A stretch of DNA of 63,961 bases from Candidatus Woesearchaeota archaeon. GTDB taxonomy: Archaea; Nanobdellota; Nanobdellia; SCGC-AAA011-G17; GW2011-AR18. The stretch spans positions 1 through 63,961 of the forward strand of contig JAGVZG010000006.1 in NCBI GenBank assembly GCA_018302765.1. The letters are read 5' to 3'. The position numbers and the translations under genes are program-made. Below the pieces are notes generated by a model, which saw nothing but the letters and a program-made list of their open reading frames with translations, made no database searches and was not told the origin of the DNA. Of this stretch, positions 1 to 63,961 are shown piece after piece; position 1 is the stretch's first letter, and every line of letters starts with the position of its first letter.

Positions 1-102
1 AAACTTTATGACAGGCATGCTCTAAACTTACCATGCAGAAGCGGATTTAAATTAGAATATATTGCTTCTGCTTCCACAGCTTGCTGTGGGGATAACCCCC
101 GA
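1..102 (-). mobile_element. Probable left end of an IS200/IS605-type element (partial tnpA start MVSLEHACHKV at 34..1, plus subterminal hairpins)
   Basis: Three clustered hairpins: GCAGAAGC/GCTTCTGC 35-42/64-71, CCACAG-CTTG-CTGTGG 74-89 and GGGG-ATAA-CCCC 88-99. A minus-strand ATG at 34 gives a peptide resembling Y1 transposase N-termini. Truncated by the window edge. Confidence 0.35.
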
Positions 103-290
103 CTCTATTTTATAAAAAAATTTTCATAGTTATCACTTTTAATATCTCTACTTAGAGCCTTTTGATAAAATTCTTCAAACCAAAAATATATTTATATATA
201 TTTAATTAGGGAATTCTAACACCAGCACTAGGCTAATTGTCATGTGTAGAATTACCACATATTTAAATAGAAATATATATTTTAAATATT

Positions 291-1016
291 ATGCTTATAG
301 TAAAAAACCTAAAGAAAAAATATAAAGATTTCTTAGCACTTAAAGGAATAAGTTACGAAATAAAAGAAGGAGAAATTTTTGGAATTCTCGGTCCAAATGG
401 TGCTGGAAAATCCACAATGATAAAAATACTAACTTGTTTTCATAAACCCACGTCAGGCACAGTTACAATAAATGATATACCTATTACAAATATAAAAAAA
501 ATAAAACCATTAATTGGGTGGGTGCCACAAGAAGAAACATTTTATCCAAAATTAACAGTAAAAGAAAATCTAGAGTACTTTGCATCTTTATATGAAATAC
601 CTAGAAAAGAATTCAAGCAAAGATCAGAAGAAATACTAAGATTACTGCAAATAGAACACAAAACGCATTCATTAGCAGGTTCTTTATCTGGTGGAATGAA
701 AAGAAGACTAAGCATAGCTATAGCGCTTATACACAATCCAAAAATAATTTACCTTGATGAACCAACAGCAGGAGTTGATCCTGTATCAAGGAGAGCATTA
801 TGGGATATTATTAGAAAAATAAAACAAAAAGGCATTACAATATTATTCTGCACACATTATTTGGATGAAGCAGAATTATTATGTGACAGAATAGCAATTC
901 TCAGAGCTGGCGAGATAATAGCAATAAATACACCTTCAAAATTAAAGAAAGAATACAAAACACTAGAGGAGGCTTTTATAAAACTAGTAGAACATGAAAA
1001 TAATAAAATTAGTTAA
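291..1016 (+). CDS. ABC-2 type transporter ATP-binding protein
   Basis: Walker A GPNGAGKST, signature LSGGMKRR, Walker B IIYLDEPT, H-loop THY. Confidence 0.95.
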   Translation: MLIVKNLKKKYKDFLALKGISYEIKEGEIFGILGPNGAGKSTMIKILTCFHKPTSGTVTINDIPITNIKKIKPLIGWVPQEETFYPKLTVKENLEYFASLYEIPRKEFKQRSEEILRLLQIEHKTHSLAGSLSGGMKRRLSIAIALIHNPKIIYLDEPTAGVDPVSRRALWDIIRKIKQKGITILFCTHYLDEAELLCDRIAILRAGEIIAINTPSKLKKEYKTLEEAFIKLVEHENNKIS

Positions 1017-2628
1017 AAAAGATCTTAAATTATTCAGAAGAGATACAAAAACATTAGCTCTTACAATACTTGCGCCGATATTAATTCTTTTTATACTAGG
1101 AAATATATTTGGACAAACAACTAGCTCTAAGTCAATAACAGGACTAAAACTTGGAATATGCAACTTAGATGAAGAAAACAAAGAAATAGAAATACCATTA
1201 TTTAAAATAGAGTATCTTGGAAAATACTGTGAAGCTGAAGCAAAAGAATTAGTGTTGAATGGCAAACTAAAAGCTTCAATATTAATCCCAAACAACTTTT
1301 CTAGAGATATAAAAGAAGGTTATGGAAGTGAAATAACACTCTATGTAGATAATTCCAAAACACAAACAGCAATTATGGCAAGTGAGTCAATAAAAGCATT
1401 AACACAAAATATAAATGAAAAAATAGGCACAGAATTTATAAAAAATGCATGGAACAAACTAAATGAATTAAATAATAAACTAAAATTTGTAGTAACAGAG
1501 GCATCTGTAGCAAAAGACCAAACAATAATACTACAAGCAAAAATAATAGAATTACAAACAAATCTTAGTAAAATTGATACGAAAAAAATTGAAGAAGAAA
1601 TTGCAATAATTAATCAGACAGTATTAAGTATAACAAATAATACATATAATATAAATTCAGAAATAAATAATGAAACAGAATTATTAAAAGACATTTACAA
1701 TAGTACATGTCCTGGACAAATTGGGCCAGAAAAATGCTTGGCATTGAATAAAACAATAGACAACCTATATTTAATTAATGATAAATTGATTAACAACACT
1801 CAATCAATAAATACAAAATCAATAAATATCAAGCCAATAAATGAAACAAAAAATGCAATAATCAATCAATTACAAGAATTAAATAGTACTTTCTTTAACT
1901 ACACAAACAATTTAATAGGAATAATAGATGAATTAAATAAAACAACACAAGCATTAGATACTTATACATCAAGAGATCCTAAAAATATAGTAAGAGCTGT
2001 AACATTAAATGAAGAAAAAGTATTTGGTGAAAAAACATATTTTGAATTCCTATCTCATGGATTGATATTGGTACTTCTATTATTTACAATAATATTAGTA
2101 TCATCTTCAAATATAGTATATGAAAGAAAGTCAGGAACGCTTGCAAGAACCTTATTAAGCCCTACATCAATTCCTATGTTTTTATTCAGTAAATTAATAT
2201 TTTTCCTTATGATATCAATAATAGAATTAATAGTAATGTTAATAACAATAAGACTATTCGGGATTGCCATACCTATAAATAAACCAATCTTAATAATATT
2301 ACTTATATCTAGTGCAAATTTTATTTTTATTGGATTAATACTTGGTGCAATATCAAATTCAGAAAATACAGCATTATTAAGCTCTTTAGTAATTGCACTC
2401 CCTATGTTTTTCTTAAGTAATTTGTTTTTTCCATTTGAAATCATGCCAAAATTCATGAAAATAATAGGTTCAAATCTTCCATTGACACTAAGTATAGATA
2501 GTCTAGACAAAATAATTACTTACTCTACAGCGCTAGATATTAATTCCATCATAAAATTAACCATAATTACTATAGCAATAGCAATATTAACATACTTAGC
2601 TATAAAGAAAAAACCAATTTCTGAATAA
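994..2628 (+). CDS. ABC-2 type transporter permease with large extracytoplasmic coiled-coil domain
   Basis: N-terminal TM segment, large soluble Asn/Ile-rich helical region, YERKSGTLARTLLSP motif and C-terminal TM bundle; overlaps the ATPase gene. Confidence 0.85.
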   Translation: MKIIKLVKKDLKLFRRDTKTLALTILAPILILFILGNIFGQTTSSKSITGLKLGICNLDEENKEIEIPLFKIEYLGKYCEAEAKELVLNGKLKASILIPNNFSRDIKEGYGSEITLYVDNSKTQTAIMASESIKALTQNINEKIGTEFIKNAWNKLNELNNKLKFVVTEASVAKDQTIILQAKIIELQTNLSKIDTKKIEEEIAIINQTVLSITNNTYNINSEINNETELLKDIYNSTCPGQIGPEKCLALNKTIDNLYLINDKLINNTQSINTKSINIKPINETKNAIINQLQELNSTFFNYTNNLIGIIDELNKTTQALDTYTSRDPKNIVRAVTLNEEKVFGEKTYFEFLSHGLILVLLLFTIILVSSSNIVYERKSGTLARTLLSPTSIPMFLFSKLIFFLMISIIELIVMLITIRLFGIAIPINKPILIILLISSANFIFIGLILGAISNSENTALLSSLVIALPMFFLSNLFFPFEIMPKFMKIIGSNLPLTLSIDSLDKIITYSTALDINSIIKLTIITIAIAILTYLAIKKKPISE

Positions 2629-2701
2629 TTTTCAAAAAATATGAAAATTTTTCAAAAAATTTAAGCTAATGTTTTTTAATAAATAGCAATAAGATAATTA
2701 T

Positions 2702-3706
2702 ATGAAAATATTTTTAATAACTGCCATATTTTTACTATCAATTCAAACTATATATGCGCATGACGTGTGTAATTCTACATTAGAAAACAACACAAATATG
2801 TTACCAGAAGGGTATTGCAGTATTTCATTAGGTTTGCAAACAGACAAAACAGAATATAAAAATCAAGAGAAAATAACAATATATAATATATTAAATGATA
2901 AAAACTACAATTATACAATAGACTATTGGATTGAAGATGAAGAAGGAAATACCATAAAAGAAAAAACCTCAACAACAAATACAAACAACAAACAATACAC
3001 TCCTAAATTAGATCAAGATACAACATTAATTATAAAAAATAATCTGACAAAAATAGACTGTAATAACACAATAAATGATACGCACAATGAAATTAAAGTA
3101 TTGGTAGGCGTAGAAGAAAATAATATACCTAGTATAAAAATAACCAAATTATACCTAAATAGAACAAAAAAGATATCTATAGGCCAAAATCTTACAGCAG
3201 AAATAACTGTATATTCTGGAAACAATACTGAATATGAAGTATATTATCATATAAAGAATATTACAGAAATTCAAAACTACACAATAACAGGGAAATATAA
3301 AAACACAAAATTTAATATAACATTACCAATAAAGTATGACTGTAATATTTCAACAAATAATTATAAATTTACAGTAAATTCTGAAGATTTGGAAGTAGAG
3401 GAAGAAATAGTAATAATAAACAATTGTAAAATAAATACTTCAGAGTCCAAAATAACAGATGAAAATACAACAATAAAACAAGGCCAAAATTTTAATACTT
3501 CCGAAAGTGTTATAAATGTTTTAGGGGGCACAGTTAAAGGAAACTTGGTTTATGAATCTAGTAATGTAAAGGCTAAGAATATTGCTACATACTTATTTAT
3601 GGTGGCTCTGGCTGCAATTACTATGGGAATTATACTAACCAATAAAAATACAGACAAAACAATTAAGGAATCAACTGAAAAATGGTCTTCACAGTTAGAA
3701 CAATAA
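2702..3706 (+). CDS. Secreted, membrane-anchored hypothetical protein (Ig-like beta-rich)
   Basis: Signal peptide, Thr/Asn-rich beta-like segments, C-terminal TM helix. Confidence 0.7.
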   Translation: MKIFLITAIFLLSIQTIYAHDVCNSTLENNTNMLPEGYCSISLGLQTDKTEYKNQEKITIYNILNDKNYNYTIDYWIEDEEGNTIKEKTSTTNTNNKQYTPKLDQDTTLIIKNNLTKIDCNNTINDTHNEIKVLVGVEENNIPSIKITKLYLNRTKKISIGQNLTAEITVYSGNNTEYEVYYHIKNITEIQNYTITGKYKNTKFNITLPIKYDCNISTNNYKFTVNSEDLEVEEEIVIINNCKINTSESKITDENTTIKQGQNFNTSESVINVLGGTVKGNLVYESSNVKAKNIATYLFMVALAAITMGIILTNKNTDKTIKESTEKWSSQLEQ

Positions 3707-4095
3707 TAGAAGTATTGGGATTTCCAGATACACATGTAAAAGAAATTACAGAAAAAGTAGTAGAAAAAATTAAGACAGAAGATAGGATAAGTGTACTAAA
3801 AGAAAAAATACATGATCCAGAAAAAGTTAAAGATAAATTCTTTTCATCTCTTATAGAACTGGAGTTAAAAATTCATGACTTCAGCAAATTACTTGGCTTC
3901 TGTTATGACTACTTGCCATCATCGCTAGAAATTCTTGACACAGAAAAAATAACACTACAAGTAAGAGAATTTCATTTTGCTATGAATGAACTTTTAGAAA
4001 GATTACATCATTATAATTTGGTTGTCAATAACTTATCAGCTAAAATAAGACAACTAGAAAACAAAGAAGACAAGCCTAGCTCTGCCTCATCTTAA
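3682..4095 (+). CDS. Conserved hypothetical protein
   Basis: 137-aa ORF overlapping the upstream gene, with typical codon bias and a C-terminal coiled coil. Confidence 0.7.
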   Translation: MVFTVRTIIEVLGFPDTHVKEITEKVVEKIKTEDRISVLKEKIHDPEKVKDKFFSSLIELELKIHDFSKLLGFCYDYLPSSLEILDTEKITLQVREFHFAMNELLERLHHYNLVVNNLSAKIRQLENKEDKPSSASS

Positions 4096-5407
4096 CTCTT
4101 TCTACAAAACCCTCAAATTCTTCTTTCTTTCTTTTGGTCTTTTTGTATAAATAAAATATTACTAACAAAAATATAATTACAATAATCAATATTACCAACC
4201 AAACAGAAAAACCTTTATCTTCATCACTTGAAACGCTAACATCTTGAGGAACTTCTTTAGTTATGTTAGTTTCATTAACAATACTAATACTATCTTTACC
4301 AGTAGGTAAAGGAATTCCAAAAACACTTACATCTAAAGGTACGTTTAGCTCAACACCTTCATCACTAACAAAATTCAAACTTCCTGAATATCTTCCATTA
4401 AAAAAATCATAGCTGTTGTTTAATCCAAATAAAAAAACAGCACTCTCCTTATCTTCCAAAACATCTATTGAACTAGGCTGAATTTGAAACATACTATTAA
4501 CACTACCACTTAGAATATATCTCAAATTGTGCAAACCAGCTCCAGCACTATTCCTAAGAACAATCTGTCCAGGAGGATAATATTCTTCAACATTTATAGT
4601 AACACTTAAATTACTTATTGGTTTATCAGATAGGGTAGTTAATGTCAAACCGCTATAATTCAACTCCTTAGAAGGAATTGTAACATTGGAAATAGTGGTA
4701 TTTTCAACAATAGGAGTAAAGTCAGTCCTCATAATATTGAAAGGAATTAAATAATTTTTAGAATCATAAATAATTTTTACAACGCCATTAAAAACAGACA
4801 TATTTTTACCAAATAATGAAGTTTTGACATCTACAGTGTTAGAATAACTAGGAGCCAAATTAATTTTATGCACTGGGCCAAAATTAAAGAAGTCTCCTTC
4901 TTTCTGGAAATAAACAGTAATAATGTTTGTCCCACCATTTCTAATAAAAAGTGTAAATGGAGATTCTTGATTAGTTACAACTTTATTAAAAACATATCCA
5001 GGCCTTATACTAAGTATTTGTTTATCTTCGCTTGTAACTTGTAGTTTAGCTAAAAACCTTCCAATTTTAAAAGAGTTTTCTTTTATGTAATTAACATTTG
5101 CAAGCCCAAAATCATAGTTTCCTGCGCTTAAGTTTGGAAGATCAAAGTAAACAACATAAAAACTATTATTTACCTTAACTAGATTTTTAGCAATATTAAT
5201 GCTGCTATTGTCGCTTCTTAAAAAAACAAAGTTAGAAACATCTAAACCTTTGGACAAAGTAATGTTATTTATAATGATATTTGCTTGAACTGTTTCAAAT
5301 GGAGAATAACTGTTTCTATAAAAAGTTATATCTATATCTTCGGCATAAACTATTAAAGGAAATAATAAAAACAATACAAGCATCCCGGGAATTATTTTTG
5401 ATGACAT
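4076..5407 (-). CDS. Type I membrane-anchored surface protein (S-layer/Ig-like)
   Basis: Signal peptide, beta-rich body with many N-x-S/T sequons, TM helix and basic tail. Confidence 0.75.
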   Translation of the reverse strand: MSSKIIPGMLVLFLLFPLIVYAEDIDITFYRNSYSPFETVQANIIINNITLSKGLDVSNFVFLRSDNSSINIAKNLVKVNNSFYVVYFDLPNLSAGNYDFGLANVNYIKENSFKIGRFLAKLQVTSEDKQILSIRPGYVFNKVVTNQESPFTLFIRNGGTNIITVYFQKEGDFFNFGPVHKINLAPSYSNTVDVKTSLFGKNMSVFNGVVKIIYDSKNYLIPFNIMRTDFTPIVENTTISNVTIPSKELNYSGLTLTTLSDKPISNLSVTINVEEYYPPGQIVLRNSAGAGLHNLRYILSGSVNSMFQIQPSSIDVLEDKESAVFLFGLNNSYDFFNGRYSGSLNFVSDEGVELNVPLDVSVFGIPLPTGKDSISIVNETNITKEVPQDVSVSSDEDKGFSVWLVILIIVIIFLLVIFYLYKKTKRKKEEFEGFVERVKMRQS

Positions 5408-7228
5408 CTAACCTTTAAGTAATTTCTCAGCTTCTCTCATAGATCTTTCTAGTTCTTCATCTTCTTTAGACTTAGGTTTCATAGTTGTAAATGGTTTTCC
5501 AGGTTGGGCAGGCCTAACAGGAGACTTAGATTGTGTACGCTGAGGTTGTGCAGTTTGAACTGGTCTAAATTCTGATTGTCTCCTAAAATCCTCGAATGTA
5601 GGACCTTTAGGCTTTTTTTTAAATATATTACTCAAAACAATTTTGCCTGTTTTAATATATTTAACATAAAAAAACAAAACTCCTCCAACTAAAAACAAAA
5701 TAATCAATACCCACAACCACCACAAACTTTTCTTCTCTTCTGTTGGTTCAGTAGCTACTTCCACAGGCTCTTCTTTTTTTCCCTCTTCAACTTTACCTTC
5801 TTCAGGAAGTTGCTCTTCACAAGCAACAGGGCAACTGCCTCCGCAATCTATACTATCTTCATCTCCATCTTTAATATTATTCACACACTGACAAACAGCA
5901 TTATCTAAACATTCAGCTTCAGCACAGTCATCAGCACCATCAGCGTCATCATCTAACCCATTTCCACATACTTCAACATTACTTACAGGAACATCTCCAC
6001 TGCCCAATAATCTAACAGACAATCCTCCGCCATGCAAAGCAATTAAAGCCCAAGAAGTTGATTCTACACTTCCCCCCCAGCTACCATCCTTACCAACTTT
6101 GTCAATCAAATAAGAAATACCTCTAGCCACTGAGTCACTCTTGTCGCTACCAGTTAAGCCAAAACTGGCTATTGCAGTAGAAGTTATATCTCCCCAGCTA
6201 CCGTCAACAGCCTTCTGTAATTTTACTAAATCAGATACAAAAGATGGTCCAGCACTGCCTGCCTTTATTAAAATACGATTTAAAAGACCTAAAGCAATTG
6301 GATCATTTTTTTTGTTTATTGTTTGACTTTCTAAATAAATATGTGTTCCGATATTTTCCAATGATAATTCAGGATCATTATTTATAGCGCCAATTTCTAA
6401 TAAAGCCCAAGTTGCATAAGCAGTGCTGTCATAATTGCAAGAACCAGAAGGCACTTGTGTACCAAAACAAGCATTTGCAACTTTAAACTGCAAATTTGAA
6501 CCAGGATCACTTCTCTGTATAAAAAAAGTATTAACATTTGGTTTATAGATTAATGTCACTATGGGATTAAGAATAGTATCACAACTGACTGAAATAGAAG
6601 GCTGAACTAATGTTTTTAAATTTGGACTCAAGTCATTCAATCCAACATAATATTGCCCTGGAGTAAACCCACCTCTAGGTAACTTGACTTTATCATCTTG
6701 TAAATCAAAAGTTTTATTTGCACCTTTATAAGAAAACTGGCATGAACCATTATTACTGCTACCTGCCTTAATTACAATCCACCAGTCTCCACTGCCTAAT
6801 CCAGGTATTTTTGCATTTTTCAACCAAGCAACTTCCTTAGCAGTATTTTGACCTGCCAAGATTAATGCAAGAGTAGCCAAAGCAGTATCTTTAACCTTAC
6901 AGCCGCCATTAGGCCAACAAAAATTAACACGATCTTCAGAGTCTCTCAAAGCCTCAACAAAACCTTCAGCATTTCCAGGAGGATTTTGCAATAAAGCAAT
7001 TGTAGAAATTGCTCTTTGGTCAACGCCAAAAGTAGCATTCTTAACTTTATTATATAACCATTCATAAGATTTAGCCTGATCATAACCTAGTGGAACTACA
7101 GCGTCTGCAGAAGTAGATGCAGTTCCAGCAACAGAAGCATTATCTTCAGCTGCAAAAACAACAAAAGAATTAATTAATATAATGAAAATTAATAATGTTA
7201 AGAATATAGCTCTATCACCCCTTACCAT
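5408..7228 (-). CDS. Surface protein with prenyltransferase/squalene-cyclase-like alpha-alpha toroid repeats and Cys/Asp-rich repeats
   Basis: Signal peptide; repeats QKAVDGSWGDITSTAIA and KDGSWGGSVESTSWALIAL; EVCGNGLDDDADGADDC and CVNNIKDGDEDSIDCGGSC; TM helix and cytoplasmic tail. Confidence 0.75.
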   Translation of the reverse strand: MVRGDRAIFLTLLIFIILINSFVVFAAEDNASVAGTASTSADAVVPLGYDQAKSYEWLYNKVKNATFGVDQRAISTIALLQNPPGNAEGFVEALRDSEDRVNFCWPNGGCKVKDTALATLALILAGQNTAKEVAWLKNAKIPGLGSGDWWIVIKAGSSNNGSCQFSYKGANKTFDLQDDKVKLPRGGFTPGQYYVGLNDLSPNLKTLVQPSISVSCDTILNPIVTLIYKPNVNTFFIQRSDPGSNLQFKVANACFGTQVPSGSCNYDSTAYATWALLEIGAINNDPELSLENIGTHIYLESQTINKKNDPIALGLLNRILIKAGSAGPSFVSDLVKLQKAVDGSWGDITSTAIASFGLTGSDKSDSVARGISYLIDKVGKDGSWGGSVESTSWALIALHGGGLSVRLLGSGDVPVSNVEVCGNGLDDDADGADDCAEAECLDNAVCQCVNNIKDGDEDSIDCGGSCPVACEEQLPEEGKVEEGKKEEPVEVATEPTEEKKSLWWLWVLIILFLVGGVLFFYVKYIKTGKIVLSNIFKKKPKGPTFEDFRRQSEFRPVQTAQPQRTQSKSPVRPAQPGKPFTTMKPKSKEDEELERSMREAEKLLKG

Positions 7229-7278
7229 GAATTTATTCAGAGGAATTGCTTTATAAATATTTCTGTTTAATTACAAGT

Positions 7279-7767
7279 ATGCTACCAAAAAATTTACTAA
7301 AATATAATCCTAAGCTGTTTGCAAGAGGCAAAAGAGGATTAATTTACACGTTTAAGAAAAATAAAAAAACTATAGCTATAAAAATAAAAAATCCAGAATC
7401 AAAAGCAGAAAACAGAATTCAAAATGAAATAAATTTTTTGAAAATTCTAAATAAACACAAAATAGGTCCAAGAATAATTGAAATTGGAGAAGACTACTTT
7501 TGCTACGAGTTTATTAAAGGAGAAACATTAAAAGATTTTTTAAAGAATAAAAAAAACTACAAGAAAGTTCTAGAAAATATCATGCATCAATGTGAAATAA
7601 TGGATGAACTAAAGATAAATAAAGAAGAAATGCATAAACCACTAAAAAATATAATTATAAAAAATAAAATACCTGTAATAATAGATTTTGAACGCTGTCA
7701 TTTTACATCAAGGCCAAAAAATGTAAATCAATTTAAAGAATTTTTAAGAAGAATTAATTTAGAATAA
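7279..7767 (+). CDS. Small atypical Ser/Thr protein kinase (Bud32/RIO-like fold)
   Basis: ARGKRGLIY Gly-rich loop, AIK lysine, NE helix, KNIII and IIDFERC (DFG-like). ATG at 7279 preferred over TTG at 7246. Confidence 0.7.
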   Translation: MLPKNLLKYNPKLFARGKRGLIYTFKKNKKTIAIKIKNPESKAENRIQNEINFLKILNKHKIGPRIIEIGEDYFCYEFIKGETLKDFLKNKKNYKKVLENIMHQCEIMDELKINKEEMHKPLKNIIIKNKIPVIIDFERCHFTSRPKNVNQFKEFLRRINLE

Positions 7768-7769
7768 AA

Positions 7770-8926
7770 TCACTTAAAAATTTTTGCGCGACGTACCCAC
7801 AACCACGAGATCGAGTACTGAGGATACCTGTAACAGTCCAAGTAGACCCTGCCAGAATCGACACAGAACCTAACGACAGCTGTATCTATTGGATGCCAAT
7901 AATATAAACTGCCATTTGGGATATTAGTTTTAGGAATTCCCCAGGAAGTTGAATTTGACAGCCATCTATTCCAGGAGTTTTGTCTGACATTAAGCAGTCT
8001 TTCAACTCCTCTGAAAATTCTTCTAATTCTCCATCATCTTTAATCTTATGATAAGTAATGTAAATTCCATTTTTTATTTTTGTAAACTTTGCATCAAGCC
8101 ATTCTCCTCTCCAAGGATTTCTGAATTTTAATATTTCATCCAATATAATCTCTTTTTCTTCTTTTGTTAATTTAACTCCATCTGAATACTTTGCATCTTC
8201 AGATTTTAATAAATTTATAAAATCAACAAACTGTCTAATTGTTAGCATAAAACAACCTTCATTGTGTAGTAATTTCTGACACTCATTCCAACTTTTTCCT
8301 AAATAGCTTCTATTTACAGAAACTAAAATATCAGGATAAGAATACCCACTATAAGCTTTTCCAGGGAGTGCAATCCATTTTTCTTCTGGCAGTTCAACAA
8401 GTTCCAAAAGTTCAACTTTTTTAGCAGGGGACAATTCTTTAACAGATTTTACAGGCTTCTCAACTTCAACAACACCACCCAAAGGACTTATTGTAATCTC
8501 ATAATCAATCTTAAAATTCCTTGAAAGAAATTTAAATGTCTCATTGTTTATTAAAGATTCCTGGAAAATCTTCAGCTTCTTTTTATATTTCTTCAAAATA
8601 CTTTCAACAGAAGAGTTTATATCATTCCATTCAAAGCAATTCAATATTTCAGTTCTTATTATTTTCTCTTGATTATCGTCAAGTCTTCTACCTTCAATTT
8701 CATTATTAAGAGAAATATAATTAAGTATACCATTTACTTGTCCAAAAACTAATTGTTGTATGCCATGAAAAACATTACTATATTTTATCTCTAAATTATA
8801 AAAAGGAACAGGAGTATGTTCTCCATTTTCATCTATATGTATTATTGTTATTAATAAGTTAATTTTGTAATTGAGTGCACTGCCTAATTGTTGTTTAACT
8901 AGTTCATTAACATCTTTAATTTTCAT
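7770..8926 (-). pseudogene. DGR target protein (CLec-fold, DPANN AvpA-like), frameshifted at about 7964
   Basis: ORF 8926..7886 carries FMLTIRQFVDF, PWRGEWLDAKF and DKTPGID. A second frame with no start codon continues WLSNSTSWGIPKTNIPNGSLYYWHPIDTAVVRFCVDSGRVYLDCYRYPQYSISWLWVRRAKIFK to TGA at 7772-7770, matching a DPANN DGR target C-terminus. Confidence 0.8.
7788..7880 (-). other. DGR variable region (VR)
   Basis: Hand count over 93 nt: 49 G+C (53%) and only 12 A on the coding strand. Enriched in NNY codons (TAC, GAC, GAT, ATC, TGT) at positions expected to be AAY in a template repeat. Confidence 0.75.
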
Positions 8927-8940
8927 TAAGAACTCTTAAA

Positions 8941-10245
8941 TCATTCTTTATTAAAAGTCTTTCTATTGTTTTTAGTTTGTCTATCAGCAATTTTTATTAT
9001 TCTTAAAGTATAATTAACAGGATTCTTACATTTGCTGCAAATACCCTCATCACACTTAACCCCCATAGTTTTATAATAATTTGGATTTTCACAATTTGGA
9101 GGCAAAACAATCTTCTTTTGCCTTTTAAACCAGCTAACCTGCGCCTTGATATATCCTTCTCTAAGTTGCTCATAATTTTTCTTATTCCATTCTAATAAAA
9201 ACCTCTCTACATCATCCAAGCTCCACCCCATATTTTGTAAGAAATTAACTAAAACAAAAATTGCTCTTTTTCTGCCGTCCTCTTTAACTCCAGATAATAG
9301 CTTTAATATACATGGTGGAAAATAATCCGCTTTAATAGCAGTCTTGGGCAGTTCATAATTTCTTTCCATTGTTTTTTTTTCTTCAACAAAACTACTTGAT
9401 TTTTTAGCCCAATCAAAAGCCTGAATCAATAATTCTCTTGCTTCATCATTAGCAACATTATCAGTATCTAAAAATGTCAAATTGAATTTCACATTTTCCA
9501 TCTCAGCATTTTTAATATCAAATTCACTAATGCTTTTAATTGGAATACTAACCAAACCAGATTTCTCATTAATAGAATAAACACACCTAAACAAATGCCT
9601 GCTGGAAATTAAAATACTGTCTATATCTACAACTTTAAAAGGGTCAAAATTTCCATTAAAAATAACATCTTGTACATTCTTACCAACACTCTTAGCAGCA
9701 TCATCAATTTTATATTTACTCAATATCTTGGAACTTAAAAAATCTTTTATCATGTCTTTTAGATATTCAGAAATTACTCTTACTCCATCAGGAAAATAAT
9801 TTTTTATATTGACGTTATTAACTTCTCTGGGAAAAGCTTCAAATGGGACTGCAATATGAAATCCATGATTGCCACTGAACTTCAAAGAATAATTTTTAAT
9901 ATTATGAAATTTCAAGGCCTCAATTATTAATTCAGCAGCATACTTGCTAAATTCCAAATTTTTTGAGTCAAGATCTAAAATACAATCCCACCCAATTCTT
10001 AGTTCCTCTAATTGTCTCTTGCTTAACCCAGATTCCAATGATAAGGGATCTTTCCATCTTTCTTCGCTAATATGAAAAGAAGTCATTCCTTGTTTAATTA
10101 AGTCTTTTACATCACCTTCAAAATTTACAATTTCTGGCCTTCTGCCCCTTATATTTCCAAACCAAACTTGCACTTCTCTGCTTTGTGACAATCTAAGAAA
10201 TTCCTTTTGAACATCCTTTTGAGAATAATATTCTTTTATATCCAT
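8941..10245 (-). CDS. Fused DNA primase PriS-PriL
   Basis: N-terminal AEP motifs LDLD and FSGNHGFH; C-terminal Fe-S domain PPCI...PPNC...C...CKNP. Confidence 0.85.
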   Translation of the reverse strand: MDIKEYYSQKDVQKEFLRLSQSREVQVWFGNIRGRRPEIVNFEGDVKDLIKQGMTSFHISEERWKDPLSLESGLSKRQLEELRIGWDCILDLDSKNLEFSKYAAELIIEALKFHNIKNYSLKFSGNHGFHIAVPFEAFPREVNNVNIKNYFPDGVRVISEYLKDMIKDFLSSKILSKYKIDDAAKSVGKNVQDVIFNGNFDPFKVVDIDSILISSRHLFRCVYSINEKSGLVSIPIKSISEFDIKNAEMENVKFNLTFLDTDNVANDEARELLIQAFDWAKKSSSFVEEKKTMERNYELPKTAIKADYFPPCILKLLSGVKEDGRKRAIFVLVNFLQNMGWSLDDVERFLLEWNKKNYEQLREGYIKAQVSWFKRQKKIVLPPNCENPNYYKTMGVKCDEGICSKCKNPVNYTLRIIKIADRQTKNNRKTFNKE

Positions 10246-10411
10246 GAACTAAAAAATTTAAATTCCTTTAAATAAATTATTATGATTAAAAGTATAATTA
10301 AAAAATTAGACGCAATGCTTAAAGGAATTTTGAAGTTATAAAATCATTACTCAGACCTTTTCAAACAATTATAATAAAATAATTTTAATGGATTAAAAAT
10401 ATTAGGTAAAC

Positions 10412-10957
10412 TCATTTTCTATGAAATACAGAATCAGCACTTTGTGCAAGATTTAAACGATATTTTAATTTACTTCTAACTACATCTAGTCTTGCAACGA
10501 ATTTACGCAACTCTAATATTTCTGTTTTCACCATATTTTTATCTATTTCTTTTCTATTGTAAATTTGATTTATTCCTACGTAATATCTGTTCAAAACCTT
10601 CTTAAATTCTTCTAGTTTTTTTAAGGTATCAGATAAATAATTTATATATTCATGTAATCTATAATCTTCCATCACATAATAATTATACGCTTTTATAGCT
10701 TGTGCATAGGACTTTTCAAAATTTTTTATTAATTGTTCTAAATTCACATTAAAGCTATTAAATTCATTTGTTCTAATGCTATTTGATTTTGCACTAAGAA
10801 TTTTTACATAAATTTCATTTATTTCTTTTATTTTATCATATTTAATTTCAAATAAATAAATATCACTTGGACGATGAACGGCTTGAGAAATATCTGGAGT
10901 TCCAGAAGTTGCTCCTATTAATCCAATTCCAATTAATAATTTTTTAAATAAATTCAT
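10412..10957 (-). CDS. Hypothetical secreted helical protein
   Basis: Signal-like N-terminus; 181-aa ORF. Confidence 0.6.
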   Translation of the reverse strand: MNLFKKLLIGIGLIGATSGTPDISQAVHRPSDIYLFEIKYDKIKEINEIYVKILSAKSNSIRTNEFNSFNVNLEQLIKNFEKSYAQAIKAYNYYVMEDYRLHEYINYLSDTLKKLEEFKKVLNRYYVGINQIYNRKEIDKNMVKTEILELRKFVARLDVVRSKLKYRLNLAQSADSVFHRK

Positions 10958-10986
10958 AAAGTTTTTAAAATCCTTCTATAATATAT

Positions 10987-11400
10987 TTAATCTTCCTCTT
11001 TCTTCAGTTTCTCAAACTCATGTTGTAGCGATCCAAGTTTCTGAACTGTGTTTTCAATTTCTTCTCTCAATTGTTCTAAAACAGAAACCACATCTCCTAA
11101 TTGCTTTTCAACAGTTTCCTTTGCACCTTCAACAGTTTTTTCAATACAAATATCATTGCCAACATTCATTAAAACAGATTTATTTTCTTTCAAATCCCCT
11201 TTAACAAAAATCCCACTGCCTAAAGGCATCAGCACTTCGCTATTAACTTTAGAATCCTTTAAATTTGACAAATTCTCATTCAAAGAATTCAAGTCATTTA
11301 TATGTTTCTCAAGAGCAGAAACATTTTGTTGTAATTGTTGCAATTGCTGCATCAAAAACTGGTATTCCATATATCTTTCTTTTAAGTCTAAATTGTCCAT
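10987..11400 (-). CDS. pfdA: Prefoldin alpha subunit
   Basis: Coiled coils flanking VLMPLGSGIFVKG...VLMNVGNDICIEK hairpins. Confidence 0.95.
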   Translation of the reverse strand: MDNLDLKERYMEYQFLMQQLQQLQQNVSALEKHINDLNSLNENLSNLKDSKVNSEVLMPLGSGIFVKGDLKENKSVLMNVGNDICIEKTVEGAKETVEKQLGDVVSVLEQLREEIENTVQKLGSLQHEFEKLKKEED

Positions 11401-11750
11401 TATCTTTTATTAGCAACCTTCTTATTTGAATTTGCTACAGAAGGCTCTTTTTGCTTATTGGATTTTCTCAGTCTCTTAGGTTTTCCCTTATGTTCCTTCT
11501 TCTTACCTTTCTTTACTTCAAGTATTTCAAAACCCAAATCCTTAAGAGATTTCACCACATCTTCATGAGAAGAATTTTTTTTGATTTTTACTTTTTTATC
11601 TAAAAACTCTAAGTGTTTAATATTGCACTTTCTCTTTCTTGTCAAACCATCTACTAAAACAAAAACACTATCCAATAAATCTACAACAACACAAAGCTGG
11701 CCTGCATCTCTTCCAGCAATTTTTATAGCAACGCTTCCAACCTCAACCAT
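11400..11750 (-). CDS. rpl14e: 50S ribosomal protein L14e
   Basis: VEVGSVAIKIAGRDAGQLCVVVD; start moved to MVEVG. Confidence 0.95.
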   Translation of the reverse strand: MVEVGSVAIKIAGRDAGQLCVVVDLLDSVFVLVDGLTRKRKCNIKHLEFLDKKVKIKKNSSHEDVVKSLKDLGFEILEVKKGKKKEHKGKPKRLRKSNKQKEPSVANSNKKVANKR

Positions 11751-12027
11751 CCTGCACCACCAGCTTCCTAGTTTTTTCAATTATAACTTTTCTCATACAA
11801 CTACTGCACAAAGTACCGCCATAAGGTCTTTCAGGTCTCTTCTGTGTCTTAGAAAGTTTTCTAACTATTGAAGGAATCCCTCTAACTACACCTTTCAAAT
11901 ACTCACCACAATCAGAACACTGGGGTCTTCCAGGTTTTCTTCTGTCATAATGAACTACAAGACTTCCTCCAGGAGTTCTAACATTTGACCTCCTGAATCT
12001 TCTTGATCTAAATCTTGGCGCTACCAT
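11743..12027 (-). CDS. rpl34e: 50S ribosomal protein L34e
   Basis: RTPGG, CxxC...RPERPYGGTLCSSC. Confidence 0.97.
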   Translation of the reverse strand: MVAPRFRSRRFRRSNVRTPGGSLVVHYDRRKPGRPQCSDCGEYLKGVVRGIPSIVRKLSKTQKRPERPYGGTLCSSCMRKVIIEKTRKLVVQDG

Positions 12028-12035
12028 AAATCCTC

Positions 12036-12494
12036 CTAATACACCTTCATTAATTTTCTAAGTACCATGCTAAATATAATTGAAAACACTATATAACTCC
12101 ATATTCCACCCATGCCTAAAAAAACAGTTCCAAAAGGTTCATAAGTCTTTCTTATCCAAACAAAAGCCAAAGCAAAAGGAACAAGTGTAGCTATCATTGG
12201 TTTTATACTTTGCTTATATTGCAATTTCATAATGTCAAAATTTTCCTTAGTCATTTTAGCATTTAACTCTGCTAATTTCTTAGGATCAGCTTTATGTTTT
12301 TTAAACTCTTCACGTAAAGAAGTTGACTTTTCCCTTAAAGACTTTAACAAAATCTGATCAGTTAAATACTTCCAAGCAATTGTACTCAACATAGATAAAA
12401 TAAATGAAATAAAAATTATTCCTACCAAAGGGCTTATAGAAACAGCCCATCCAAACAAAAAATCAAATATTTCATTCACTACCATTTTAGCCAC
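12036..12494 (-). CDS. DUF106 / EMC3-TMCO1 family membrane protein
   Basis: TM-coiled coil-TM topology, KPMIATLVPF and WSYIVFS motifs; canonical position after secY. Confidence 0.85.
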   Translation of the reverse strand: MAKMVVNEIFDFLFGWAVSISPLVGIIFISFILSMLSTIAWKYLTDQILLKSLREKSTSLREEFKKHKADPKKLAELNAKMTKENFDIMKLQYKQSIKPMIATLVPFALAFVWIRKTYEPFGTVFLGMGGIWSYIVFSIIFSMVLRKLMKVY

Positions 12495-13875
12495 CCATCA
12501 TCTTCCTCATAGCAGGATGCATATCCATCATGTGATGCTTTGCTATATCTTCATATAACTTATATATAATCATTACTGCTAATAAAATACCTGTACCCCT
12601 AGATAAAGCCCCTAATAAATCAGCGCTAGCCGCAATTATACCTATAAATAAACCGCCCATTATAGTTAAAGGAAATATGTATCTCTGAAGTACTTTTTCA
12701 AGTATTCTTTCATCTGTTCTAAAACCTGCTATATGCAAACCTGCTGCTCTTATTTGTCTAGCTTGGCTTGCCGCGTCCATTCCTGAAGTTTGTACCCAAA
12801 ATATAGAAAATACAACTGAGCCTAAGGCCAATATTAAAATATAAACAAAAGCCTTGACTAAATCTAACAAAACAAAACTGCCTGTTAAAATACCAGTAAC
12901 AATAGGAGGCCCGCTTATCCAGCCAACAATAGAGGTTGCTAAACCAGCATCTATAATACCTTTTGTCTGCAAAAATGTTGCACCTAACTGAAAATTAGCT
13001 AATAAAGCTGCAATAAGTATTACAGGAATATTGCTTGTATATAAAAAATTCAATGGCCATCTAACACCATAACCGCTTACTCTTCCAAAACTTAAAGGAA
13101 TCTCTACTTTCATAGCCTGTGCATAAACAGAAATAACGAATACAATTATAGTGGAAATAACACCAACGATAGCAATAATTGCTTCTTTTGGTGCCCCGCT
13201 TAATAAAGAAGTAAAAAATACAAGTATTGCACCAACTGGTGGTTGGCCAGAACCAGATGCAAATTCTCCAAGAGAATTAAGAGGACTGAAAGCTCTGATA
13301 AAAATTTCTGAAGCAACACCAGCAGCTATAAACAAACTAACACCCGATCCAAAACCCCACTTGCTTACAACTTCATCCATTAACAAAACTAAAAATCCTC
13401 CAACAACTAATTGCGCTATTAATATAAGTTGAAAACTAAAATAAGCAGGATTTCCAACCAAAGCAGGATCAGGAGCTAAACCCCCTAGCATTACGTAAAC
13501 AATAGACTCAAATAAAATAAAAAATATTGTCGTAATTTTCTGCAAACCTTGGAAAAAAGTTCTTCCATCATGCGTAGTTAAATCTAGCTTAATAATACCA
13601 GATCCGACCAGAAGCTGTAAAACTATTGATGAAGTAACAATGGGACCTATACCTAAACTAAGTATAGAACCAAAGCTTGCACCAAGAATAATAGATAATT
13701 CTCTAAACCTGCTCAGTGAATTCTGGCCTAAACCATATAAAGGTATGACAGATAAAATATAAAATGCAATTAAAATCACTAAAGTCCAAATAAGTTTATC
13801 CTTAAATCCTAATTTCTTCTGTTCAGGTTTTTTGACTTCAGGCAAAAAAGAAACTATTTTACTAATCAGAGACAT
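12487..13875 (-). CDS. secY: Preprotein translocase subunit SecY
   Basis: LGIGPIVTSSIVLQLL, SKWGFGSGVSLFIAAGVA, YTSNIPVIL, GTGILLAV. Confidence 0.99.
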   Translation of the reverse strand: MSLISKIVSFLPEVKKPEQKKLGFKDKLIWTLVILIAFYILSVIPLYGLGQNSLSRFRELSIILGASFGSILSLGIGPIVTSSIVLQLLVGSGIIKLDLTTHDGRTFFQGLQKITTIFFILFESIVYVMLGGLAPDPALVGNPAYFSFQLILIAQLVVGGFLVLLMDEVVSKWGFGSGVSLFIAAGVASEIFIRAFSPLNSLGEFASGSGQPPVGAILVFFTSLLSGAPKEAIIAIVGVISTIIVFVISVYAQAMKVEIPLSFGRVSGYGVRWPLNFLYTSNIPVILIAALLANFQLGATFLQTKGIIDAGLATSIVGWISGPPIVTGILTGSFVLLDLVKAFVYILILALGSVVFSIFWVQTSGMDAASQARQIRAAGLHIAGFRTDERILEKVLQRYIFPLTIMGGLFIGIIAASADLLGALSRGTGILLAVMIIYKLYEDIAKHHMMDMHPAMRKMMGG

Positions 13876-14323
13876 TTTCCTCTATAATGCCCCCTTTGTC
13901 CTTTATTTTTTTAACAACCGCTTGAGAAAAATACTGGGCGCTAATTTTCAACTTGACATTTACATCACCGCCACCCAATAATTTTTGATAGCCCAGTTTA
14001 TCTAAATCAACAACATAAAAATCTCCTTCTTTAGCAACTAATTTATTTTTAAGATAAAATTCCAGTTTATTCTGTAAATCATCCACATTTATAGCTTTAA
14101 TTTTTTTAACTAATTTCTGAGGCCTATTAAATCCATGTTTGCCAAAATACTCATTTCCATATAATTTTAATATTGTTGGTTTTTTCTGGTCAGCCCTTTT
14201 ACCGCTGCCAGCCATTCCCCTACCGCCCCTATTGCCAGCGCCCCTGTGCTTCTTCTTAGCGCCCCATCCGTGGGTGTGGGTTCCTCTCATCCTAGAAAAC
14301 TTACTTCTTTTATTTACAGTCAT
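13862..14323 (-). CDS. rpl15: 50S ribosomal protein uL15
   Basis: RGTHTHGWGAKKKHRGAGNRGGRGMAG. Confidence 0.98.
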   Translation of the reverse strand: MTVNKRSKFSRMRGTHTHGWGAKKKHRGAGNRGGRGMAGSGKRADQKKPTILKLYGNEYFGKHGFNRPQKLVKKIKAINVDDLQNKLEFYLKNKLVAKEGDFYVVDLDKLGYQKLLGGGDVNVKLKISAQYFSQAVVKKIKDKGGIIEENVSD

Positions 14324-14324
14324 T

Positions 14325-14792
14325 TTATATCATCCTTTTAATCAGTTGATTTATATTGTCTTTTCTATAGCCTAAAGCTCCACCAAGACTAAATTGCTTC
14401 TTTATGCCTTCTCTATCAAAACCACCAGTCGGAGGCTTTAGCCTAAAGAACTGCTTTAGACCAGGAACGTCCCTAAACTTAACTTTTGAATTCATAAAAC
14501 TTTTAGAAAATTCATCAAAACTCATCTTAATTTTTTCCCTCAAATATTGTTCAGTTAACTGCTTATTGCCAATAATTCTGCCTCTCTTTTCCAATAAAAC
14601 TCTAAAAGTTTCCTCATCAATTTCTCCCCAAGTAATAAAATCTTTCAAAAGAACAAGCATGCCTAAATAATTTCTTGTGTCATCAACAACAACACAGCTG
14701 TTCTTCCTAACAAGTTTTAAAAATTGTAAAGTATCTATAAACTTCTTACTCATTCCAATAGTTCCTCTAACTTGAATAACTGCTAACTTCAT
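14325..14792 (-). CDS. rpl30: 50S ribosomal protein uL30
   Basis: AVIQVRG...FRLKPPTGGF...GYRKDNINQLIKRM. Confidence 0.97.
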   Translation of the reverse strand: MKLAVIQVRGTIGMSKKFIDTLQFLKLVRKNSCVVVDDTRNYLGMLVLLKDFITWGEIDEETFRVLLEKRGRIIGNKQLTEQYLREKIKMSFDEFSKSFMNSKVKFRDVPGLKQFFRLKPPTGGFDREGIKKQFSLGGALGYRKDNINQLIKRMI

Positions 14793-14794
14793 AG

Positions 14795-15514
14795 TTATAC
14801 ATTAGATGTTGTTGTGCCTTCAACAACGCCTGCCTCCTTAATAAAATTTTCATTCATTTTAACATTGCTCAATCTCTTCAAAGCTTTAAAGCATGCCATA
14901 AAAAAATTCAATTTTGTTGATGTTTGTCCCTCTGTATTTGTATAAATGTCATTTATGCCTGCCAAACTTAATAACGTCCTTATTTTTCTTTCAGCTTTCA
15001 AACCTGTACCTCTAGGAGCAGCCATCAATGTAACTTTAACACTGCCAGATTTACCAGTGACTTTAAAAGGAACTGAATGTGGTGTCTTGCAGTCGCAATC
15101 CCAAGAACCGCAAGCCCTTCTTATTTTAATAATATTTAATTTCGCAGTTCTTATTGCTTTTTCTCTAGCAGGAACTGTTTCCTTAGAGCTCCCAAAACCA
15201 ACTCCAACATAGCCATTTTTATTTCCTACAACAGCAAAAGCAGAAAATTTTATTCTATTGCCTTCAGAAGTTTTCTTTTGTGTTTGCTTCCAAATACTAC
15301 CCTTACCTCCGCCAAATTTCCCCTTGCTTTGTCCAACTTCAAGTAGTTCAACACTTAAATCAGGCAATAAAACATCAACAACTTCAGGTTCCAAAATTTT
15401 CTGTCCTTTATCAAGAATATCTCCTATATCAGTAATTTCCTTATTCTTAACTTTTCTACCTAATTCCGTCTTAGGTTTCCAATTTTCAATGTTAAAAGTA
15501 TTAGTTAGCGCCAT
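14795..15514 (-). CDS. rps5: 30S ribosomal protein uS5
   Basis: WKPKTELGR, VVGNKNGYVGVG, LMAAPRGTGL. Confidence 0.98.
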   Translation of the reverse strand: MALTNTFNIENWKPKTELGRKVKNKEITDIGDILDKGQKILEPEVVDVLLPDLSVELLEVGQSKGKFGGGKGSIWKQTQKKTSEGNRIKFSAFAVVGNKNGYVGVGFGSSKETVPAREKAIRTAKLNIIKIRRACGSWDCDCKTPHSVPFKVTGKSGSVKVTLMAAPRGTGLKAERKIRTLLSLAGINDIYTNTEGQTSTKLNFFMACFKALKRLSNVKMNENFIKEAGVVEGTTTSNV

Positions 15515-16088
15515 CTTTAATTATATTTTTCTTAACCTCCTCAAAATGCTTACTAAATTCTTCAGGTTTCAAACCTGAATGTAAATATTTAGAAAATTGC
15601 TTACCATATTGCTCTTTTCCAGCAAGTGAAGATGCATAAAGTTCAATATGTTTGCCACTAACTCTCTCATAGCTAGGCAAAACATCTTCCTTAAAAGCAA
15701 CTTTTACTCCTACGTCTACTAAACCTTTTACAGCTGCAAAAAAACTAGAGCCTGGAACAGCTCTAAAAATACCTAAATCTAAAATACCTGAATCAAACCT
15801 ATTTTTTTTTGCTTTTAAACCACACAGCAAACCAACAAGGTAAGCAGAAGAAAGATTTCCACAATGCCCTTTCCAACCATATTTCAATAAATTTAAAGTA
15901 GAAGCAGAAACTAATACTTTATCTCCTGCGCTATCAAACTTAACAAATTGCACTGAAAAACTATTTAACGTTTTTCTTAAAACAATCCTAGGTCTTCCAG
16001 AAGAAAGAAGTCTCAGTCTAGTTTTGTAGTCTGTTTTTCCTTCTCTCTTTCTTCTAAAATCCAAAGTGTATGCTTTTCCTTTCTTCAT
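15501..16088 (-). CDS. rpl18: 50S ribosomal protein uL18
   Basis: RRKREGKTDYKTRLRLL, GNLSSAYLVGLL. Confidence 0.98.
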   Translation of the reverse strand: MKKGKAYTLDFRRKREGKTDYKTRLRLLSSGRPRIVLRKTLNSFSVQFVKFDSAGDKVLVSASTLNLLKYGWKGHCGNLSSAYLVGLLCGLKAKKNRFDSGILDLGIFRAVPGSSFFAAVKGLVDVGVKVAFKEDVLPSYERVSGKHIELYASSLAGKEQYGKQFSKYLHSGLKPEEFSKHFEEVKKNIIKDGAN

Positions 16089-16537
16089 TTTTTAACCCAC
16101 AAACTATGTTCTGTTAAGTAAAGTTTTATATGCCTTCTGCTTCTAAAAAAACCACCTTTCGCCTTCGCTCTTAAAATTCTATAGGTTTCACTAGTAATAT
16201 TTCCATTTTCGACTAAATCAGAAAACAAATTTCTCTGTGCTCTAATTCTGTTAACCCACTCCTCCTTTCTTCCAAGTCTTGAAGTCCTCTTGCCTTTTTT
16301 AGAACCAGATCCATTCATTCTACCTTTACGTTTTTGCAATGTAATCATTCTAGCTCTGCCTCTGGAAATACCTACTTTTTGCTTAACAAGTATTGAACCA
16401 TCAACTATTAATTTTCTAATATCATCTCTAGTTATTGCCTCTTTAATTTCAGCAGTTTTATTAGGATCAAACCACACCCTATCAAAACCAACTTTCAATA
16501 CCCTAGACGCAATTAGTCTCTTATTCCTTAGATTCAT
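16085..16537 (-). CDS. rpl19e: 50S ribosomal protein L19e
   Basis: RVWFDP...AITRDDIRKLI...WVNRIRAQR. Confidence 0.98.
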   Translation of the reverse strand: MNLRNKRLIASRVLKVGFDRVWFDPNKTAEIKEAITRDDIRKLIVDGSILVKQKVGISRGRARMITLQKRKGRMNGSGSKKGKRTSRLGRKEEWVNRIRAQRNLFSDLVENGNITSETYRILRAKAKGGFFRSRRHIKLYLTEHSLWVKK

Positions 16538-17066
16538 CTTTCTTTTCCTCTAAAACCTTACTCTCATTATTGTTTTTCCCATCTTTAACAGATTGTTCTG
16601 TTTTTTTCTTATCTTTCTTTTTGTTTGATTCATTTTTCTTTAGTTGTAAATACTCACTAAGCTTAGTCAATAAAACATCCACATCTTTAACACCAAATAT
16701 ATGCAGTTTCTTCTCTTTAATTTTCTTAAGAAGTTCTATTCTCTTCTTAGTTCCAACACTATGCGCTAATACAACAACATGTAATTTATTATCTATTTTC
16801 TCCAAATCATTTAAATTGAAAACAATAAAAGGAACAAACCCTTTCCTAGTTAATCCCTTTGCAGCAGCAGGACTGCTATAACCTATAGAAGGAAAACCTC
16901 CATGACCTTTAAAACCACGCCTTAACTTACTGTGAATTCCTTTTGGCTTTCTCCACTTCCCTCGAAACTGCTTGAAAATATTAGCATCTTGTCTTTGAAA
17001 CCTTGGCTTTTTAGCTTTCATTTTATTTCTATTTGTTAATAAAGAATTTACGCTAGTCATTTTCAT
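16521..17066 (-). CDS. rpl32e: 50S ribosomal protein L32e
   Basis: KPRFQRQD...WRKPKGIHSKLR...PSIGY; Lys-rich C-terminal extension. Confidence 0.95.
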   Translation of the reverse strand: MKMTSVNSLLTNRNKMKAKKPRFQRQDANIFKQFRGKWRKPKGIHSKLRRGFKGHGGFPSIGYSSPAAAKGLTRKGFVPFIVFNLNDLEKIDNKLHVVVLAHSVGTKKRIELLKKIKEKKLHIFGVKDVDVLLTKLSEYLQLKKNESNKKKDKKKTEQSVKDGKNNNESKVLEEKKDESKE

Positions 17067-17610
17067 CTCCAGGTTTTGATATTATATAACAACCATCTTG
17101 GAATATTCTCCTGTCTTTATTTGTAATTCTTGTTGTTTGTTCTATTGTGGCTGCAGTCTGACCAACCTTTTCTTTATCTAAACCATTAACAAGGATTATA
17201 TCCCCTTGCACTTGAACTTTAACTCCATCTAAAATACGCGCTTTCCTAGGTACTTTTTCTCCCAAGAAATTTTTTATCATAACATTGCTACTATCAACAG
17301 TAACATTCATCGGAAAATGTCCAGAACATATTTTAAGCTTAGCACTGTATCCTTTATCAACTCCAATAAACATATTCTTAACATGAGCCTTAAAGCTGTT
17401 CATCAGCATCTTATCTGATTGAGAAAACTTAAAACCTTGCCTACACTTAAATAAAAGAAAACTCCCTTCTTTCACAAGCTCTATTTTTGGATTTAAAAAT
17501 TTTCTTTCCAAATTACCCTTAGGTCCTTTAACAATTATATTATTACTCACTATTTGTAAATCTATACCTTGAGGAATTTCTAGTTGGGTACTATAACTCT
17601 TATTAGCCAT
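17053..17610 (-). CDS. rpl6: 50S ribosomal protein uL6
   Basis: GHFPMNV, NFLGEKVPR, DRRIFQDGCYI. Confidence 0.98.
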   Translation of the reverse strand: MANKSYSTQLEIPQGIDLQIVSNNIIVKGPKGNLERKFLNPKIELVKEGSFLLFKCRQGFKFSQSDKMLMNSFKAHVKNMFIGVDKGYSAKLKICSGHFPMNVTVDSSNVMIKNFLGEKVPRKARILDGVKVQVQGDIILVNGLDKEKVGQTAATIEQTTRITNKDRRIFQDGCYIISKPGDEND

Positions 17611-17611
17611 A

Positions 17612-18004
17612 TCAATAACAATAAGCTATTAGCTTACCTCCTATTCCTTTACTTAATGCTTTTTTATGTTCCATAATGCCATTAGAAGTTGTTACAATAA
17701 AAAAACCAAAACCTTTAGCAGGTAAATATCTTTTCTCAAATAACTCATAATTTTTTTTTGTGAAAGAAAACCTAGGCTTAACAACCCCACAACTATTAAT
17801 ATTGCCTATAAGGTTTATTTTCACTACGCCACCAGCACCTTTATCAATAATTTCATAACTACCTATATATTTATTTTCTTTAAATATTTCCAAAATAGAA
17901 AGCAGCACTTTAGAACTGGGTCTGACAATGCATTCATTCTTGCCTTTCTTTTCGCAATTCAATATGTTTGATAAACAATTTGCTAATGGATCATTTAAGC
18001 TCAT
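17612..18004 (-). CDS. rps8: 30S ribosomal protein uS8
   Basis: MSLNDPLAN...GVVKPRF...RYLPA...GGKLIAYCY. Confidence 0.98.
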   Translation of the reverse strand: MSLNDPLANCLSNILNCEKKGKNECIVRPSSKVLLSILEIFKENKYIGSYEIIDKGAGGVVKINLIGNINSCGVVKPRFSFTKKNYELFEKRYLPAKGFGFFIVTTSNGIMEHKKALSKGIGGKLIAYCY

Positions 18005-18012
18005 TTCTCCTC

Positions 18013-18243
18013 CTAACTAAACTTCCTAAATCCTATTCGCTGGGCATCTTCTCTAAAACACATCCTGCACAAATTAATACCATAACTCCTTACATGTGCC
18101 CCGAACCTGCCGCACCTTTTACATTTTCTAAGGCCAATGCCTGTAGTTCTGGTTTTGGGTGAATTATGCTTCAAAAATTTCTTAAGCTTTGTAGGCTTAG
18201 CTTCAAGCTGCTTAAATGCTTTCTTAAAATCTTTAGTAGTCAT
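18013..18243 (-). CDS. rps14: 30S ribosomal protein uS14
   Basis: CKRCGR...LCRMCFRE zinc finger. Confidence 0.97.
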
Positions 18244-18755
18244 TCTTCCTCACCTACAACAATACCAAATTTATCTTTCATAAAATTCACAGCGTCATCA
18301 GTTGTTATTCTATGTTTCATAGGAATTTTCCTCGTACGTATTGATCTTTTGCCAATTCTAAAACCAGGTCTACCCAAAGTAACAGCAACTTCTAATCCAA
18401 TAACGCCAATGCTTGCATCATATTGAACATCTGGAATATCTATATATTCAGGAATACCAAAAGAAAAATTACCAAACTTATCAAATTTATTTCTTGATAA
18501 TTTATTATCTGCAGCACTTAACAAATTAACTAAAAGTTTCTCAGCATTTTTTCCTCTAACAGTTACCTTACAAGCTATATTTAAATTTGGTCTTACTCCC
18601 CATGTAGGAATCCTTTTATTGCTTGAAGTAGGAACAGGTTTTAACCCTGTTATATTTTTAAGAAGTTTCATAGCCTTCTCTAGTTTTTCGCCTGGTGCTC
18701 CAACTCCAATGTTTAAAGTTATTTTTTCAACTTTAATCTCTCTCATAATATTCAT
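18240..18755 (-). CDS. rpl5: 50S ribosomal protein uL5
   Basis: [25 protein letters not shown]. Confidence 0.98.
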
Positions 18756-19468
18756 TTCTTAACCTCCAGACTTATTTCTGGTTTGTTATCACCTAGAACA
18801 AAAGCATAGTCAGCAATAGTAATATACTCACTATCATCCACTTCAACAATAACTTTAGGCTTCTGCAAGTCTTTCGCTTTTATTACATCTTTAACTTTAC
18901 CAAATTTGCCAACATGGCTACCACCGCTCAAATAAACTAACGAACCTTTTTTAAGATTTATAATTTTACTAATATTTCCTTTAGTTAAGTCAAATAAAAC
19001 ACTATCACCAACATTACCATCAAATTTATTAACTAAAATATTTCTTCCATCGTGGAAAGTTAACTGTAATTTTCCACTTTTGACTACGGTCTTTCTTATT
19101 ATTCTTAACAATTTTAATTTAATTTCATCTTTTTTTATAGCAACTAAAGAAAACCTACCATTATTATTGTAAACAACCCTGTAATATTCATTCAACTTCG
19201 GAATCTCAAGAACGTCCATCAAACCAACAGGGAATCTGTATTCCTTCCTAACAACTCCATCAACCAAAATCTGCCCTTCATTTAATATTTTTTTGACTTC
19301 TTTAGTAGTTTTAGCATATTCTAATATGTCTCTAAGTAAAAAAGACAATGTTAAACTTAATTTCAGAGGGTGTGGACCTGGAATAGGCCTAGCTATCCAC
19401 TTAGTTGTTTTTCTCTTCAATCCCCATACTCTTGGAGCCGCTAACCTTGATAAATGATTTTGTACCAT
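18752..19468 (-). CDS. rps4e: 30S ribosomal protein S4e
   Basis: HLSRLAAP, PGPH, VDGVVRKEYRFPVGLMDV. Confidence 0.98.
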   Translation of the reverse strand: MVQNHLSRLAAPRVWGLKRKTTKWIARPIPGPHPLKLSLTLSFLLRDILEYAKTTKEVKKILNEGQILVDGVVRKEYRFPVGLMDVLEIPKLNEYYRVVYNNNGRFSLVAIKKDEIKLKLLRIIRKTVVKSGKLQLTFHDGRNILVNKFDGNVGDSVLFDLTKGNISKIINLKKGSLVYLSGGSHVGKFGKVKDVIKAKDLQKPKVIVEVDDSEYITIADYAFVLGDNKPEISLEVKK

Positions 19469-19470
19469 AT

Positions 19471-19848
19471 TTATTTCCTCTCCAGTGCTTTCTTCCTAAA
19501 TTTATCATCCAAATAAAGTTCTAAAATCATAAGATTAGATGGATGAAAAGATATAGGTACTTTATTTCCATCTCTTTTTACAACAAATGTATCTTCAAGA
19601 TGAACAAATTTATTATTTAAATTCACTTTAATCACTTTAGCAATCTTTCCCTTAAGTTGTCCAACCATAACTTTAACCTTGTCTCCTTTTCTAACAGGAA
19701 TATTTCTCTTACCAAACTTAGTCTTCAAATCTTTAGCTAATCTTACGCTCATTAACTTTCTAGCTATATGAAATGGTGCATTAAGCACATATTTCCTCTG
19801 TTTCTTAGGATTTTTACTCCTAACCCAATGTCTGCTCCATTCTTTCAT
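19471..19848 (-). CDS. rpl24: 50S ribosomal protein uL24
   Basis: SKNPKKQRKY, PVRKGDKVKVMVG (KOW), FHPSNL. Confidence 0.97.
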   Translation of the reverse strand: MKEWSRHWVRSKNPKKQRKYVLNAPFHIARKLMSVRLAKDLKTKFGKRNIPVRKGDKVKVMVGQLKGKIAKVIKVNLNNKFVHLEDTFVVKRDGNKVPISFHPSNLMILELYLDDKFRKKALERK

Positions 19849-19852
19849 ATTA

Positions 19853-20254
19853 TCAAACTACAGATTTTGCTATCTTAGCCACTGCAGGCCATCTAGCAAC
19901 AACCTCCCTAGCAATTGGGCCTTTAACTAAAGTACCCTTTGGATTCCCCTTGTCATCTTTTAAAACAACAGCAGCATTATCTTCAAATTTAACTCTTATA
20001 CCATCTGCTCTTCTATACTCTTTTGTCTGTCTGACTATGACTGCATTAACAACTTTTTTTCTCATCTCTGGATTTCCATTTCTAACTGAGGCAGTAATAA
20101 AATCACCAACACCGCCAGAGGGGTTTCTTCCCTTAACACCTTTGCCTCCTCTAAAAGATATAATAAATAATCTTTTGGCTCCTGAATTATCACAAGCTAC
20201 AAGATAGCTTCCTCTTTGCAAGCCTTTGGTAACATTGCCTTTAATTGCTTTCAT
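19853..20254 (-). CDS. rpl14: 50S ribosomal protein uL14
   Basis: CDNSGAK, YRRADGIRVKFEDNAAV. Confidence 0.98.
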   Translation of the reverse strand: MKAIKGNVTKGLQRGSYLVACDNSGAKRLFIISFRGGKGVKGRNPSGGVGDFITASVRNGNPEMRKKVVNAVIVRQTKEYRRADGIRVKFEDNAAVVLKDDKGNPKGTLVKGPIAREVVARWPAVAKIAKSVV

Positions 20255-20586
20255 AATAACCTCTCAACTATAACAAAATTTTTTGTCTTACTTATAGGTC
20301 TAGATTCTACTATCCTTACCTTATCCCCAACTTTAATACCCATACATAAAGTGTTGTGAACCTGCAGCCTACTTCTCCTTTTTTCATATCTCTGATATTT
20401 TGATAAATAAAATAATCTCTCCCACTCAACTACTGCAGTTTTTTGGGCATTGGTTCGGACTACTACTCCTATAAATTCTCTTCCCCTAATCTTAAATCCT
20501 GCATGAAAAACACAGTGCTTATCATTACATTTTTCATCAGGGACTTTTACTCCCAACCCAATATCAATAACTTTATTCATTTTCAA
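20251..20586 (-). CDS. rps17: 30S ribosomal protein uS17
   Basis: CNDKHCVFH, KYQRYEKRRS, RPISKTKNFV. Confidence 0.98.
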   Translation of the reverse strand: MKMNKVIDIGLGVKVPDEKCNDKHCVFHAGFKIRGREFIGVVVRTNAQKTAVVEWERLFYLSKYQRYEKRRSRLQVHNTLCMGIKVGDKVRIVESRPISKTKNFVIVERLL

Positions 20587-20757
20587 TACCTATCCTCAAC
20601 TTATATTTATTAAATAAACTACTATTTAATCCAAAAGTGGCCTTATTCTCGCCTACAAAAATAATAATATTTTCTTTAGTCATTTTACACAAACACAGTC
20701 ATGATTTTTATTTTGCCAAGCAAAACCTTTGCTAACCTTAAATCACAAAAATGATTT

Positions 20758-21087
20758 TTAGCGCACCTGTTTTACAATAATTGAGTTTTCATTAAAACCA
20801 AGTTTTATAAGTTCACTCTTAACTTTTTCAACATGGTTACCTTGCAACTCAATTATGCCGTTCTTTGATGTGCCACCACATGCAAGTTTGGTTTTTAGCT
20901 TCTTAATCAAGTCCTTTAGATCGATTGTCTTCTCATCAAGGCCTTCAACAGTAGTAGCTAACTTACCAAACCTTCTTTTTACTATGCTCACAGTGATTTT
21001 TTGTTCTTCTCTTGCAAGCGTTTGGCAGACACAAAGGTCCTTAGGCAAACTGCATACATTGCATACTTCCATAACTTTACTCGCCAC
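20758..21087 (-). CDS. sui1: Translation initiation factor aIF-1 (SUI1)
   Basis: CxxC-LPKDLCVC, LKTKLACGGT, IELQGNH. Start is GTG at 21087 or ATG at 21072. Confidence 0.95.
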   Translation of the reverse strand: MASKVMEVCNVCSLPKDLCVCQTLAREEQKITVSIVKRRFGKLATTVEGLDEKTIDLKDLIKKLKTKLACGGTSKNGIIELQGNHVEKVKSELIKLGFNENSIIVKQVR

Positions 21088-21289
21088 CTCCTACTTGTTT
21101 TTTCTTACTTAACATAGTTAAAATCTTAGCAACATTTCTCTTTAAAGACCTAATTTTACCTGGATTCTCTGGTGGAGTTCCTCTAGCAACTTGAGATTTT
21201 AATTTCATTAGTTCTTTCTTTAGCTCAACAATTTTAATTTTCATATTTTCTCTGCTCATATTTTTTAATTCATTCTTTCTTATCGCCAT
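21077..21289 (-). CDS. rpl29: 50S ribosomal protein uL29
   Basis: ELKKELMKLK...NPGKIRSLKRNVAKILT. Confidence 0.96.
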   Translation of the reverse strand: MAIRKNELKNMSRENMKIKIVELKKELMKLKSQVARGTPPENPGKIRSLKRNVAKILTMLSKKKQVGGGE

Positions 21290-21932
21290 TGTTCTCTTCT
21301 TCCTTCTTAACTTCCAATTTTACCTCAACTTTTTCCTCTTTAATTTTAACATCATCAGGCAAGACAACCTCAGGATGCAAAATACTTACTTTAATTCCAA
21401 TAGTTCCACTTCTCAAATTACAATACTCATAAGACCTGTCAACATAATTTGCAGATATGTCTCCTGACTTTTTCAAATAGCCTGCAGAAAATCTCCAACT
21501 TTTCGCTCTCTCGCTAGGAACGCCTCTGCCAGATATAACTATTTCTATTCCGCGCGCGCCAGCTTTCAAAGCGTCATCTAATGCCTTATAAGCCATAGCT
21601 TTAAACCTCTTAGGGCCAAACCTTTCAAAACCACTTATCAAAGATCTTGCAACAGAAGCCGCATCAATAAAAGGATTTGTAATCTCAACAACTTCAAGCT
21701 GTGGATTTTCCATATTAAATTTAGCCTTTAATAATTCTGTAAGTTTTTTTATATTTGAACCTTTTTTACCAACAATCAAACCAGGCCTTGAAGTATAAAC
21801 ACTGATTTTTTCTCCTAAAGGAGTTCTCTGCATCATTATATGACTACAGCTAACTCTTCCTAAATAAGAAAATACAAATTCCTCTATTGCTCTCTCTTTA
21901 GATTTCTGTGCAACTATTTGTCTCTCAATCAT
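21270..21932 (-). CDS. rps3: 30S ribosomal protein uS3
   Basis: RTPLG, RPGLIVGKKG KH domain, GARGIEIVISG. Confidence 0.98.
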   Translation of the reverse strand: MIERQIVAQKSKERAIEEFVFSYLGRVSCSHIMMQRTPLGEKISVYTSRPGLIVGKKGSNIKKLTELLKAKFNMENPQLEVVEITNPFIDAASVARSLISGFERFGPKRFKAMAYKALDDALKAGARGIEIVISGRGVPSERAKSWRFSAGYLKKSGDISANYVDRSYEYCNLRSGTIGIKVSILHPEVVLPDDVKIKEEKVEVKLEVKKEEENNGDKKE

Positions 21933-22362
21933 TTTTTAATTCCTTAGTATCTGTTTTTTCCTCAACAACTAAGCTGACATGGGTATTTTTCATTTTTACT
22001 CCACCCTTTCTACCATAACGTCGCCTCGCATCGCCTTTATCAGCTTTTGCAAAAACTACAAGCAAATTATTAACGTTTAATCCTTTATTCTCAGCATTGG
22101 CCTCAACTGAATCCAGTAGTCCCAAAAAAACTTTGCTTGCACTAATAGGGTATCTGCCTGCAGCCATTCCTGGTTTGTGCGCCAAATCTGCATTAAATCT
22201 TCTAATAGGAATCGGCCTTTTCATGGTGACAACGTCTTGCAAAATTCTCCTAGCGCTCAATAAAGACTTATTCCTAATCAAATTACAAATCTCAACAGAC
22301 ATCTTTGTAGATATAGGTAAACCCTTAACATTCAAAGATGCAGTATTAATTGTATTAGCCAT
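21925..22362 (-). CDS. rpl22: 50S ribosomal protein uL22
   Basis: ISTKMSVEICNLIR, GRYP, NAENKGL. Confidence 0.97.
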   Translation of the reverse strand: MANTINTASLNVKGLPISTKMSVEICNLIRNKSLLSARRILQDVVTMKRPIPIRRFNADLAHKPGMAAGRYPISASKVFLGLLDSVEANAENKGLNVNNLLVVFAKADKGDARRRYGRKGGVKMKNTHVSLVVEEKTDTKELKND

Positions 22363-22363
22363 T

Positions 22364-22762
22364 TTACTTCACACTCATAGCAGCGCTTGACTTTGTAGCA
22401 CCTATACCAGGAGCACTATGTTCAACTTTCTTTCTTGTCATTGCAAATTCTCCTAAATATTTTCCAAGCATTTCATAAGTTATCTCAACTGGAATAAATT
22501 CTTTGCCATTATATATATGCAAAGTCGCGCCCAGAAGTTCTGGAATGACAATCATATTCCTGCAATGCGTCTTAATAGGTTTCTTTAATTTTCCATCTCT
22601 AAACATTTTTACTTTCAATAATAATTTTTTCTGCTGTTCATTTAGTCCTCTTTTCAAAGTTCTCCTGGCTCTAGAAGGAACTAATTTAATAAAATCATTT
22701 AAATTCATATTTTTTAACTCGTCTGCTAATTTTCCCCTATAAGTAAGTTCCTTCTTTGCCAT
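22364..22762 (-). CDS. rps19: 30S ribosomal protein uS19
   Basis: [30 protein letters not shown]. Confidence 0.98.
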
Positions 22763-22763
22763 T

Positions 22764-23480
22764 TTATCTTATTCTTCCAGTCCTCCTAGCTCTAACTTGG
22801 CCTACTTTTCTTCCAGGGGGTGCATGCCTAGGAGCGACACTGGGTTTACCCATATGCCTTCCTCTACCAGACCCAAATGGGTGCTCAACAGCATTCATTG
22901 CAACAGCTGATGTTATAGGATATAATCTTCCTCTTGCTCTCATCGCATGCCACCTATTGCCTGCTTTAATAAATGGTTTCTCAAGCCTTCCGCCTCCAGA
23001 AACAATACCAACAGTTGCCCTGCAAGAAGAATTGAAATCAACTTCTTTCCTGCTCGGCATTAAGATTTTAACTTTATTCCCTGTCTTGGAAAGTACTTTA
23101 GCAAAAGTGCCTGAAGCTCTGACAAATTTTCCGCCATCGCCAGCTTTGCTCTCTATGTTGTAAATTAAAGTACCGTCTGGAATTTCAGAAAGTTGTAAAG
23201 TATTACCTGTTTTTATTTCATTAGTTTTTCCGCTATAAATTATATCCCCAACACCAATACCTTCTGGAGCAATAATATGTCCAATTTCTCCATCATCGTA
23301 TTTAATAATTGCTATAGGTGAACTATGGCTAACACTATGTGCAATTTCTACGACCTTACCAAAATAATTCCTGTCTTTATCTAAAGATTTATGTTTTGCC
23401 TTTGCAAAAAACCTATGACTAGGTGCAATATACCTTCTTGTTCCTCTTCCACGTTTTTGACTTGTAATTCTTTTTCCCAT
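22764..23480 (-). CDS. rpl2: 50S ribosomal protein uL2
   Basis: [28 protein letters not shown]. Confidence 0.99.
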
Positions 23481-23833
23481 TATTTACTACCCTTATCTTC
23501 CCATAATTCTACTTCTTCCAAAATTTTTCTTCCTACGTTGTATTCCTCTAAATGAACTGAAGGTCCAACAGGAGAATAATTTTCATGAAAACTATTAGGA
23601 AGAAGACCTAAATTAGTATCAAATTGTAAATACTGCGTACTGCAAAAAATCCTGTCTAACAATCCTTCATTTCCCTGTCTTATAAATTGATTTTTTTCAC
23701 CGCCTCTTAGATAAATATACCATCCAGATAAACCTCTACTTGTAGAAGTAATTTTTACTAGTTCTGTCCTATCTCCTTCAAGCTCCAAGAATCTTCTTTC
23801 ACTTCCACAAATTACTAGTTTATAATTTATCAT
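23480..23833 (-). CDS. Hypothetical protein inserted between rpl23 and rpl2
   Basis: 117-aa ORF starting 2 nt after the rpl23 stop, with its stop overlapping the rpl2 start; no recognisable family. Confidence 0.65.
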   Translation of the reverse strand: MINYKLVICGSERRFLELEGDRTELVKITSTSRGLSGWYIYLRGGEKNQFIRQGNEGLLDRIFCSTQYLQFDTNLGLLPNSFHENYSPVGPSVHLEEYNVGRKILEEVELWEDKGSK

Positions 23834-23835
23834 TT

Positions 23836-24096
23836 TTACATCAGTCCCAATTTCGTCATTATATCTATAGCAGGAAAAGCGCTAGTTAATTTAACATAAG
23901 CTCTTTTCTCTCCTTTATTTGTAACAAAAGTGTTAACTTCATCAACTTTAACTTCAAAAGACTTTTCAACAGCCTTTTTTATATCTTCCTTTTTAGATTT
24001 TAAATCTACTACAAATAAAAGTTTATTCTCTTTTTCCATAATCCTTACAGCCTTTTCTGTGGCCAATGGGTACATAATAACTTGATCAATTCTCAT
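23836..24096 (-). CDS. rpl23: 50S ribosomal protein uL23
   Basis: PLATEKA, FEVKVDEVNT, KRAYVKL. Confidence 0.97.
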   Translation of the reverse strand: MRIDQVIMYPLATEKAVRIMEKENKLLFVVDLKSKKEDIKKAVEKSFEVKVDEVNTFVTNKGEKRAYVKLTSAFPAIDIMTKLGLM

Positions 24097-24863
24097 TTTT
24101 TATCACCTAAAAATAATTTGTCTTTAGCTAACAAACTTAATGCTCCTTCTGTAAATACACACTGCCTCGGTATACCATAACCTAAAGACAATAAATTAGC
24201 ATTAACACTTTTAACATCTGTACTGTCAAATCCTGCAACATTAGAAATAGCCTTAACAGTTGAACAATTCTTAGAAAAAACAATCAAAGCATTTTTCTTA
24301 AATCTGATTGCTCTTCCTCTAGACTTAGCTCTGCCAGGCTTCTTTCTTTTTATTGTTTCAATATTAAATCCTAAAGCACTTAAAACTTTTTTGACGTCTT
24401 TAGTCTTTTTCAAATTTTCAAATTTATCTTCAACAACAACTAAATTATTTGTTTGAACAACTCCTGACAAGGCGCTTCTTATAGCCTTCCTTTTTTCCTT
24501 GGTATTTATTTTCAAACCCCAAATCTTGGTTGCTTTAGGAGGATGTGCTCTTCTTCCACCAACAGTTCCGGGTGAAATAGCTCCAACCCAACCAAATTGC
24601 ATACCTCGTCTCCACATTGTTTTTCTTGAAGCTCTTGAAATTCCTTTGCCGTAAGCACCTTTGTAGTCTCTCCTTCTCCTTGATAACTTAGCTGAGTAAC
24701 CTTGACCAGCTAAAGGCATTGTTCCATAAGGCTGTCTACGATGACTAAATATTGCCAAAATAGCTCTGTTAATTAAATCAGGTTCATAATTCTCATAAAA
24801 CTGTTCTGGTAACTCTATAGTTTTTATTTTCTTACCATCCAAATCAAAGACTTCTGCTTTCAT
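24093..24863 (-). CDS. rpl4: 50S ribosomal protein uL4
   Basis: PGTVGGRRAHPPK, KINTKEKRKAIRSAL. Confidence 0.97.
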   Translation of the reverse strand: MKAEVFDLDGKKIKTIELPEQFYENYEPDLINRAILAIFSHRRQPYGTMPLAGQGYSAKLSRRRRDYKGAYGKGISRASRKTMWRRGMQFGWVGAISPGTVGGRRAHPPKATKIWGLKINTKEKRKAIRSALSGVVQTNNLVVVEDKFENLKKTKDVKKVLSALGFNIETIKRKKPGRAKSRGRAIRFKKNALIVFSKNCSTVKAISNVAGFDSTDVKSVNANLLSLGYGIPRQCVFTEGALSLLAKDKLFLGDKK

Positions 24864-25849
24864 TGCTTGCTCTCCTGGCTAACATACTGCAACTCCATGC
24901 CTTGTCCAATTCCTTTGGAGTTTCTAATTGATTCAGTAAAAGTAACAAGCCTTCTGACATGGCCTGCAACGCTTCCCTTAATTAACAAATAATCATTTCT
25001 AACCATACCATAATGCAGGAACCCTCCCTTTGGATTGACATTTTCAGGCTTGTCTCCTAAAAGTAAAATATCTTTATTGTAATCTGTTCTTAAGTTAAAA
25101 CCCATTCTACCAGGCATAATCATTCCCCAAAGAATTTTACTAGGATTTGTTGGTCCATAAATATTTGTTCTTCTTTTCTTCTCTGTTTTATGACTCATCA
25201 AATGAACCCCAAATCTCTTCACAACACCTTGAAAGCCCTTACCTCTAGTAACAGCATGAACATCAACTTTAGAACCTTGTTTTATTACGTCTGATACTTT
25301 AATTTCTTTTGTTAGCAAACTAATAGCGTAATCAAATTTGCCCTTAATTGTACTGCCACCTATGCCTAATTCAAAAAGTTCAGGTTTTTTCTTTCCAATT
25401 CCTGTTTTTTGTGGCTGGGTGTAAACATTAACTCTTAAATCATCAAATTGGTCTAATTTAGAAGAAACTTCCTTAATCTTATTGTCGAAGTCTTGTTTTT
25501 TCGCTAATTTAACCTTTCTAGTTAGTTCCTTATCAAGTTTTGAATTTAGAATTTCAGAAACAATTTTTAAACCGTATGGTGTTTTTTTATAAAATCTTAA
25601 AGAAAAAACTTTAATTGAAGGGCATTCAATAACTGTCGTAGGCCAAACAACAACTTCTCCTTTGGTAGGAGAATTTGGCCTGTTGTCCTTGAAAGCAACA
25701 TGTGTCATGCCTGCCTTATATCCAGCAAAGCCCAACAAATTAACAGTTTTAGATTTTGCCCATGACTTTACTTTCGCATAAGGCCTTTTAGCTCTCTTTC
25801 TAGGCCAAAACTGCAAACTTCCATGTCTAGGTCTTCTTATTTTTGCCAT
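24860..25849 (-). CDS. rpl3: 50S ribosomal protein uL3
   Basis: PRHGSLQFWPRKRA, GYKAGMTH, VTRGKGFQG. Confidence 0.99.
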   Translation of the reverse strand: MAKIRRPRHGSLQFWPRKRAKRPYAKVKSWAKSKTVNLLGFAGYKAGMTHVAFKDNRPNSPTKGEVVVWPTTVIECPSIKVFSLRFYKKTPYGLKIVSEILNSKLDKELTRKVKLAKKQDFDNKIKEVSSKLDQFDDLRVNVYTQPQKTGIGKKKPELFELGIGGSTIKGKFDYAISLLTKEIKVSDVIKQGSKVDVHAVTRGKGFQGVVKRFGVHLMSHKTEKKRRTNIYGPTNPSKILWGMIMPGRMGFNLRTDYNKDILLLGDKPENVNPKGGFLHYGMVRNDYLLIKGSVAGHVRRLVTFTESIRNSKGIGQGMELQYVSQESKQ

Positions 25850-25874
25850 TGGTTATCTTGCAACCTTTGATGCT

Positions 25875-25882
25875 TTTATAAA
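25875..25882 (-). promoter_or_regulatory. Candidate TATA box for the rpl3 operon
   Basis: TTTATAAA about 26 nt upstream of the rpl3 ATG; a second TTTATAAA lies at 25968-25975. Confidence 0.4.
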
Positions 25883-25887
25883 GCTTC

Positions 25888-25945
25888 TGTCCTAACACTT
25901 CAAAACACCTAGAATCAGCGGCCTTCTAACAAGTGACCAGTAGGG
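25888..25945 (-). ncRNA. Candidate structured RNA (H/ACA-like hairpin or rpl3 leader)
   Basis: Nested pairings CCTA/TAGG, CACTT/AAGTG and TTAGAA/TTCTAG, a loop containing CTGA, then ACA. Lies about 25 nt downstream of a TATA-like box. Confidence 0.35.
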
Positions 25946-26145
25946 TAAAACTGTAATTACAAACTTATTTATAAAGTTAATTATTTGTCAGTAGTTGTAT
26001 ATGTTATTGGAATCTATGTACCAGTTAAGATTTTTATTTTGTTAATAGTGCAGTACAACTTTCTCAAACCAGTCGCATCTGCATAAAAATTAAACAACAA
26101 GAAAAACAGTAAATTTTATAAATTAACTACTATACAATAATTACA

Positions 26146-26712
26146 ATGTCTATAAAAAATAAGATTTATCATTGTTTAGAAGCCGTAATGTTTAGTCTAA
26201 GCTTAGCTTCTGCTAGTTTGTCGTTGTATGATTTAAAACTTGCAGCAGAAAAAGCACAAGAAGTTTATTTGAAAAGCAAAGGAACAATTACTAAAGAAAA
26301 CAAAAATAAATTTAAGGGATTAAATCAGGCTAAAAGATTTAGTGCTTATGAAGGCCTTACGGCACTTGGATTTTTAGGTATTGGTTCTATCGCAAGATCT
26401 AGAAGAAAAGGTAAATCTTCTTTTGGAATTCTAGAAGCGTCATGTTTAACAGGAGCACTAAGTATATCATATTTTTTGGTCGCAACCCCACCGTACATAG
26501 GAGACAGAACCCCTGACCAAATAAGAAAAAACCTCGTAAATGTTAGAAATGGTCTTGTAATAAAAGGCGTAATACCCAGGCAGTCAGGCGTAACATACAC
26601 GCTAGAAGATAAACAAAATGCAAATGAAACCCTAAAAATAAAATCACCCTACATTGCATTAGAATTATTAGCTATGTCTGCACTCATGTATGGAACAACA
26701 AGAAAAAAATAA
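26146..26712 (+). CDS. Hypothetical membrane protein
   Basis: 188-aa ORF with several hydrophobic segments. Confidence 0.6.
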   Translation: MSIKNKIYHCLEAVMFSLSLASASLSLYDLKLAAEKAQEVYLKSKGTITKENKNKFKGLNQAKRFSAYEGLTALGFLGIGSIARSRRKGKSSFGILEASCLTGALSISYFLVATPPYIGDRTPDQIRKNLVNVRNGLVIKGVIPRQSGVTYTLEDKQNANETLKIKSPYIALELLAMSALMYGTTRKK

Positions 26713-26714
26713 AA

Positions 26715-27419
26715 TTAAGCCTCAAAACTAATTTCCTTTACAAAGTTTTTTCCATCAACTTCAACCTTTCTAACCAGCTTTCCTTTTCTTCTGGCATAAA
26801 TCCTCGCTTTCTCAAAGTCATTCTGGTACTCCTTAGGAACAACTAATTCACTTATAATAAAATCATGAACTACTTTAAATTTTTTAAATTCCTCTTTGAT
26901 ATCAAAAGCAAATTCTTTTTTAAATTCTAAGTCTTTAGTAACAAAAACACAATGGTCTGCTTTAACATCATTTCCATCACCTTTTCCAGGCTTTGCAGAT
27001 TTCGGAGACTTAACTTTAGCCTTTAAACTTCCGTACTCAGTTGAAAAGCTCAAACAAAATACTGCATCTGAAAAAGAATTCATAACTTTAATTAAATCAC
27101 CCTTAGCAATATTTGTACCAACTTCAAAAGTTTTCACACCTGCAAATTGCTTTATATTTGCTATATCAAAACCCAAACCTTGTCTTATATCTTTTGTAGT
27201 TATTATTCCCCCACTGACATAAACTTTATCTTTAATTGTACCAGCTAAAAACCTAACAAATTCATTAGTAAATTCAAAACTGGTTTTTATCTTTAATTCC
27301 TTGCCAACATTCATCTCAATCACTGCCCTGTTTTGAAATTCTCCTTTACTAAATCTTTTAAACTGTCTATGTACCTCGTCATCAATATTTCCATCAAAAA
27401 TTTTTTTTATAAAATTCAT
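26715..27419 (-). CDS. Conserved hypothetical protein
   Basis: Long ORF; start moved to MNFIKKIFDG. Confidence 0.7.
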   Translation of the reverse strand: MNFIKKIFDGNIDDEVHRQFKRFSKGEFQNRAVIEMNVGKELKIKTSFEFTNEFVRFLAGTIKDKVYVSGGIITTKDIRQGLGFDIANIKQFAGVKTFEVGTNIAKGDLIKVMNSFSDAVFCLSFSTEYGSLKAKVKSPKSAKPGKGDGNDVKADHCVFVTKDLEFKKEFAFDIKEEFKKFKVVHDFIISELVVPKEYQNDFEKARIYARRKGKLVRKVEVDGKNFVKEISFEA

Positions 27420-27552
27420 CTGTACAACATCTCCTTCTGCTTTTTTTCTCCTACCAATACCCAATAAACTACAAAGGCAAAAGTCAAGAAAACTAAAAAA
27501 ACCAACCATGAATTCATATAAAATACATTAAACAACTATATTAAAAATTTTT

Positions 27553-27960
27553 CTAATCAGACCAAACCAAAATAAACATAAGTATTGTAGATAAAGGCAA
27601 GAGATTTGTGATAAAGGCAAATTGTGGAAGTATCCAGAAACCAACCAAAGCTTCAGCTGCGGCTAAAATAGCCAATAATTTTGATAAATGATGTCCTCTC
27701 TTAGCAAATACCCAAAACAATACAAAAGCGCCAAGTGCAGCCACGATATCCAAATAAGGCTTATCATAAGCTAACAAATCTATAGCGTCAAGTATGACTG
27801 CAAAAGGTATTTTCCACATATCTACGGCTATATCCAAAAAGTGCTTAATAGAAAATAAAACAACTAATAACAACAAAACACCAAATATAACCCAGCCAAG
27901 CTTAACAGGTTCACTGACAGCCTGAACTAGAAAACCAGTCACCTCTTCAAACCCAACCAT
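27553..27960 (-). CDS. Hypothetical membrane protein
   Basis: Three to four TM segments. Confidence 0.65.
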   Translation of the reverse strand: MVGFEEVTGFLVQAVSEPVKLGWVIFGVLLLLVVLFSIKHFLDIAVDMWKIPFAVILDAIDLLAYDKPYLDIVAALGAFVLFWVFAKRGHHLSKLLAILAAAEALVGFWILPQFAFITNLLPLSTILMFILVWSD

Positions 27961-28085
27961 GTATTTTTAGATTTATTTTATATTAAATACTTTTCTAATT
28001 TATAAAAATTAATAAGAATATAAAACAACTATATTTTTTATATAATTACCTATTTTATAACTAATTTTCACAATGAATTTAATAT

Positions 28086-28751
28086 TCATGGAGCACCTAG
28101 CGCTACCTTTAACCTTTTATTAGGTGCACAGCATAAAACACCAGTATTCCACATGGAATATTTATAATCTCCGCCATTACTATTCATACATTTTCCCATA
28201 TCCTGCTGCGGTGTTACGTCAACAAAAACAGCCACTTCATTTGGACTATCTGGATTCTTTTGATAAAAAGTTTTTTTGTATTCTACAAAAGAAAAATCCC
28301 TACAAGTTCTATCATTACTCTTATAACGAGTAGTTTCCTGTGATAACAAATAAGCAACTGAAATATAATTTCCAGTCAAACCAGAATAAGAATTACATAC
28401 GTCTTTAGTTGATACTATCTTGTTTGCAAAGCGGAAGTTGACTGCTGGTGATTGAAGACCGTTAAAACCATATTCTCCAACAAAAACACACATAGGAATA
28501 ATATCCTGTGTCGCATTTTGCATAGATCCATTAAGTTCAGGCCTGTCATAGATTAACTTTGTAGGCTCAGGACTTCTATACTTAAAAAAATCAAGTACTG
28601 CATTGCCATTAACAACATTGCCACTATAAAATCCAGCAGTGAATATAAGAAAAGAAACTATAAAACCTGCAACAATACCAATCCACCAGTCTTTTTGCAT
28701 ATAATTTAAATAAATAACCTTATTTAAATAAATATCGAAACCACCTGTCAA
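28086..28751 (-). CDS. Hypothetical membrane-anchored Cys-containing protein
   Basis: N-terminal TM segment and several cysteines in the exported part. Confidence 0.6.
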   Translation of the reverse strand: MTGGFDIYLNKVIYLNYMQKDWWIGIVAGFIVSFLIFTAGFYSGNVVNGNAVLDFFKYRSPEPTKLIYDRPELNGSMQNATQDIIPMCVFVGEYGFNGLQSPAVNFRFANKIVSTKDVCNSYSGLTGNYISVAYLLSQETTRYKSNDRTCRDFSFVEYKKTFYQKNPDSPNEVAVFVDVTPQQDMGKCMNSNGGDYKYSMWNTGVLCCAPNKRLKVALGAP

Positions 28752-28767
28752 AAGTAATTAATAAAAA

Positions 28768-29409
28768 TTAATTATATTTACTTACTCCATTTTTAGGACA
28801 TAGCTTATTCAAAGGGCATTTGTTACAATAAGGAATTAGAGCTTGGCAAATTGCCCTTCCATGTGCCTTCAAAATATAAGAAATCTTCCCCCATTCTTTT
28901 TCAGGAATTATTCTATCCAAATCTTTTTCAATTTTGTCTGGATTTTTATTTTTAGTCCAACCTAAACGGTAGCTCAACCTAATAACATGTGTATCTACAG
29001 GAATACCATTAACAATGCCATAAGTATTGATTAAAATTGTATTGGCTGTTTTTCTTCCTACTCCAGGAAGGTTTGTTAATTCTTCAATAGTTTTAGGAAT
29101 TTTCCCATTGTATCTTTCAACTAAAATCTTACAAGATTCTTTAATGTTTTTCGCTTTATTTCCAGCAAAAGTAATTGTTTTAATATCATTAGTTAATTCT
29201 TTCAAATCAGATTCAGCAAAATCTTCAGCAGTTTTATATTTTTTAAAAAGATCTTTAGTGCAAGCATTAACAACCTCATCTCTAACTTGAGCACTTAGTA
29301 TTGCAGCAACTAATAATTCAACAGGATTAGAAAAATTAATGTAATATTTTGCATCAGGATAAGCTTTTTTTAAAATGATAATTATCTCTAAAATATGTTT
29401 TTGATTCAT
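28768..29409 (-). CDS. nth: Endonuclease III
   Basis: LSAQ, HhH motif LPGVGRKTAN, VDTHV, C-terminal CxxxxxxCxxCxxxxxC Fe-S motif. Confidence 0.97.
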   Translation of the reverse strand: MNQKHILEIIIILKKAYPDAKYYINFSNPVELLVAAILSAQVRDEVVNACTKDLFKKYKTAEDFAESDLKELTNDIKTITFAGNKAKNIKESCKILVERYNGKIPKTIEELTNLPGVGRKTANTILINTYGIVNGIPVDTHVIRLSYRLGWTKNKNPDKIEKDLDRIIPEKEWGKISYILKAHGRAICQALIPYCNKCPLNKLCPKNGVSKYN

Positions 29410-29463
29410 ATTTATATACTTAAATACATAAATATTAATATTTCCATAAATGATAAAAAAACT

Positions 29464-30129
29464 ATGTTACTAAAAGTTCCATTTTACATACAAGGAATAA
29501 ATGAATGTGGTCCAGCAGCATTGCAAATGGTATTAGAATTCTTTGGAGAAGAACACAATAGAGAAAAAATAAAAAAATTAGTTGAAAGTGAAAGTACGGG
29601 AGCAACATGGACTACTGGTTTAGCAAAAACTGCTGCACAACTTGGATTTAAAACAGAATTTTACAGTAAATCTCTAGGATTTAATCCAGAAAATTTTGAT
29701 TTAGAATATTATCAAAGAGAAACAGATGGTGCAGAAACTGCAGAAATAAAAATTAAAAAACTACAAGCAGAGTGTATAAAATATAAAGTAAAGATGGAAG
29801 AAAGAGAAATTTCTATAAAAGAGATAATATCAAAAATAAATAAAAATTGTACCGCTATTGTTTTAATAGATTGGGGTAAAATAAAAAATCTAGAAAGATA
29901 CATTGGTCATTTTTTACCCATAGTAGGGTTTGATGAAGAAAATATTTATTTGCATCAGCCAGACCCAAAAGATCCAGAACCAAACTTCAAAATAAATAAA
30001 AATCTCTTTGACATTGCAAGAAAATCTAAAGGAACAGATGAAGATATTATTTTTATCTATAGAAAGATGCACTACCTGGGATTCGAACCCAGATCGAAAC
30101 CTTATTCCTTCTATAGAAACTTTTTCTAA
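29464..30129 (+). CDS. C39-like cysteine peptidase family protein
   Basis: VPFYIQ...ECGPAALQMVL, GHFLPIVGFDE, LHQPDP. The 3' end overlaps tRNA-Gly antisense. Confidence 0.8.
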   Translation: MLLKVPFYIQGINECGPAALQMVLEFFGEEHNREKIKKLVESESTGATWTTGLAKTAAQLGFKTEFYSKSLGFNPENFDLEYYQRETDGAETAEIKIKKLQAECIKYKVKMEEREISIKEIISKINKNCTAIVLIDWGKIKNLERYIGHFLPIVGFDEENIYLHQPDPKDPEPNFKINKNLFDIARKSKGTDEDIIFIYRKMHYLGFEPRSKPYSFYRNFF

Positions 30130-30174
30130 AAGTTCAATTGGGAAGGTTTAATGCTACCATTACACTAGTAGTGC
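30068..30174 (-). tRNA. tRNA-Gly(CCC) with a 36-nt intron at 37/38 (30103-30138)
   Basis: Acceptor GCACTAC/GTAGTGC, T arm CTGGG-TTCGAAT-CCCAG, anticodon stem AAACC/GGTTT; BHB helix TTCC:GGAA with bulges CA|A and TA|A. Confidence 0.93.
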
Positions 30175-30231
30175 ATAAATCATAGAACAACAATTAACTA
30201 TTTAAAGTTTTAACAATTTTTAAAAACTAAC
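30175..30231. promoter_or_regulatory. Divergent promoter region shared by tRNA-Gly and tRNA-Gln
   Basis: 57-bp AT-rich spacer with a TTTAAA TATA-like element (30201-30206) between head-to-head tRNAs. Confidence 0.4.
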
Positions 30232-30343
30232 AGCCCGTTCGTCTAGCGGCCAAGGATAAAGTAAATTTAAAAAACTTCCTTTGAGGGGACTCTGGATGAA
30301 TAAGAGAAATCCTCTGACGGAGGTTCAAATCCTCCACGGGCTA
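30232..30343 (+). tRNA. tRNA-Gln(CTG) with two introns: 25/26 (30258-30283, 26 nt) and 37/38 (30296-30308, 13 nt)
   Basis: Acceptor AGCCCGT/ACGGGCT, T arm GGAGG-TTCAAAT-CCTCC; BHB1 AAGG:CCTT with AT|A and TG|A; BHB2 CTCT:AGAG with GG|A and AA|A. Confidence 0.92.
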
Positions 30344-30547
30344 TTCTTTAATTTTAACAACTTCAATACGTCCAAGCTATCATAATATTTATATAAAATC
30401 CAAAGCAAGAATCATTTAAACAATAGCAACAGTACGCAAAGGGTATTGCAAATTAACAGCCTTAGATAAATTAGGAGGCAACTACAAATGAACAAACAAC
30501 AAATACAAGAAGGAACTTTTATATATTCACAAGAATCAAAGCAAAAT

Positions 30548-32680
30548 ATGCAAAAAAAGAAAAAGTTTTATATTACAACACCAATTTATTACATAAACGA
30601 TAAACCTTCTGTTGGAACAGCTTATACAACAGTAACAGCAGACATAATAGCAAGATGGCACAGATTAAAAGATGAAGATGTTTTCTATCTTACAGGATTA
30701 GATGAAAATGCACAAAAAACAGTACAAGCTTCAATTAAATTAGGATTTAAAGATGTAAAAAAATTTACAGACTTTATGTCAGAAGAATATCTAAAAACCT
30801 GGAAAGTATTAAACATAAGTAATGACGATTTCATAAGAACAACAGAAGAAAGACATCATAAGTTAGTAACTGAATTTATAGAAAAAGTAAAGAAAAAAGG
30901 AGATATTTACAAAGGAACTTATTCTGGTTTATATTGTGAAGGATGTGAAGCTTTTAAAACTGAAGAAGATTTAGTAAATGGATTGTGTCCAGATCATATA
31001 AAGGAACCAAAATACATAGAAGAACAAAACTACTTCTTTAAATTAAGCAAATACCGAGATGAAATTTTAAAACATATAAAAGAAAATCCAGATTTTATTC
31101 AACCAACATCAAGAAAAAACGAAATAGTTAATTTCCTAAAAATGGGTTTAAAAGATCTAAGTATAACAAGACAGAGTATGAACTGGGGAATTCCATTCCC
31201 AGGAGATGAAAAAACGCGCTTATATGTCTGGTTTGATGCTTTGATAAATTACTTACACCCTAAAGAATATTGGCCCGCAAATATTCATTTAATGGGGAAA
31301 GACATTATAAGATTTCATGCAATAACTTGGATTGGTATGCTCTTATCTGCAGGTTACAAACTTCCTAAAAAAGTATTTGCACATGGGTTTTTTACAGTAA
31401 ACGGACAAAAAATGTCTAAAAGTCTAGGAAATGTAATAGATCCAATTTACTTAGCAAATAAATACGGGGTAGATGCATTGAGATATTATTACGTAAGAGA
31501 AATACCATTTGGTCAAGATGGTGATTTCTCAGAAGAATCACTAAGAACAAGATTGAATAATGAACTAGCAAATGAATTAGGAAACTTAATATCAAGAACA
31601 TTAACATTAATGGAGAAAAAATTAAATTCAGAAATTAAAAAAGATAAAATAGATAAAGAATTATTTAAAAATTTAGATATAAAAAAAATAGATAAGTTTA
31701 TTGAAGACTTAGAGCCGCACAACGCAATAGCTGGAATATTTGGCTTTATACAAAATTGTAATTTTTACATCAATGAAAAAGCTCCATGGCAAATAGAAAA
31801 TAAAGAAAAATTAAATAAAATACTTTACAATCTTGTAGATGCGATAAGGATTATTTCAATTTTAATACAGCCATTTATGCCAAGTACTTCTGAAAAAATA
31901 AACAACCAAATAGGATTAGCAATTGTTAAAGCAACGCTAAAAGATTGTAAGCCTGGATTGCTTCCAACAACAAAAATAAATAAAGGAGAAATATTATTTA
32001 CGAAAGTTCTGACAAAAGAAGAACAATTGTTCGAAGCAAAATTCAGCAATATAAAATGCTCAGTTGACCCAGATGTTTCAAAAGTAGGTATTAAAGTAAA
32101 ATTCGCAGAAATTATAGGACTAAATATAAAAAGAAAACATATGGGTTTGGAAAAATTAAAAGATGAAGCAGAACATAGTTTTGAAATAAATGAAAAAGTA
32201 ATGGAAGGCTATGACAACTACTACAAGAAATTAGAAATAAAAAATGGAAAGTGTTCAGTCTATAATTTAATAGAATTAGTAAAAAAAGGTGGAAAACTAC
32301 CAACAATAAATACAGCAGTTGATTCTTACAATTTGGTTTCGCTTAAAAAAAGTTTGGTTGTAGGTGCTCATGATAGGGAAAAAATTAGAGGTGGTGTAAG
32401 ATTCAAAATATTAAATGGGACTGAATTTTATATTCCTTTATTCAAAAATGAAAAAGAAGAAGTCAATGTTGGTGAATTTGGTTGTGTGGATGACGAAAAA
32501 GTTCTTTGCAGAGCAGATATTAAACAAGGGAATCAAACAAAAGTAACTGAGCAAACAAAAAATATTATTCTTTACGTTCAAGGTAATGAATTTACTTCAG
32601 ATCAATACTTAGAAGAGGCACTACAAGAAATTTGCAATTTAATAATAAAATTCTGCGGTGGAGAATATAGAAAGATATAA
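30548..32680 (+). CDS. metG: Methionyl-tRNA synthetase (bacterial MetRS1-like) with C-terminal B3/4 domain fusion
   Basis: FYITTPIYY, TGLDENAQK, CEGC...CPDH knuckle, YVWFDALINY, KMSKSLGN. C-terminal about 210 aa carry LPTINTAVDSYNLVSL...GAHDREKI...GTEF...TKVTEQTKNI. Confidence 0.95.
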   Translation: MQKKKKFYITTPIYYINDKPSVGTAYTTVTADIIARWHRLKDEDVFYLTGLDENAQKTVQASIKLGFKDVKKFTDFMSEEYLKTWKVLNISNDDFIRTTEERHHKLVTEFIEKVKKKGDIYKGTYSGLYCEGCEAFKTEEDLVNGLCPDHIKEPKYIEEQNYFFKLSKYRDEILKHIKENPDFIQPTSRKNEIVNFLKMGLKDLSITRQSMNWGIPFPGDEKTRLYVWFDALINYLHPKEYWPANIHLMGKDIIRFHAITWIGMLLSAGYKLPKKVFAHGFFTVNGQKMSKSLGNVIDPIYLANKYGVDALRYYYVREIPFGQDGDFSEESLRTRLNNELANELGNLISRTLTLMEKKLNSEIKKDKIDKELFKNLDIKKIDKFIEDLEPHNAIAGIFGFIQNCNFYINEKAPWQIENKEKLNKILYNLVDAIRIISILIQPFMPSTSEKINNQIGLAIVKATLKDCKPGLLPTTKINKGEILFTKVLTKEEQLFEAKFSNIKCSVDPDVSKVGIKVKFAEIIGLNIKRKHMGLEKLKDEAEHSFEINEKVMEGYDNYYKKLEIKNGKCSVYNLIELVKKGGKLPTINTAVDSYNLVSLKKSLVVGAHDREKIRGGVRFKILNGTEFYIPLFKNEKEEVNVGEFGCVDDEKVLCRADIKQGNQTKVTEQTKNIILYVQGNEFTSDQYLEEALQEICNLIIKFCGGEYRKI

Positions 32681-33312
32681 TGAAAAAATATCTTAAAATA
32701 AATAAAGAAACTTACAATAAGACAATAGGGGATGCAAAAAAAGGAATAATTAAGAAAAAAAATAATTACAACAAAATAATAAACAAAGCTTGTAAATTTT
32801 TTGATAAAAACTCAAATGTATTAGAGCTGGGGCCTGGAAATGGTTATGTCTCTAAAACTTTATCAGAGAAAGGTTACAAAGTAATAGCAATAGAATTCGC
32901 AGAAAATAGAGCAAGGGTAGTAAAAAAATTAGCACCAAGGGTAAAAATCATTAACGATGAATTCTTACAACATAATTTTGGGGGAGAAAACTTCTCAGCA
33001 ATATTTGCAATATATTTTATTCACTTATTCCCACCAAAAGAATTAACAAAAACAATAAAAAAAATTCATAAATTATTAAAGAAAGACGGGTTAGTTATAA
33101 TAACAACAGATTTAAACAAAAAACCTAAAGAAGGATTTTTCCAACACCCATTTGCAAAATTTAAAGCCTTAAGATACAGAAGAAATTTCACAAAAAAAGA
33201 AATAAAAAACTTACTAAATAAAAACAAATTTAAAATATTAAAATATTTTAAAGATAAAGATCAATTAGACAGTAAAAAAATTTGGGTTACTTACATAGCT
33301 AAAAAAGTATGA
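32680..33312 (+). CDS. Class I SAM-dependent methyltransferase
   Basis: VLELGPGNG, VIAIEF, INDEF, FSAIFAIYFIHL. Confidence 0.9.
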   Translation: MKKYLKINKETYNKTIGDAKKGIIKKKNNYNKIINKACKFFDKNSNVLELGPGNGYVSKTLSEKGYKVIAIEFAENRARVVKKLAPRVKIINDEFLQHNFGGENFSAIFAIYFIHLFPPKELTKTIKKIHKLLKKDGLVIITTDLNKKPKEGFFQHPFAKFKALRYRRNFTKKEIKNLLNKNKFKILKYFKDKDQLDSKKIWVTYIAKKV

Positions 33313-33314
33313 AT

Positions 33315-33731
33315 TTATCTATTAATATAGTTTTCAAATGCAGGAATTAAATTATCAATAAGATTATATTTTTTATATTCTTTTGGATCAATCCAAACAT
33401 ATTCTTCATGATCTTCACTTAGTAAAACTTTATCTGATTCAGAAAAACATTCAAAAAACGTACCGACAATTTGCCATTGCTCTCCCCTTACAATAGGCCT
33501 CCATTCGTTTACAAAAAATGGCCTGCCGATTTTTATATTTAATCCAGTTTCTTCCTGAATTTCTCTAATTAAACTTTCATCAAACCTTTGCCCAGGTTTA
33601 ACCCTACCACCAACAACGTCAAACTTCCCAGCATTAGAACCATCTGTATATTTCATTGACTCTTTAAGTAATAAAACCTTTCCATTATAAACAATAAAAG
33701 CTTTTGTAGCAGTAAATAACTTAATTTCCAT
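33315..33731 (-). CDS. NUDIX hydrolase
   Basis: GGRVKPGQRFDESLIREIQEETGL Nudix box. Confidence 0.93.
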   Translation of the reverse strand: MEIKLFTATKAFIVYNGKVLLLKESMKYTDGSNAGKFDVVGGRVKPGQRFDESLIREIQEETGLNIKIGRPFFVNEWRPIVRGEQWQIVGTFFECFSESDKVLLSEDHEEYVWIDPKEYKKYNLIDNLIPAFENYINR

Positions 33732-33769
33732 AATAGCATAAAAATATTTGAATATTATAAATGTTTCCT

Positions 33770-33783
33770 TAAATTTATTTATA
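33770..33783. repeat. Left copy of 14-bp target-site duplication TAAATTTATTTATA
   Basis: Identical to 34742-34755. Confidence 0.85.
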
Positions 33784-34741
33784 TGTAGTATCCCACAAGT
33801 CTGTTACCTATAAATCAATAGTTTTCTGAACCCCTTTCTGTAATGTTCCAATGGAGTATCAAATTCAATTGCACTGTGATACCTTATGCAATTGTACCAG
33901 TGTACAAATTCATGAATATCTTTGTATCTCCAGTGATGTTCAATCCATGTCTTGAACCATCTTTCAATCTTCCCGTTTGTCTGTGGATGATTCCTGCGAG
34001 CAGTTATCAATTTAATCCCTAAACTTTCAAGTTCCTTCTCAAATGTGCTTATTCCTTTATTCCCTTCAAGTGTCTTTTTATTTGCGTAAAACTGCGCACC
34101 TTTGTCTGTAATTATTTCACGAGGCTTTCCATACAATTTAATCCCAATATTTAGAATCTTCAATGCACTTTCTGTCGTTGCTTCATTGAACATCCCATAA
34201 GCAGTAATAAATCTTGAATGGTCATCAATGTAAGCTATCAGCCAGCATTGAGTATTTTCTACCCATTTGTAATCTGTATGCCATGCGCTGTTACTGTGCT
34301 CCCTAGCATAAGGCCTGTAGCTTCTATGTTTCTGTTTCTTCTTGTCTTCCTTAGCCATCTCATTACTCATAAGTACTTTGTGTATGTAATTATGAGGCAC
34401 GTTAACATTATAGCGTTTACGAAGCATGATTTCCATATTCTTGGCTCCACAATGCTGCTCTGCATATACTTGGATTATTAGTTCAGTCCATTTTAATGGC
34501 CTTTCTTTCCTTGGTGAACCATTAATTCTATAATAATTATCAATTCCACGTTCGATTAATTTCTTATAAGTTCTTGGAATTGATTTAGTGTGCAACCCCA
34601 TGATAATTCCTAATTCTTTTTTTGTAAGTCTTTTATTATTTCTTAGAAACCATTTAAGCTTCTTCTTGCCTATAATTTTGCCTGCCATACAGGCAAGAAT
34701 GTCTATTCAATAAAAGGGTAACAAGGTTACGGGATACTACA
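33784..34741 (-). mobile_element. IS481-family insertion sequence (958 bp)
   Basis: TGT...ACA ends. Imperfect terminal inverted repeats TGTAGTATCCCACAAGTCTGTTACC and TGTAGTATCCCGTAACCTTGTTACC, with the first 11 bp identical. Flanked by a 14-bp direct repeat. Confidence 0.92.
33804..34688 (-). CDS. IS481-family DDE transposase
   Basis: WHTDYK, YIDDHSRF, ITDKGAQF, HPQTNGKIERWF integrase-core motifs; frame intact. Confidence 0.93.
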   Translation of the reverse strand: MAGKIIGKKKLKWFLRNNKRLTKKELGIIMGLHTKSIPRTYKKLIERGIDNYYRINGSPRKERPLKWTELIIQVYAEQHCGAKNMEIMLRKRYNVNVPHNYIHKVLMSNEMAKEDKKKQKHRSYRPYAREHSNSAWHTDYKWVENTQCWLIAYIDDHSRFITAYGMFNEATTESALKILNIGIKLYGKPREIITDKGAQFYANKKTLEGNKGISTFEKELESLGIKLITARRNHPQTNGKIERWFKTWIEHHWRYKDIHEFVHWYNCIRYHSAIEFDTPLEHYRKGFRKLLIYR

Positions 34742-34755
34742 TAAATTTATTTATA
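34742..34755. repeat. Right copy of 14-bp target-site duplication
   Basis: Identical to 33770-33783; contains the stop codon of the adjacent ATPase gene. Confidence 0.85.
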
Positions 34756-35562
34756 TGCCTTGCTTACATCTTTATTCCAAAAACTTGGTAAACCATTTTT
34801 AACAAAACCCCTAAATTCACTTGAATAAATATAAGTTAATCCTTCTACATTCTTAAATTCATCAAAATGTTCTTGCGCTTCAGAATAAATCTCTTTTATC
34901 TTCCCTCTTTCAAAATCTTTTTGCAATAAAGAACTAGGTTTTAAAATTAAAAAATCACTTTGTCTTATTACATTAATTTCTAAATTCGCAGAATTTTGTG
35001 AAATAAAAAATACTGAAAGGTCTTTATGTCTTGCTATTAATAATAAACTCGATAGTAATTTATTTACACCACTCATAGATTCCCTAGAACTAAACTCAAT
35101 TCCAGCCTCGTCAATTAAAACAATAGAACTGTTTGGTATACCATCAATTTTTTGAATAACATTAATCCAATAAGGTAAAGTTTCTTTTTTAAACCCCATT
35201 GCGCAAACATTTCTATCTGTTTTAGCTTTAATATTTTCTAATAACTTCATACCAATAGCACTTTTGCCTGTACCTCTAGCACCTAAAATTATTCCTATAG
35301 CACTAGGGTTGCTTAGTAATTTATTTTCAAATTTAAAATAATCTCCATCTAAGCTTTTTACAATTTCAAAACCTTCATATCTTGCATCAATTTTAGGTCT
35401 AATTCTATTCTTGTTTTTATATTCAACTTCTTGTTTTTTCTTCTTAAGTTTAATGAATAAAAATCTAAAAACCCAATAAATTCCTTTAATAATAAACCAT
35501 AGTAATCTAAAAAACCCAATAAACATTCCAATAAAAATAGATTTTTTCTTCTTTCTTGCCAT
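34747..35562 (-). CDS. Membrane-anchored P-loop ATPase (Zot/pI-like)
   Basis: N-terminal TM segment, GARGTGKS, LIDEAG, LLIARHKD, FISQN. Confidence 0.7.
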   Translation of the reverse strand: MARKKKKSIFIGMFIGFFRLLWFIIKGIYWVFRFLFIKLKKKKQEVEYKNKNRIRPKIDARYEGFEIVKSLDGDYFKFENKLLSNPSAIGIILGARGTGKSAIGMKLLENIKAKTDRNVCAMGFKKETLPYWINVIQKIDGIPNSSIVLIDEAGIEFSSRESMSGVNKLLSSLLLIARHKDLSVFFISQNSANLEINVIRQSDFLILKPSSLLQKDFERGKIKEIYSEAQEHFDEFKNVEGLTYIYSSEFRGFVKNGLPSFWNKDVSKAYK

Positions 35563-35614
35563 TAACTAAAATTATCAGAATAAACTTTTAAGGCTTTCTA
35601 AAAAAATAAAAAAA

Positions 35615-35839
35615 TTAATGGGATTTAAACCCCCACCATAACATATGTAATCCAAATAAGAACACTAACAAACCTAAAGAATGTTCAAATGTAAACCACC
35701 CTTTTGGCCATATCATTAACAGTCCTAAAACTGCAGTAACTAAACCGCATAACGCCTTAAACCATCCCATTCCTGCACACTTGCATGGATCACAATGGCA
35801 CATAGAACACATTCCGCCACTCGTCTCTTTTTTTGCCAT
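35615..35839 (-). CDS. Small Cys-rich two-TM membrane protein
   Basis: CSMCHCDPCKC followed by two TM helices; GGAGGTG SD motif upstream. Confidence 0.7.
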   Translation of the reverse strand: MAKKETSGGMCSMCHCDPCKCAGMGWFKALCGLVTAVLGLLMIWPKGWFTFEHSLGLLVFLFGLHMLWWGFKSH

Positions 35840-35923
35840 ATAATAGCACCTCCGATTTAATAAATAAATCCTGGAAATACTGGTTTAAAAGCCTTTCTAT
35901 TAAGCTTTTAAAATTTTAAGAAA

Positions 35924-36130
35924 TTAGTCATAAAAACTTTGAACTTCTACTCTCTTCCCTTCTTTATCATAAATATAAATTTTATTTGACTCTTCATCTG
36001 ATGTCTTTTTATGATAACCATCACAAAAAGGTTTGTTCTTACTTAGTCCACACGTACATACCCATTTACTTTCATTTCCAATTTTAACTTCTACAGGTTG
36101 CTGTGAACTATGTAAAACTAATCTTGCCAT
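35924..36130 (-). CDS. CDGSH iron-sulfur domain protein
   Basis: WVCTCGLSKNKPFCDGYH. Confidence 0.93.
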   Translation of the reverse strand: MARLVLHSSQQPVEVKIGNESKWVCTCGLSKNKPFCDGYHKKTSDEESNKIYIYDKEGKRVEVQSFYD

Positions 36131-36160
36131 GATTATTAAAAGAATATCTCATATATAAAA

Positions 36161-36400
36161 TTAATGGCGACCTTTAAAGCCCAAAAAATCATCTTTAAAC
36201 CAAATAAGAATACCATTAAACAAAAGTATGTTAAATGTAAACCAACCTCTAGGCCATATTAACAATAAACCTAAAACTGTAGTAACTAAACCACAAACTA
36301 CTTTTAACCAACCCATACTTGAACAACTACACAGGTTACAGTGGCACATAGAACACATTCCGCCACTCATCTTTTTTTTGCTATATAATAGCACCTCCAA
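36161..36400 (-). pseudogene. Degenerate paralog of the 35615-35839 Cys-rich membrane protein
   Basis: Shares GGAGGTGCTATTATA upstream, but the ATG has become ATA. Near-identical MCSMCHC region; indels shift the second TM out of frame. Confidence 0.65.
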
Positions 36401-36476
36401 TTTATGATTAAATTTCAGAATTTATAATTTAAAAGGCTTTCCACTAAAATAAATAATTACATCTATTAAGACAAGT

Positions 36477-37451
36477 TCAATTATATCTAAAATTAATATA
36501 ATTTTTTATAATTTCAAATTTATTTTTATATTTTATTAAATCTTTCAACATATCACTTGAATGCCATTTTTTTCTTTTATAAATGCAATAATCTTCAATA
36601 ATGTTAAAGAAATTTAAAACAATTTTTATTGCAATTATTCTATCTAAAACAAGCTGCAAAGGATATTTAGAAAAATAATTTCTAATGAATATGCTTTGTT
36701 GTTTATCATTAAATCTGCATCCTGAAAATAATCCTGCAATATCTGTTTCTAAAATATCAATATCTGCACACTCCCAGTCTATTAATTTTATTCCTTGTTT
36801 TACTGATATTATGTTTTCTTTTTTCAAATCTCCGTGACACAAAACAAATTTTTTACAGTCTTTAAATATTGGCAAGGAATTGAACCAAAGCCCTAAAATA
36901 TTTTTTATATTGTTAAAAATAGGAATTATGGGTTTAATTCCTAAAAAAGTTATATAATTCTCTATCTGTTTATCTTCACCATTAGAAAATGTTTCAAATA
37001 TATTGCATTTATAAGGAATATAATCAGACTTATTGTAAGAAATTTTGAAGTTATGAAGTTTATGTAAATCTTTTGCAAGTTTTATGATTTGATTTTTAGT
37101 AAATTTATTTATTGATTTGCCGTCAATATATTCAACTATAGTAAAATGTTGTAATAAATTATTTCTTTCATTTAATAAAAATGCCTTAGGACTTATATTG
37201 AGATTTTCTATTTCTCTTAATACATTATATTCTTGTCTTTTAACTCTCCACTCATTCTTTTTAAAATAGTAATTTATTCTGGCAAGAAAACTATTGCTAC
37301 CATTTGTAATTAAATAAAGATGCGTTCCACCACCACTAGAAAAATATTTAACATTTAAAGTTTTTTTATAATAAATAAAGTCTAACTTATTTTTTAATAA
37401 ATAATTTTCTAAAAATTGTAAATTTTTATCATGAATTTTTTTATCAATCAT
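36477..37451 (-). CDS. Aminoglycoside phosphotransferase/choline kinase family protein
   Basis: LHKLH, CHGDLKKENII, LIDWE. Confidence 0.88.
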   Translation of the reverse strand: MIDKKIHDKNLQFLENYLLKNKLDFIYYKKTLNVKYFSSGGGTHLYLITNGSNSFLARINYYFKKNEWRVKRQEYNVLREIENLNISPKAFLLNERNNLLQHFTIVEYIDGKSINKFTKNQIIKLAKDLHKLHNFKISYNKSDYIPYKCNIFETFSNGEDKQIENYITFLGIKPIIPIFNNIKNILGLWFNSLPIFKDCKKFVLCHGDLKKENIISVKQGIKLIDWECADIDILETDIAGLFSGCRFNDKQQSIFIRNYFSKYPLQLVLDRIIAIKIVLNFFNIIEDYCIYKRKKWHSSDMLKDLIKYKNKFEIIKNYINFRYN

Positions 37452-37511
37452 AAATTATTTACTTAATTTATTATATTTAAATGATTTTAATAGTTTTTTT
37501 AGTGAATATAA

Positions 37512-37693
37512 TGGTGGGCCTGGCCTGATTTGAACAGGCGACCTTTATCGGAATATAAAAATTCTCTCGATTTCGAGACCCCATCAAGAGAGCAGAGCTC
37601 TCATTTCTCACCTCCGAAGAGAGAGAATGGGATATCAGTCGAATGAGCAAACATTTACAGTTTAGTGCTCCAGCCAAGCTAAGCTACAGGCCC
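37512..37693 (-). tRNA. tRNA-Ile(GAT) with three introns: 27/28 (37643-37664, 22 nt), 37/38 (37572-37632, 61 nt), 43/44 (37545-37565, 21 nt); CCA encoded
   Basis: Acceptor GGGCCTG/CAGGCCC-ACCA and T arm GCCTG-TTCAAAT-CAGGC. Removing the introns gives stem CTCGA/TCGAG and loop CTGATAA. BHBs GAGC:GCTC and ATCG:CGAT are perfect. Confidence 0.9.
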
Positions 37694-37744
37694 ATTAATT
37701 TAAAAGGCTTGAATAATGTTTATAAAGATTTTGAAAAATAAAAA

Positions 37745-37853
37745 CGCCCTAGGCAAGACTCGAACTTGCGACCCCATGATCTCTGCTCAGAAAGTAACAG
37801 TTTCACAGGCCTTAAGTAGAACACATGTGCTCTACCTGCTGAGCTACTAGGGC
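37745..37853 (-). tRNA. tRNA-Asn(GTT) with two introns: 30/31 (37802-37823, 22 nt) and 37/38 (37781-37794, 14 nt)
   Basis: Acceptor GCCCTAG/CTAGGGC, T arm GCAAG-TTCGAGT-CTTGC, spliced stem CATGA/TCATG; BHB helices CACA:TGTG and CTGT:GCAG. Confidence 0.92.
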
Positions 37854-37974
37854 ATTCAAAAACAAAACATTCCAGATTATTTAAAAACCTTTCTACATAT
37901 AATACTAAAAATAAATAATTTTTCATTAAGAGAAAAATTTATAAGTAATATAACTACTTAAAAGTACTTACAAA

Positions 37975-38598
37975 ATGAAATCTAGATACTTAATAGCAAC
38001 AGTGTTAGCAAGTGGGTTAGCTGTATTTAATGCTAATAAAGCAAATGCTGTTGAAGGATCTGCAGAATTAATACTAGGAAATAATTCTTCTACATTAGAT
38101 ATTAAATTATCAGAAGATTTTACTAAAATATTTGGATTTTTTGGAAGAAATATAGCAAAAGTAGATCATAAAAATCAAGTTAGTAATTTTACAATTGTAG
38201 ATATAACAATGAAAGGATATAAAGGATTAGCCAGTGTTGCGGAATTTCAATATGATCAAGATATTGGATTAGTTCCAAGATTAGGAGCAGAATATTATTT
38301 CGAAAGAGGAAATTTCAATTTATTTTTATTAGCAACCGCAGGTATAAAAGAAGGCGATATACAAATAGTTACAAACTTACAATACACACCTAGAATTGTA
38401 GATAAAAAACAAATTTTTGGGAATTTAGAGGCAGTCACTGGTCTATCTAAAAATGGGCACGATTATAGTATTCAAAAGATAAGATTGGGATTAAAAATGG
38501 ATAGTAATATATTGGGTATTGGGCTAGAATTAAATGAAGATGGTAACGAAGGAGAAATTAGTTATAACCTTGGTCCATTTTATTTAAGAAAATTCTAA
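37975..38598 (+). CDS. Secreted beta-rich protein, outer-membrane beta-barrel-like
   Basis: Signal peptide ending KANA; repeated amphipathic strands (PRLGAEYYF, FNLFLLAT, KIRLGLK, LGIGLEL); terminal Phe. Confidence 0.6.
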   Translation: MKSRYLIATVLASGLAVFNANKANAVEGSAELILGNNSSTLDIKLSEDFTKIFGFFGRNIAKVDHKNQVSNFTIVDITMKGYKGLASVAEFQYDQDIGLVPRLGAEYYFERGNFNLFLLATAGIKEGDIQIVTNLQYTPRIVDKKQIFGNLEAVTGLSKNGHDYSIQKIRLGLKMDSNILGIGLELNEDGNEGEISYNLGPFYLRKF

Positions 38599-38638
38599 GA
38601 TGGAAAACATTTTATAGTAATAATAGCGAAATTTAGTG

Positions 38639-39382
38639 ATGAAATTTTCATTCCCAATAACATTTAAAACCTATATGGTGATAGTTCTATTTATCTTAAC
38701 AATAGTTGGAATAATAAAAAATGGAATATTTAATACAATCCCGCAATTAATAATTGCATTAGCAGCAACAACCATACTAGATGTTTCCATTAATTATATA
38801 AAAGAAAAAAAATTTGTTCTGCCGGATTCAGCAATAATTTCCGGTCTTTTTATTGCAACAGCATTAATGCTAAACTCAACTTGGTATACAACATTAATAG
38901 CTGGGGCAGTAGCAATTTTATCAAAACATATAATACAATTCAATGATAAACATATATTTAATCCTGCAGTATTTGGTTTATTTTTAGTGATTTTATTATT
39001 TAATGCAAAAATTGAATGGTGGGCTGCACAAATAACTTGGTTGGTAATAATTTTAGGTTTATTCATCTCATACAAAGTTAAAAGATTTCATATTACCATA
39101 CCTTATTTTCTAACAAGCATTACAATTTCTATCATATACAATTTAATTACAAAAAACCCCATAACAATTAGCACATTATTAATTAGTACAAATCTATTTT
39201 TTATGTTCTTTATGTTGGTAGAACCAATGACAGCACCAACAAATATTAAATGTGGAATAATATATAGTATAATAGCTGCTATATTTTCATTCTTAATATT
39301 AACATTTATGCCAAGATTTGAACCTTCAATACTTGCATTAGTATTAGTAGATCTATTTGTTCCATTTTTAAACAAAATATAA
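38639..39382 (+). CDS. RnfD/NqrB-family membrane protein (stand-alone)
   Basis: DSAIISGLFIATAL, AILSKHII, HIFNPAVFG, MLVEPMTAP; multiple TM segments. Confidence 0.8.
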   Translation: MKFSFPITFKTYMVIVLFILTIVGIIKNGIFNTIPQLIIALAATTILDVSINYIKEKKFVLPDSAIISGLFIATALMLNSTWYTTLIAGAVAILSKHIIQFNDKHIFNPAVFGLFLVILLFNAKIEWWAAQITWLVIILGLFISYKVKRFHITIPYFLTSITISIIYNLITKNPITISTLLISTNLFFMFFMLVEPMTAPTNIKCGIIYSIIAAIFSFLILTFMPRFEPSILALVLVDLFVPFLNKI

Positions 39383-39416
39383 TTAAATTTATATAATAAA
39401 AATAAATACAATAACT

Positions 39417-39693
39417 ATGGTAAAAGAAGTAAGAGTATCACATATTCTATTAGGAAGCCAAGAAAAAGCTCAAGAATTATTAAATAAAATTAAAGCAAGT
39501 TATAATTTTAAAAAATAGCAATAGAAGAATCAAAATGTCCTAGTAAGAAAAAAGGGGAGATTTAGGTTGGTTTACAAGAGGAAAAATGGTTAGAGAATTT
39601 GAAAACGCAGCTTTCTCTGCAAAGAAAAATGAATTAGTTATTGTAAAAACTCAATTTGGTTGGCATATAATTAAAAAAACTGATGAAAAATAA
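39417..39693 (+). pseudogene. ppiC: Parvulin-type peptidyl-prolyl isomerase (PpiC), two frameshifts
   Basis: Reconstructed VRVSHILL...[29 protein letters not shown]...[11 protein letters not shown]. Single-base losses in A6 (39510-39515) and G4 (39554-39557). Confidence 0.85.
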
Positions 39694-40573
39694 AATACTT
39701 CTAAATAAAATAAAGGAAGAATTTCCAAAATTAAAAATAATAAAATATAAAATAATTGAAAAGGGTTGGGATAATTCTGTGTTATTAATAAATAATAAAT
39801 ATATTTTCAGGTTTCCAAGAAATAAAGAAAATTTAAGTCATTTTAAAAGTGAATTATCCATTCTAAAAGAATTAAATAAAATATCAAAAATAAAATTGCC
39901 AGATTATATTTTTATATCTAAAGAAAGATCTTTCGGAGGCTACAAATTAATAGAAGGCTTTGATTTTACTAAAAGGGTTTTTAATAAATTGAATAATAAA
40001 GAATATATTGCAAAACAATTAGCTCATTTTCTTTCAATACTTCATAATTTCCCAATTAAGAAAGCAAGAAAATCAGGATTTTCAGAAACCATAAACTACA
40101 ATATAGAAGGAAGAAGAAAAGAATTTGAAGAAAGAAAAAGGATTTATTTCTCTACACTTTCTAAAGAAGAAGTAAAATGTGTAGTTAAATATCATGAAAT
40201 ATTCTTTTCTCTAAATTCAAAATTTAAAAAAGTAATAAGGCATGGTGACTTAGTAGAAGACCATATATTAGTAAATGTAAAAAATAATAAAATAAATGGG
40301 ATTATTGACTTTGGAGATACAAATATTGGAGACCCAGCAGCTGACTTTGCTTATTTTTATACATTTGATAAAGAATTTGTAAATAAAATTTATAAAAACT
40401 ATAAAGGCCCAAAAGATAAGAATTTTCTACTACGTGCTAAATATTATAGATATCAAATATCAATGAATAACGCATATTACGGAGTTATAAATAAAGATAA
40501 GAAATTATTAAATAAGGGATTAAAAGATATTAATAAATTAACAAAAGAGAATTTTTATAAAAATTTAATCTAA
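39683..40573 (+). CDS. Aminoglycoside phosphotransferase family protein
   Basis: [38 protein letters not shown]. Confidence 0.9.
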
Positions 40574-41656
40574 AAATTCTTTATTTTTGATTTTGTCAGG
40601 TAAATATTTTTCAGATACAAAACTTATATCTCTTGCACTCAAGGCTTGAATTTCAACTTTAGCCTTAAATTCCTTCATCATCTTAAATTGTCTCTGCCAA
40701 GCTTTATTATCTTTAAACCAATCATATTCACTAACTTGTTTTATTCTTGCATAATCTTTCTCATCCAATTTAATAAAATGCTTCTTCAAGTCATATTTTT
40801 CTACATCGTCCATAGTTATACCTATATATTTTACTCCAGGTATTGTTAACCTTTCAGAAGCGTGAGCTAAAGCTATAGAACCATATTTAATTACAGAGTA
40901 AATGTACGCACCATAAATATCTCCATCGCATAAAACATAAATTGGTAATTCATATTCTTCATATAATCTCTGTAACAACCTTCTTATTCCCCTAGTAGTC
41001 TGTCCCTGTGAAGAAATAATTATTGCATTATTCTTAGCCCAATATTTATCTTCATTTAACCTTTCCCAAACAGCAGCCTTCTCCATATAAATTATATATT
41101 TAGCTTCAACTTTTTTGAATTTAATATTTTCTACATTGGAAGGTATAGCCCAACCACCGCTGCCTAATCTCGACCAGTCAATAATATCCCCCTTATCTTC
41201 AATTATAACTTTTCCTGCAACGCTCCCATTCTTATTGGCATTTACATGTAATTCCTCTCTCGACAGTCCAGTTATAACTTCTAAATCTTCAATAGCCTTG
41301 TCGCTTTCAGTCTGCTCATCAACTAAATTAACATTAGTTCCTGGAATTGTTCTCTTAGTCATGTAAAAAACATCTCTAAGGCTAGAATGTTTTCCAGAAC
41401 CCAAAAGCTTGTCTTTAATTACTGCTGCGACCTCAACAGTCTGCAAGAATTTCTTAGCATGAGCAACATTGAAAAAAGATCTAGTGCCCATTTTATCACC
41501 TAATTTCAAAGTTTTACTTTTGGAATCATAAACAATATTGCTCAAATTTCTCAAAGGAAAAGTTATTTCAGGATTTTTTCCTTTATTTATTTGATATATC
41601 AATTTATCACCAAGTTCTTTCAATGCTTTTTTTGGATCTTCTTTTTTAAACACCAT
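40565..41656 (-). CDS. top6A: DNA topoisomerase VI subunit A
   Basis: LRDVFYM catalytic Tyr, [34 protein letters not shown]. Confidence 0.97.
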
Positions 41657-43301
41657 CTAATTCACCTAAAGTACTCTGTTTTTCTCCAAATGCAACATTC
41701 TTTCCCTTTATTTCTGTTTTTTCAGCTTCTTTAACTTCTGCTAACAATTCCTTAAGTCCTTTTTTTAAAACCTTCTGCAGTGCCTCTTCAATTAATGTCT
41801 TTTTCTCACCACTCAAACCACTCAAGGCAGAAGCCAATTCTGGAATATATTTTTCAAATAAATTAACTCTTTCCTGCTGTTCTCTGGCTTTTACAGTTTT
41901 TCTAATGTAAGAAGCCATTTGTCTACCAGCTTCCTGTAAAGCCAACTTCATTTCTTTGATTATTTCAGGATAATGAGCAATAGCTTCCTTAGCTTCAGAA
42001 GTAAAAGGAACCCAAACACTATTCATATGAATAACAATAACAACAGGACCAACAGGAATGCTTTCTTTACTCTGGTTCAATCCATAACTTTTCCATGCAG
42101 TATCAATTATGGCTTCAGTTGTTGCACAGGCACCTTGCTGATATAATAAAGGAACCCTATTTGCAAACCTCATAATCTTAACATGTTCCTCTTTTTCTAA
42201 ACTTCCGCCATATGCTAATGCAACTTCAATTAAAAATGGATTTCCCCTATAAACACTAGGAGGCCTTGTGGCTGCACAATAAAATTCTGCATTTATTTCT
42301 TTTTTCAAACCTTTGATTGAAGCTTCTTCTCCTAAAGGACTTAAACAATCTGTAGGAGGGGCAATTATTTTAGTACTCTGAATAGTATTATATAAAACCT
42401 CAGCTTCATCCCTTGCAATAGTGCTAGGTCTTGCTCTTGGATTTACTTTTGCTTTTTCGCAAATTTCACTAGCTAATTGTGGACTTATCCTTGAAAAATC
42501 ATTATGTAAAAAAATTGATATAGTTCCTGCCTTAGTACTTTGGAGCATTCTAATTAACACACCCAATTCAACGCCATAAGGATGTGGTTTAATCTCTTTA
42601 GCCTCTTTAGGAAGATCAGTTACTCCCCTTGCATAAGTTAAAGTTTCTTTTTCAGGGGTTTTATATATAATTTGAGCATGAGGATTAATCAACGCAATTT
42701 CTTTTATATACTCGTCAGCACTTTGTTTTCCTTTTTGATAAGTACCTTGTAACTCAATCTCAATTCTAGTTCCATGTTCTCTTTTCCATTCAACAGTTTT
42801 ATCTTCTCTTATTATTGGCTCATTTCTTTGTGTATCTAAATGAATTTCAAAATAATGTGCTTGATGTTTTGGACCTATTCTAGAAGTAACGTGCATTCCT
42901 TTTCCAGTTGTTAATTGACCATACAATAATACAGCACTAATACCAATTCCTTGCTGTCCTCTTGAACACCTCAACCTATGAAATTTACTACCATATAAAA
43001 GCTTACCAAATATTTTTGGAATTTGTTCTTTCACAATACCAGGACCATTATCTTCAACTATAACTTTAAATCTATCTTCTTTAATTTGCTGCAGCTCTAC
43101 ATATATTTCAGGCAAAATTCTAGCTTCTTCACATGCATCTAAAGAATTATCTACTGCCTCTTTCACAGCCATTAGTAATGCTTTCCTAGGATTATCAAAA
43201 CCAAGTAAATGCCTGTTTTTTGCAAAGAACTCAGAAACTGAAATCTCTCTTTGTTTTTCTGCTAATTCATGAGCTTTTGTTCTCTCAGCCATCTTTTTCA
43301 A
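41646..43301 (-). CDS. top6B: DNA topoisomerase VI subunit B
   Basis: [33 protein letters not shown] motifs, [10 protein letters not shown]. Confidence 0.98.
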
Positions 43302-43393
43302 ATTGCCTCAAGATAACTTACTTATAAATTTTGCTACAAATATTTTATTAAAATTCCAAGAAATTTATAAACAAATAATTATTCAAAAATTGA

Positions 43394-44419
43394 ATGTCTG
43401 ATCAAACAAAAGATATTGAAGAACTAAGAAATCAAATAAAAGTCATGGAGGTATTCCAAAACTTCCTGATTAATATAAATAAAAAATTAGAAATAAAAGA
43501 CCTGGCAAATTATCTAATAAGTTTCCTAAAACAGTCATTTGGTGTTAAATATTGCTCTATAATAATAGAAAACGAAAGATATTCATTAGATCCAATAAAT
43601 GATAAAAAAATAATTGAAACAGAAAACAGAGTAATAAAGGAAATCGAAAACAACAAAGAGTTAATTTTATTAAAAAATATAAGAAATGACACTTTGGTTC
43701 ATTATATAAAAAATGAACATGATCTAGCATTAATTTCTATACCCGTACTATTGGAAAATAAGATAATATCTATTTTAAATATATACGATGAATTAAAAAA
43801 TATAAATAAGAAATCAGTAGAATTATTAAATTATTTCTTGAATAAGGCATCGCCAGCAATATGCAACTCAATATCCCATAATAAAATAAAAATAAAAAGC
43901 TATACGGACGACTTAACTTCTTTATACAAAAGGGATTATTTCTTTGAAAGGTTAATGTATGAAATAACCAACATGAACAAATATATATCTATTATGATGG
44001 TAGACATTGATTATTTTAAAAATTACAATGATAAAAACGGTCATCAATTAGGTGATTATTTATTAAAAGAAATATCTTTATTGTTTAAAAGCAATTTAAG
44101 AGATAAAGACTTAACCTGTAGGTATGGTGGAGAAGAATTTATTATAGCTCTTCCTGAAACAGATAGTGCTAGTGCTTTAATAATTGCTGAAAGATTAAGA
44201 ATGAATATAGAAAATCATAACTTTAAATTAAAAGAAAATCAGCCAGAAAAAAAAGTAACTATCTCTATTGGTTTAGTAACTACAATAACAAAAGAGATTG
44301 ATATTAGTGAAATTGTAAAAGAAGCAGATAAAAACTTATACAAATCAAAAAGAAGTGGAAGAAATAAAATAACTCATTCAATTATTATAAATAAAAATCT
44401 AAGTGGAGACTATTTTTAA
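43394..44419 (+). CDS. GAF-GGDEF diguanylate cyclase
   Basis: GAF-like region (LISIPVLLENKIISILNI), DDLTSLYKR, DIDYFKNYND..GHQLGD, RDKD I-site, RYGGEEF, TISIG, AD..LY.SK.SGRN. Confidence 0.93.
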   Translation: MSDQTKDIEELRNQIKVMEVFQNFLININKKLEIKDLANYLISFLKQSFGVKYCSIIIENERYSLDPINDKKIIETENRVIKEIENNKELILLKNIRNDTLVHYIKNEHDLALISIPVLLENKIISILNIYDELKNINKKSVELLNYFLNKASPAICNSISHNKIKIKSYTDDLTSLYKRDYFFERLMYEITNMNKYISIMMVDIDYFKNYNDKNGHQLGDYLLKEISLLFKSNLRDKDLTCRYGGEEFIIALPETDSASALIIAERLRMNIENHNFKLKENQPEKKVTISIGLVTTITKEIDISEIVKEADKNLYKSKRSGRNKITHSIIINKNLSGDYF

Positions 44420-44962
44420 TTTAGGCCATTTTTCTTTCCATTTTTTAGTTTTTAATCTTTTTATATAAACTTCCTTATGATTTATAGATAAAGGATTAAG
44501 TTTAATAGTTAAATTAATTAAATCTCTAATTCCCTGTGGGGCAGTAAAAACTAATTTATTCTCATCTAATTTAACACCAATACAAGTTGCAGTTTCATTA
44601 AATCTAGCTAATCCATCCTCAGCACATTTGTAAGGTTTACCAGATTCATTTTTCCAATACCACATCCTAGCTTGATTAGTAACAGACCATTTAACTTTAG
44701 AATATTTTTTCTTTAATTTTCTTTGTAAGTTTTCTTCAGTTTTTTCAGATAAATCTTTACTATCAAAATAAATTATATCAGTATCATTTAATTTAGTTCT
44801 TTTTTTATATTCATGTAAGTAATCAAATACTTTATTTCTAACAAACCCAGCACCAATCCACCAATCAGGTAAATTAAGATCTTTAACTATTTTAAGAATA
44901 TTCATCATCCACTTGTCTTTTTTAATTAAATTTAAAATATCTTGTTTAGTTTTTAGTTTCAT
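44399..44962 (-). CDS. Nucleotidyltransferase family protein (DUF925-like)
   Basis: WWIGAGFVRNKVFD, DTDIIYFD, WSVTNQARM, FNETAT. Confidence 0.85.
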   Translation of the reverse strand: MKLKTKQDILNLIKKDKWMMNILKIVKDLNLPDWWIGAGFVRNKVFDYLHEYKKRTKLNDTDIIYFDSKDLSEKTEENLQRKLKKKYSKVKWSVTNQARMWYWKNESGKPYKCAEDGLARFNETATCIGVKLDENKLVFTAPQGIRDLINLTIKLNPLSINHKEVYIKRLKTKKWKEKWPKLKIVST

Positions 44963-44963
44963 T

Positions 44964-45497
44964 TTAATACATCTTATGTTTAATTTCTTTTCTATGCTTC
45001 TCCAGCCAAGCATAAACAGTTGTGTGCCTGCTCCCGCTTAGCAAACTCTCAAATGCCTTTCTGGCTAAAGCAACGCCTTCAAAATTACCAATAATTGATA
45101 TGGTTTTGCCATAAATAACAACCTTTGTACTTGTCAGTTCTTCTATCGTTCTCCTTGCCTTTCCTCCGGTGCCAATGACTCTAGCTCTTACTCTAATTAA
45201 GTTTGACTTTGAACCACCAACATACTGCTCTATATCTACAACTTCCAGATAATTAGATTCATCCAATAAGTTCATAGCAACATCAGGATTAAATCCCCTT
45301 CCAATTGCCTTAACAATATTTTGAGCTGTCAACAAAGACAAGCTATCATCTCCTTTTAGCAAGACATCGCCTTCTCTAGAATCAACAGTTATTTTTATAC
45401 CTAGAGCTTTGGCTACTTTGTTTTTCACATTTCCTTTAACTCCAACCAAAACAGCAACCCTTTCCTTTGGTATTTTAACTTCATAACCAAATTCCAT
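44964..45497 (-). CDS. KH-domain pre-rRNA processing protein Dim2/Pno1
   Basis: RVAVLVG, KAIGRGFNP, RVIGTGGKARRTIEE. Confidence 0.93.
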   Translation of the reverse strand: MEFGYEVKIPKERVAVLVGVKGNVKNKVAKALGIKITVDSREGDVLLKGDDSLSLLTAQNIVKAIGRGFNPDVAMNLLDESNYLEVVDIEQYVGGSKSNLIRVRARVIGTGGKARRTIEELTSTKVVIYGKTISIIGNFEGVALARKAFESLLSGSRHTTVYAWLEKHRKEIKHKMY

Positions 45498-45538
45498 GAA
45501 TAAAATAAAAAAAGAGATTTTATAAACATTGTTAAAAA

Positions 45539-46240
45539 TTATCTCTTAAGGTTTTTCAAAATGTTTTCAATATCTACATCCAACCCAAGTTTGCTAAAAT
45601 ACTTTTTTAAATTTTTAATATCTCTATCTAATAATTCTTGCATTCCTGAATAGTCTAATTTTACACCATGGCTTAAGTCTATAATATAAGGGGTATCATT
45701 ATAATTTAGTATATTAAATTCACTTAAATCACCATGAATAAAACCAGACTTATAAAAAATAGTCAAATTATTAATTAGTTCTTTAATAAATTTCTTAACA
45801 TTTTTAGGAGGTTTATCTTTTAATCTTGGAGCAGGTTCATTATTTTTACCTATTAACTCCATAACTAAAATATTATCCATTACAGCATAAGGCACAGGCA
45901 CTCTAGCGCCTGCTTGATTAGCAATTAATAAATTTCTATATTCTCTCTGTGCCCAAGCAAATACAACTTTTCTCCTTTGATTACTTAAACCCTTGAACCT
46001 TGGATCACATCCTATATATTTATACATCCTCTTAAAGTCTGCAGTATTTATCCTATAAATTTTAACAACTACATAAGTTCCGTCCTTTTTAATAGCTGTA
46101 AAAACATTACTTTCTTTGCCAATGCTGATAGGACTTTTTAGTTCTTCAAAATATCCTTCACTCTCTAACTTGAACAATACTCTCAAAGTTTTTTCATCAA
46201 ATACATTTTTATAAGTCTTGAATTTTTCTTTGGTTGGCAT
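45539..46240 (-). CDS. rio1: RIO1 Ser/Thr kinase
   Basis: ISIGKESNVF, WAQREYRNL, HGDLSEFNIL, IIDLSH. Confidence 0.95.
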   Translation of the reverse strand: MPTKEKFKTYKNVFDEKTLRVLFKLESEGYFEELKSPISIGKESNVFTAIKKDGTYVVVKIYRINTADFKRMYKYIGCDPRFKGLSNQRRKVVFAWAQREYRNLLIANQAGARVPVPYAVMDNILVMELIGKNNEPAPRLKDKPPKNVKKFIKELINNLTIFYKSGFIHGDLSEFNILNYNDTPYIIDLSHGVKLDYSGMQELLDRDIKNLKKYFSKLGLDVDIENILKNLKR

Positions 46241-46292
46241 AGGATAATTAAAACCAGAAACATATATAAACATTAGTAAGCCTGTATAAAAT

Positions 46293-46613
46293 ATGTCAGC
46301 AGAAGATGCAATAGCTTCATTAAAGCAAATAGATATTAAAGAAATAAATTCTGAATGTTCTAAATATAATTTAAACCTAAGAGTTGATGAATATGCTAAA
46401 AGAAAATTTGAAACTGCGTTGAGAACAGCTTATCTTTTAGTTACACAACCAATTGAAATTGCAATTTCTAGACAAACAAAAATGGATTCTATGCAATCAA
46501 TAAAAGAAATGAAAAAAGTATTTGATTCACTATACTTAGTAACTAAAGATTCTAAATATAAAAGTTACATCAATGGTTTAAACGAAGTAATGTCTAATAG
46601 TAAACTAAAGTGA
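46293..46613 (+). CDS. Hypothetical protein
   Basis: 106-aa helical ORF. Confidence 0.5.
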   Translation: MSAEDAIASLKQIDIKEINSECSKYNLNLRVDEYAKRKFETALRTAYLLVTQPIEIAISRQTKMDSMQSIKEMKKVFDSLYLVTKDSKYKSYINGLNEVMSNSKLK

Positions 46614-46814
46614 AATAGAAATATCATTTACAGAAGCATTATTATTTCTAAATAAAATTGAATGCCTTCTAGTCAAAAGAACATCATCTATTCCTTTACT
46701 ATTGACTACAAGCATACAATAATAATATTCAATTTGTTTCTTTTTATCTTTTACATGAATCATTAAATCAACATTGACCATAAAAATTTAAACAATTTAA
46801 TAATTAATAAATCT

Positions 46815-47183
46815 TTAGAATTCTTCAAATGTTTCCATTTCTTTCAAATAACCTTTTCTTCTTAGCCAGTCAACTTGATTTGATTTATATTTAAAAATTA
46901 CATCACCTTTTTCATCACCGCCAAGCTCCCAAGGTTCTATTAATAATAAATCACCTTCTCTAACCCATAACTTTTTCTTTAGTCTCCCAGGAACTCTGCA
47001 TATTCTTATTTTTCCATCTAGGCATCTAACCCTCATTCTGCTTCCGCCAAGCCTTTGCTCTAATATACCAAAAGTTTGCTTGCCTCTAGGAAGCTTTACT
47101 CTTCCAACATCTAACTGTTGTTCTTCACTCTGTTCTGTATTAACACTCTGCTCTTCTCCAAATTCATCAAACTCATCTGGCAT
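46815..47183 (-). CDS. eif1a: Translation initiation factor aIF-1A
   Basis: LGGSRMRVRCLDGKIRICRVPGRLKKKLWVREGD. Confidence 0.97.
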   Translation of the reverse strand: MPDEFDEFGEEQSVNTEQSEEQQLDVGRVKLPRGKQTFGILEQRLGGSRMRVRCLDGKIRICRVPGRLKKKLWVREGDLLLIEPWELGGDEKGDVIFKYKSNQVDWLRRKGYLKEMETFEEF

Positions 47184-47214
47184 AGAAAAACAAACCAAAC
47201 AAAGATATTTAAAA

Positions 47215-47541
47215 CTATTTATTAGAATTTAGTCTAAATAAAACTGTAGCTCTATAAACTAATCTGCTAGTCATCTTATGTCTTCCATAGAGGCTCTTAG
47301 TAATTGTAACCTCAGCATCTTTATATTTTCTCTTTAACTGTGCAGCCAATGTACCTCTAGCAAATTTTTGATTTGTGATATAAACATCACAACCTGTTTT
47401 TAGTTCATTTATTTTAGAAACTTTTACATCATTCCTATTTTCTATTAAATCTAAAACAAAACCAAGAACTTCATTGTTTGCAGGTCTTATCTGTAAAATA
47501 GCTTCATAGTATTCTGCATGTTTTTCATTATTTTTATTCAT
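47215..47541 (-). CDS. NMD3-family protein (short form)
   Basis: YYEAILQIR, GCDVYI, KSLYGR...VYRATVLFR. Confidence 0.75.
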   Translation of the reverse strand: MNKNNEKHAEYYEAILQIRPANNEVLGFVLDLIENRNDVKVSKINELKTGCDVYITNQKFARGTLAAQLKRKYKDAEVTITKSLYGRHKMTSRLVYRATVLFRLNSNK

Positions 47542-47942
47542 AATTTAATTGCTCTCTCATTACCGCAAGCAGTGCACTTAAGATACATACCATCTGGTTT
47601 AGTTAATATTTGAGTATCTGGTTTTCCACAATTGCCGCACAAAACATAAGTGTCAGTATATTGCTGGATCTTCTGGTTTATCATAGCGCCGCTAACTTTT
47701 CTACCCAAAACCAATCTAGGCCCATCAAAAACTCCCGGAGTTGCTAACTCTTTCAGCAAAAACTTCAAAAAATGATCTTTATCTCTTCTCAATTCACCCA
47801 CTATCTGATTAAAATTAGTAACAACTGTTTTATTACCCTGAATATGTCCTTTTGCTTTAGGAACTTCAAACCTGTGTGTAATAACAATCTCTTGAGGCAG
47901 AGCTCTTATAGCTTCATCCAGCATTTCATGATAGCTTTTCAT
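47538..47942 (-). CDS. eif2b: Translation initiation factor aIF-2 beta
   Basis: RFEVPK, KFLLKELATPG, YVLCGNCGKPDT...CTACG. Confidence 0.97.
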   Translation of the reverse strand: MKSYHEMLDEAIRALPQEIVITHRFEVPKAKGHIQGNKTVVTNFNQIVGELRRDKDHFLKFLLKELATPGVFDGPRLVLGRKVSGAMINQKIQQYTDTYVLCGNCGKPDTQILTKPDGMYLKCTACGNERAIKL

Positions 47943-47981
47943 AGAAAACAAAATCAAGAAACTTATATAAAGTTTTTGACT

Positions 47982-48413
47982 ATGGTAAAGATCATGATAA
48001 TGGAAATACATAATCCTAAAGAAATCTTTGAAAAAATAAGAAGAAAAAGTTCACAGTATCTCATCGTAGGTGTGGACTTGTACAGAACACATAAATGTGC
48101 ATTGGAAGATAAGGCAAAATTAGATACTTCTAGGCCATACTCATATACATTTGGTGCAACATTTTTCTGTGCAGACCGCACTAATTATTTTCATAGTGGT
48201 AGATTTTTAGAGGTTATAGATTTAGTAGATAAAACAGGCGCAACGTACCTTCCGTGCAACGATGCTAAAGAAGCTAAAAAGATTTTAATGTGTAGAAGAG
48301 CAAATAAATTTAGTGTATTAAATAAAGAAGTAGTTGAAGACGCAGATGTAGACAGAGCTTACGTATTGACTCCACTTACAGAAAGAGAACTCTCAGAATT
48401 ACTGGTAACTTAA
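47982..48413 (+). CDS. Hypothetical protein
   Basis: Plausible 3' part of ORF 47772-48413; the 5' part overlaps aIF-2beta antisense, so the start was moved. Confidence 0.5.
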   Translation: MVKIMIMEIHNPKEIFEKIRRKSSQYLIVGVDLYRTHKCALEDKAKLDTSRPYSYTFGATFFCADRTNYFHSGRFLEVIDLVDKTGATYLPCNDAKEAKKILMCRRANKFSVLNKEVVEDADVDRAYVLTPLTERELSELLVT

Positions 48414-48430
48414 AAATAAATCATTTGCAT

Positions 48431-48847
48431 CTAGAAAATATTAAAGGCCAATTTCACTTCTTCATCCATTCCAGGAATGCAATCAAAACTATCTAATTCA
48501 TCAGGACTTATCCAAGCAAAGTCCTCAAAATCCTTGGATAATTTTATATCTTCTGATTTAGCTATTATTATGAAACAAATGCCTACAACATTATGGCCAT
48601 CTGGTCTAATAAAAGTATAATCCTTAAGGTAATGCTTATTTTCATCAATCTCCAAACCAACCTCTTCCAAAACTTCCCTTTTAAGAGTTTTTAAAAGTGT
48701 TTCTCCCTTCTCAAGCTTGCCACCAGGAAAAGCCCATTTGCCAGGATAAGCAATCTCATTAGTGTTTCTTTTAACAATCAGAAATTTATTACCGCTTTTG
48801 TTTTTAATAAATGCAGTTACAGCAACAATATGTTTTTTGTCATCCAT
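48431..48847 (-). CDS. NUDIX hydrolase
   Basis: PGGKLEKGETLLKTLKREVLEEVGL. Confidence 0.93.
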   Translation of the reverse strand: MDDKKHIVAVTAFIKNKSGNKFLIVKRNTNEIAYPGKWAFPGGKLEKGETLLKTLKREVLEEVGLEIDENKHYLKDYTFIRPDGHNVVGICFIIIAKSEDIKLSKDFEDFAWISPDELDSFDCIPGMDEEVKLAFNIF

Positions 48848-48849
48848 TC

Positions 48850-49527
48850 TTAACTCATAACTCTTAATTTACCTTTATGCAATTCAAATATTTCACCATT
48901 CATTAATAAATTATTAATTAAATCTCTAGCCTCAGTAAATTTGCTTTTATTAATAACTTCCTCTAAATCAGCTCCATCTCCAAAATCTAATTGTTCTATT
49001 AACTCTAATATTGCCTCTCTGGAATTTTGTATATTTACAACCTTCTCTTCAACAACGCCAATAGTTAGCTCATCATCAGAAGTATTATTGTAAACAGAAG
49101 CAGAATTATTCTCAACCCTTTGAACTTCTCCATATAACTTAACTAATTCCAATTTCCTAACCTTTAGCCACAAAGGATTATCAATTTTTTTTATAATTTC
49201 AGGCGTTATGTAAACAAAACCATTGTACTCTTTTACTTTTCCTACAACTAAAACAATGTCACCTACCTCAACATCAGAAAAAGCATTTGTTCCTTCATTC
49301 CAGATTCTCAATCTCAAAACCCCAGAACCATCATCTAAATTAAAAGATAAAGAATTCTCATTGGTAAATTTATCAACAATACTTCCAACAATATTTACCC
49401 TAGATATCTTTTGATTCCTTATTTCAACGTATCCGGATTCAAATTGCTCCTGCCCTTTAAAATAATTTCCCTTAATTAAATCAGCAATCCAGATCTTGTA
49501 AGCAACATTTCTTTTAATAGTATCCAT
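48850..49527 (-). CDS. RPA32-like OB-fold/winged-helix ssDNA-binding protein
   Basis: SRVNIVGSIV, LDDGSG, VVGKVKEY OB fold; C-terminal HTH; directly downstream of mcm. Confidence 0.8.
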   Translation of the reverse strand: MDTIKRNVAYKIWIADLIKGNYFKGQEQFESGYVEIRNQKISRVNIVGSIVDKFTNENSLSFNLDDGSGVLRLRIWNEGTNAFSDVEVGDIVLVVGKVKEYNGFVYITPEIIKKIDNPLWLKVRKLELVKLYGEVQRVENNSASVYNNTSDDELTIGVVEEKVVNIQNSREAILELIEQLDFGDGADLEEVINKSKFTEARDLINNLLMNGEIFELHKGKLRVMS

Positions 49528-49528
49528 A

Positions 49529-51559
49529 TTAGTTCACCCTCGAAATATAACCCCTTTTTGGCTCAAATATATCACCTGACTTTTTAAGCTGATCAATTGC
49601 CTCCTCCACTTTACCTTCTTCTATGCCTCTAGAAGCGGCTTGAGTAATTATTTCCTCTAAAGGTATATCTTTTAAGCCTTTTCTTTCTAAATCTATAATT
49701 ATTTCTTTGACTGCAATTATTTTTCCCCTGGTAGAGGCACTTATACCTGTGCTTATTCTATCTATGTCAATTTGCCCTGTTTCAGGATCAAAGCCTACCT
49801 GCATCAAACAATACCTTAATAATTCTATTGCCCTTCTAGCGTCTTCTTTTGAAACCTCATTGTCTAATCTTACCTTAGCAGATGCTTCAGCTAGTCTAAC
49901 TAAACCTTCAAGTTGTCTTGCAGATATTGGTATTGGTTTAATACCTTCGTCATCTGATTTACCAGAATTTCTTAGCTGAACATAAAAATCCTTAATCTCA
50001 TGAATTGCTATTTTAGTTAATTTAGGTTTTAATTTCTGTTTTGCATATGCAATATATTTTCTCAAAAAGTTAACACTAACTTCTCCACGATAAATCTCCT
50101 CATTGTGTGAAGATTCTAAAACATGTAAAGCAATTTTTTCATCCTTATCTTTATTAGGTATGTCTCTGACAGGAAAAATTAAATCAAATCTATTAATTAA
50201 AGTGCTCGGTAAATCTATTTGCGAAGCTATTGGTGTATATGGATCAAATCTACCTAACTTAGGATTAGCAGCAGCCAATAATGAAGTTTGTGAAGTTAAA
50301 GTTGCCTGAATATTTGCCTTACTTATAGGAATAATTTGTTGTTCCATAGCTGAGTGCAAAGCAGCAGTATCTTCTTTATCAATTTTATCCAACTCATCAA
50401 TAGCACAAAGACCTTTATTTGCTAATACTAAAGCACCAGCCTCTAAACTCCACCCTTTTAAAAATTCATCCTTAACAACTGAAGCAGTAAGTCCCGCACC
50501 CGATGCGCCTTTACCACTTACGAATCTCGCTTTGGGAGCAGCCTTAGAAATAAATTGAAGTAGTTGACTTTTACCACTTCCAGGGTCCCCAACTAGCAAA
50601 ACGTGCAAATCTCCCCTGCCTACAGTTCCATCAGGTTTTTCTCTTCTTACACCCCCAAATAACTGCAACACCAGAGCTTCCTTAATTCTGTCATGTCCAT
50701 AAATACTGGGTGCTATAGAACTAACAAATTTCTCAAAAATCCCAGGAGTTCTAGAAAAATTAAGTATCTGTTGTTCATCTTCATTAGTAAGTACAATATC
50801 TGAATAATCTTCTTGTACTGGCTCTATATTATTCGCCTCTAAAACTAAATCATATCTTACAGATTGTACTCCTGTTTTAAGCTGTATTGGAACTTCTTTA
50901 ACAATACCATAAATTCTAACTTTAGCTCCAGGCGTTGTTTTTCTCTCCATCTTAGGTTCAACCAAATCTTCTTTAAGAAAAACACTCAGTCTTTTAGGCT
51001 GCTCCCCGCCATACAAACTCTCTGGAGATTCTTCTATTTTCAAATGCTGGACATCAATTAGGTCTTTAGAAAGTAACCTAAATTTTCCTCTCCAGCCACA
51101 AGTGCACCTACTAGGTTCTTTAAATTTCTGGTCTATTTGCAATATAGAAATTGTATTTCCACAACCAGCGCATTCAAACTTTGCACTAGTAACTTGAGGT
51201 CTAACGTCAGAGGCTTGCCTGACAATTCCTTCTACGTACAAGAAACTGCCTAAATGAACGCTTCTTATATCACTAATTCTTACTCTTTGCGTTTCAGGCA
51301 AATTTGTAAATCTCACAGCAATTCCTTTGGTCTCTGCTGGCAAATCAAACTGTTCTAATGAAAGTTCAGCAGATCTCGCTGTATCTTCAGGAGAGTCTAA
51401 CAAATCATCAGCCAACTCAGGATTATAACTAACAATATCAGGAAAAGAAATCACTAAAGAATTTCTGCCTAACTGAATAACTTCATACAAATTAATTTTA
51501 TAATGAGCATCTATAAATTCCTTAAAAGCACCTATTTGATCATTTACGTCCATATTCAC
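49529..51559 (-). CDS. mcm: MCM replicative helicase
   Basis: CAGC...CTC Zn motif, GDPGSGKSQ, IDELDKI, AAANPKLGRFD, SARQLE arginine finger; no intein seen. Confidence 0.98.
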   Translation of the reverse strand: MNMDVNDQIGAFKEFIDAHYKINLYEVIQLGRNSLVISFPDIVSYNPELADDLLDSPEDTARSAELSLEQFDLPAETKGIAVRFTNLPETQRVRISDIRSVHLGSFLYVEGIVRQASDVRPQVTSAKFECAGCGNTISILQIDQKFKEPSRCTCGWRGKFRLLSKDLIDVQHLKIEESPESLYGGEQPKRLSVFLKEDLVEPKMERKTTPGAKVRIYGIVKEVPIQLKTGVQSVRYDLVLEANNIEPVQEDYSDIVLTNEDEQQILNFSRTPGIFEKFVSSIAPSIYGHDRIKEALVLQLFGGVRREKPDGTVGRGDLHVLLVGDPGSGKSQLLQFISKAAPKARFVSGKGASGAGLTASVVKDEFLKGWSLEAGALVLANKGLCAIDELDKIDKEDTAALHSAMEQQIIPISKANIQATLTSQTSLLAAANPKLGRFDPYTPIASQIDLPSTLINRFDLIFPVRDIPNKDKDEKIALHVLESSHNEEIYRGEVSVNFLRKYIAYAKQKLKPKLTKIAIHEIKDFYVQLRNSGKSDDEGIKPIPISARQLEGLVRLAEASAKVRLDNEVSKEDARRAIELLRYCLMQVGFDPETGQIDIDRISTGISASTRGKIIAVKEIIIDLERKGLKDIPLEEIITQAASRGIEEGKVEEAIDQLKKSGDIFEPKRGYISRVN

Positions 51560-51688
51560 TCTTTTAATAGCAAATAAGTTTAAAAGATATATGCTACTTA
51601 AAAATATATATCAAAGGAATTTATAAAAGTTTATAGCTATTTAATGGAGAATTTACAAAAATTAATCTATTAAATAAAAACTTATCGA

Positions 51689-52111
51689 TTATTTAACACT
51701 AATCTTAACAGTTACCATTCTACCAGCAAGATATCCATGTAAGGTCGTCCCTTTTAATAGAATTATGGGAACTTGAATAAACAAAATATTAACTAAAAAT
51801 ATATCAAAAGGAAAATATAACCAAAATAAAAGAGTACTAAAACTAATAGTATAAAGTATAGTATGAATTAATTGGTTTTTTAGTGAATATTTTCTTTTCC
51901 AATAAGTTTTCATAAAAATCATTCCTACAGACCTATCTTCATTGAAAGCTATCAAAATAAGTTTATATATAAAAAATAAAGAAATGAAAATAAATTTTTT
52001 AATTAATATTGAATTATTTAAAAAAAGAAAAGGCATGAAAAAAATAGAAACAAATACAACATTAATCAAAGAGCTTAATCCTTTCTCAAAAATATTTGTT
52101 TCACGCATTTT
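51689..52111 (-). CDS. Hypothetical membrane protein (possibly RDD-like)
   Basis: Multiple TM segments; start uncertain. Confidence 0.5.
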   Translation of the reverse strand, partial: KMRETNIFEKGLSSLINVVFVSIFFMPFLFLNNSILIKKFIFISLFFIYKLILIAFNEDRSVGMIFMKTYWKRKYSLKNQLIHTILYTISFSTLLFWLYFPFDIFLVNILFIQVPIILLKGTTLHGYLAGRMVTVKISVK

Positions 52112-52115
52112 AAAA

Positions 52116-52421
52116 TTATTCAATATCCATTTTAATAATATCGCCTTCAATTTTAACCTTATAACTTCTAATACTATAAGTAGGAGAATTTAAACATAAA
52201 CCGGTTTTAATATTAAACATAAATGCATGCATAGGACAAATTACTTCTTCATCATCTAATTGCCCATCAATTAATTCGCCACTCCTATGAGGACAAACAG
52301 CACTTATTGCATAAACCTTCCCATCTAAAAAAACCAAAAGAATTTTATCTTCTCCTAAGGTGACAAGTTTTCGTCCGCTCTCTCTTAATTCATCAACGCT
52401 AGCAACTTCAACAAAAGTCAC
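52116..52421 (-). CDS. Rieske [2Fe-2S] ferredoxin
   Basis: CPH...CPMH Rieske motifs. Confidence 0.92.
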   Translation of the reverse strand: MTFVEVASVDELRESGRKLVTLGEDKILLVFLDGKVYAISAVCPHRSGELIDGQLDDEEVICPMHAFMFNIKTGLCLNSPTYSIRSYKVKIEGDIIKMDIE

Positions 52422-52422
52422 A

Positions 52423-52971
52423 TTAAGCTTTCTTTTTCAATTCAAGCAAGTTCTTAACCAATAAATCCAATGCTTCTTTCAGTTTGCTTTCGCTTCTTGT
52501 CCCTGTACAAACAATCTTTCCGTTACTGAACAATAAAAAAGTTGCTCTTGTTCCGCTCAACTTATAAACTAAACCTGGAAATTGCTCTGGTTCATACTCT
52601 GTATTATCTAATTGCATAGCCAACATATTTAAATTTAAATCCATACCTATACCGCCAGAAGCAACCATATTCTGTACTGTAACTCTTGGTTGTGCAGTAA
52701 TCTTAATACCAATCTTTTCAACATTTTTTATAATCTGTTTTATCGCCTCTCTCAATTTTTGCATACTTCTGGCTCCAGTACAAACAACATTACCGCTTCC
52801 AAATATCAATGCAGAAGTTTTAGGTTCTCTTATTCTCATAACTAAACCTGGAAATTGCTCTGGATTATATTCAGTATTTGGTAATTTTTCAGCTAATTTT
52901 ATTAAAGGAATATCATGCTCCAGACTTGTAGAAGCAACAATATTTACAATTTTTAGCTCTTTCTTAACCAT
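52423..52971 (-). CDS. tbp: TATA-box binding protein
   Basis: Two repeats YNPEQFPGL and YEPEQFPGL; LIFGSGNVVCTGA. Confidence 0.99.
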   Translation of the reverse strand: MVKKELKIVNIVASTSLEHDIPLIKLAEKLPNTEYNPEQFPGLVMRIREPKTSALIFGSGNVVCTGARSMQKLREAIKQIIKNVEKIGIKITAQPRVTVQNMVASGGIGMDLNLNMLAMQLDNTEYEPEQFPGLVYKLSGTRATFLLFSNGKIVCTGTRSESKLKEALDLLVKNLLELKKKA

Positions 52972-53049
52972 TTGAAATTCCCCCTCTATAAGTTATTTAT
53001 AAATAAATGCAGAAAGATTTATAAACATTGTTTAAAAGACATACAACTT

Positions 53050-53346
53050 ATGAGTAGCAAAAAATTAGAAGTAATATCTACTGAATGGACTGAAGATGGT
53101 TTAACATTATTTAGATTAAGGGACAAGGAAGAAGTCTACATTATACCTGATAGATTTAATTTTACCTTGGGAGAAAAAATTGAAATTCTAGGGTGGCAAA
53201 GAGATGCTAAAATAACAAGAAGGCAGTATATTGAACATCCAGCAATAATTGTACACTCAATGACTCTATACGATGAGAATGGAAGAAGAGTAGATGATTT
53301 TGAATTCGAAACAAAAGGTGCACTATATCATAGACCGCATGCCTAA
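53050..53346 (+). CDS. Hypothetical protein
   Basis: Short OB-like ORF; start moved to MSSKK. Confidence 0.45.
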   Translation: MSSKKLEVISTEWTEDGLTLFRLRDKEEVYIIPDRFNFTLGEKIEILGWQRDAKITRRQYIEHPAIIVHSMTLYDENGRRVDDFEFETKGALYHRPHA

Positions 53347-56195
53347 TTAAAGCCAATCTCAAATATTTTTTCTTTTATTTCCCCTCTTGAATTAAATTTG
53401 CAGTTTGCAGGAGATTCAAATTTCAAATTCTTTGCACCGCATCTTTCTTGAATTTGTTTCTTCCATTTTTCTAATTTAACTTCAATATTGATAAAAATAT
53501 CAACTTTGCTTTCTTTCTTTAGACCAGCTTCCTTTCTTAGAGCCTGCACTCTTCTCATCAGTTCCCTGGCAAAACCTTCTTCCTCTAATTCCTTATTTGT
53601 CGTTAAATCCAATGCAATATGCCCATACTGAAATACAATTCCTTGCAACTCTTCATCTAAAGTTTTGTCTGTAGGAAAAAATTCTATTTCTTTAATATTT
53701 GTCTGCTTCAAAATTAAAGAATCCACAAAAGGTTTGATTTTGTCAATTATCTCTTTATGATCTTTGTGAACATAAACTGTTGCTTTTTTCAAAGGCCATC
53801 TAACATTTATTTTTTCTTTGTCTCTTGCAGCTAAAATACCTTGCATTAAATCTCTAGACAAATTCATTGCTGATTCTAACTTAGGATTTATTAATTTATT
53901 ATCTGGTCTAGGCCATGGCTGTAAATGAATTGATTCATTTTTATAAACCTCTAAATTTAATTTCTCAGTAAAAAATGGCAAAAAAGGGGCTAGCAAAGTT
54001 ATCCCATCAAAATAAGAATCATACAATACTTTCTGCACTTTCCGGTCTTCTAAGCCATCCCTGATAAACTGAACATAAATTTTAGAAAGATCAGTCAACA
54101 GAAAATTCTTAATTTCCTCTATAGCTCTATGATATTCTAAACAATCTAAGTAATCTGTAACTTTAATTTTCAAGTTTTCTCTTTTAGATAATATCCATAA
54201 GCTTGCTGGATCTTTGCTATACTGCTTTGCAGGATTAACACAGTTTTGTTTTACATAATTAGCTAAATTATCAATAATTAATAAATAACGTTGAATTTCT
54301 TTTGCAGGACCATAACCAAAATTTAAATTAAATTGGGGATTTTGATTACAATACTGCCATCTCATAACATCAGCACCAATTTTTTCTACAGCTTCATTAA
54401 ACCATATTGCATTTCCCTTGCTTTTGTGCATTGATTCCCCTTTCTCATCCCTGACCTCTTCATAAACTAAAATTCTTTTATAAGGAACTACACCCTCCAA
54501 AACAACAGACATAAACAATTGAGCATAGAACCAAAGTCTAACTTGTGACCTCATCTCTATTTCTAAATCTGCCGGAAACCATTTTTTCCAATACTCCTTA
54601 TTCTCAAAATATTTTAAAGTTGAAAAAGGAACTATTCCAGCATCCAGCCAACAATCTCCTACTTCTTTTATTCTCTCTAGTTCCCCTCCACATTTGCACT
54701 TAATTTTTATATTGTCTATCCAAGGTCTATGAAGCTCAGGAAGTTCATCAACTTCTTTTTTATTAACTGCTTTTTCTCTAAATTCCTTTTTAGATCCTAT
54801 AACTTCAATATTTTCACACTTCTTACATTCATAGAACATTAAAGGTAAACCCCAGTATCTTCTTCTAGAAATGTTCCAATCTTCCATATTTTCCAGCCAA
54901 TCTTGCATTAATTTGCCAGTATGCTCTGGGTACCATTCAACCTTAGCTGCTTCTTTTTTCATAATAGGTCTTATTTCATCACAAGCAATAAACCATGAAG
55001 AATCTAATCTAAAAACTAACTCCTCTTTACACCTCCAACAAATAGGATACCTGTGTTTATAATTCTCCACAGCAAAAATAAATCCTCTTTTTTCTAAATC
55101 ATTTATAATTTCCTTCTTGATTTCCCTAACATTTTTTCCACTAAGCCATCCGTATCCGCTATTATAATTACCAAAATCATCTAAAGCAGGATTTAAAATC
55201 TTAAGTTTTAGCCTTTTACCTAACTCATAATCTTCTTGGCCACAATTTGGTGCAATATGTACTATTCCTGTCCCGTCTTTCTCTCCAACTTCATTCCAAG
55301 GAACTACACGAGGAAAAACTCCCTTTTGCACATCAATCTCTGGATAAAAAGATTCATACTCCAACCCAACCAAATCAGCACCCTTTAGGTTTTCAAGCAC
55401 TAAAGAATCACCGCCAACCTTAGACATTGTTGCTTCAGATATATAATATATATCTCCACCTTTCCTAACCTGAACATAATTGATCTCAGGATTTACTGCT
55501 GCAGCAACATTGCTTGAAAGGGTCCACTCAGTGGTTGTCCAAATTAATAAATATTCATTTTCCCTTCCTTTTATCTTCGCTTTAATATAAACAGAAGGGT
55601 GCACTAAATCTGCATAACCTTCATCACTCATTTCATGCTTGGAAGAACTTGTGCCACATCTTATACACCATGGAAGAATCCTATATCCTTTATACAGCCA
55701 TCCTTTCTCATGGCATTTTTTCAAGAAAAACCATATAGCTTCAATATTAGTATTACTCATAGTATAATAATCATTACCCCAATCCATCCACTGTCCTAAG
55801 TGCATGGATTGTTCTGTCTGAACTTTAGAGAACTTTTCAACCCTCCGTCTGCATGCTTTAGAAAAAGTATCCAATCCAAAATTCTCAATGTCTTTTTTTG
55901 AATTAAATCCTAAATCCTTTTCAGTCTCAACTTCCAACCACAAACCTTGGCAATCAAAACCATTTTGATATCTCTCATCACAGCCCTGCATAGCCTTATA
56001 TCTTTGAAATAAATCCTTCAATGTTCTTCCCCAGGCATGGTGAACGCCCATTGGATTATTTGCAGTTATTGGCCCATCAATAAAAGAAAAGTGCTTTTTA
56101 CCTTCATTTCTGTTTCTTAGTTTATCAAAAATCTTTTTTTCTTTCCAATAAAACAATACGTCCTTTTCTGTTTCAAATCCATTATAAATTGCCAT
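53343..56195 (-). CDS. ileS: Isoleucyl-tRNA synthetase (type 2-like)
   Basis: DGPITAN, GFDCQGL, WTTTEWTL, GTGIVHIAP editing domain, WNISRRRYWG, DCWLDAG, MHKSKGN. Confidence 0.95.
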   Translation of the reverse strand: MAIYNGFETEKDVLFYWKEKKIFDKLRNRNEGKKHFSFIDGPITANNPMGVHHAWGRTLKDLFQRYKAMQGCDERYQNGFDCQGLWLEVETEKDLGFNSKKDIENFGLDTFSKACRRRVEKFSKVQTEQSMHLGQWMDWGNDYYTMSNTNIEAIWFFLKKCHEKGWLYKGYRILPWCIRCGTSSSKHEMSDEGYADLVHPSVYIKAKIKGRENEYLLIWTTTEWTLSSNVAAAVNPEINYVQVRKGGDIYYISEATMSKVGGDSLVLENLKGADLVGLEYESFYPEIDVQKGVFPRVVPWNEVGEKDGTGIVHIAPNCGQEDYELGKRLKLKILNPALDDFGNYNSGYGWLSGKNVREIKKEIINDLEKRGFIFAVENYKHRYPICWRCKEELVFRLDSSWFIACDEIRPIMKKEAAKVEWYPEHTGKLMQDWLENMEDWNISRRRYWGLPLMFYECKKCENIEVIGSKKEFREKAVNKKEVDELPELHRPWIDNIKIKCKCGGELERIKEVGDCWLDAGIVPFSTLKYFENKEYWKKWFPADLEIEMRSQVRLWFYAQLFMSVVLEGVVPYKRILVYEEVRDEKGESMHKSKGNAIWFNEAVEKIGADVMRWQYCNQNPQFNLNFGYGPAKEIQRYLLIIDNLANYVKQNCVNPAKQYSKDPASLWILSKRENLKIKVTDYLDCLEYHRAIEEIKNFLLTDLSKIYVQFIRDGLEDRKVQKVLYDSYFDGITLLAPFLPFFTEKLNLEVYKNESIHLQPWPRPDNKLINPKLESAMNLSRDLMQGILAARDKEKINVRWPLKKATVYVHKDHKEIIDKIKPFVDSLILKQTNIKEIEFFPTDKTLDEELQGIVFQYGHIALDLTTNKELEEEGFARELMRRVQALRKEAGLKKESKVDIFINIEVKLEKWKKQIQERCGAKNLKFESPANCKFNSRGEIKEKIFEIGFN

Positions 56196-56374
56196 TTCAA
56201 TTCATCATCAATAAAACACACAAAATATGGTTTTATAAAACAATTTATAAATTTTCCCAAATGGGCTTACTACTTAATCATTAAAAACAAATATTTATAT
56301 ATAATTAAAAACAAATATAAAATTACAAGAATTAGTTTAAACACTTTTCTTGGGATGGAAGGAGTGAATAAGTC

Positions 56375-56680
56375 ATGGAAAGAAGGTTTCAAAGAAGAAG
56401 TTTCGCCCCTATAAAACCAGGGGAAGAATTAGACGTAAAAATTGAAGCTGTGGGTGCAAAAGGCGATGGAATAGCAAAAGTAAAAGGATTTGTAATATTT
56501 GTACCTGGGGCAAAAGAAGGTGAAAACATAAAGGTAAGAATAACTAAGGTCTTTAGAAAAGTAGGTTTCGCTGAAATTGTTGGACAGGGAAGTGCTCCTG
56601 AAGAATCTGAAGACCATCAAGAAGAACAGTATGAAGATCAAAGTGAGGAAGAAGTAGTAGAAGAATCTAAAGAATTTTAA
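56375..56680 (+). CDS. Stand-alone TRAM-domain RNA-binding protein
   Basis: APIKPGEELDVKIEAVGAKGDGIAKVKGFVIFVPG; GGAGTGA SD motif; acidic tail. Confidence 0.92.
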   Translation: MERRFQRRSFAPIKPGEELDVKIEAVGAKGDGIAKVKGFVIFVPGAKEGENIKVRITKVFRKVGFAEIVGQGSAPEESEDHQEEQYEDQSEEEVVEESKEF

Positions 56681-56977
56681 TTTTTATTGCTTCTTTTATA
56701 TTTTTCACAATGAATAAAGAAATAACGCAAACTAACTAGCAGAAAAGCTAGAAAATATAAGATTTGTTTATGCGCAAGCAGCTAAATTACAATTTGAAGA
56801 AGAACCTCTACTTAAAAGACGTAAAGTAATAAATATTAAAAAATGCTTGAAGAAGCAGGAGAAGAAATTAAATTGACTAAACGTTATTTTGATAATTTAA
56901 AATTAGCATGTTAAAAGAAGCAGACAAATATAATTCTTGATATAAATATTTATAAAGAAATAAACAATCTAAAGCCT

Positions 56978-57925
56978 ATGGATTCTCAAATTTGGACAGA
57001 AAAACATAGGCCAGCTAATTTCGAAGAAGTTAAAGGCCAAAAAGAAATTGTAAAAAGAATAAAGGCACTGGTAGAAACTAAAAATATTCCACATATGCTT
57101 TTTGCTGGTTCTCCAGGTACGGGCAAAACAACATTAGCGCTTATTGTAGCAAAACAATTACATAAAAACAATTGGAGAAATAATTTTCTGGAATTAAATT
57201 CAAGTAACGATAGGGGGATAGACACAATAAGAAACCAAGTAAAAGATTTTGCAAAAACAATGGCAATCGAAGCTGATGCTCCTAAAATAATTTTACTGGA
57301 TGAAGCAGACGCATTAACAAAAGAAGCGCAACAGGCACTACGTAGAACCATGGAAACTTATTCAAACTCCTGTAGATTTATTTTAAGTTGCAATTTGGTA
57401 AATAAAATACTAGATCCTATCAAAAGTAGGTGTGCAATATTTAAATTTAAACAGCTGGACAAAGAAGATATAGAATTAATAATAAAAGAAATATCAAAAA
57501 AAGAAGGATTAAAAATTGATGATGAAATTATTACATTGCTATATGAAAATTGTGGAGGTGATGTAAGACAACTTCAAAATATTTTACAATCTTGTAGTGC
57601 AACATCTAAGAACATAACAAAAGAAGAAATAAAAGAATTTTTAATGTCAATAGAATCAAAAGATATTGAAGAAATATTAAACCTTGCGTTAACTAAAAGT
57701 TTTATAGAATCAAGAAAAAAATTATTAGACACAATGTTAAATCATGGTTTATCAGGTCTGGACATAGTTAAAGAGATTCAAAGAGAAATACTAAAACTAG
57801 AAATAGATGATAATAAAAAATTAAGTATAATTGAGAGGTGTGGGGAAATTGAATTCAGGCTAGTAGAAGGTTCTGATGATTTTATACAACTTGAGGCATT
57901 ACTTGCATTTATAGCTAAAAAATGA
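56978..57925 (+). CDS. rfcS: Replication factor C small subunit
   Basis: WTEKHRP, GSPGTGKT, LELNSSNDRG, LDEADAL, SRC motif. Confidence 0.98.
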   Translation: MDSQIWTEKHRPANFEEVKGQKEIVKRIKALVETKNIPHMLFAGSPGTGKTTLALIVAKQLHKNNWRNNFLELNSSNDRGIDTIRNQVKDFAKTMAIEADAPKIILLDEADALTKEAQQALRRTMETYSNSCRFILSCNLVNKILDPIKSRCAIFKFKQLDKEDIELIIKEISKKEGLKIDDEIITLLYENCGGDVRQLQNILQSCSATSKNITKEEIKEFLMSIESKDIEEILNLALTKSFIESRKKLLDTMLNHGLSGLDIVKEIQREILKLEIDDNKKLSIIERCGEIEFRLVEGSDDFIQLEALLAFIAKK

Positions 57926-58500
57926 AATTACAATTTATTTATTCGCCAATATATGACAATCTTCTTACAGACATGTCTAGAAAAGAATTCTCAACAGAAC
58001 AGATGAAAGAAATGGAATTCTATAAGGAAGAACTGGAAGCTACATGGAAAAGAAAAGAAAAGAAAATAATAAATGTGATAGAAAAAACTGCAAAATTAAA
58101 ATTCAAAGGCAATAAGACTTGTTTCTTGGTAAATAATATGAAATATAAAGCAATATCAAATCCATTAACACTGAAAAAAGAACCTCATCTAGAAAGAGCA
58201 AAAACAATAATTATTCATGAATTGGTGCATATTTTATTAGAAGATAACAAAGAAAAAATAAAGCAGTTAATAGAAAAAATATACCCTGAAGAGAGTATGG
58301 AATTTAAGATACACATACCTGTTTTATTAATAACAAGAAAAGTTGTAGAAACAATATTTGGCAAAGAATTATATGAAGAAATAATAAAAGATGAAATGAA
58401 AAGAGATGTATTAAACTCAGCATGGCCAGAAGTTAATTCAATATATGATAGATTTAAAAAAGATATTATAAAATTCCTAAAAAATGAAAAGCTTAGTTGA
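57922..58500 (+). CDS. Hypothetical HExxH protein (zincin-like)
   Basis: IIHELVHILL; overlaps rfcS and rfcL. Confidence 0.65.
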   Translation: MKLQFIYSPIYDNLLTDMSRKEFSTEQMKEMEFYKEELEATWKRKEKKIINVIEKTAKLKFKGNKTCFLVNNMKYKAISNPLTLKKEPHLERAKTIIIHELVHILLEDNKEKIKQLIEKIYPEESMEFKIHIPVLLITRKVVETIFGKELYEEIIKDEMKRDVLNSAWPEVNSIYDRFKKDIIKFLKNEKLS

Positions 58501-59635
58501 AAAATATAAACCAAAAATAAGTATTGAAATACCTCAACAATTAGAACAACTGAAAACATTTATTAAAAACAAGGAAAAAGTGCTAATTTTTGGTCCTACA
58601 GGCAGTTGCAAAACAAGTTCAATTTATACAATAGCAAAAGACTTAGACTATGAAATAATAGAAGTCAATGCTTCTGATTTTAGAACAAAAGAACAAATAG
58701 AAAATATAATAGGCCAGGCATCAAAACAACAAAGCCTTTTTCAAAAAGAAAAAATTCTATTGATAGATGAAGTAGAATGTCTATCTGGAACAGAAGATCG
58801 TGGTGGATCACAAGCAATAATCAATATATTGAAATCATCAAAAACACCAATAATTCTAACAGCAAATAAGTATAATGACAAATTAAAAGACATAAAAAAA
58901 TTAGTTAAAATAATAGAATTCAAGCCAATACCAAGCAGGGAAATAAATAGTATACTAAAAAATATATGTGAAAAAGAAAATATAATATACTCCGAAGAAG
59001 CAATAAGAAGTATTGTTATTGATTGTAAGGGGGACTTAAGAGCAGCATTAAATGACCTACAAAGCAATACAATAAATCAAGAATTACAAATTGTAAAAGA
59101 AGAAAGAGAATATGAAATAGGTATAATTCATATATTAAATAAAATATTTAAAACAAAAAGCCCAGATTCTCATAAAATCCTAGAGAATGCAGAAATAGAC
59201 TTAGAAGAATACATTTTGTGGCTTGATGAAAACCTTCCAATAGAATATAAAAATGAAAATGATCTACTAAGAGCATACGAATTGATGTCAAAAGCAGACA
59301 TTTTGAAAGGAAGAATCCGTAGGTGGCAGTATTGGCGTCTGATGTATTATCAAACAATTCTACTATCAGCAGGAATTTCAAATGCAAAAACAAACACCAA
59401 CAACAGTTTTACCAGCTACAAAAGATCTATGCGCCCGCTAAGAATTTGGCAATTAAATATGAAAAATGCAAAGAAAAAAACAATTGCTAAAAAAATAGCA
59501 CAACAAACACACATATCAATAAAAGAAGTAATAAAAAATTTTAACTATTACAAAAACATACTGAAAAATAAAACTATTCAAGAAGAGTTAAAATTAGAAG
59601 AAGAAGAATTAGATTACATTAATAGTAATTACTAA
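58484..59635 (+). CDS. rfcL: Replication factor C large subunit
   Basis: EKYKP, GPTGSCKT, EVNASDFR, IDEVE, GDLRAALNDL, WLDEN, GRIRRWQYWRL. Confidence 0.95.
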   Translation: MKSLVEKYKPKISIEIPQQLEQLKTFIKNKEKVLIFGPTGSCKTSSIYTIAKDLDYEIIEVNASDFRTKEQIENIIGQASKQQSLFQKEKILLIDEVECLSGTEDRGGSQAIINILKSSKTPIILTANKYNDKLKDIKKLVKIIEFKPIPSREINSILKNICEKENIIYSEEAIRSIVIDCKGDLRAALNDLQSNTINQELQIVKEEREYEIGIIHILNKIFKTKSPDSHKILENAEIDLEEYILWLDENLPIEYKNENDLLRAYELMSKADILKGRIRRWQYWRLMYYQTILLSAGISNAKTNTNNSFTSYKRSMRPLRIWQLNMKNAKKKTIAKKIAQQTHISIKEVIKNFNYYKNILKNKTIQEELKLEEEELDYINSNY

Positions 59636-59650
59636 TTTTAAAATATAATA

Positions 59651-60502
59651 CTATTTCTCAGGCTTATTTATTTCCTTAATATTTATTTCAAAAGTCAATG
59701 TTTTACCAGCCAATGGATGGTTACTATCAAGAGTAATAGAAGTTTCATTGAAATTTATAACCCTTGCAATTCGTGTCCCTTGCTGTAAGGGAGTAATCAT
59801 AATATCACCTATTTTAGGATTTTGTTTGATAAGAATAAACTCATCTTCAACACCTATAACCACAGATTCCCATTGTATACCAAAAAGATTCGAAAGATCT
59901 AATTTTTGTCCTACATTCATAACATTTTCTATTTTTACAATAGTCTCATTAAAATCTAAAATTTTCATATCCCAAGGTATATAATTAACATTTAAAACAG
60001 ATCCTACGCTAGGCTTATCTTGCGACAATTGATTGTAGCGATCAATAGAGATATAGGAATATTTTGTGAAATTCAACATTCTGGATATACCACCAATGAA
60101 TTCTTCCCTGAATTGGCCATAAGCTTTATCAGGTGCAACTGTAAATCTCTTTTTGTCTTCCTTTCCCAAACCAATAACTTGTTCCTCAAAACCAATTACT
60201 ATTTGCCCTTGGCCTATTGTAAAAATAAGTGGTTCATAAGTTTGCCTTTTAATGCCTGCCTGAACACCAATCTCCTGAATACTAGTATCAAAAACTGTGC
60301 CATTATCAAGATATCCAGTATAGTCTAAAGTTACTGTATCTCCAACTGCTATTTTTGGTTTAGATATTTGAACAAATAAAATAACAAGCAGTAAAAGGAT
60401 TATTGCCGCACCAAATAATATAAAAGGCAACTTCTTGCTCTTATTAATAGTAGAAACTTCTATTTTAATACCTTTTTTTTGCCTTATTTTTTTATTAACC
60501 AC
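59651..60502 (-). CDS. Membrane-anchored long-type FKBP peptidyl-prolyl isomerase
   Basis: N-terminal TM segment, GDTVTLDYTG...VFDTS, PDKAYG, LDSNHPLAGKTLTFEI. Confidence 0.93.
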   Translation of the reverse strand: MVNKKIRQKKGIKIEVSTINKSKKLPFILFGAAIILLLLVILFVQISKPKIAVGDTVTLDYTGYLDNGTVFDTSIQEIGVQAGIKRQTYEPLIFTIGQGQIVIGFEEQVIGLGKEDKKRFTVAPDKAYGQFREEFIGGISRMLNFTKYSYISIDRYNQLSQDKPSVGSVLNVNYIPWDMKILDFNETIVKIENVMNVGQKLDLSNLFGIQWESVVIGVEDEFILIKQNPKIGDIMITPLQQGTRIARVINFNETSITLDSNHPLAGKTLTFEINIKEINKPEK

Positions 60503-60603
60503 AAAGAAAATGATAAAATACTTATATTTAAAACTTATGACTAAGATTCATAAAAACAACAAATATTTTAAAGATCTAATATTATAATTTATCAATAAAG
60601 GGG

Positions 60604-61929
60604 TTGAAAATGTATGAAATAGTTGTTGGAAGATCTGATGATGATAGAAAATCTCTTGGTATACAAGGAGCAGTATTCCTAGGAAAGCATTATGTTCGGA
60701 TGGGAAATACCACCTCTTTATCAAATAAAATATATTTAGATGTAGCAAAAACACACGTTGTTCTTGTTTCGGGGAAGAGAGGTAGCGGTAAGTCCTACTC
60801 GCTTGGTGTGGTAGCAGAAGAAATGGCGCACTTACCAAAAGAAGTAAAAAATAAAATCGCAGTATTAATGATAGACACAATGGGAATATTCTGGACTATG
60901 CGTTTTCCAAATCTTAAAGATGAAGATCTACTGGATGAATGGGGACTGCCAAAAAAACCTCTTGACATAAATATTTACGTTCCTGCAGGGCAATTTAACG
61001 AATACAAAAATAAAGGTATACCTGCAGATTTCTCCTTCACAATAAATCCTGCTGAACTAAGTGCATTGGATTGGTGCAACTCTTTTGAAATTTCAATTAC
61101 AGAAAAAATAGGGGTAGCAATAGAATCAACAATATCAATAATAAAAGAAGAAAAACAAACCTATTCTATAGATAATATAATAAAAGCAATTGAAAATAAC
61201 AAAAATATAGATACAAACATAAAATTAGCAACAATAAATAGATTTATAGCAGCAAAATCTTGGGGAATTTTCAGTGAAACTAGCACACCATTAAGAGAAA
61301 TAGTTAGTGGTGGAAAAGTTTCTGTCCTAGATATTAGCGCATATAAAGATTGGAATGTTAAAAATCTAGTAACTGGAATTATATGTAAAAAATTAATGGA
61401 AGAAAGAGTTATAGCAAGAAAAAAAGAAGAGATGGAAGATGTAAGAAGAGGGCACTCATATTTTCAAACAACTATAGAAACAACAGGCGAGGAACTTCCT
61501 TTAGTCTGGATTTTAATTGATGAAGCGCACAGTTTTTTGCCTAAAGACAAAACAACAGCAGCAACTGATGCATTAGTAACAATACTAAGGGAAGGACGTC
61601 AGCCAGGTATTAGTTTAATACTAGCTACTCAGCAACCAGGAGAAATACATTCAGATGTAATAACTCAAACAGATGTAGTATTAAGCCATAGGATTACAGC
61701 AAAAAGAGACATTGAGGCCTTAAATAGTATGATGCAAAGTTACCTTCCTAGCGCAATACAAAAATATTTCAATATACTACCAAAAATGAGGGGCTCAGCT
61801 ATAATACTAGATGATAATTCAGAGAGAATATTTCCTCTACAGGTTCGTCCAAGATTTACATGGCATGGTGGTGAGGCACCAACAGCACTAAAACAAAAAG
61901 GAAAAGCTGCTGCAGAACTAGGGCTATAA
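60604..61929 (+). CDS. HerA/FtsK-superfamily ATPase (DUF87-like)
   Basis: SGKRGSGKSY, LIDEAH, REGRQPGISLILATQQP. Confidence 0.9.
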   Translation: MKMYEIVVGRSDDDRKSLGIQGAVFLGKHYVRMGNTTSLSNKIYLDVAKTHVVLVSGKRGSGKSYSLGVVAEEMAHLPKEVKNKIAVLMIDTMGIFWTMRFPNLKDEDLLDEWGLPKKPLDINIYVPAGQFNEYKNKGIPADFSFTINPAELSALDWCNSFEISITEKIGVAIESTISIIKEEKQTYSIDNIIKAIENNKNIDTNIKLATINRFIAAKSWGIFSETSTPLREIVSGGKVSVLDISAYKDWNVKNLVTGIICKKLMEERVIARKKEEMEDVRRGHSYFQTTIETTGEELPLVWILIDEAHSFLPKDKTTAATDALVTILREGRQPGISLILATQQPGEIHSDVITQTDVVLSHRITAKRDIEALNSMMQSYLPSAIQKYFNILPKMRGSAIILDDNSERIFPLQVRPRFTWHGGEAPTALKQKGKAAAELGL

Positions 61930-61930
61930 A

Positions 61931-62635
61931 CTAAGCTGCTAAAGATTGTCTTTTGATACTTCTATTTGGCAATAATCTAATTTTTCGTCTTAGATCTTCC
62001 ATTTCTTGTCTTATGGCTTCTAATTCTTGATTTCTAGATTTTTCATAATTCTGTAAAATATTTTCTATATCCTTAACAAGTCTGTTTTGCTTTGCTACCA
62101 AAACCTCTTTTGGGTTTCCATCTAACATTTTGCTTAGTAAATTATAACAATCAAACAATCCATCAATAATTTCACTAAGTATATTTAATCTTTCTTCTTC
62201 ATCAATACCAGAAACAAGCAAAGCAAGATTATCATCAAATAATTGTAATAAACTATCCCATCTAATTAAAGCAGTAACAAGAATTGCTTTATTTTCATCT
62301 TTTTCCATCTTGTATCTTTGTTCTTTCAGAGCAGTAAGCGTACTAATCAAGCCATTTAATTTCTTATTTAAACGTGGACTATATTTTTCAAATATGCCAA
62401 AAATTTCACAGACAACTTCGTACTCTTGCTTAATAGAATGTCTTCTCCAGTCTCCATGAATATTTTTTTCTAAGATTAAATATAAAACCTTCATTCTAGA
62501 TTTAAGCTCTGCTAAAAAGCCTTTGTCCTCTATTTTATTATAAACGAGGCTATAGAAAACTTGCTGATGCAACTGTTCCAAAAATCCGTTCCAATCCAAT
62601 ATAAGATTTTTTTCTGTTTTCTTTATTTCCGGCAT
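61931..62635 (-). CDS. Hypothetical helical protein
   Basis: 234-aa ORF coupled to the upstream gene. Confidence 0.65.
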   Translation of the reverse strand: MPEIKKTEKNLILDWNGFLEQLHQQVFYSLVYNKIEDKGFLAELKSRMKVLYLILEKNIHGDWRRHSIKQEYEVVCEIFGIFEKYSPRLNKKLNGLISTLTALKEQRYKMEKDENKAILVTALIRWDSLLQLFDDNLALLVSGIDEEERLNILSEIIDGLFDCYNLLSKMLDGNPKEVLVAKQNRLVKDIENILQNYEKSRNQELEAIRQEMEDLRRKIRLLPNRSIKRQSLAA

Positions 62636-63264
62636 TACTCACCACCAATCAAGTCTGCAGCACAAGCACCAATTATTGCAGGTAAACTTAACACTGCAAT
62701 CTGTCTGTAAACTAACTCAGTTGAAAAATGCCCTGACCCGAATATAAATAAAACAATAAGTATGGCCAATATTGTAACTGCATAAATAAGAAGCAATCTA
62801 AAAGGCAACAAAATAAACAATCTTACATCTTTTACTTTCCTAAACCCAGTATAATAAATCATAATTAAACCAACTAAAAAAGAAATTAATAAGAAAAAAT
62901 TTGCTTTTATTAAAGAGACATTTTCCGCAAAGTGAATACCTTCTAAAATAGTAAAATGACTAACAATACCTACAAAAGCACCTATCATGGATTTCCCAAC
63001 GTCTTTATAAGTTATTTTTCTTAATGGATGTTCTCCAACTTTCTCTTTTATTTTTATCTCAAGATTTCTTAATTCTTCTAGTTTGTCAAGTTGTTTTTTC
63101 TCCAGAGATTCAACTTCATGCTCTTCCTCATCAATTTCTCTAACTTCAGCAAGTTGTTTTTTCTCCAGAGCTTCTATTTTCTTCTGCTCTATAAATTGCT
63201 TTCTTTGCATCTCAAGAATAATATCTAATTTATTCTTATTCATACTGCTCTTTTTCTTCATCAA
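62635..63264 (-). CDS. Membrane protein with N-terminal coiled coil (DUF2391-like)
   Basis: Coiled coil with a LEKKQL repeat, then four TM segments ending IIGACAADL. Confidence 0.65.
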   Translation of the reverse strand: MMKKKSSMNKNKLDIILEMQRKQFIEQKKIEALEKKQLAEVREIDEEEHEVESLEKKQLDKLEELRNLEIKIKEKVGEHPLRKITYKDVGKSMIGAFVGIVSHFTILEGIHFAENVSLIKANFFLLISFLVGLIMIYYTGFRKVKDVRLFILLPFRLLLIYAVTILAILIVLFIFGSGHFSTELVYRQIAVLSLPAIIGACAADLIGGE

Positions 63265-63302
63265 TAATTAAATTTAGAACCAATTATATAAATTTATTGA
63301 AA

Positions 63303-63367
63303 CGCGCTCAGAAGCTACTACCATCAATCATCCTTTCGTCTTCGGGTGTTCACCTCATCATTACGCG
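63303..63367 (-). ncRNA. Box C/D guide sRNA candidate
   Basis: CGCG terminal stem, C box ATGATGA, D' CCGA, C'-like ATGATTGA, D box CTGA; guides GGTGAACAC and TGGTAGTAGCTT. Confidence 0.7.
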
Positions 63368-63396
63368 ATGTTAAAATGAAATAAAAACTTAAATAC

Positions 63397-63801
63397 TTAT
63401 GGTCTAATAATTTTTCCTGGATCAGTAGACTGTGTGACTACTCTATAAAGAGGTTGTGGCTGCCCTGCAGCATTTGTTGCTTTTATATTTCCTACGATTA
63501 AAAAATTCTGAGGATCGCCATAATCAACATGTGGGTTAGGCATAGTAACTAAATCTTTATGTGTACCAGATGCACTTGAACTGGTATAAACTCTTGCAAA
63601 ATTACCAGAGCCATCAGTCTCTACATTAAGAGGAACAACAACATAAATAATCCTCTGAGTAGGACTAACAATTACTTGTTCACCATCATAATGCATAACT
63701 GGACGATTTCTCAGACTGCCAGGACTTCTGTTATACCAATAACAACCAGCGCCAGCTAAGACTAGTGCTGCTAATCCTCCAATTAATAATCCCCTGCCCA
63801 T
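63397..63801 (-). CDS. Hypothetical membrane-anchored or secreted protein
   Basis: N-terminal hydrophobic helix; 134 aa. Confidence 0.6.
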   Translation of the reverse strand: MGRGLLIGGLAALVLAGAGCYWYNRSPGSLRNRPVMHYDGEQVIVSPTQRIIYVVVPLNVETDGSGNFARVYTSSSASGTHKDLVTMPNPHVDYGDPQNFLIVGNIKATNAAGQPQPLYRVVTQSTDPGKIIRP

Positions 63802-63863
63802 TTAAACCCTTAAATTATCACTACTAATAAATAGTTATAATATATAAATATTTCTAAAGCTAA

Positions 63864-63961
63864 GGCTCTGTCCTGAGTCTCTAGAACAATACCTAACAAG
63901 TTATGGCAGATTAGTCTGCCATATATTTCAGCCTTTATTGTTTTAGCACTTTTAGAGCTTA
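63864..63961 (-). mobile_element. Probable end of an IS5/IS4-superfamily element (partial transposase C-terminus)
   Basis: Minus-strand frame SSKSAKTIKAEIYGRLICHNL resembles the final helix of DDE transposases; GGCTCTGTCC terminus preceded by CTAA. Truncated by the window edge. Confidence 0.4.

What the first reader, a model, noticed from the sequence alone, without database searches (positions are those of the whole stretch)
7788..7880. Hidden DGR variable region with no template repeat or reverse transcriptase in the window
Seen: a 93-nt coding-strand segment with 53% GC and only 12 adenines inside an otherwise A-rich gene, encoding AVVRFCVDSGRVYLDCYRYPQYSISWLWVRR. It is absent from the ORF track. 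Known: DPANN DGRs (Paul et al. 2015, 2017) diversify CLec-fold targets by adenine-specific mutagenesis of an AAY-rich TR. I found no RT ORF and no second copy of this repeat by eye. Inference: this is a remote target diversified in trans, or an orphan. The predicted TR would read roughly A-V-x-R-F-N-x-N-S-x-R-x-N-L-N-C-N-R-N-P-x-N-S-N-x-x-L-G-V-R.
Basis: partly seen in the sequence, partly recalled or inferred. Interest (0 to 1): 0.85.

Follow-up and report, generated by a model that had tools for sequence, protein, structure and literature searches.

The report
Remote DGR variable region, intron-bearing template
The GC-rich patch is a genuine variable region of a diversity-generating retroelement in a small DPANN archaeon; its template and reverse transcriptase lie on another contig, and the template carries a tRNA-type mini-intron that is missing from every gene copy it writes.

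Summary
In detail: window 7788-7880 (-) is 93 nt, 52.7% GC, with 12 A, and has the stated translation.

The same genome holds a DGR cassette on contig C26: a VR cut by the contig start, the Rfam RT-16 leader, a TR at 366-476 and an RT at 527-1594.

- **Adenine pattern.** Against that TR the window VR differs at 11 of 22 TR adenines and at 1 of 61 other bases. Across the three VRs the counts are 41/64 against 1/171.
- **Fold.** A model of the intact protein has a C-type-lectin fold. Its best match is the DGR variable protein TaqVP (Z 9.6); AvpA scores 7.3.
- **ORF track.** The VR is missing because this assembly lacks 10 nt between 7964 and 7965. Contigs of four metagenome runs and 388-aa proteins from other assemblies carry the intact gene.

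Two caveats apply. The RT has an in-frame TGA at codon 49, and the same VR alleles recur in all four runs, so current activity is doubtful.

The unexpected part is that the TR holds 21 nt (C26:437-457) absent from all three VRs. The site is conserved in 14 related DPANN DGRs and has bulge-helix-bulge geometry with covariation. The TR RNA is therefore probably spliced by host EndA/RtcB before reverse transcription. This scan had already noted such TR introns in other genomes. I found no paper describing them.

The parts
7798..7880 (-). Variable region (VR), the mutable part, aligned to TR C26:366-436 plus 458-469 (TR without its 21-nt insert).
   Evidence: 11 of 22 TR adenines changed (4 A>G, 7 A>T), 1 of 61 non-A positions changed (G>T). 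Fisher p = 4.5e-7.
7773..7797 (-). Invariant GC-rich 3' tail of the VR (IMH-like). It is identical in the VRs of C24, C11 and C26, and differs from the TR's 3' end (GGGTA in the VRs, GAATA in the TR).
   Evidence: The same GGGGT/GGAAT-type contrast is described for Nanoarchaeota DGRs in PMC4372165.
7809..7810 (-). The place in the VR that corresponds to the exon-exon junction of the TR. The 21 nt at C26:437-457 would lie between these two bases and are absent.
   Evidence: The junction is fixed by which positions vary among the three VRs (only the TR adenines).
7770..7964 (-). C-terminal part of the target gene, in the frame that holds the VR. The stop codon TGA is at 7770-7772.
   Evidence: stop-to-stop frame 7770..8033. 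Proteins P0007 and P0221 (388 aa) continue through this frame.
7964..7965 (.). Site where this assembly lacks 10 nt, which breaks the reading frame between the gene body and the VR.
   Evidence: table 4: the 10 nt are 'put in behind 7964' in the dominant contig of all 4 runs (30.2/33.6, 85.4/118, 35.1/94.3 and 7.96/7.96 depth). The paralogue on C11 has them.
7886..8926 (-). The ORF as assembled (346 aa). It holds the N-terminal domain and most of the C-type-lectin-fold domain of the target protein; its last ~26 codons are out of frame.
   Evidence: P0220, 346 aa, is the form called on the 63,961-nt contig.

Best explanation
Window 7770-8926 (-) is a target gene of a diversity-generating retroelement in a ~1.0-Mb DPANN archaeon related to Woesearchaeota/Nanoarchaeia. 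Its last ~83 coding bases (7798-7880) are a variable region that was rewritten from the template repeat on contig C26, at least 7.7 kb away and possibly much further. The cassette there reads: proximal target VR, structured RT-16 leader RNA, TR, RT.

Inferred mechanism: the leader-TR RNA is transcribed. Its 21-nt bulge-helix-bulge insert is cut out by the host tRNA-splicing endonuclease and the ends are joined by RtcB. The DGR RT copies the spliced TR and misincorporates opposite adenines. The cDNA then replaces the VR at every locus that carries the shared GC-rich 3' tail (C26, C11 and this window). This changes residues on the C-terminal face of a C-type-lectin-fold domain.

Shown here: the TR/VR relation, its adenine specificity, the RT type, the fold (by model), the absence of the insert from all VRs, and the conserved BHB geometry. 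Inferred: splicing by EndA/RtcB, transfer in trans, and whether the system is still active. The frame break in the window is an assembly artefact or a rare variant.
For: - **TR and RT found in the same genome.** BLAST of the VR finds C26:367-435 and further VRs on C11 and at the start of C26. RVT_1 matches C26:737-1378. The RT carries the LGNLTSQ-type motif and is 52-84% identical to hundreds of DPANN RTs that have TR/VR pairs.
- **Adenine specificity.** Window VR 11/22 A against 1/61 non-A; C11 VR 15 A>G only; C26 VR 15 A changes only. Pooled p = 5e-28.
- **Shared tail.** The 3' tail is identical in the three VRs.
- **Fold.** The model of P0007 has pLDDT 83.5, and above 90 over most of residues 179-388. 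VIA-align gives TaqVP 5vf4 Z 9.6 over 177 residues, many CTLDs at Z 8-8.6, TvpA Z 7.7, AvpA 5ioo Z 7.3 and Mtd Z 7.0.
- **Intact gene elsewhere.** The 10 nt are present in all 4 runs. 388-aa forms P0007 and P0221 have the same VR.
- **TR insert.** It is absent from 3 of 3 VRs although a TR adenine downstream of it is mutated in all three. The same site is occupied in 14 related TRs, including one of the same genus.
- **BHB geometry and covariation.** 98% of cells are paired, 3 pairs show double changes, and 0 of 500 shuffles reach the score. 14 of 16 TR-only inserts fit BHB geometry, against 3.1% of random pseudo-inserts.
- **Host enzymes.** EndA and RtcB are present.
Against: - The RT has an in-frame TGA at codon 49 (C26:671-673), where relatives have Q or K. 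TGA is an ordinary stop in this genome. The enzyme may therefore be dead in this strain.
- The same three VR alleles occur in four runs of four studies and in many assemblies. No ongoing diversification is seen, though contigs hide rare variants.
- The genome is a 28-contig MAG, so physical linkage of C24 and C26 rests on binning.
- The outer helix of a canonical BHB is not evident. The insert's own predicted fold is not better than shuffles.
- No RNA data were available.
Confidence: 0.88

Rival explanations
1. Fossil target: the VR was written by the DGR in the past, but the system is now dead in this lineage, so 7798-7880 is a frozen relic that evolves like any other coding sequence.
For: - The RT has a premature TGA, and TGA is a normal stop here.
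- 212-aa post-stop ORFs were called on 14 contigs, including ones of 47.9 and 77 kb.
- Identical VR alleles occur in 4 runs and in several assemblies.
- A second, truncated DGR RT on C10 and orphan VR-like tails on C5, C12 and C9 have no TR. This shows that DGR decay does happen in this genome.
Against: - Only 1 non-A difference in 61 positions, and a tail identical to that of the proximal VR, argue for recent rewriting.
- A 355-aa RT form with W at the stop position is on record from 13 contigs. It could be a TGG allele or a TGA read by a code-4 gene caller; this was not resolved.
- Contigs cannot show minor VR variants.
Confidence: 0.45
2. The 21-nt TR segment is not spliced from RNA. Either the RT jumps across the base of the hairpin during cDNA synthesis, or the insert entered the TR DNA after the last round of homing.
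For: - The predicted fold of the own insert is weak.
- No canonical outer helix is seen.
- In this genome alone, a dead RT plus a recent insertion would give the same picture.
- Wu et al. 2018 ascribe TR/VR length differences to slippage.
Against: - The insert site is shared by TRs whose RTs are only 56-73% identical, and each VR matches its own TR on both sides of the site. The insert therefore predates many homing events.
- The deduced junctions fall after the second base of a 3-nt bulge on both sides of a 4-bp helix, in 8 different helix sequences. This is the cut pattern of the archaeal splicing endonuclease as I know it from the tRNA literature. It is rare by chance (3.1%).
- One related VR (L020:1468-1570) retains the insert with adenine changes, so the RT can read through it.
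Confidence: 0.15
3. The GC-rich island is a structured RNA gene (tRNA or other ncRNA) or a chance compositional island, not a VR.
For: GC-rich islands in AT-rich archaeal genomes are often RNA genes. The patch lies between two convergent ORFs as assembled.
Against: - ARAGORN finds no tRNA and Rfam no family here.
- The stretch continues a conserved protein frame found in 95 homologues.
- It has an adenine-specific relation to a TR.
Confidence: 0.01

Closest known systems
DGRs of Nanoarchaeota and other DPANN archaea (Paul et al. 2015, PMC4372165; AvpA structure 5IOO; the CPR/DPANN set in Wu et al. 2018, PMC5758913)
   Same: - Host group, and a DGR-clade RT.
- An AAY-rich TR just upstream of the RT.
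- The VR at the 3' end of a C-type-lectin-fold gene.
- The GGGGT-type against GGAAT-type contrast between the VR and TR ends.
- Several targets per TR.
   Different: - The target family has no Pfam or PDB sequence match and only a fold-level likeness to AvpA (Z 7.3).
- No Avd-like gene was found.
- No supported hairpin lies 3' of the VR.
- The TR carries an insert absent from the VRs, a feature I did not find described in these papers. Paul et al. 2017 could not be read.
Bordetella phage BPP-1 DGR with an engineered td group I intron in TR (Naorem et al. 2017, PMC5703328)
   Same: Only the ligated exons of an intron-tagged TR reach the cDNA and VR, which shows an RNA intermediate. The archaeal TRs look like a natural version of that experiment.
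   Different: - Here the insert is natural, 17-50 nt long, and of the protein-dependent bulge-helix-bulge type rather than a self-splicing ribozyme.
- Splicing would depend on host EndA and RtcB.
- BPP-1 uses Avd and a spacer RNA 3' of TR. Here a conserved structured leader (RT-16) lies 5' of TR.
Archaeal bulge-helix-bulge introns of tRNA, rRNA and a few mRNAs (such as cbf5); from my own knowledge of the literature
   Same: - A 4-bp central helix.
- A 3-nt bulge cut after its second base.
- An adjoining h' stem of variable sequence and length.
- The host encodes EndA and RtcB.
   Different: - The substrate is the non-coding template RNA of a retroelement.
- The outer helix is missing (relaxed HBh'-like form).
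- The consequence of splicing is written into DNA.
Multi-target DGRs with remote targets (Treponema and Legionella types, mentioned in Wu et al. 2018)
   Same: One TR serves several paralogous targets scattered in the genome, recognised through a shared VR 3' end.
   Different: The host is archaeal, the target family differs, and no Avd was found.

Membership tests
Diversity-generating retroelement (DGR) | A TR/VR repeat pair whose differences fall at TR adenines | tested here: met
   41 of 64 A positions against 1 of 171 non-A positions over three VRs; p = 5e-28.
Diversity-generating retroelement (DGR) | A DGR-clade reverse transcriptase next to the TR | tested here: met
   RVT_1 scores 76 bits at C26:737-1378. 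The [LIV]GxxxSQ-type motif is present. Nearest relatives are RTs that all sit beside A-mismatch TR/VR pairs. Caveat: there is one in-frame TGA at codon 49.
Diversity-generating retroelement (DGR) | VR at the 3' end of a target ORF, with an IMH at the VR end and a differing IMH* in the TR | tested here: met
   The VR ends 26 nt before the stop codon. The invariant tail is shared by three VRs, and the TR end differs at 5 of the last 9 aligned bases.
Diversity-generating retroelement (DGR) | Accessory protein Avd | tested here: not met
   No PF05635 match in the genome, which is 100% complete by markers. No ORF over 37 aa lies between the VR and TR on C26. Avd is not universal in archaeal DGRs.
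Diversity-generating retroelement (DGR) | Ongoing diversification (VR heterogeneity in a population) | tested here: inconclusive
   Only contigs could be laid. The same alleles occur in 4 runs, and minor variants are invisible in contigs.
C-type-lectin-fold DGR variable proteins (Mtd, TvpA, TaqVP, AvpA) | A CLec fold with the VR forming its C-terminal strands | tested here: met
   Model of P0007. TaqVP Z 9.6, TvpA 7.7, AvpA 7.3, Mtd 7.0, and many CTLDs at Z 8-8.6, all over residues ~180-388. This is a predicted structure; Foldseek E-values are weak.
C-type-lectin-fold DGR variable proteins (Mtd, TvpA, TaqVP, AvpA) | Sequence-level membership in a described family (FGE-sulfatase, DUF1566 and similar) | tested here: not met
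   No Pfam family. No PDB sequence match even with a profile.
Archaeal bulge-helix-bulge (BHB) intron | A central 4-bp helix flanked by 3-nt bulges, with junctions after the second bulge base | tested here: met
   Own TR: a CUCG/CGAG helix with AA|A and AC|C. 14 of 16 TR-only inserts with 8 different helices fit. Chance rate 3.1%.
Archaeal bulge-helix-bulge (BHB) intron | Flanking helices h and h' | tested here: inconclusive
   h' is present and covaries (CG:9 against UA:5 at one pair), but it is only 2 bp in the own TR. No consistent outer helix h was found, so at best this is the relaxed HBh' form.
Archaeal bulge-helix-bulge (BHB) intron | The host has the splicing endonuclease and RtcB ligase | tested here: met
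   PF01974 scores 97.6 bits on C12. PF01139 scores 565 bits on C27. Two intron-containing tRNA genes lie in the window.
Archaeal bulge-helix-bulge (BHB) intron | Excision and exon ligation observed in RNA | not testable with these tools
   No RNA run holds the stretch. The only evidence is the absence of the insert from the DNA copies (VRs).
Rfam RF03019 RT-16 RNA | A match above the gathering score | tested here: met
   C26:173-369, 79.4 bits against a gathering score of 50, full model length. 22 of 33 predicted pairs covary in 11 loci.

The most novel reading that the evidence does not exclude
The DGR that writes this window's VR, like many DPANN DGRs, needs the host's tRNA-splicing machinery. 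Its template RNA carries one bulge-helix-bulge intron (relatives carry up to three) that must be removed by EndA and RtcB before mutagenic reverse transcription. Host RNA processing would then gate, and become visible in, a DNA-rewriting system. Occasional use of unspliced RNA (seen in one related VR) would add length variation.
Probability: 0.72. Interest if true: 0.8.

Novelty: new variant of a known kind. Interest (0 to 1): 0.62.

Why it matters
The VR by itself is one more DPANN DGR target, a known kind. It does show that such targets can be recognised from raw sequence without the cassette.

What matters more is the template. If TR RNAs of DPANN archaea are routinely spliced at BHB sites before being copied into DNA, three things follow.
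- DGR finders that demand collinear TR/VR pairs will miss or truncate them. Here BLAST stopped at 69 nt.
- DGR activity is coupled to a host housekeeping enzyme.
- The VRs are a natural DNA record of archaeal RNA splicing in organisms that cannot be cultured.

The finding also warns that MAG assemblies around paralogous DGR targets contain frame-breaking errors that hide the VR from gene callers.

Tried and rejected
- **RNA gene at 7788-7880.** ARAGORN and Rfam find none.
- **Sequence-level family for the target.** No Pfam family. No PDB match by sequence, even with a profile. Foldseek against PDB gave only weak CTLD rows (E 0.06 or worse). The fold call rests on VIA-align.
- **Hairpin 3' of the VR.** DNA fold z = 0.07.
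- **Thermodynamic support for the own insert alone.** z = -0.72, and the MFE uses an alternative palindromic pairing.
- **A second TR for the other VR-like tails** (C5 end, C12 start, C5:98.5 kb, C9). None is in the genome.
- **Genome-wide TGA recoding as an explanation of the RT stop.** Not supported.
- **Allele at RT codon 49 elsewhere.** The pattern scan of genome contigs found nothing.
- **Minor VR variants.** Only Logan contigs were available, no raw reads and no RNA runs, so variants and TR transcripts could not be examined.
- **Literature access.** Paul et al. 2017 is not held.
- **Literature searches linking DGR templates with BHB or the splicing endonuclease.** They returned nothing relevant.
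- **Different gene bodies joined to the same three VR alleles** (P0002, P0222, P0223). I read these as assembler chimeras across the ~190-nt stretch shared by the paralogues, not as biology.

Full report
**1. The observation**

The stretch 7788-7880 read on the minus strand is 93 nt, 52.7% GC, and holds 12 adenines. The gene upstream is 28.6% GC and 39% A. Only 0.12% of 93-nt windows in the whole 63,961-nt window are as GC-rich (profile).

It is missing from an ORF list because it lies in another frame than ORF 7886..8926 (-). That ORF stops at a TAG, while the VR frame is open from 8033 to the TGA at 7770-7772 but has no start codon. ARAGORN and Rfam find no RNA gene here.

**2. Template and reverse transcriptase**

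The window is a whole contig (C24) of a 1.02-Mb, 28-contig genome. Searching that genome with the VR found four things:
- a 90%-identical copy on C11 (848-1033);
- an 87% copy at the very start of C26 (5-101);
- a second 87% match at C26:367-435;
- weaker paralogues on C5 and C9.

Pfam RVT_1 matches C26:737-1378. Reading C26 gives a classical cassette. A VR is cut by the contig start. About 260 nt of non-coding DNA follows. Then comes an AAY-rich repeat at 366-476, whose translation has N wherever the VRs vary. Last is an RT gene at 527-1594.

After removing 21 TR-only bases (below), the TR aligns without gaps to the three VRs:
- window VR: 11 of 22 TR adenines changed (4 to G, 7 to T) and one G>T among 61 other positions;
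- C11 VR: 15 changes, all A>G;
- C26 VR: 15 changes, all at A.

Fisher tests give p = 4.5e-7 for the window VR and 5e-28 for all three.

All three VRs end in the same invariant GC-rich tail, and the TR's end differs from it. The contrast is of the GGGGT/GGAAT type that Paul et al. 2015 describe for Nanoarchaeota IMH/IMH*.

**3. The target protein**

The family has 95 homologues, all unnamed. Those with a taxon label are from Woesearchaeota or Nanoarchaeia. The C-terminal ~210 residues are conserved, and the last ~35 show a fixed scaffold with variable positions.

There is no Pfam family and no PDB sequence match. An AlphaFold model of the intact 388-aa form P0007, built with 93 sequences, has mean pLDDT 83.5, and above 90 over most of residues 179-388.

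Foldseek gave only weak C-type-lectin rows. VIA-align against 48,161 chains gave the following, all over residues ~180-388:

| Match | Z |
|---|---|
| TaqVP, DGR variable protein (5vf4, 177 residues) | 9.6 |
| A long run of C-type lectin domains | 8-8.6 |
| TvpA | 7.7 |
| AvpA (5ioo) | 7.3 |
| Mtd | 7.0 |

**4. The frame break is not biological, or at least not typical**

Relative to the C11 paralogue the window lacks 10 nt between 7964 and 7965. I laid contigs of four groundwater and soil metagenome runs from four studies on 7500-8500. They show those 10 nt in the dominant contig of every run, and no contig supports the deletion (table 4).

The protein cluster of the window gene holds 388-aa forms from seven further contigs, two of them 64 and 77 kb long. 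The 346-aa form occurs only on the 63,961-nt contig. The C11 copy in this MAG likewise lacks 39 codons that other assemblies have. Assembly around these paralogues is unreliable, and that is why the VR looked 'hidden'.

**5. Is the system alive?**

The RT has a TGA at codon 49, where relatives have Q or K. Among the full-length RT matches listed from 20 related genomes, only one other has an internal stop (a TAA). TGA is used as a normal stop here, and single-stop frame pairs are not enriched for it.

Other assemblies yielded either a 212-aa post-stop ORF (14 contigs) or a 355-aa protein with W at that codon (13 contigs). The W may be a TGG allele or a TGA read under code 4.

In all four runs the window's VR allele, the C11 allele and the TR are present unchanged (table 8). 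Different assemblies only reshuffle the same three alleles.

Recent writing is supported by the near-absence of non-A differences. Present activity is not shown. I put about even odds on the element being frozen in this strain.

The genome also holds a truncated second DGR RT fused to an HTH (C10) and VR-like tails without any TR. DGR decay does occur here.

**6. The TR insert**

BLAST alignments of TR to VR stop after ~69 nt. The TR continues with 21 nt (C26:437-457) that no VR has, and homology then resumes.

The alternative gapless alignment would require nine TR adenines to have become the same base in three independently mutated VRs. With the 21 nt removed, every variable VR position is a TR adenine and every constant one is not. 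One mutated adenine lies 3' of the insert, so the cDNA crossed the junction.

Of the 80 RT loci fetched from metagenomes, 57 TR/VR pairs show almost exclusively A-site mismatches. Ten of these loci, plus four genomes of the same order including one of the same genus, carry an insert at the same TR site. Its ends are conserved, its length varies from 17 to 50 nt, and it is absent from their own VRs. Other TRs carry two or three inserts at other sites (L022, L045, L052, L068).

Placing the junctions where the VRs demand gives the same architecture in 14 of 16 inserts:
- four bases of exon 1 pair perfectly with four bases near the 3' end of the insert;
- each is followed by a 3-nt bulge cut after its second base;
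- a stem of 2-10 bp starts right after the 5' bulge.

There are 8 different helix sequences. Random pseudo-inserts meet these criteria 3.1% of the time, even with nine shifts allowed.

In an alignment of 14 homologous inserts, 98% of cells pair and three pairs show double changes. No shuffle of 500 reaches the covariation score, and slid controls pair at 33-54%.

This is the geometry of archaeal bulge-helix-bulge introns in the relaxed form without a clear outer helix. The cut positions are as I know them from the tRNA-intron literature. The genome encodes the splicing endonuclease (212 aa, C12) and RtcB. The window itself holds two intron-containing tRNA genes.

One related VR (L020:1468-1570) keeps the insert with adenine changes, while its sister VR lacks it. 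Both spliced and unspliced RNA therefore seem usable, and the RT can read through the hairpin. This argues against an obligatory template jump.

The own insert's fold alone is not significant, and no RNA data exist. Splicing remains an inference, which I put at about 0.7.

**7. Known or new**

DGRs with several and remote targets in DPANN archaea are known. Wu et al. 2018 report TR/VR length differences in 7% of DGRs and ascribe them to slippage at AAC.

The nearest precedent for a spliced template is the engineered td intron in the BPP-1 TR.

Full-text searches combining DGR or template repeat with bulge-helix-bulge, BHB, splicing endonuclease, bulge or spliced found nothing relevant. Paul et al. 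2017 could not be read.

This scan's own notes already record BHB-type introns in DGR templates of at least five other DPANN genomes. They also record the RT stop and orphan VRs in this genome. I reached the same reading before consulting them (note) and tested it here.

The 5' leader is Rfam RT-16 (79.4 bits), one of the RT-associated motifs of Weinberg et al. 2017. Placing it directly 5' of a DGR TR, with 22 covarying pairs, is a small addition.

**Verdict**

The VR itself is a new member of a known kind. The intron-bearing template makes the system a new variant.

Noticed in passing
G000 contig C26:671-673 (locus L009): A single in-frame TGA at codon 49 of the DGR reverse transcriptase, where relatives have Q or K. 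Other assemblies give either a 212-aa post-stop ORF or a 355-aa form with W at this codon.
   Followed up: partly
G000 contig C26:173-369 (L009): The conserved structured leader directly 5' of the TR matches Rfam RF03019 (RT-16 RNA, 79.4 bits). In 11 related loci, 22 of 33 predicted pairs covary. No Avd gene is in the genome, so this RNA may take over part of that role.
   Followed up: partly
L020:1468-1570 against L020:677-760 (metagenome locus): Two VRs of one DGR: one lacks the TR insert, the other retains it with adenine-site changes and a 1-nt indel. This suggests that both spliced and unspliced template RNA get copied.
   Followed up: partly
L022, L045, L052, L068 (metagenome loci): TRs with two or three separate BHB-like inserts (16-49 nt), each with its own perfectly complementary 4-bp helix, and all absent from the VR.
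   Followed up: partly
G000 C10:88965-89441 (L010:979-1818, -): A truncated second DGR-type RT (C-terminal half only) fused to an HTH_40 domain, with no TR nearby. It is probably a remnant.
   Followed up: partly
G000 C5:111720-111818 and C12:1-100; C5:98485-98883; C9:17859-18980: Further paralogues of the target family. Two contig ends share an identical 99-nt VR-like tail with the same GC-rich end. There is also one truncated copy, and one intact 373-aa copy whose tail looks template-like (N-rich). None matches any TR in the genome.
   Followed up: partly
G000 C11:1-1041 (L002): The C11 paralogue in this MAG lacks 39 codons that the same gene has in other assemblies (P0002, P0223). This is a second sign of misassembly around these repeats.
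   Followed up: partly
window 37515-37693 and 37745-37853 (-): Two tRNA genes with long inserts (179 and 109 nt spans), found by Rfam but missed by ARAGORN. They are presumably intron-containing and show that the host relies on BHB splicing.
   Followed up: no
window 14157-14319, 21480-21585, 22766-22914: Three other stretches reaching 50% GC or more in 93-nt windows. By eye they look like Gly/Arg/Pro-rich coding ends on the minus strand, not VRs.
   Followed up: no
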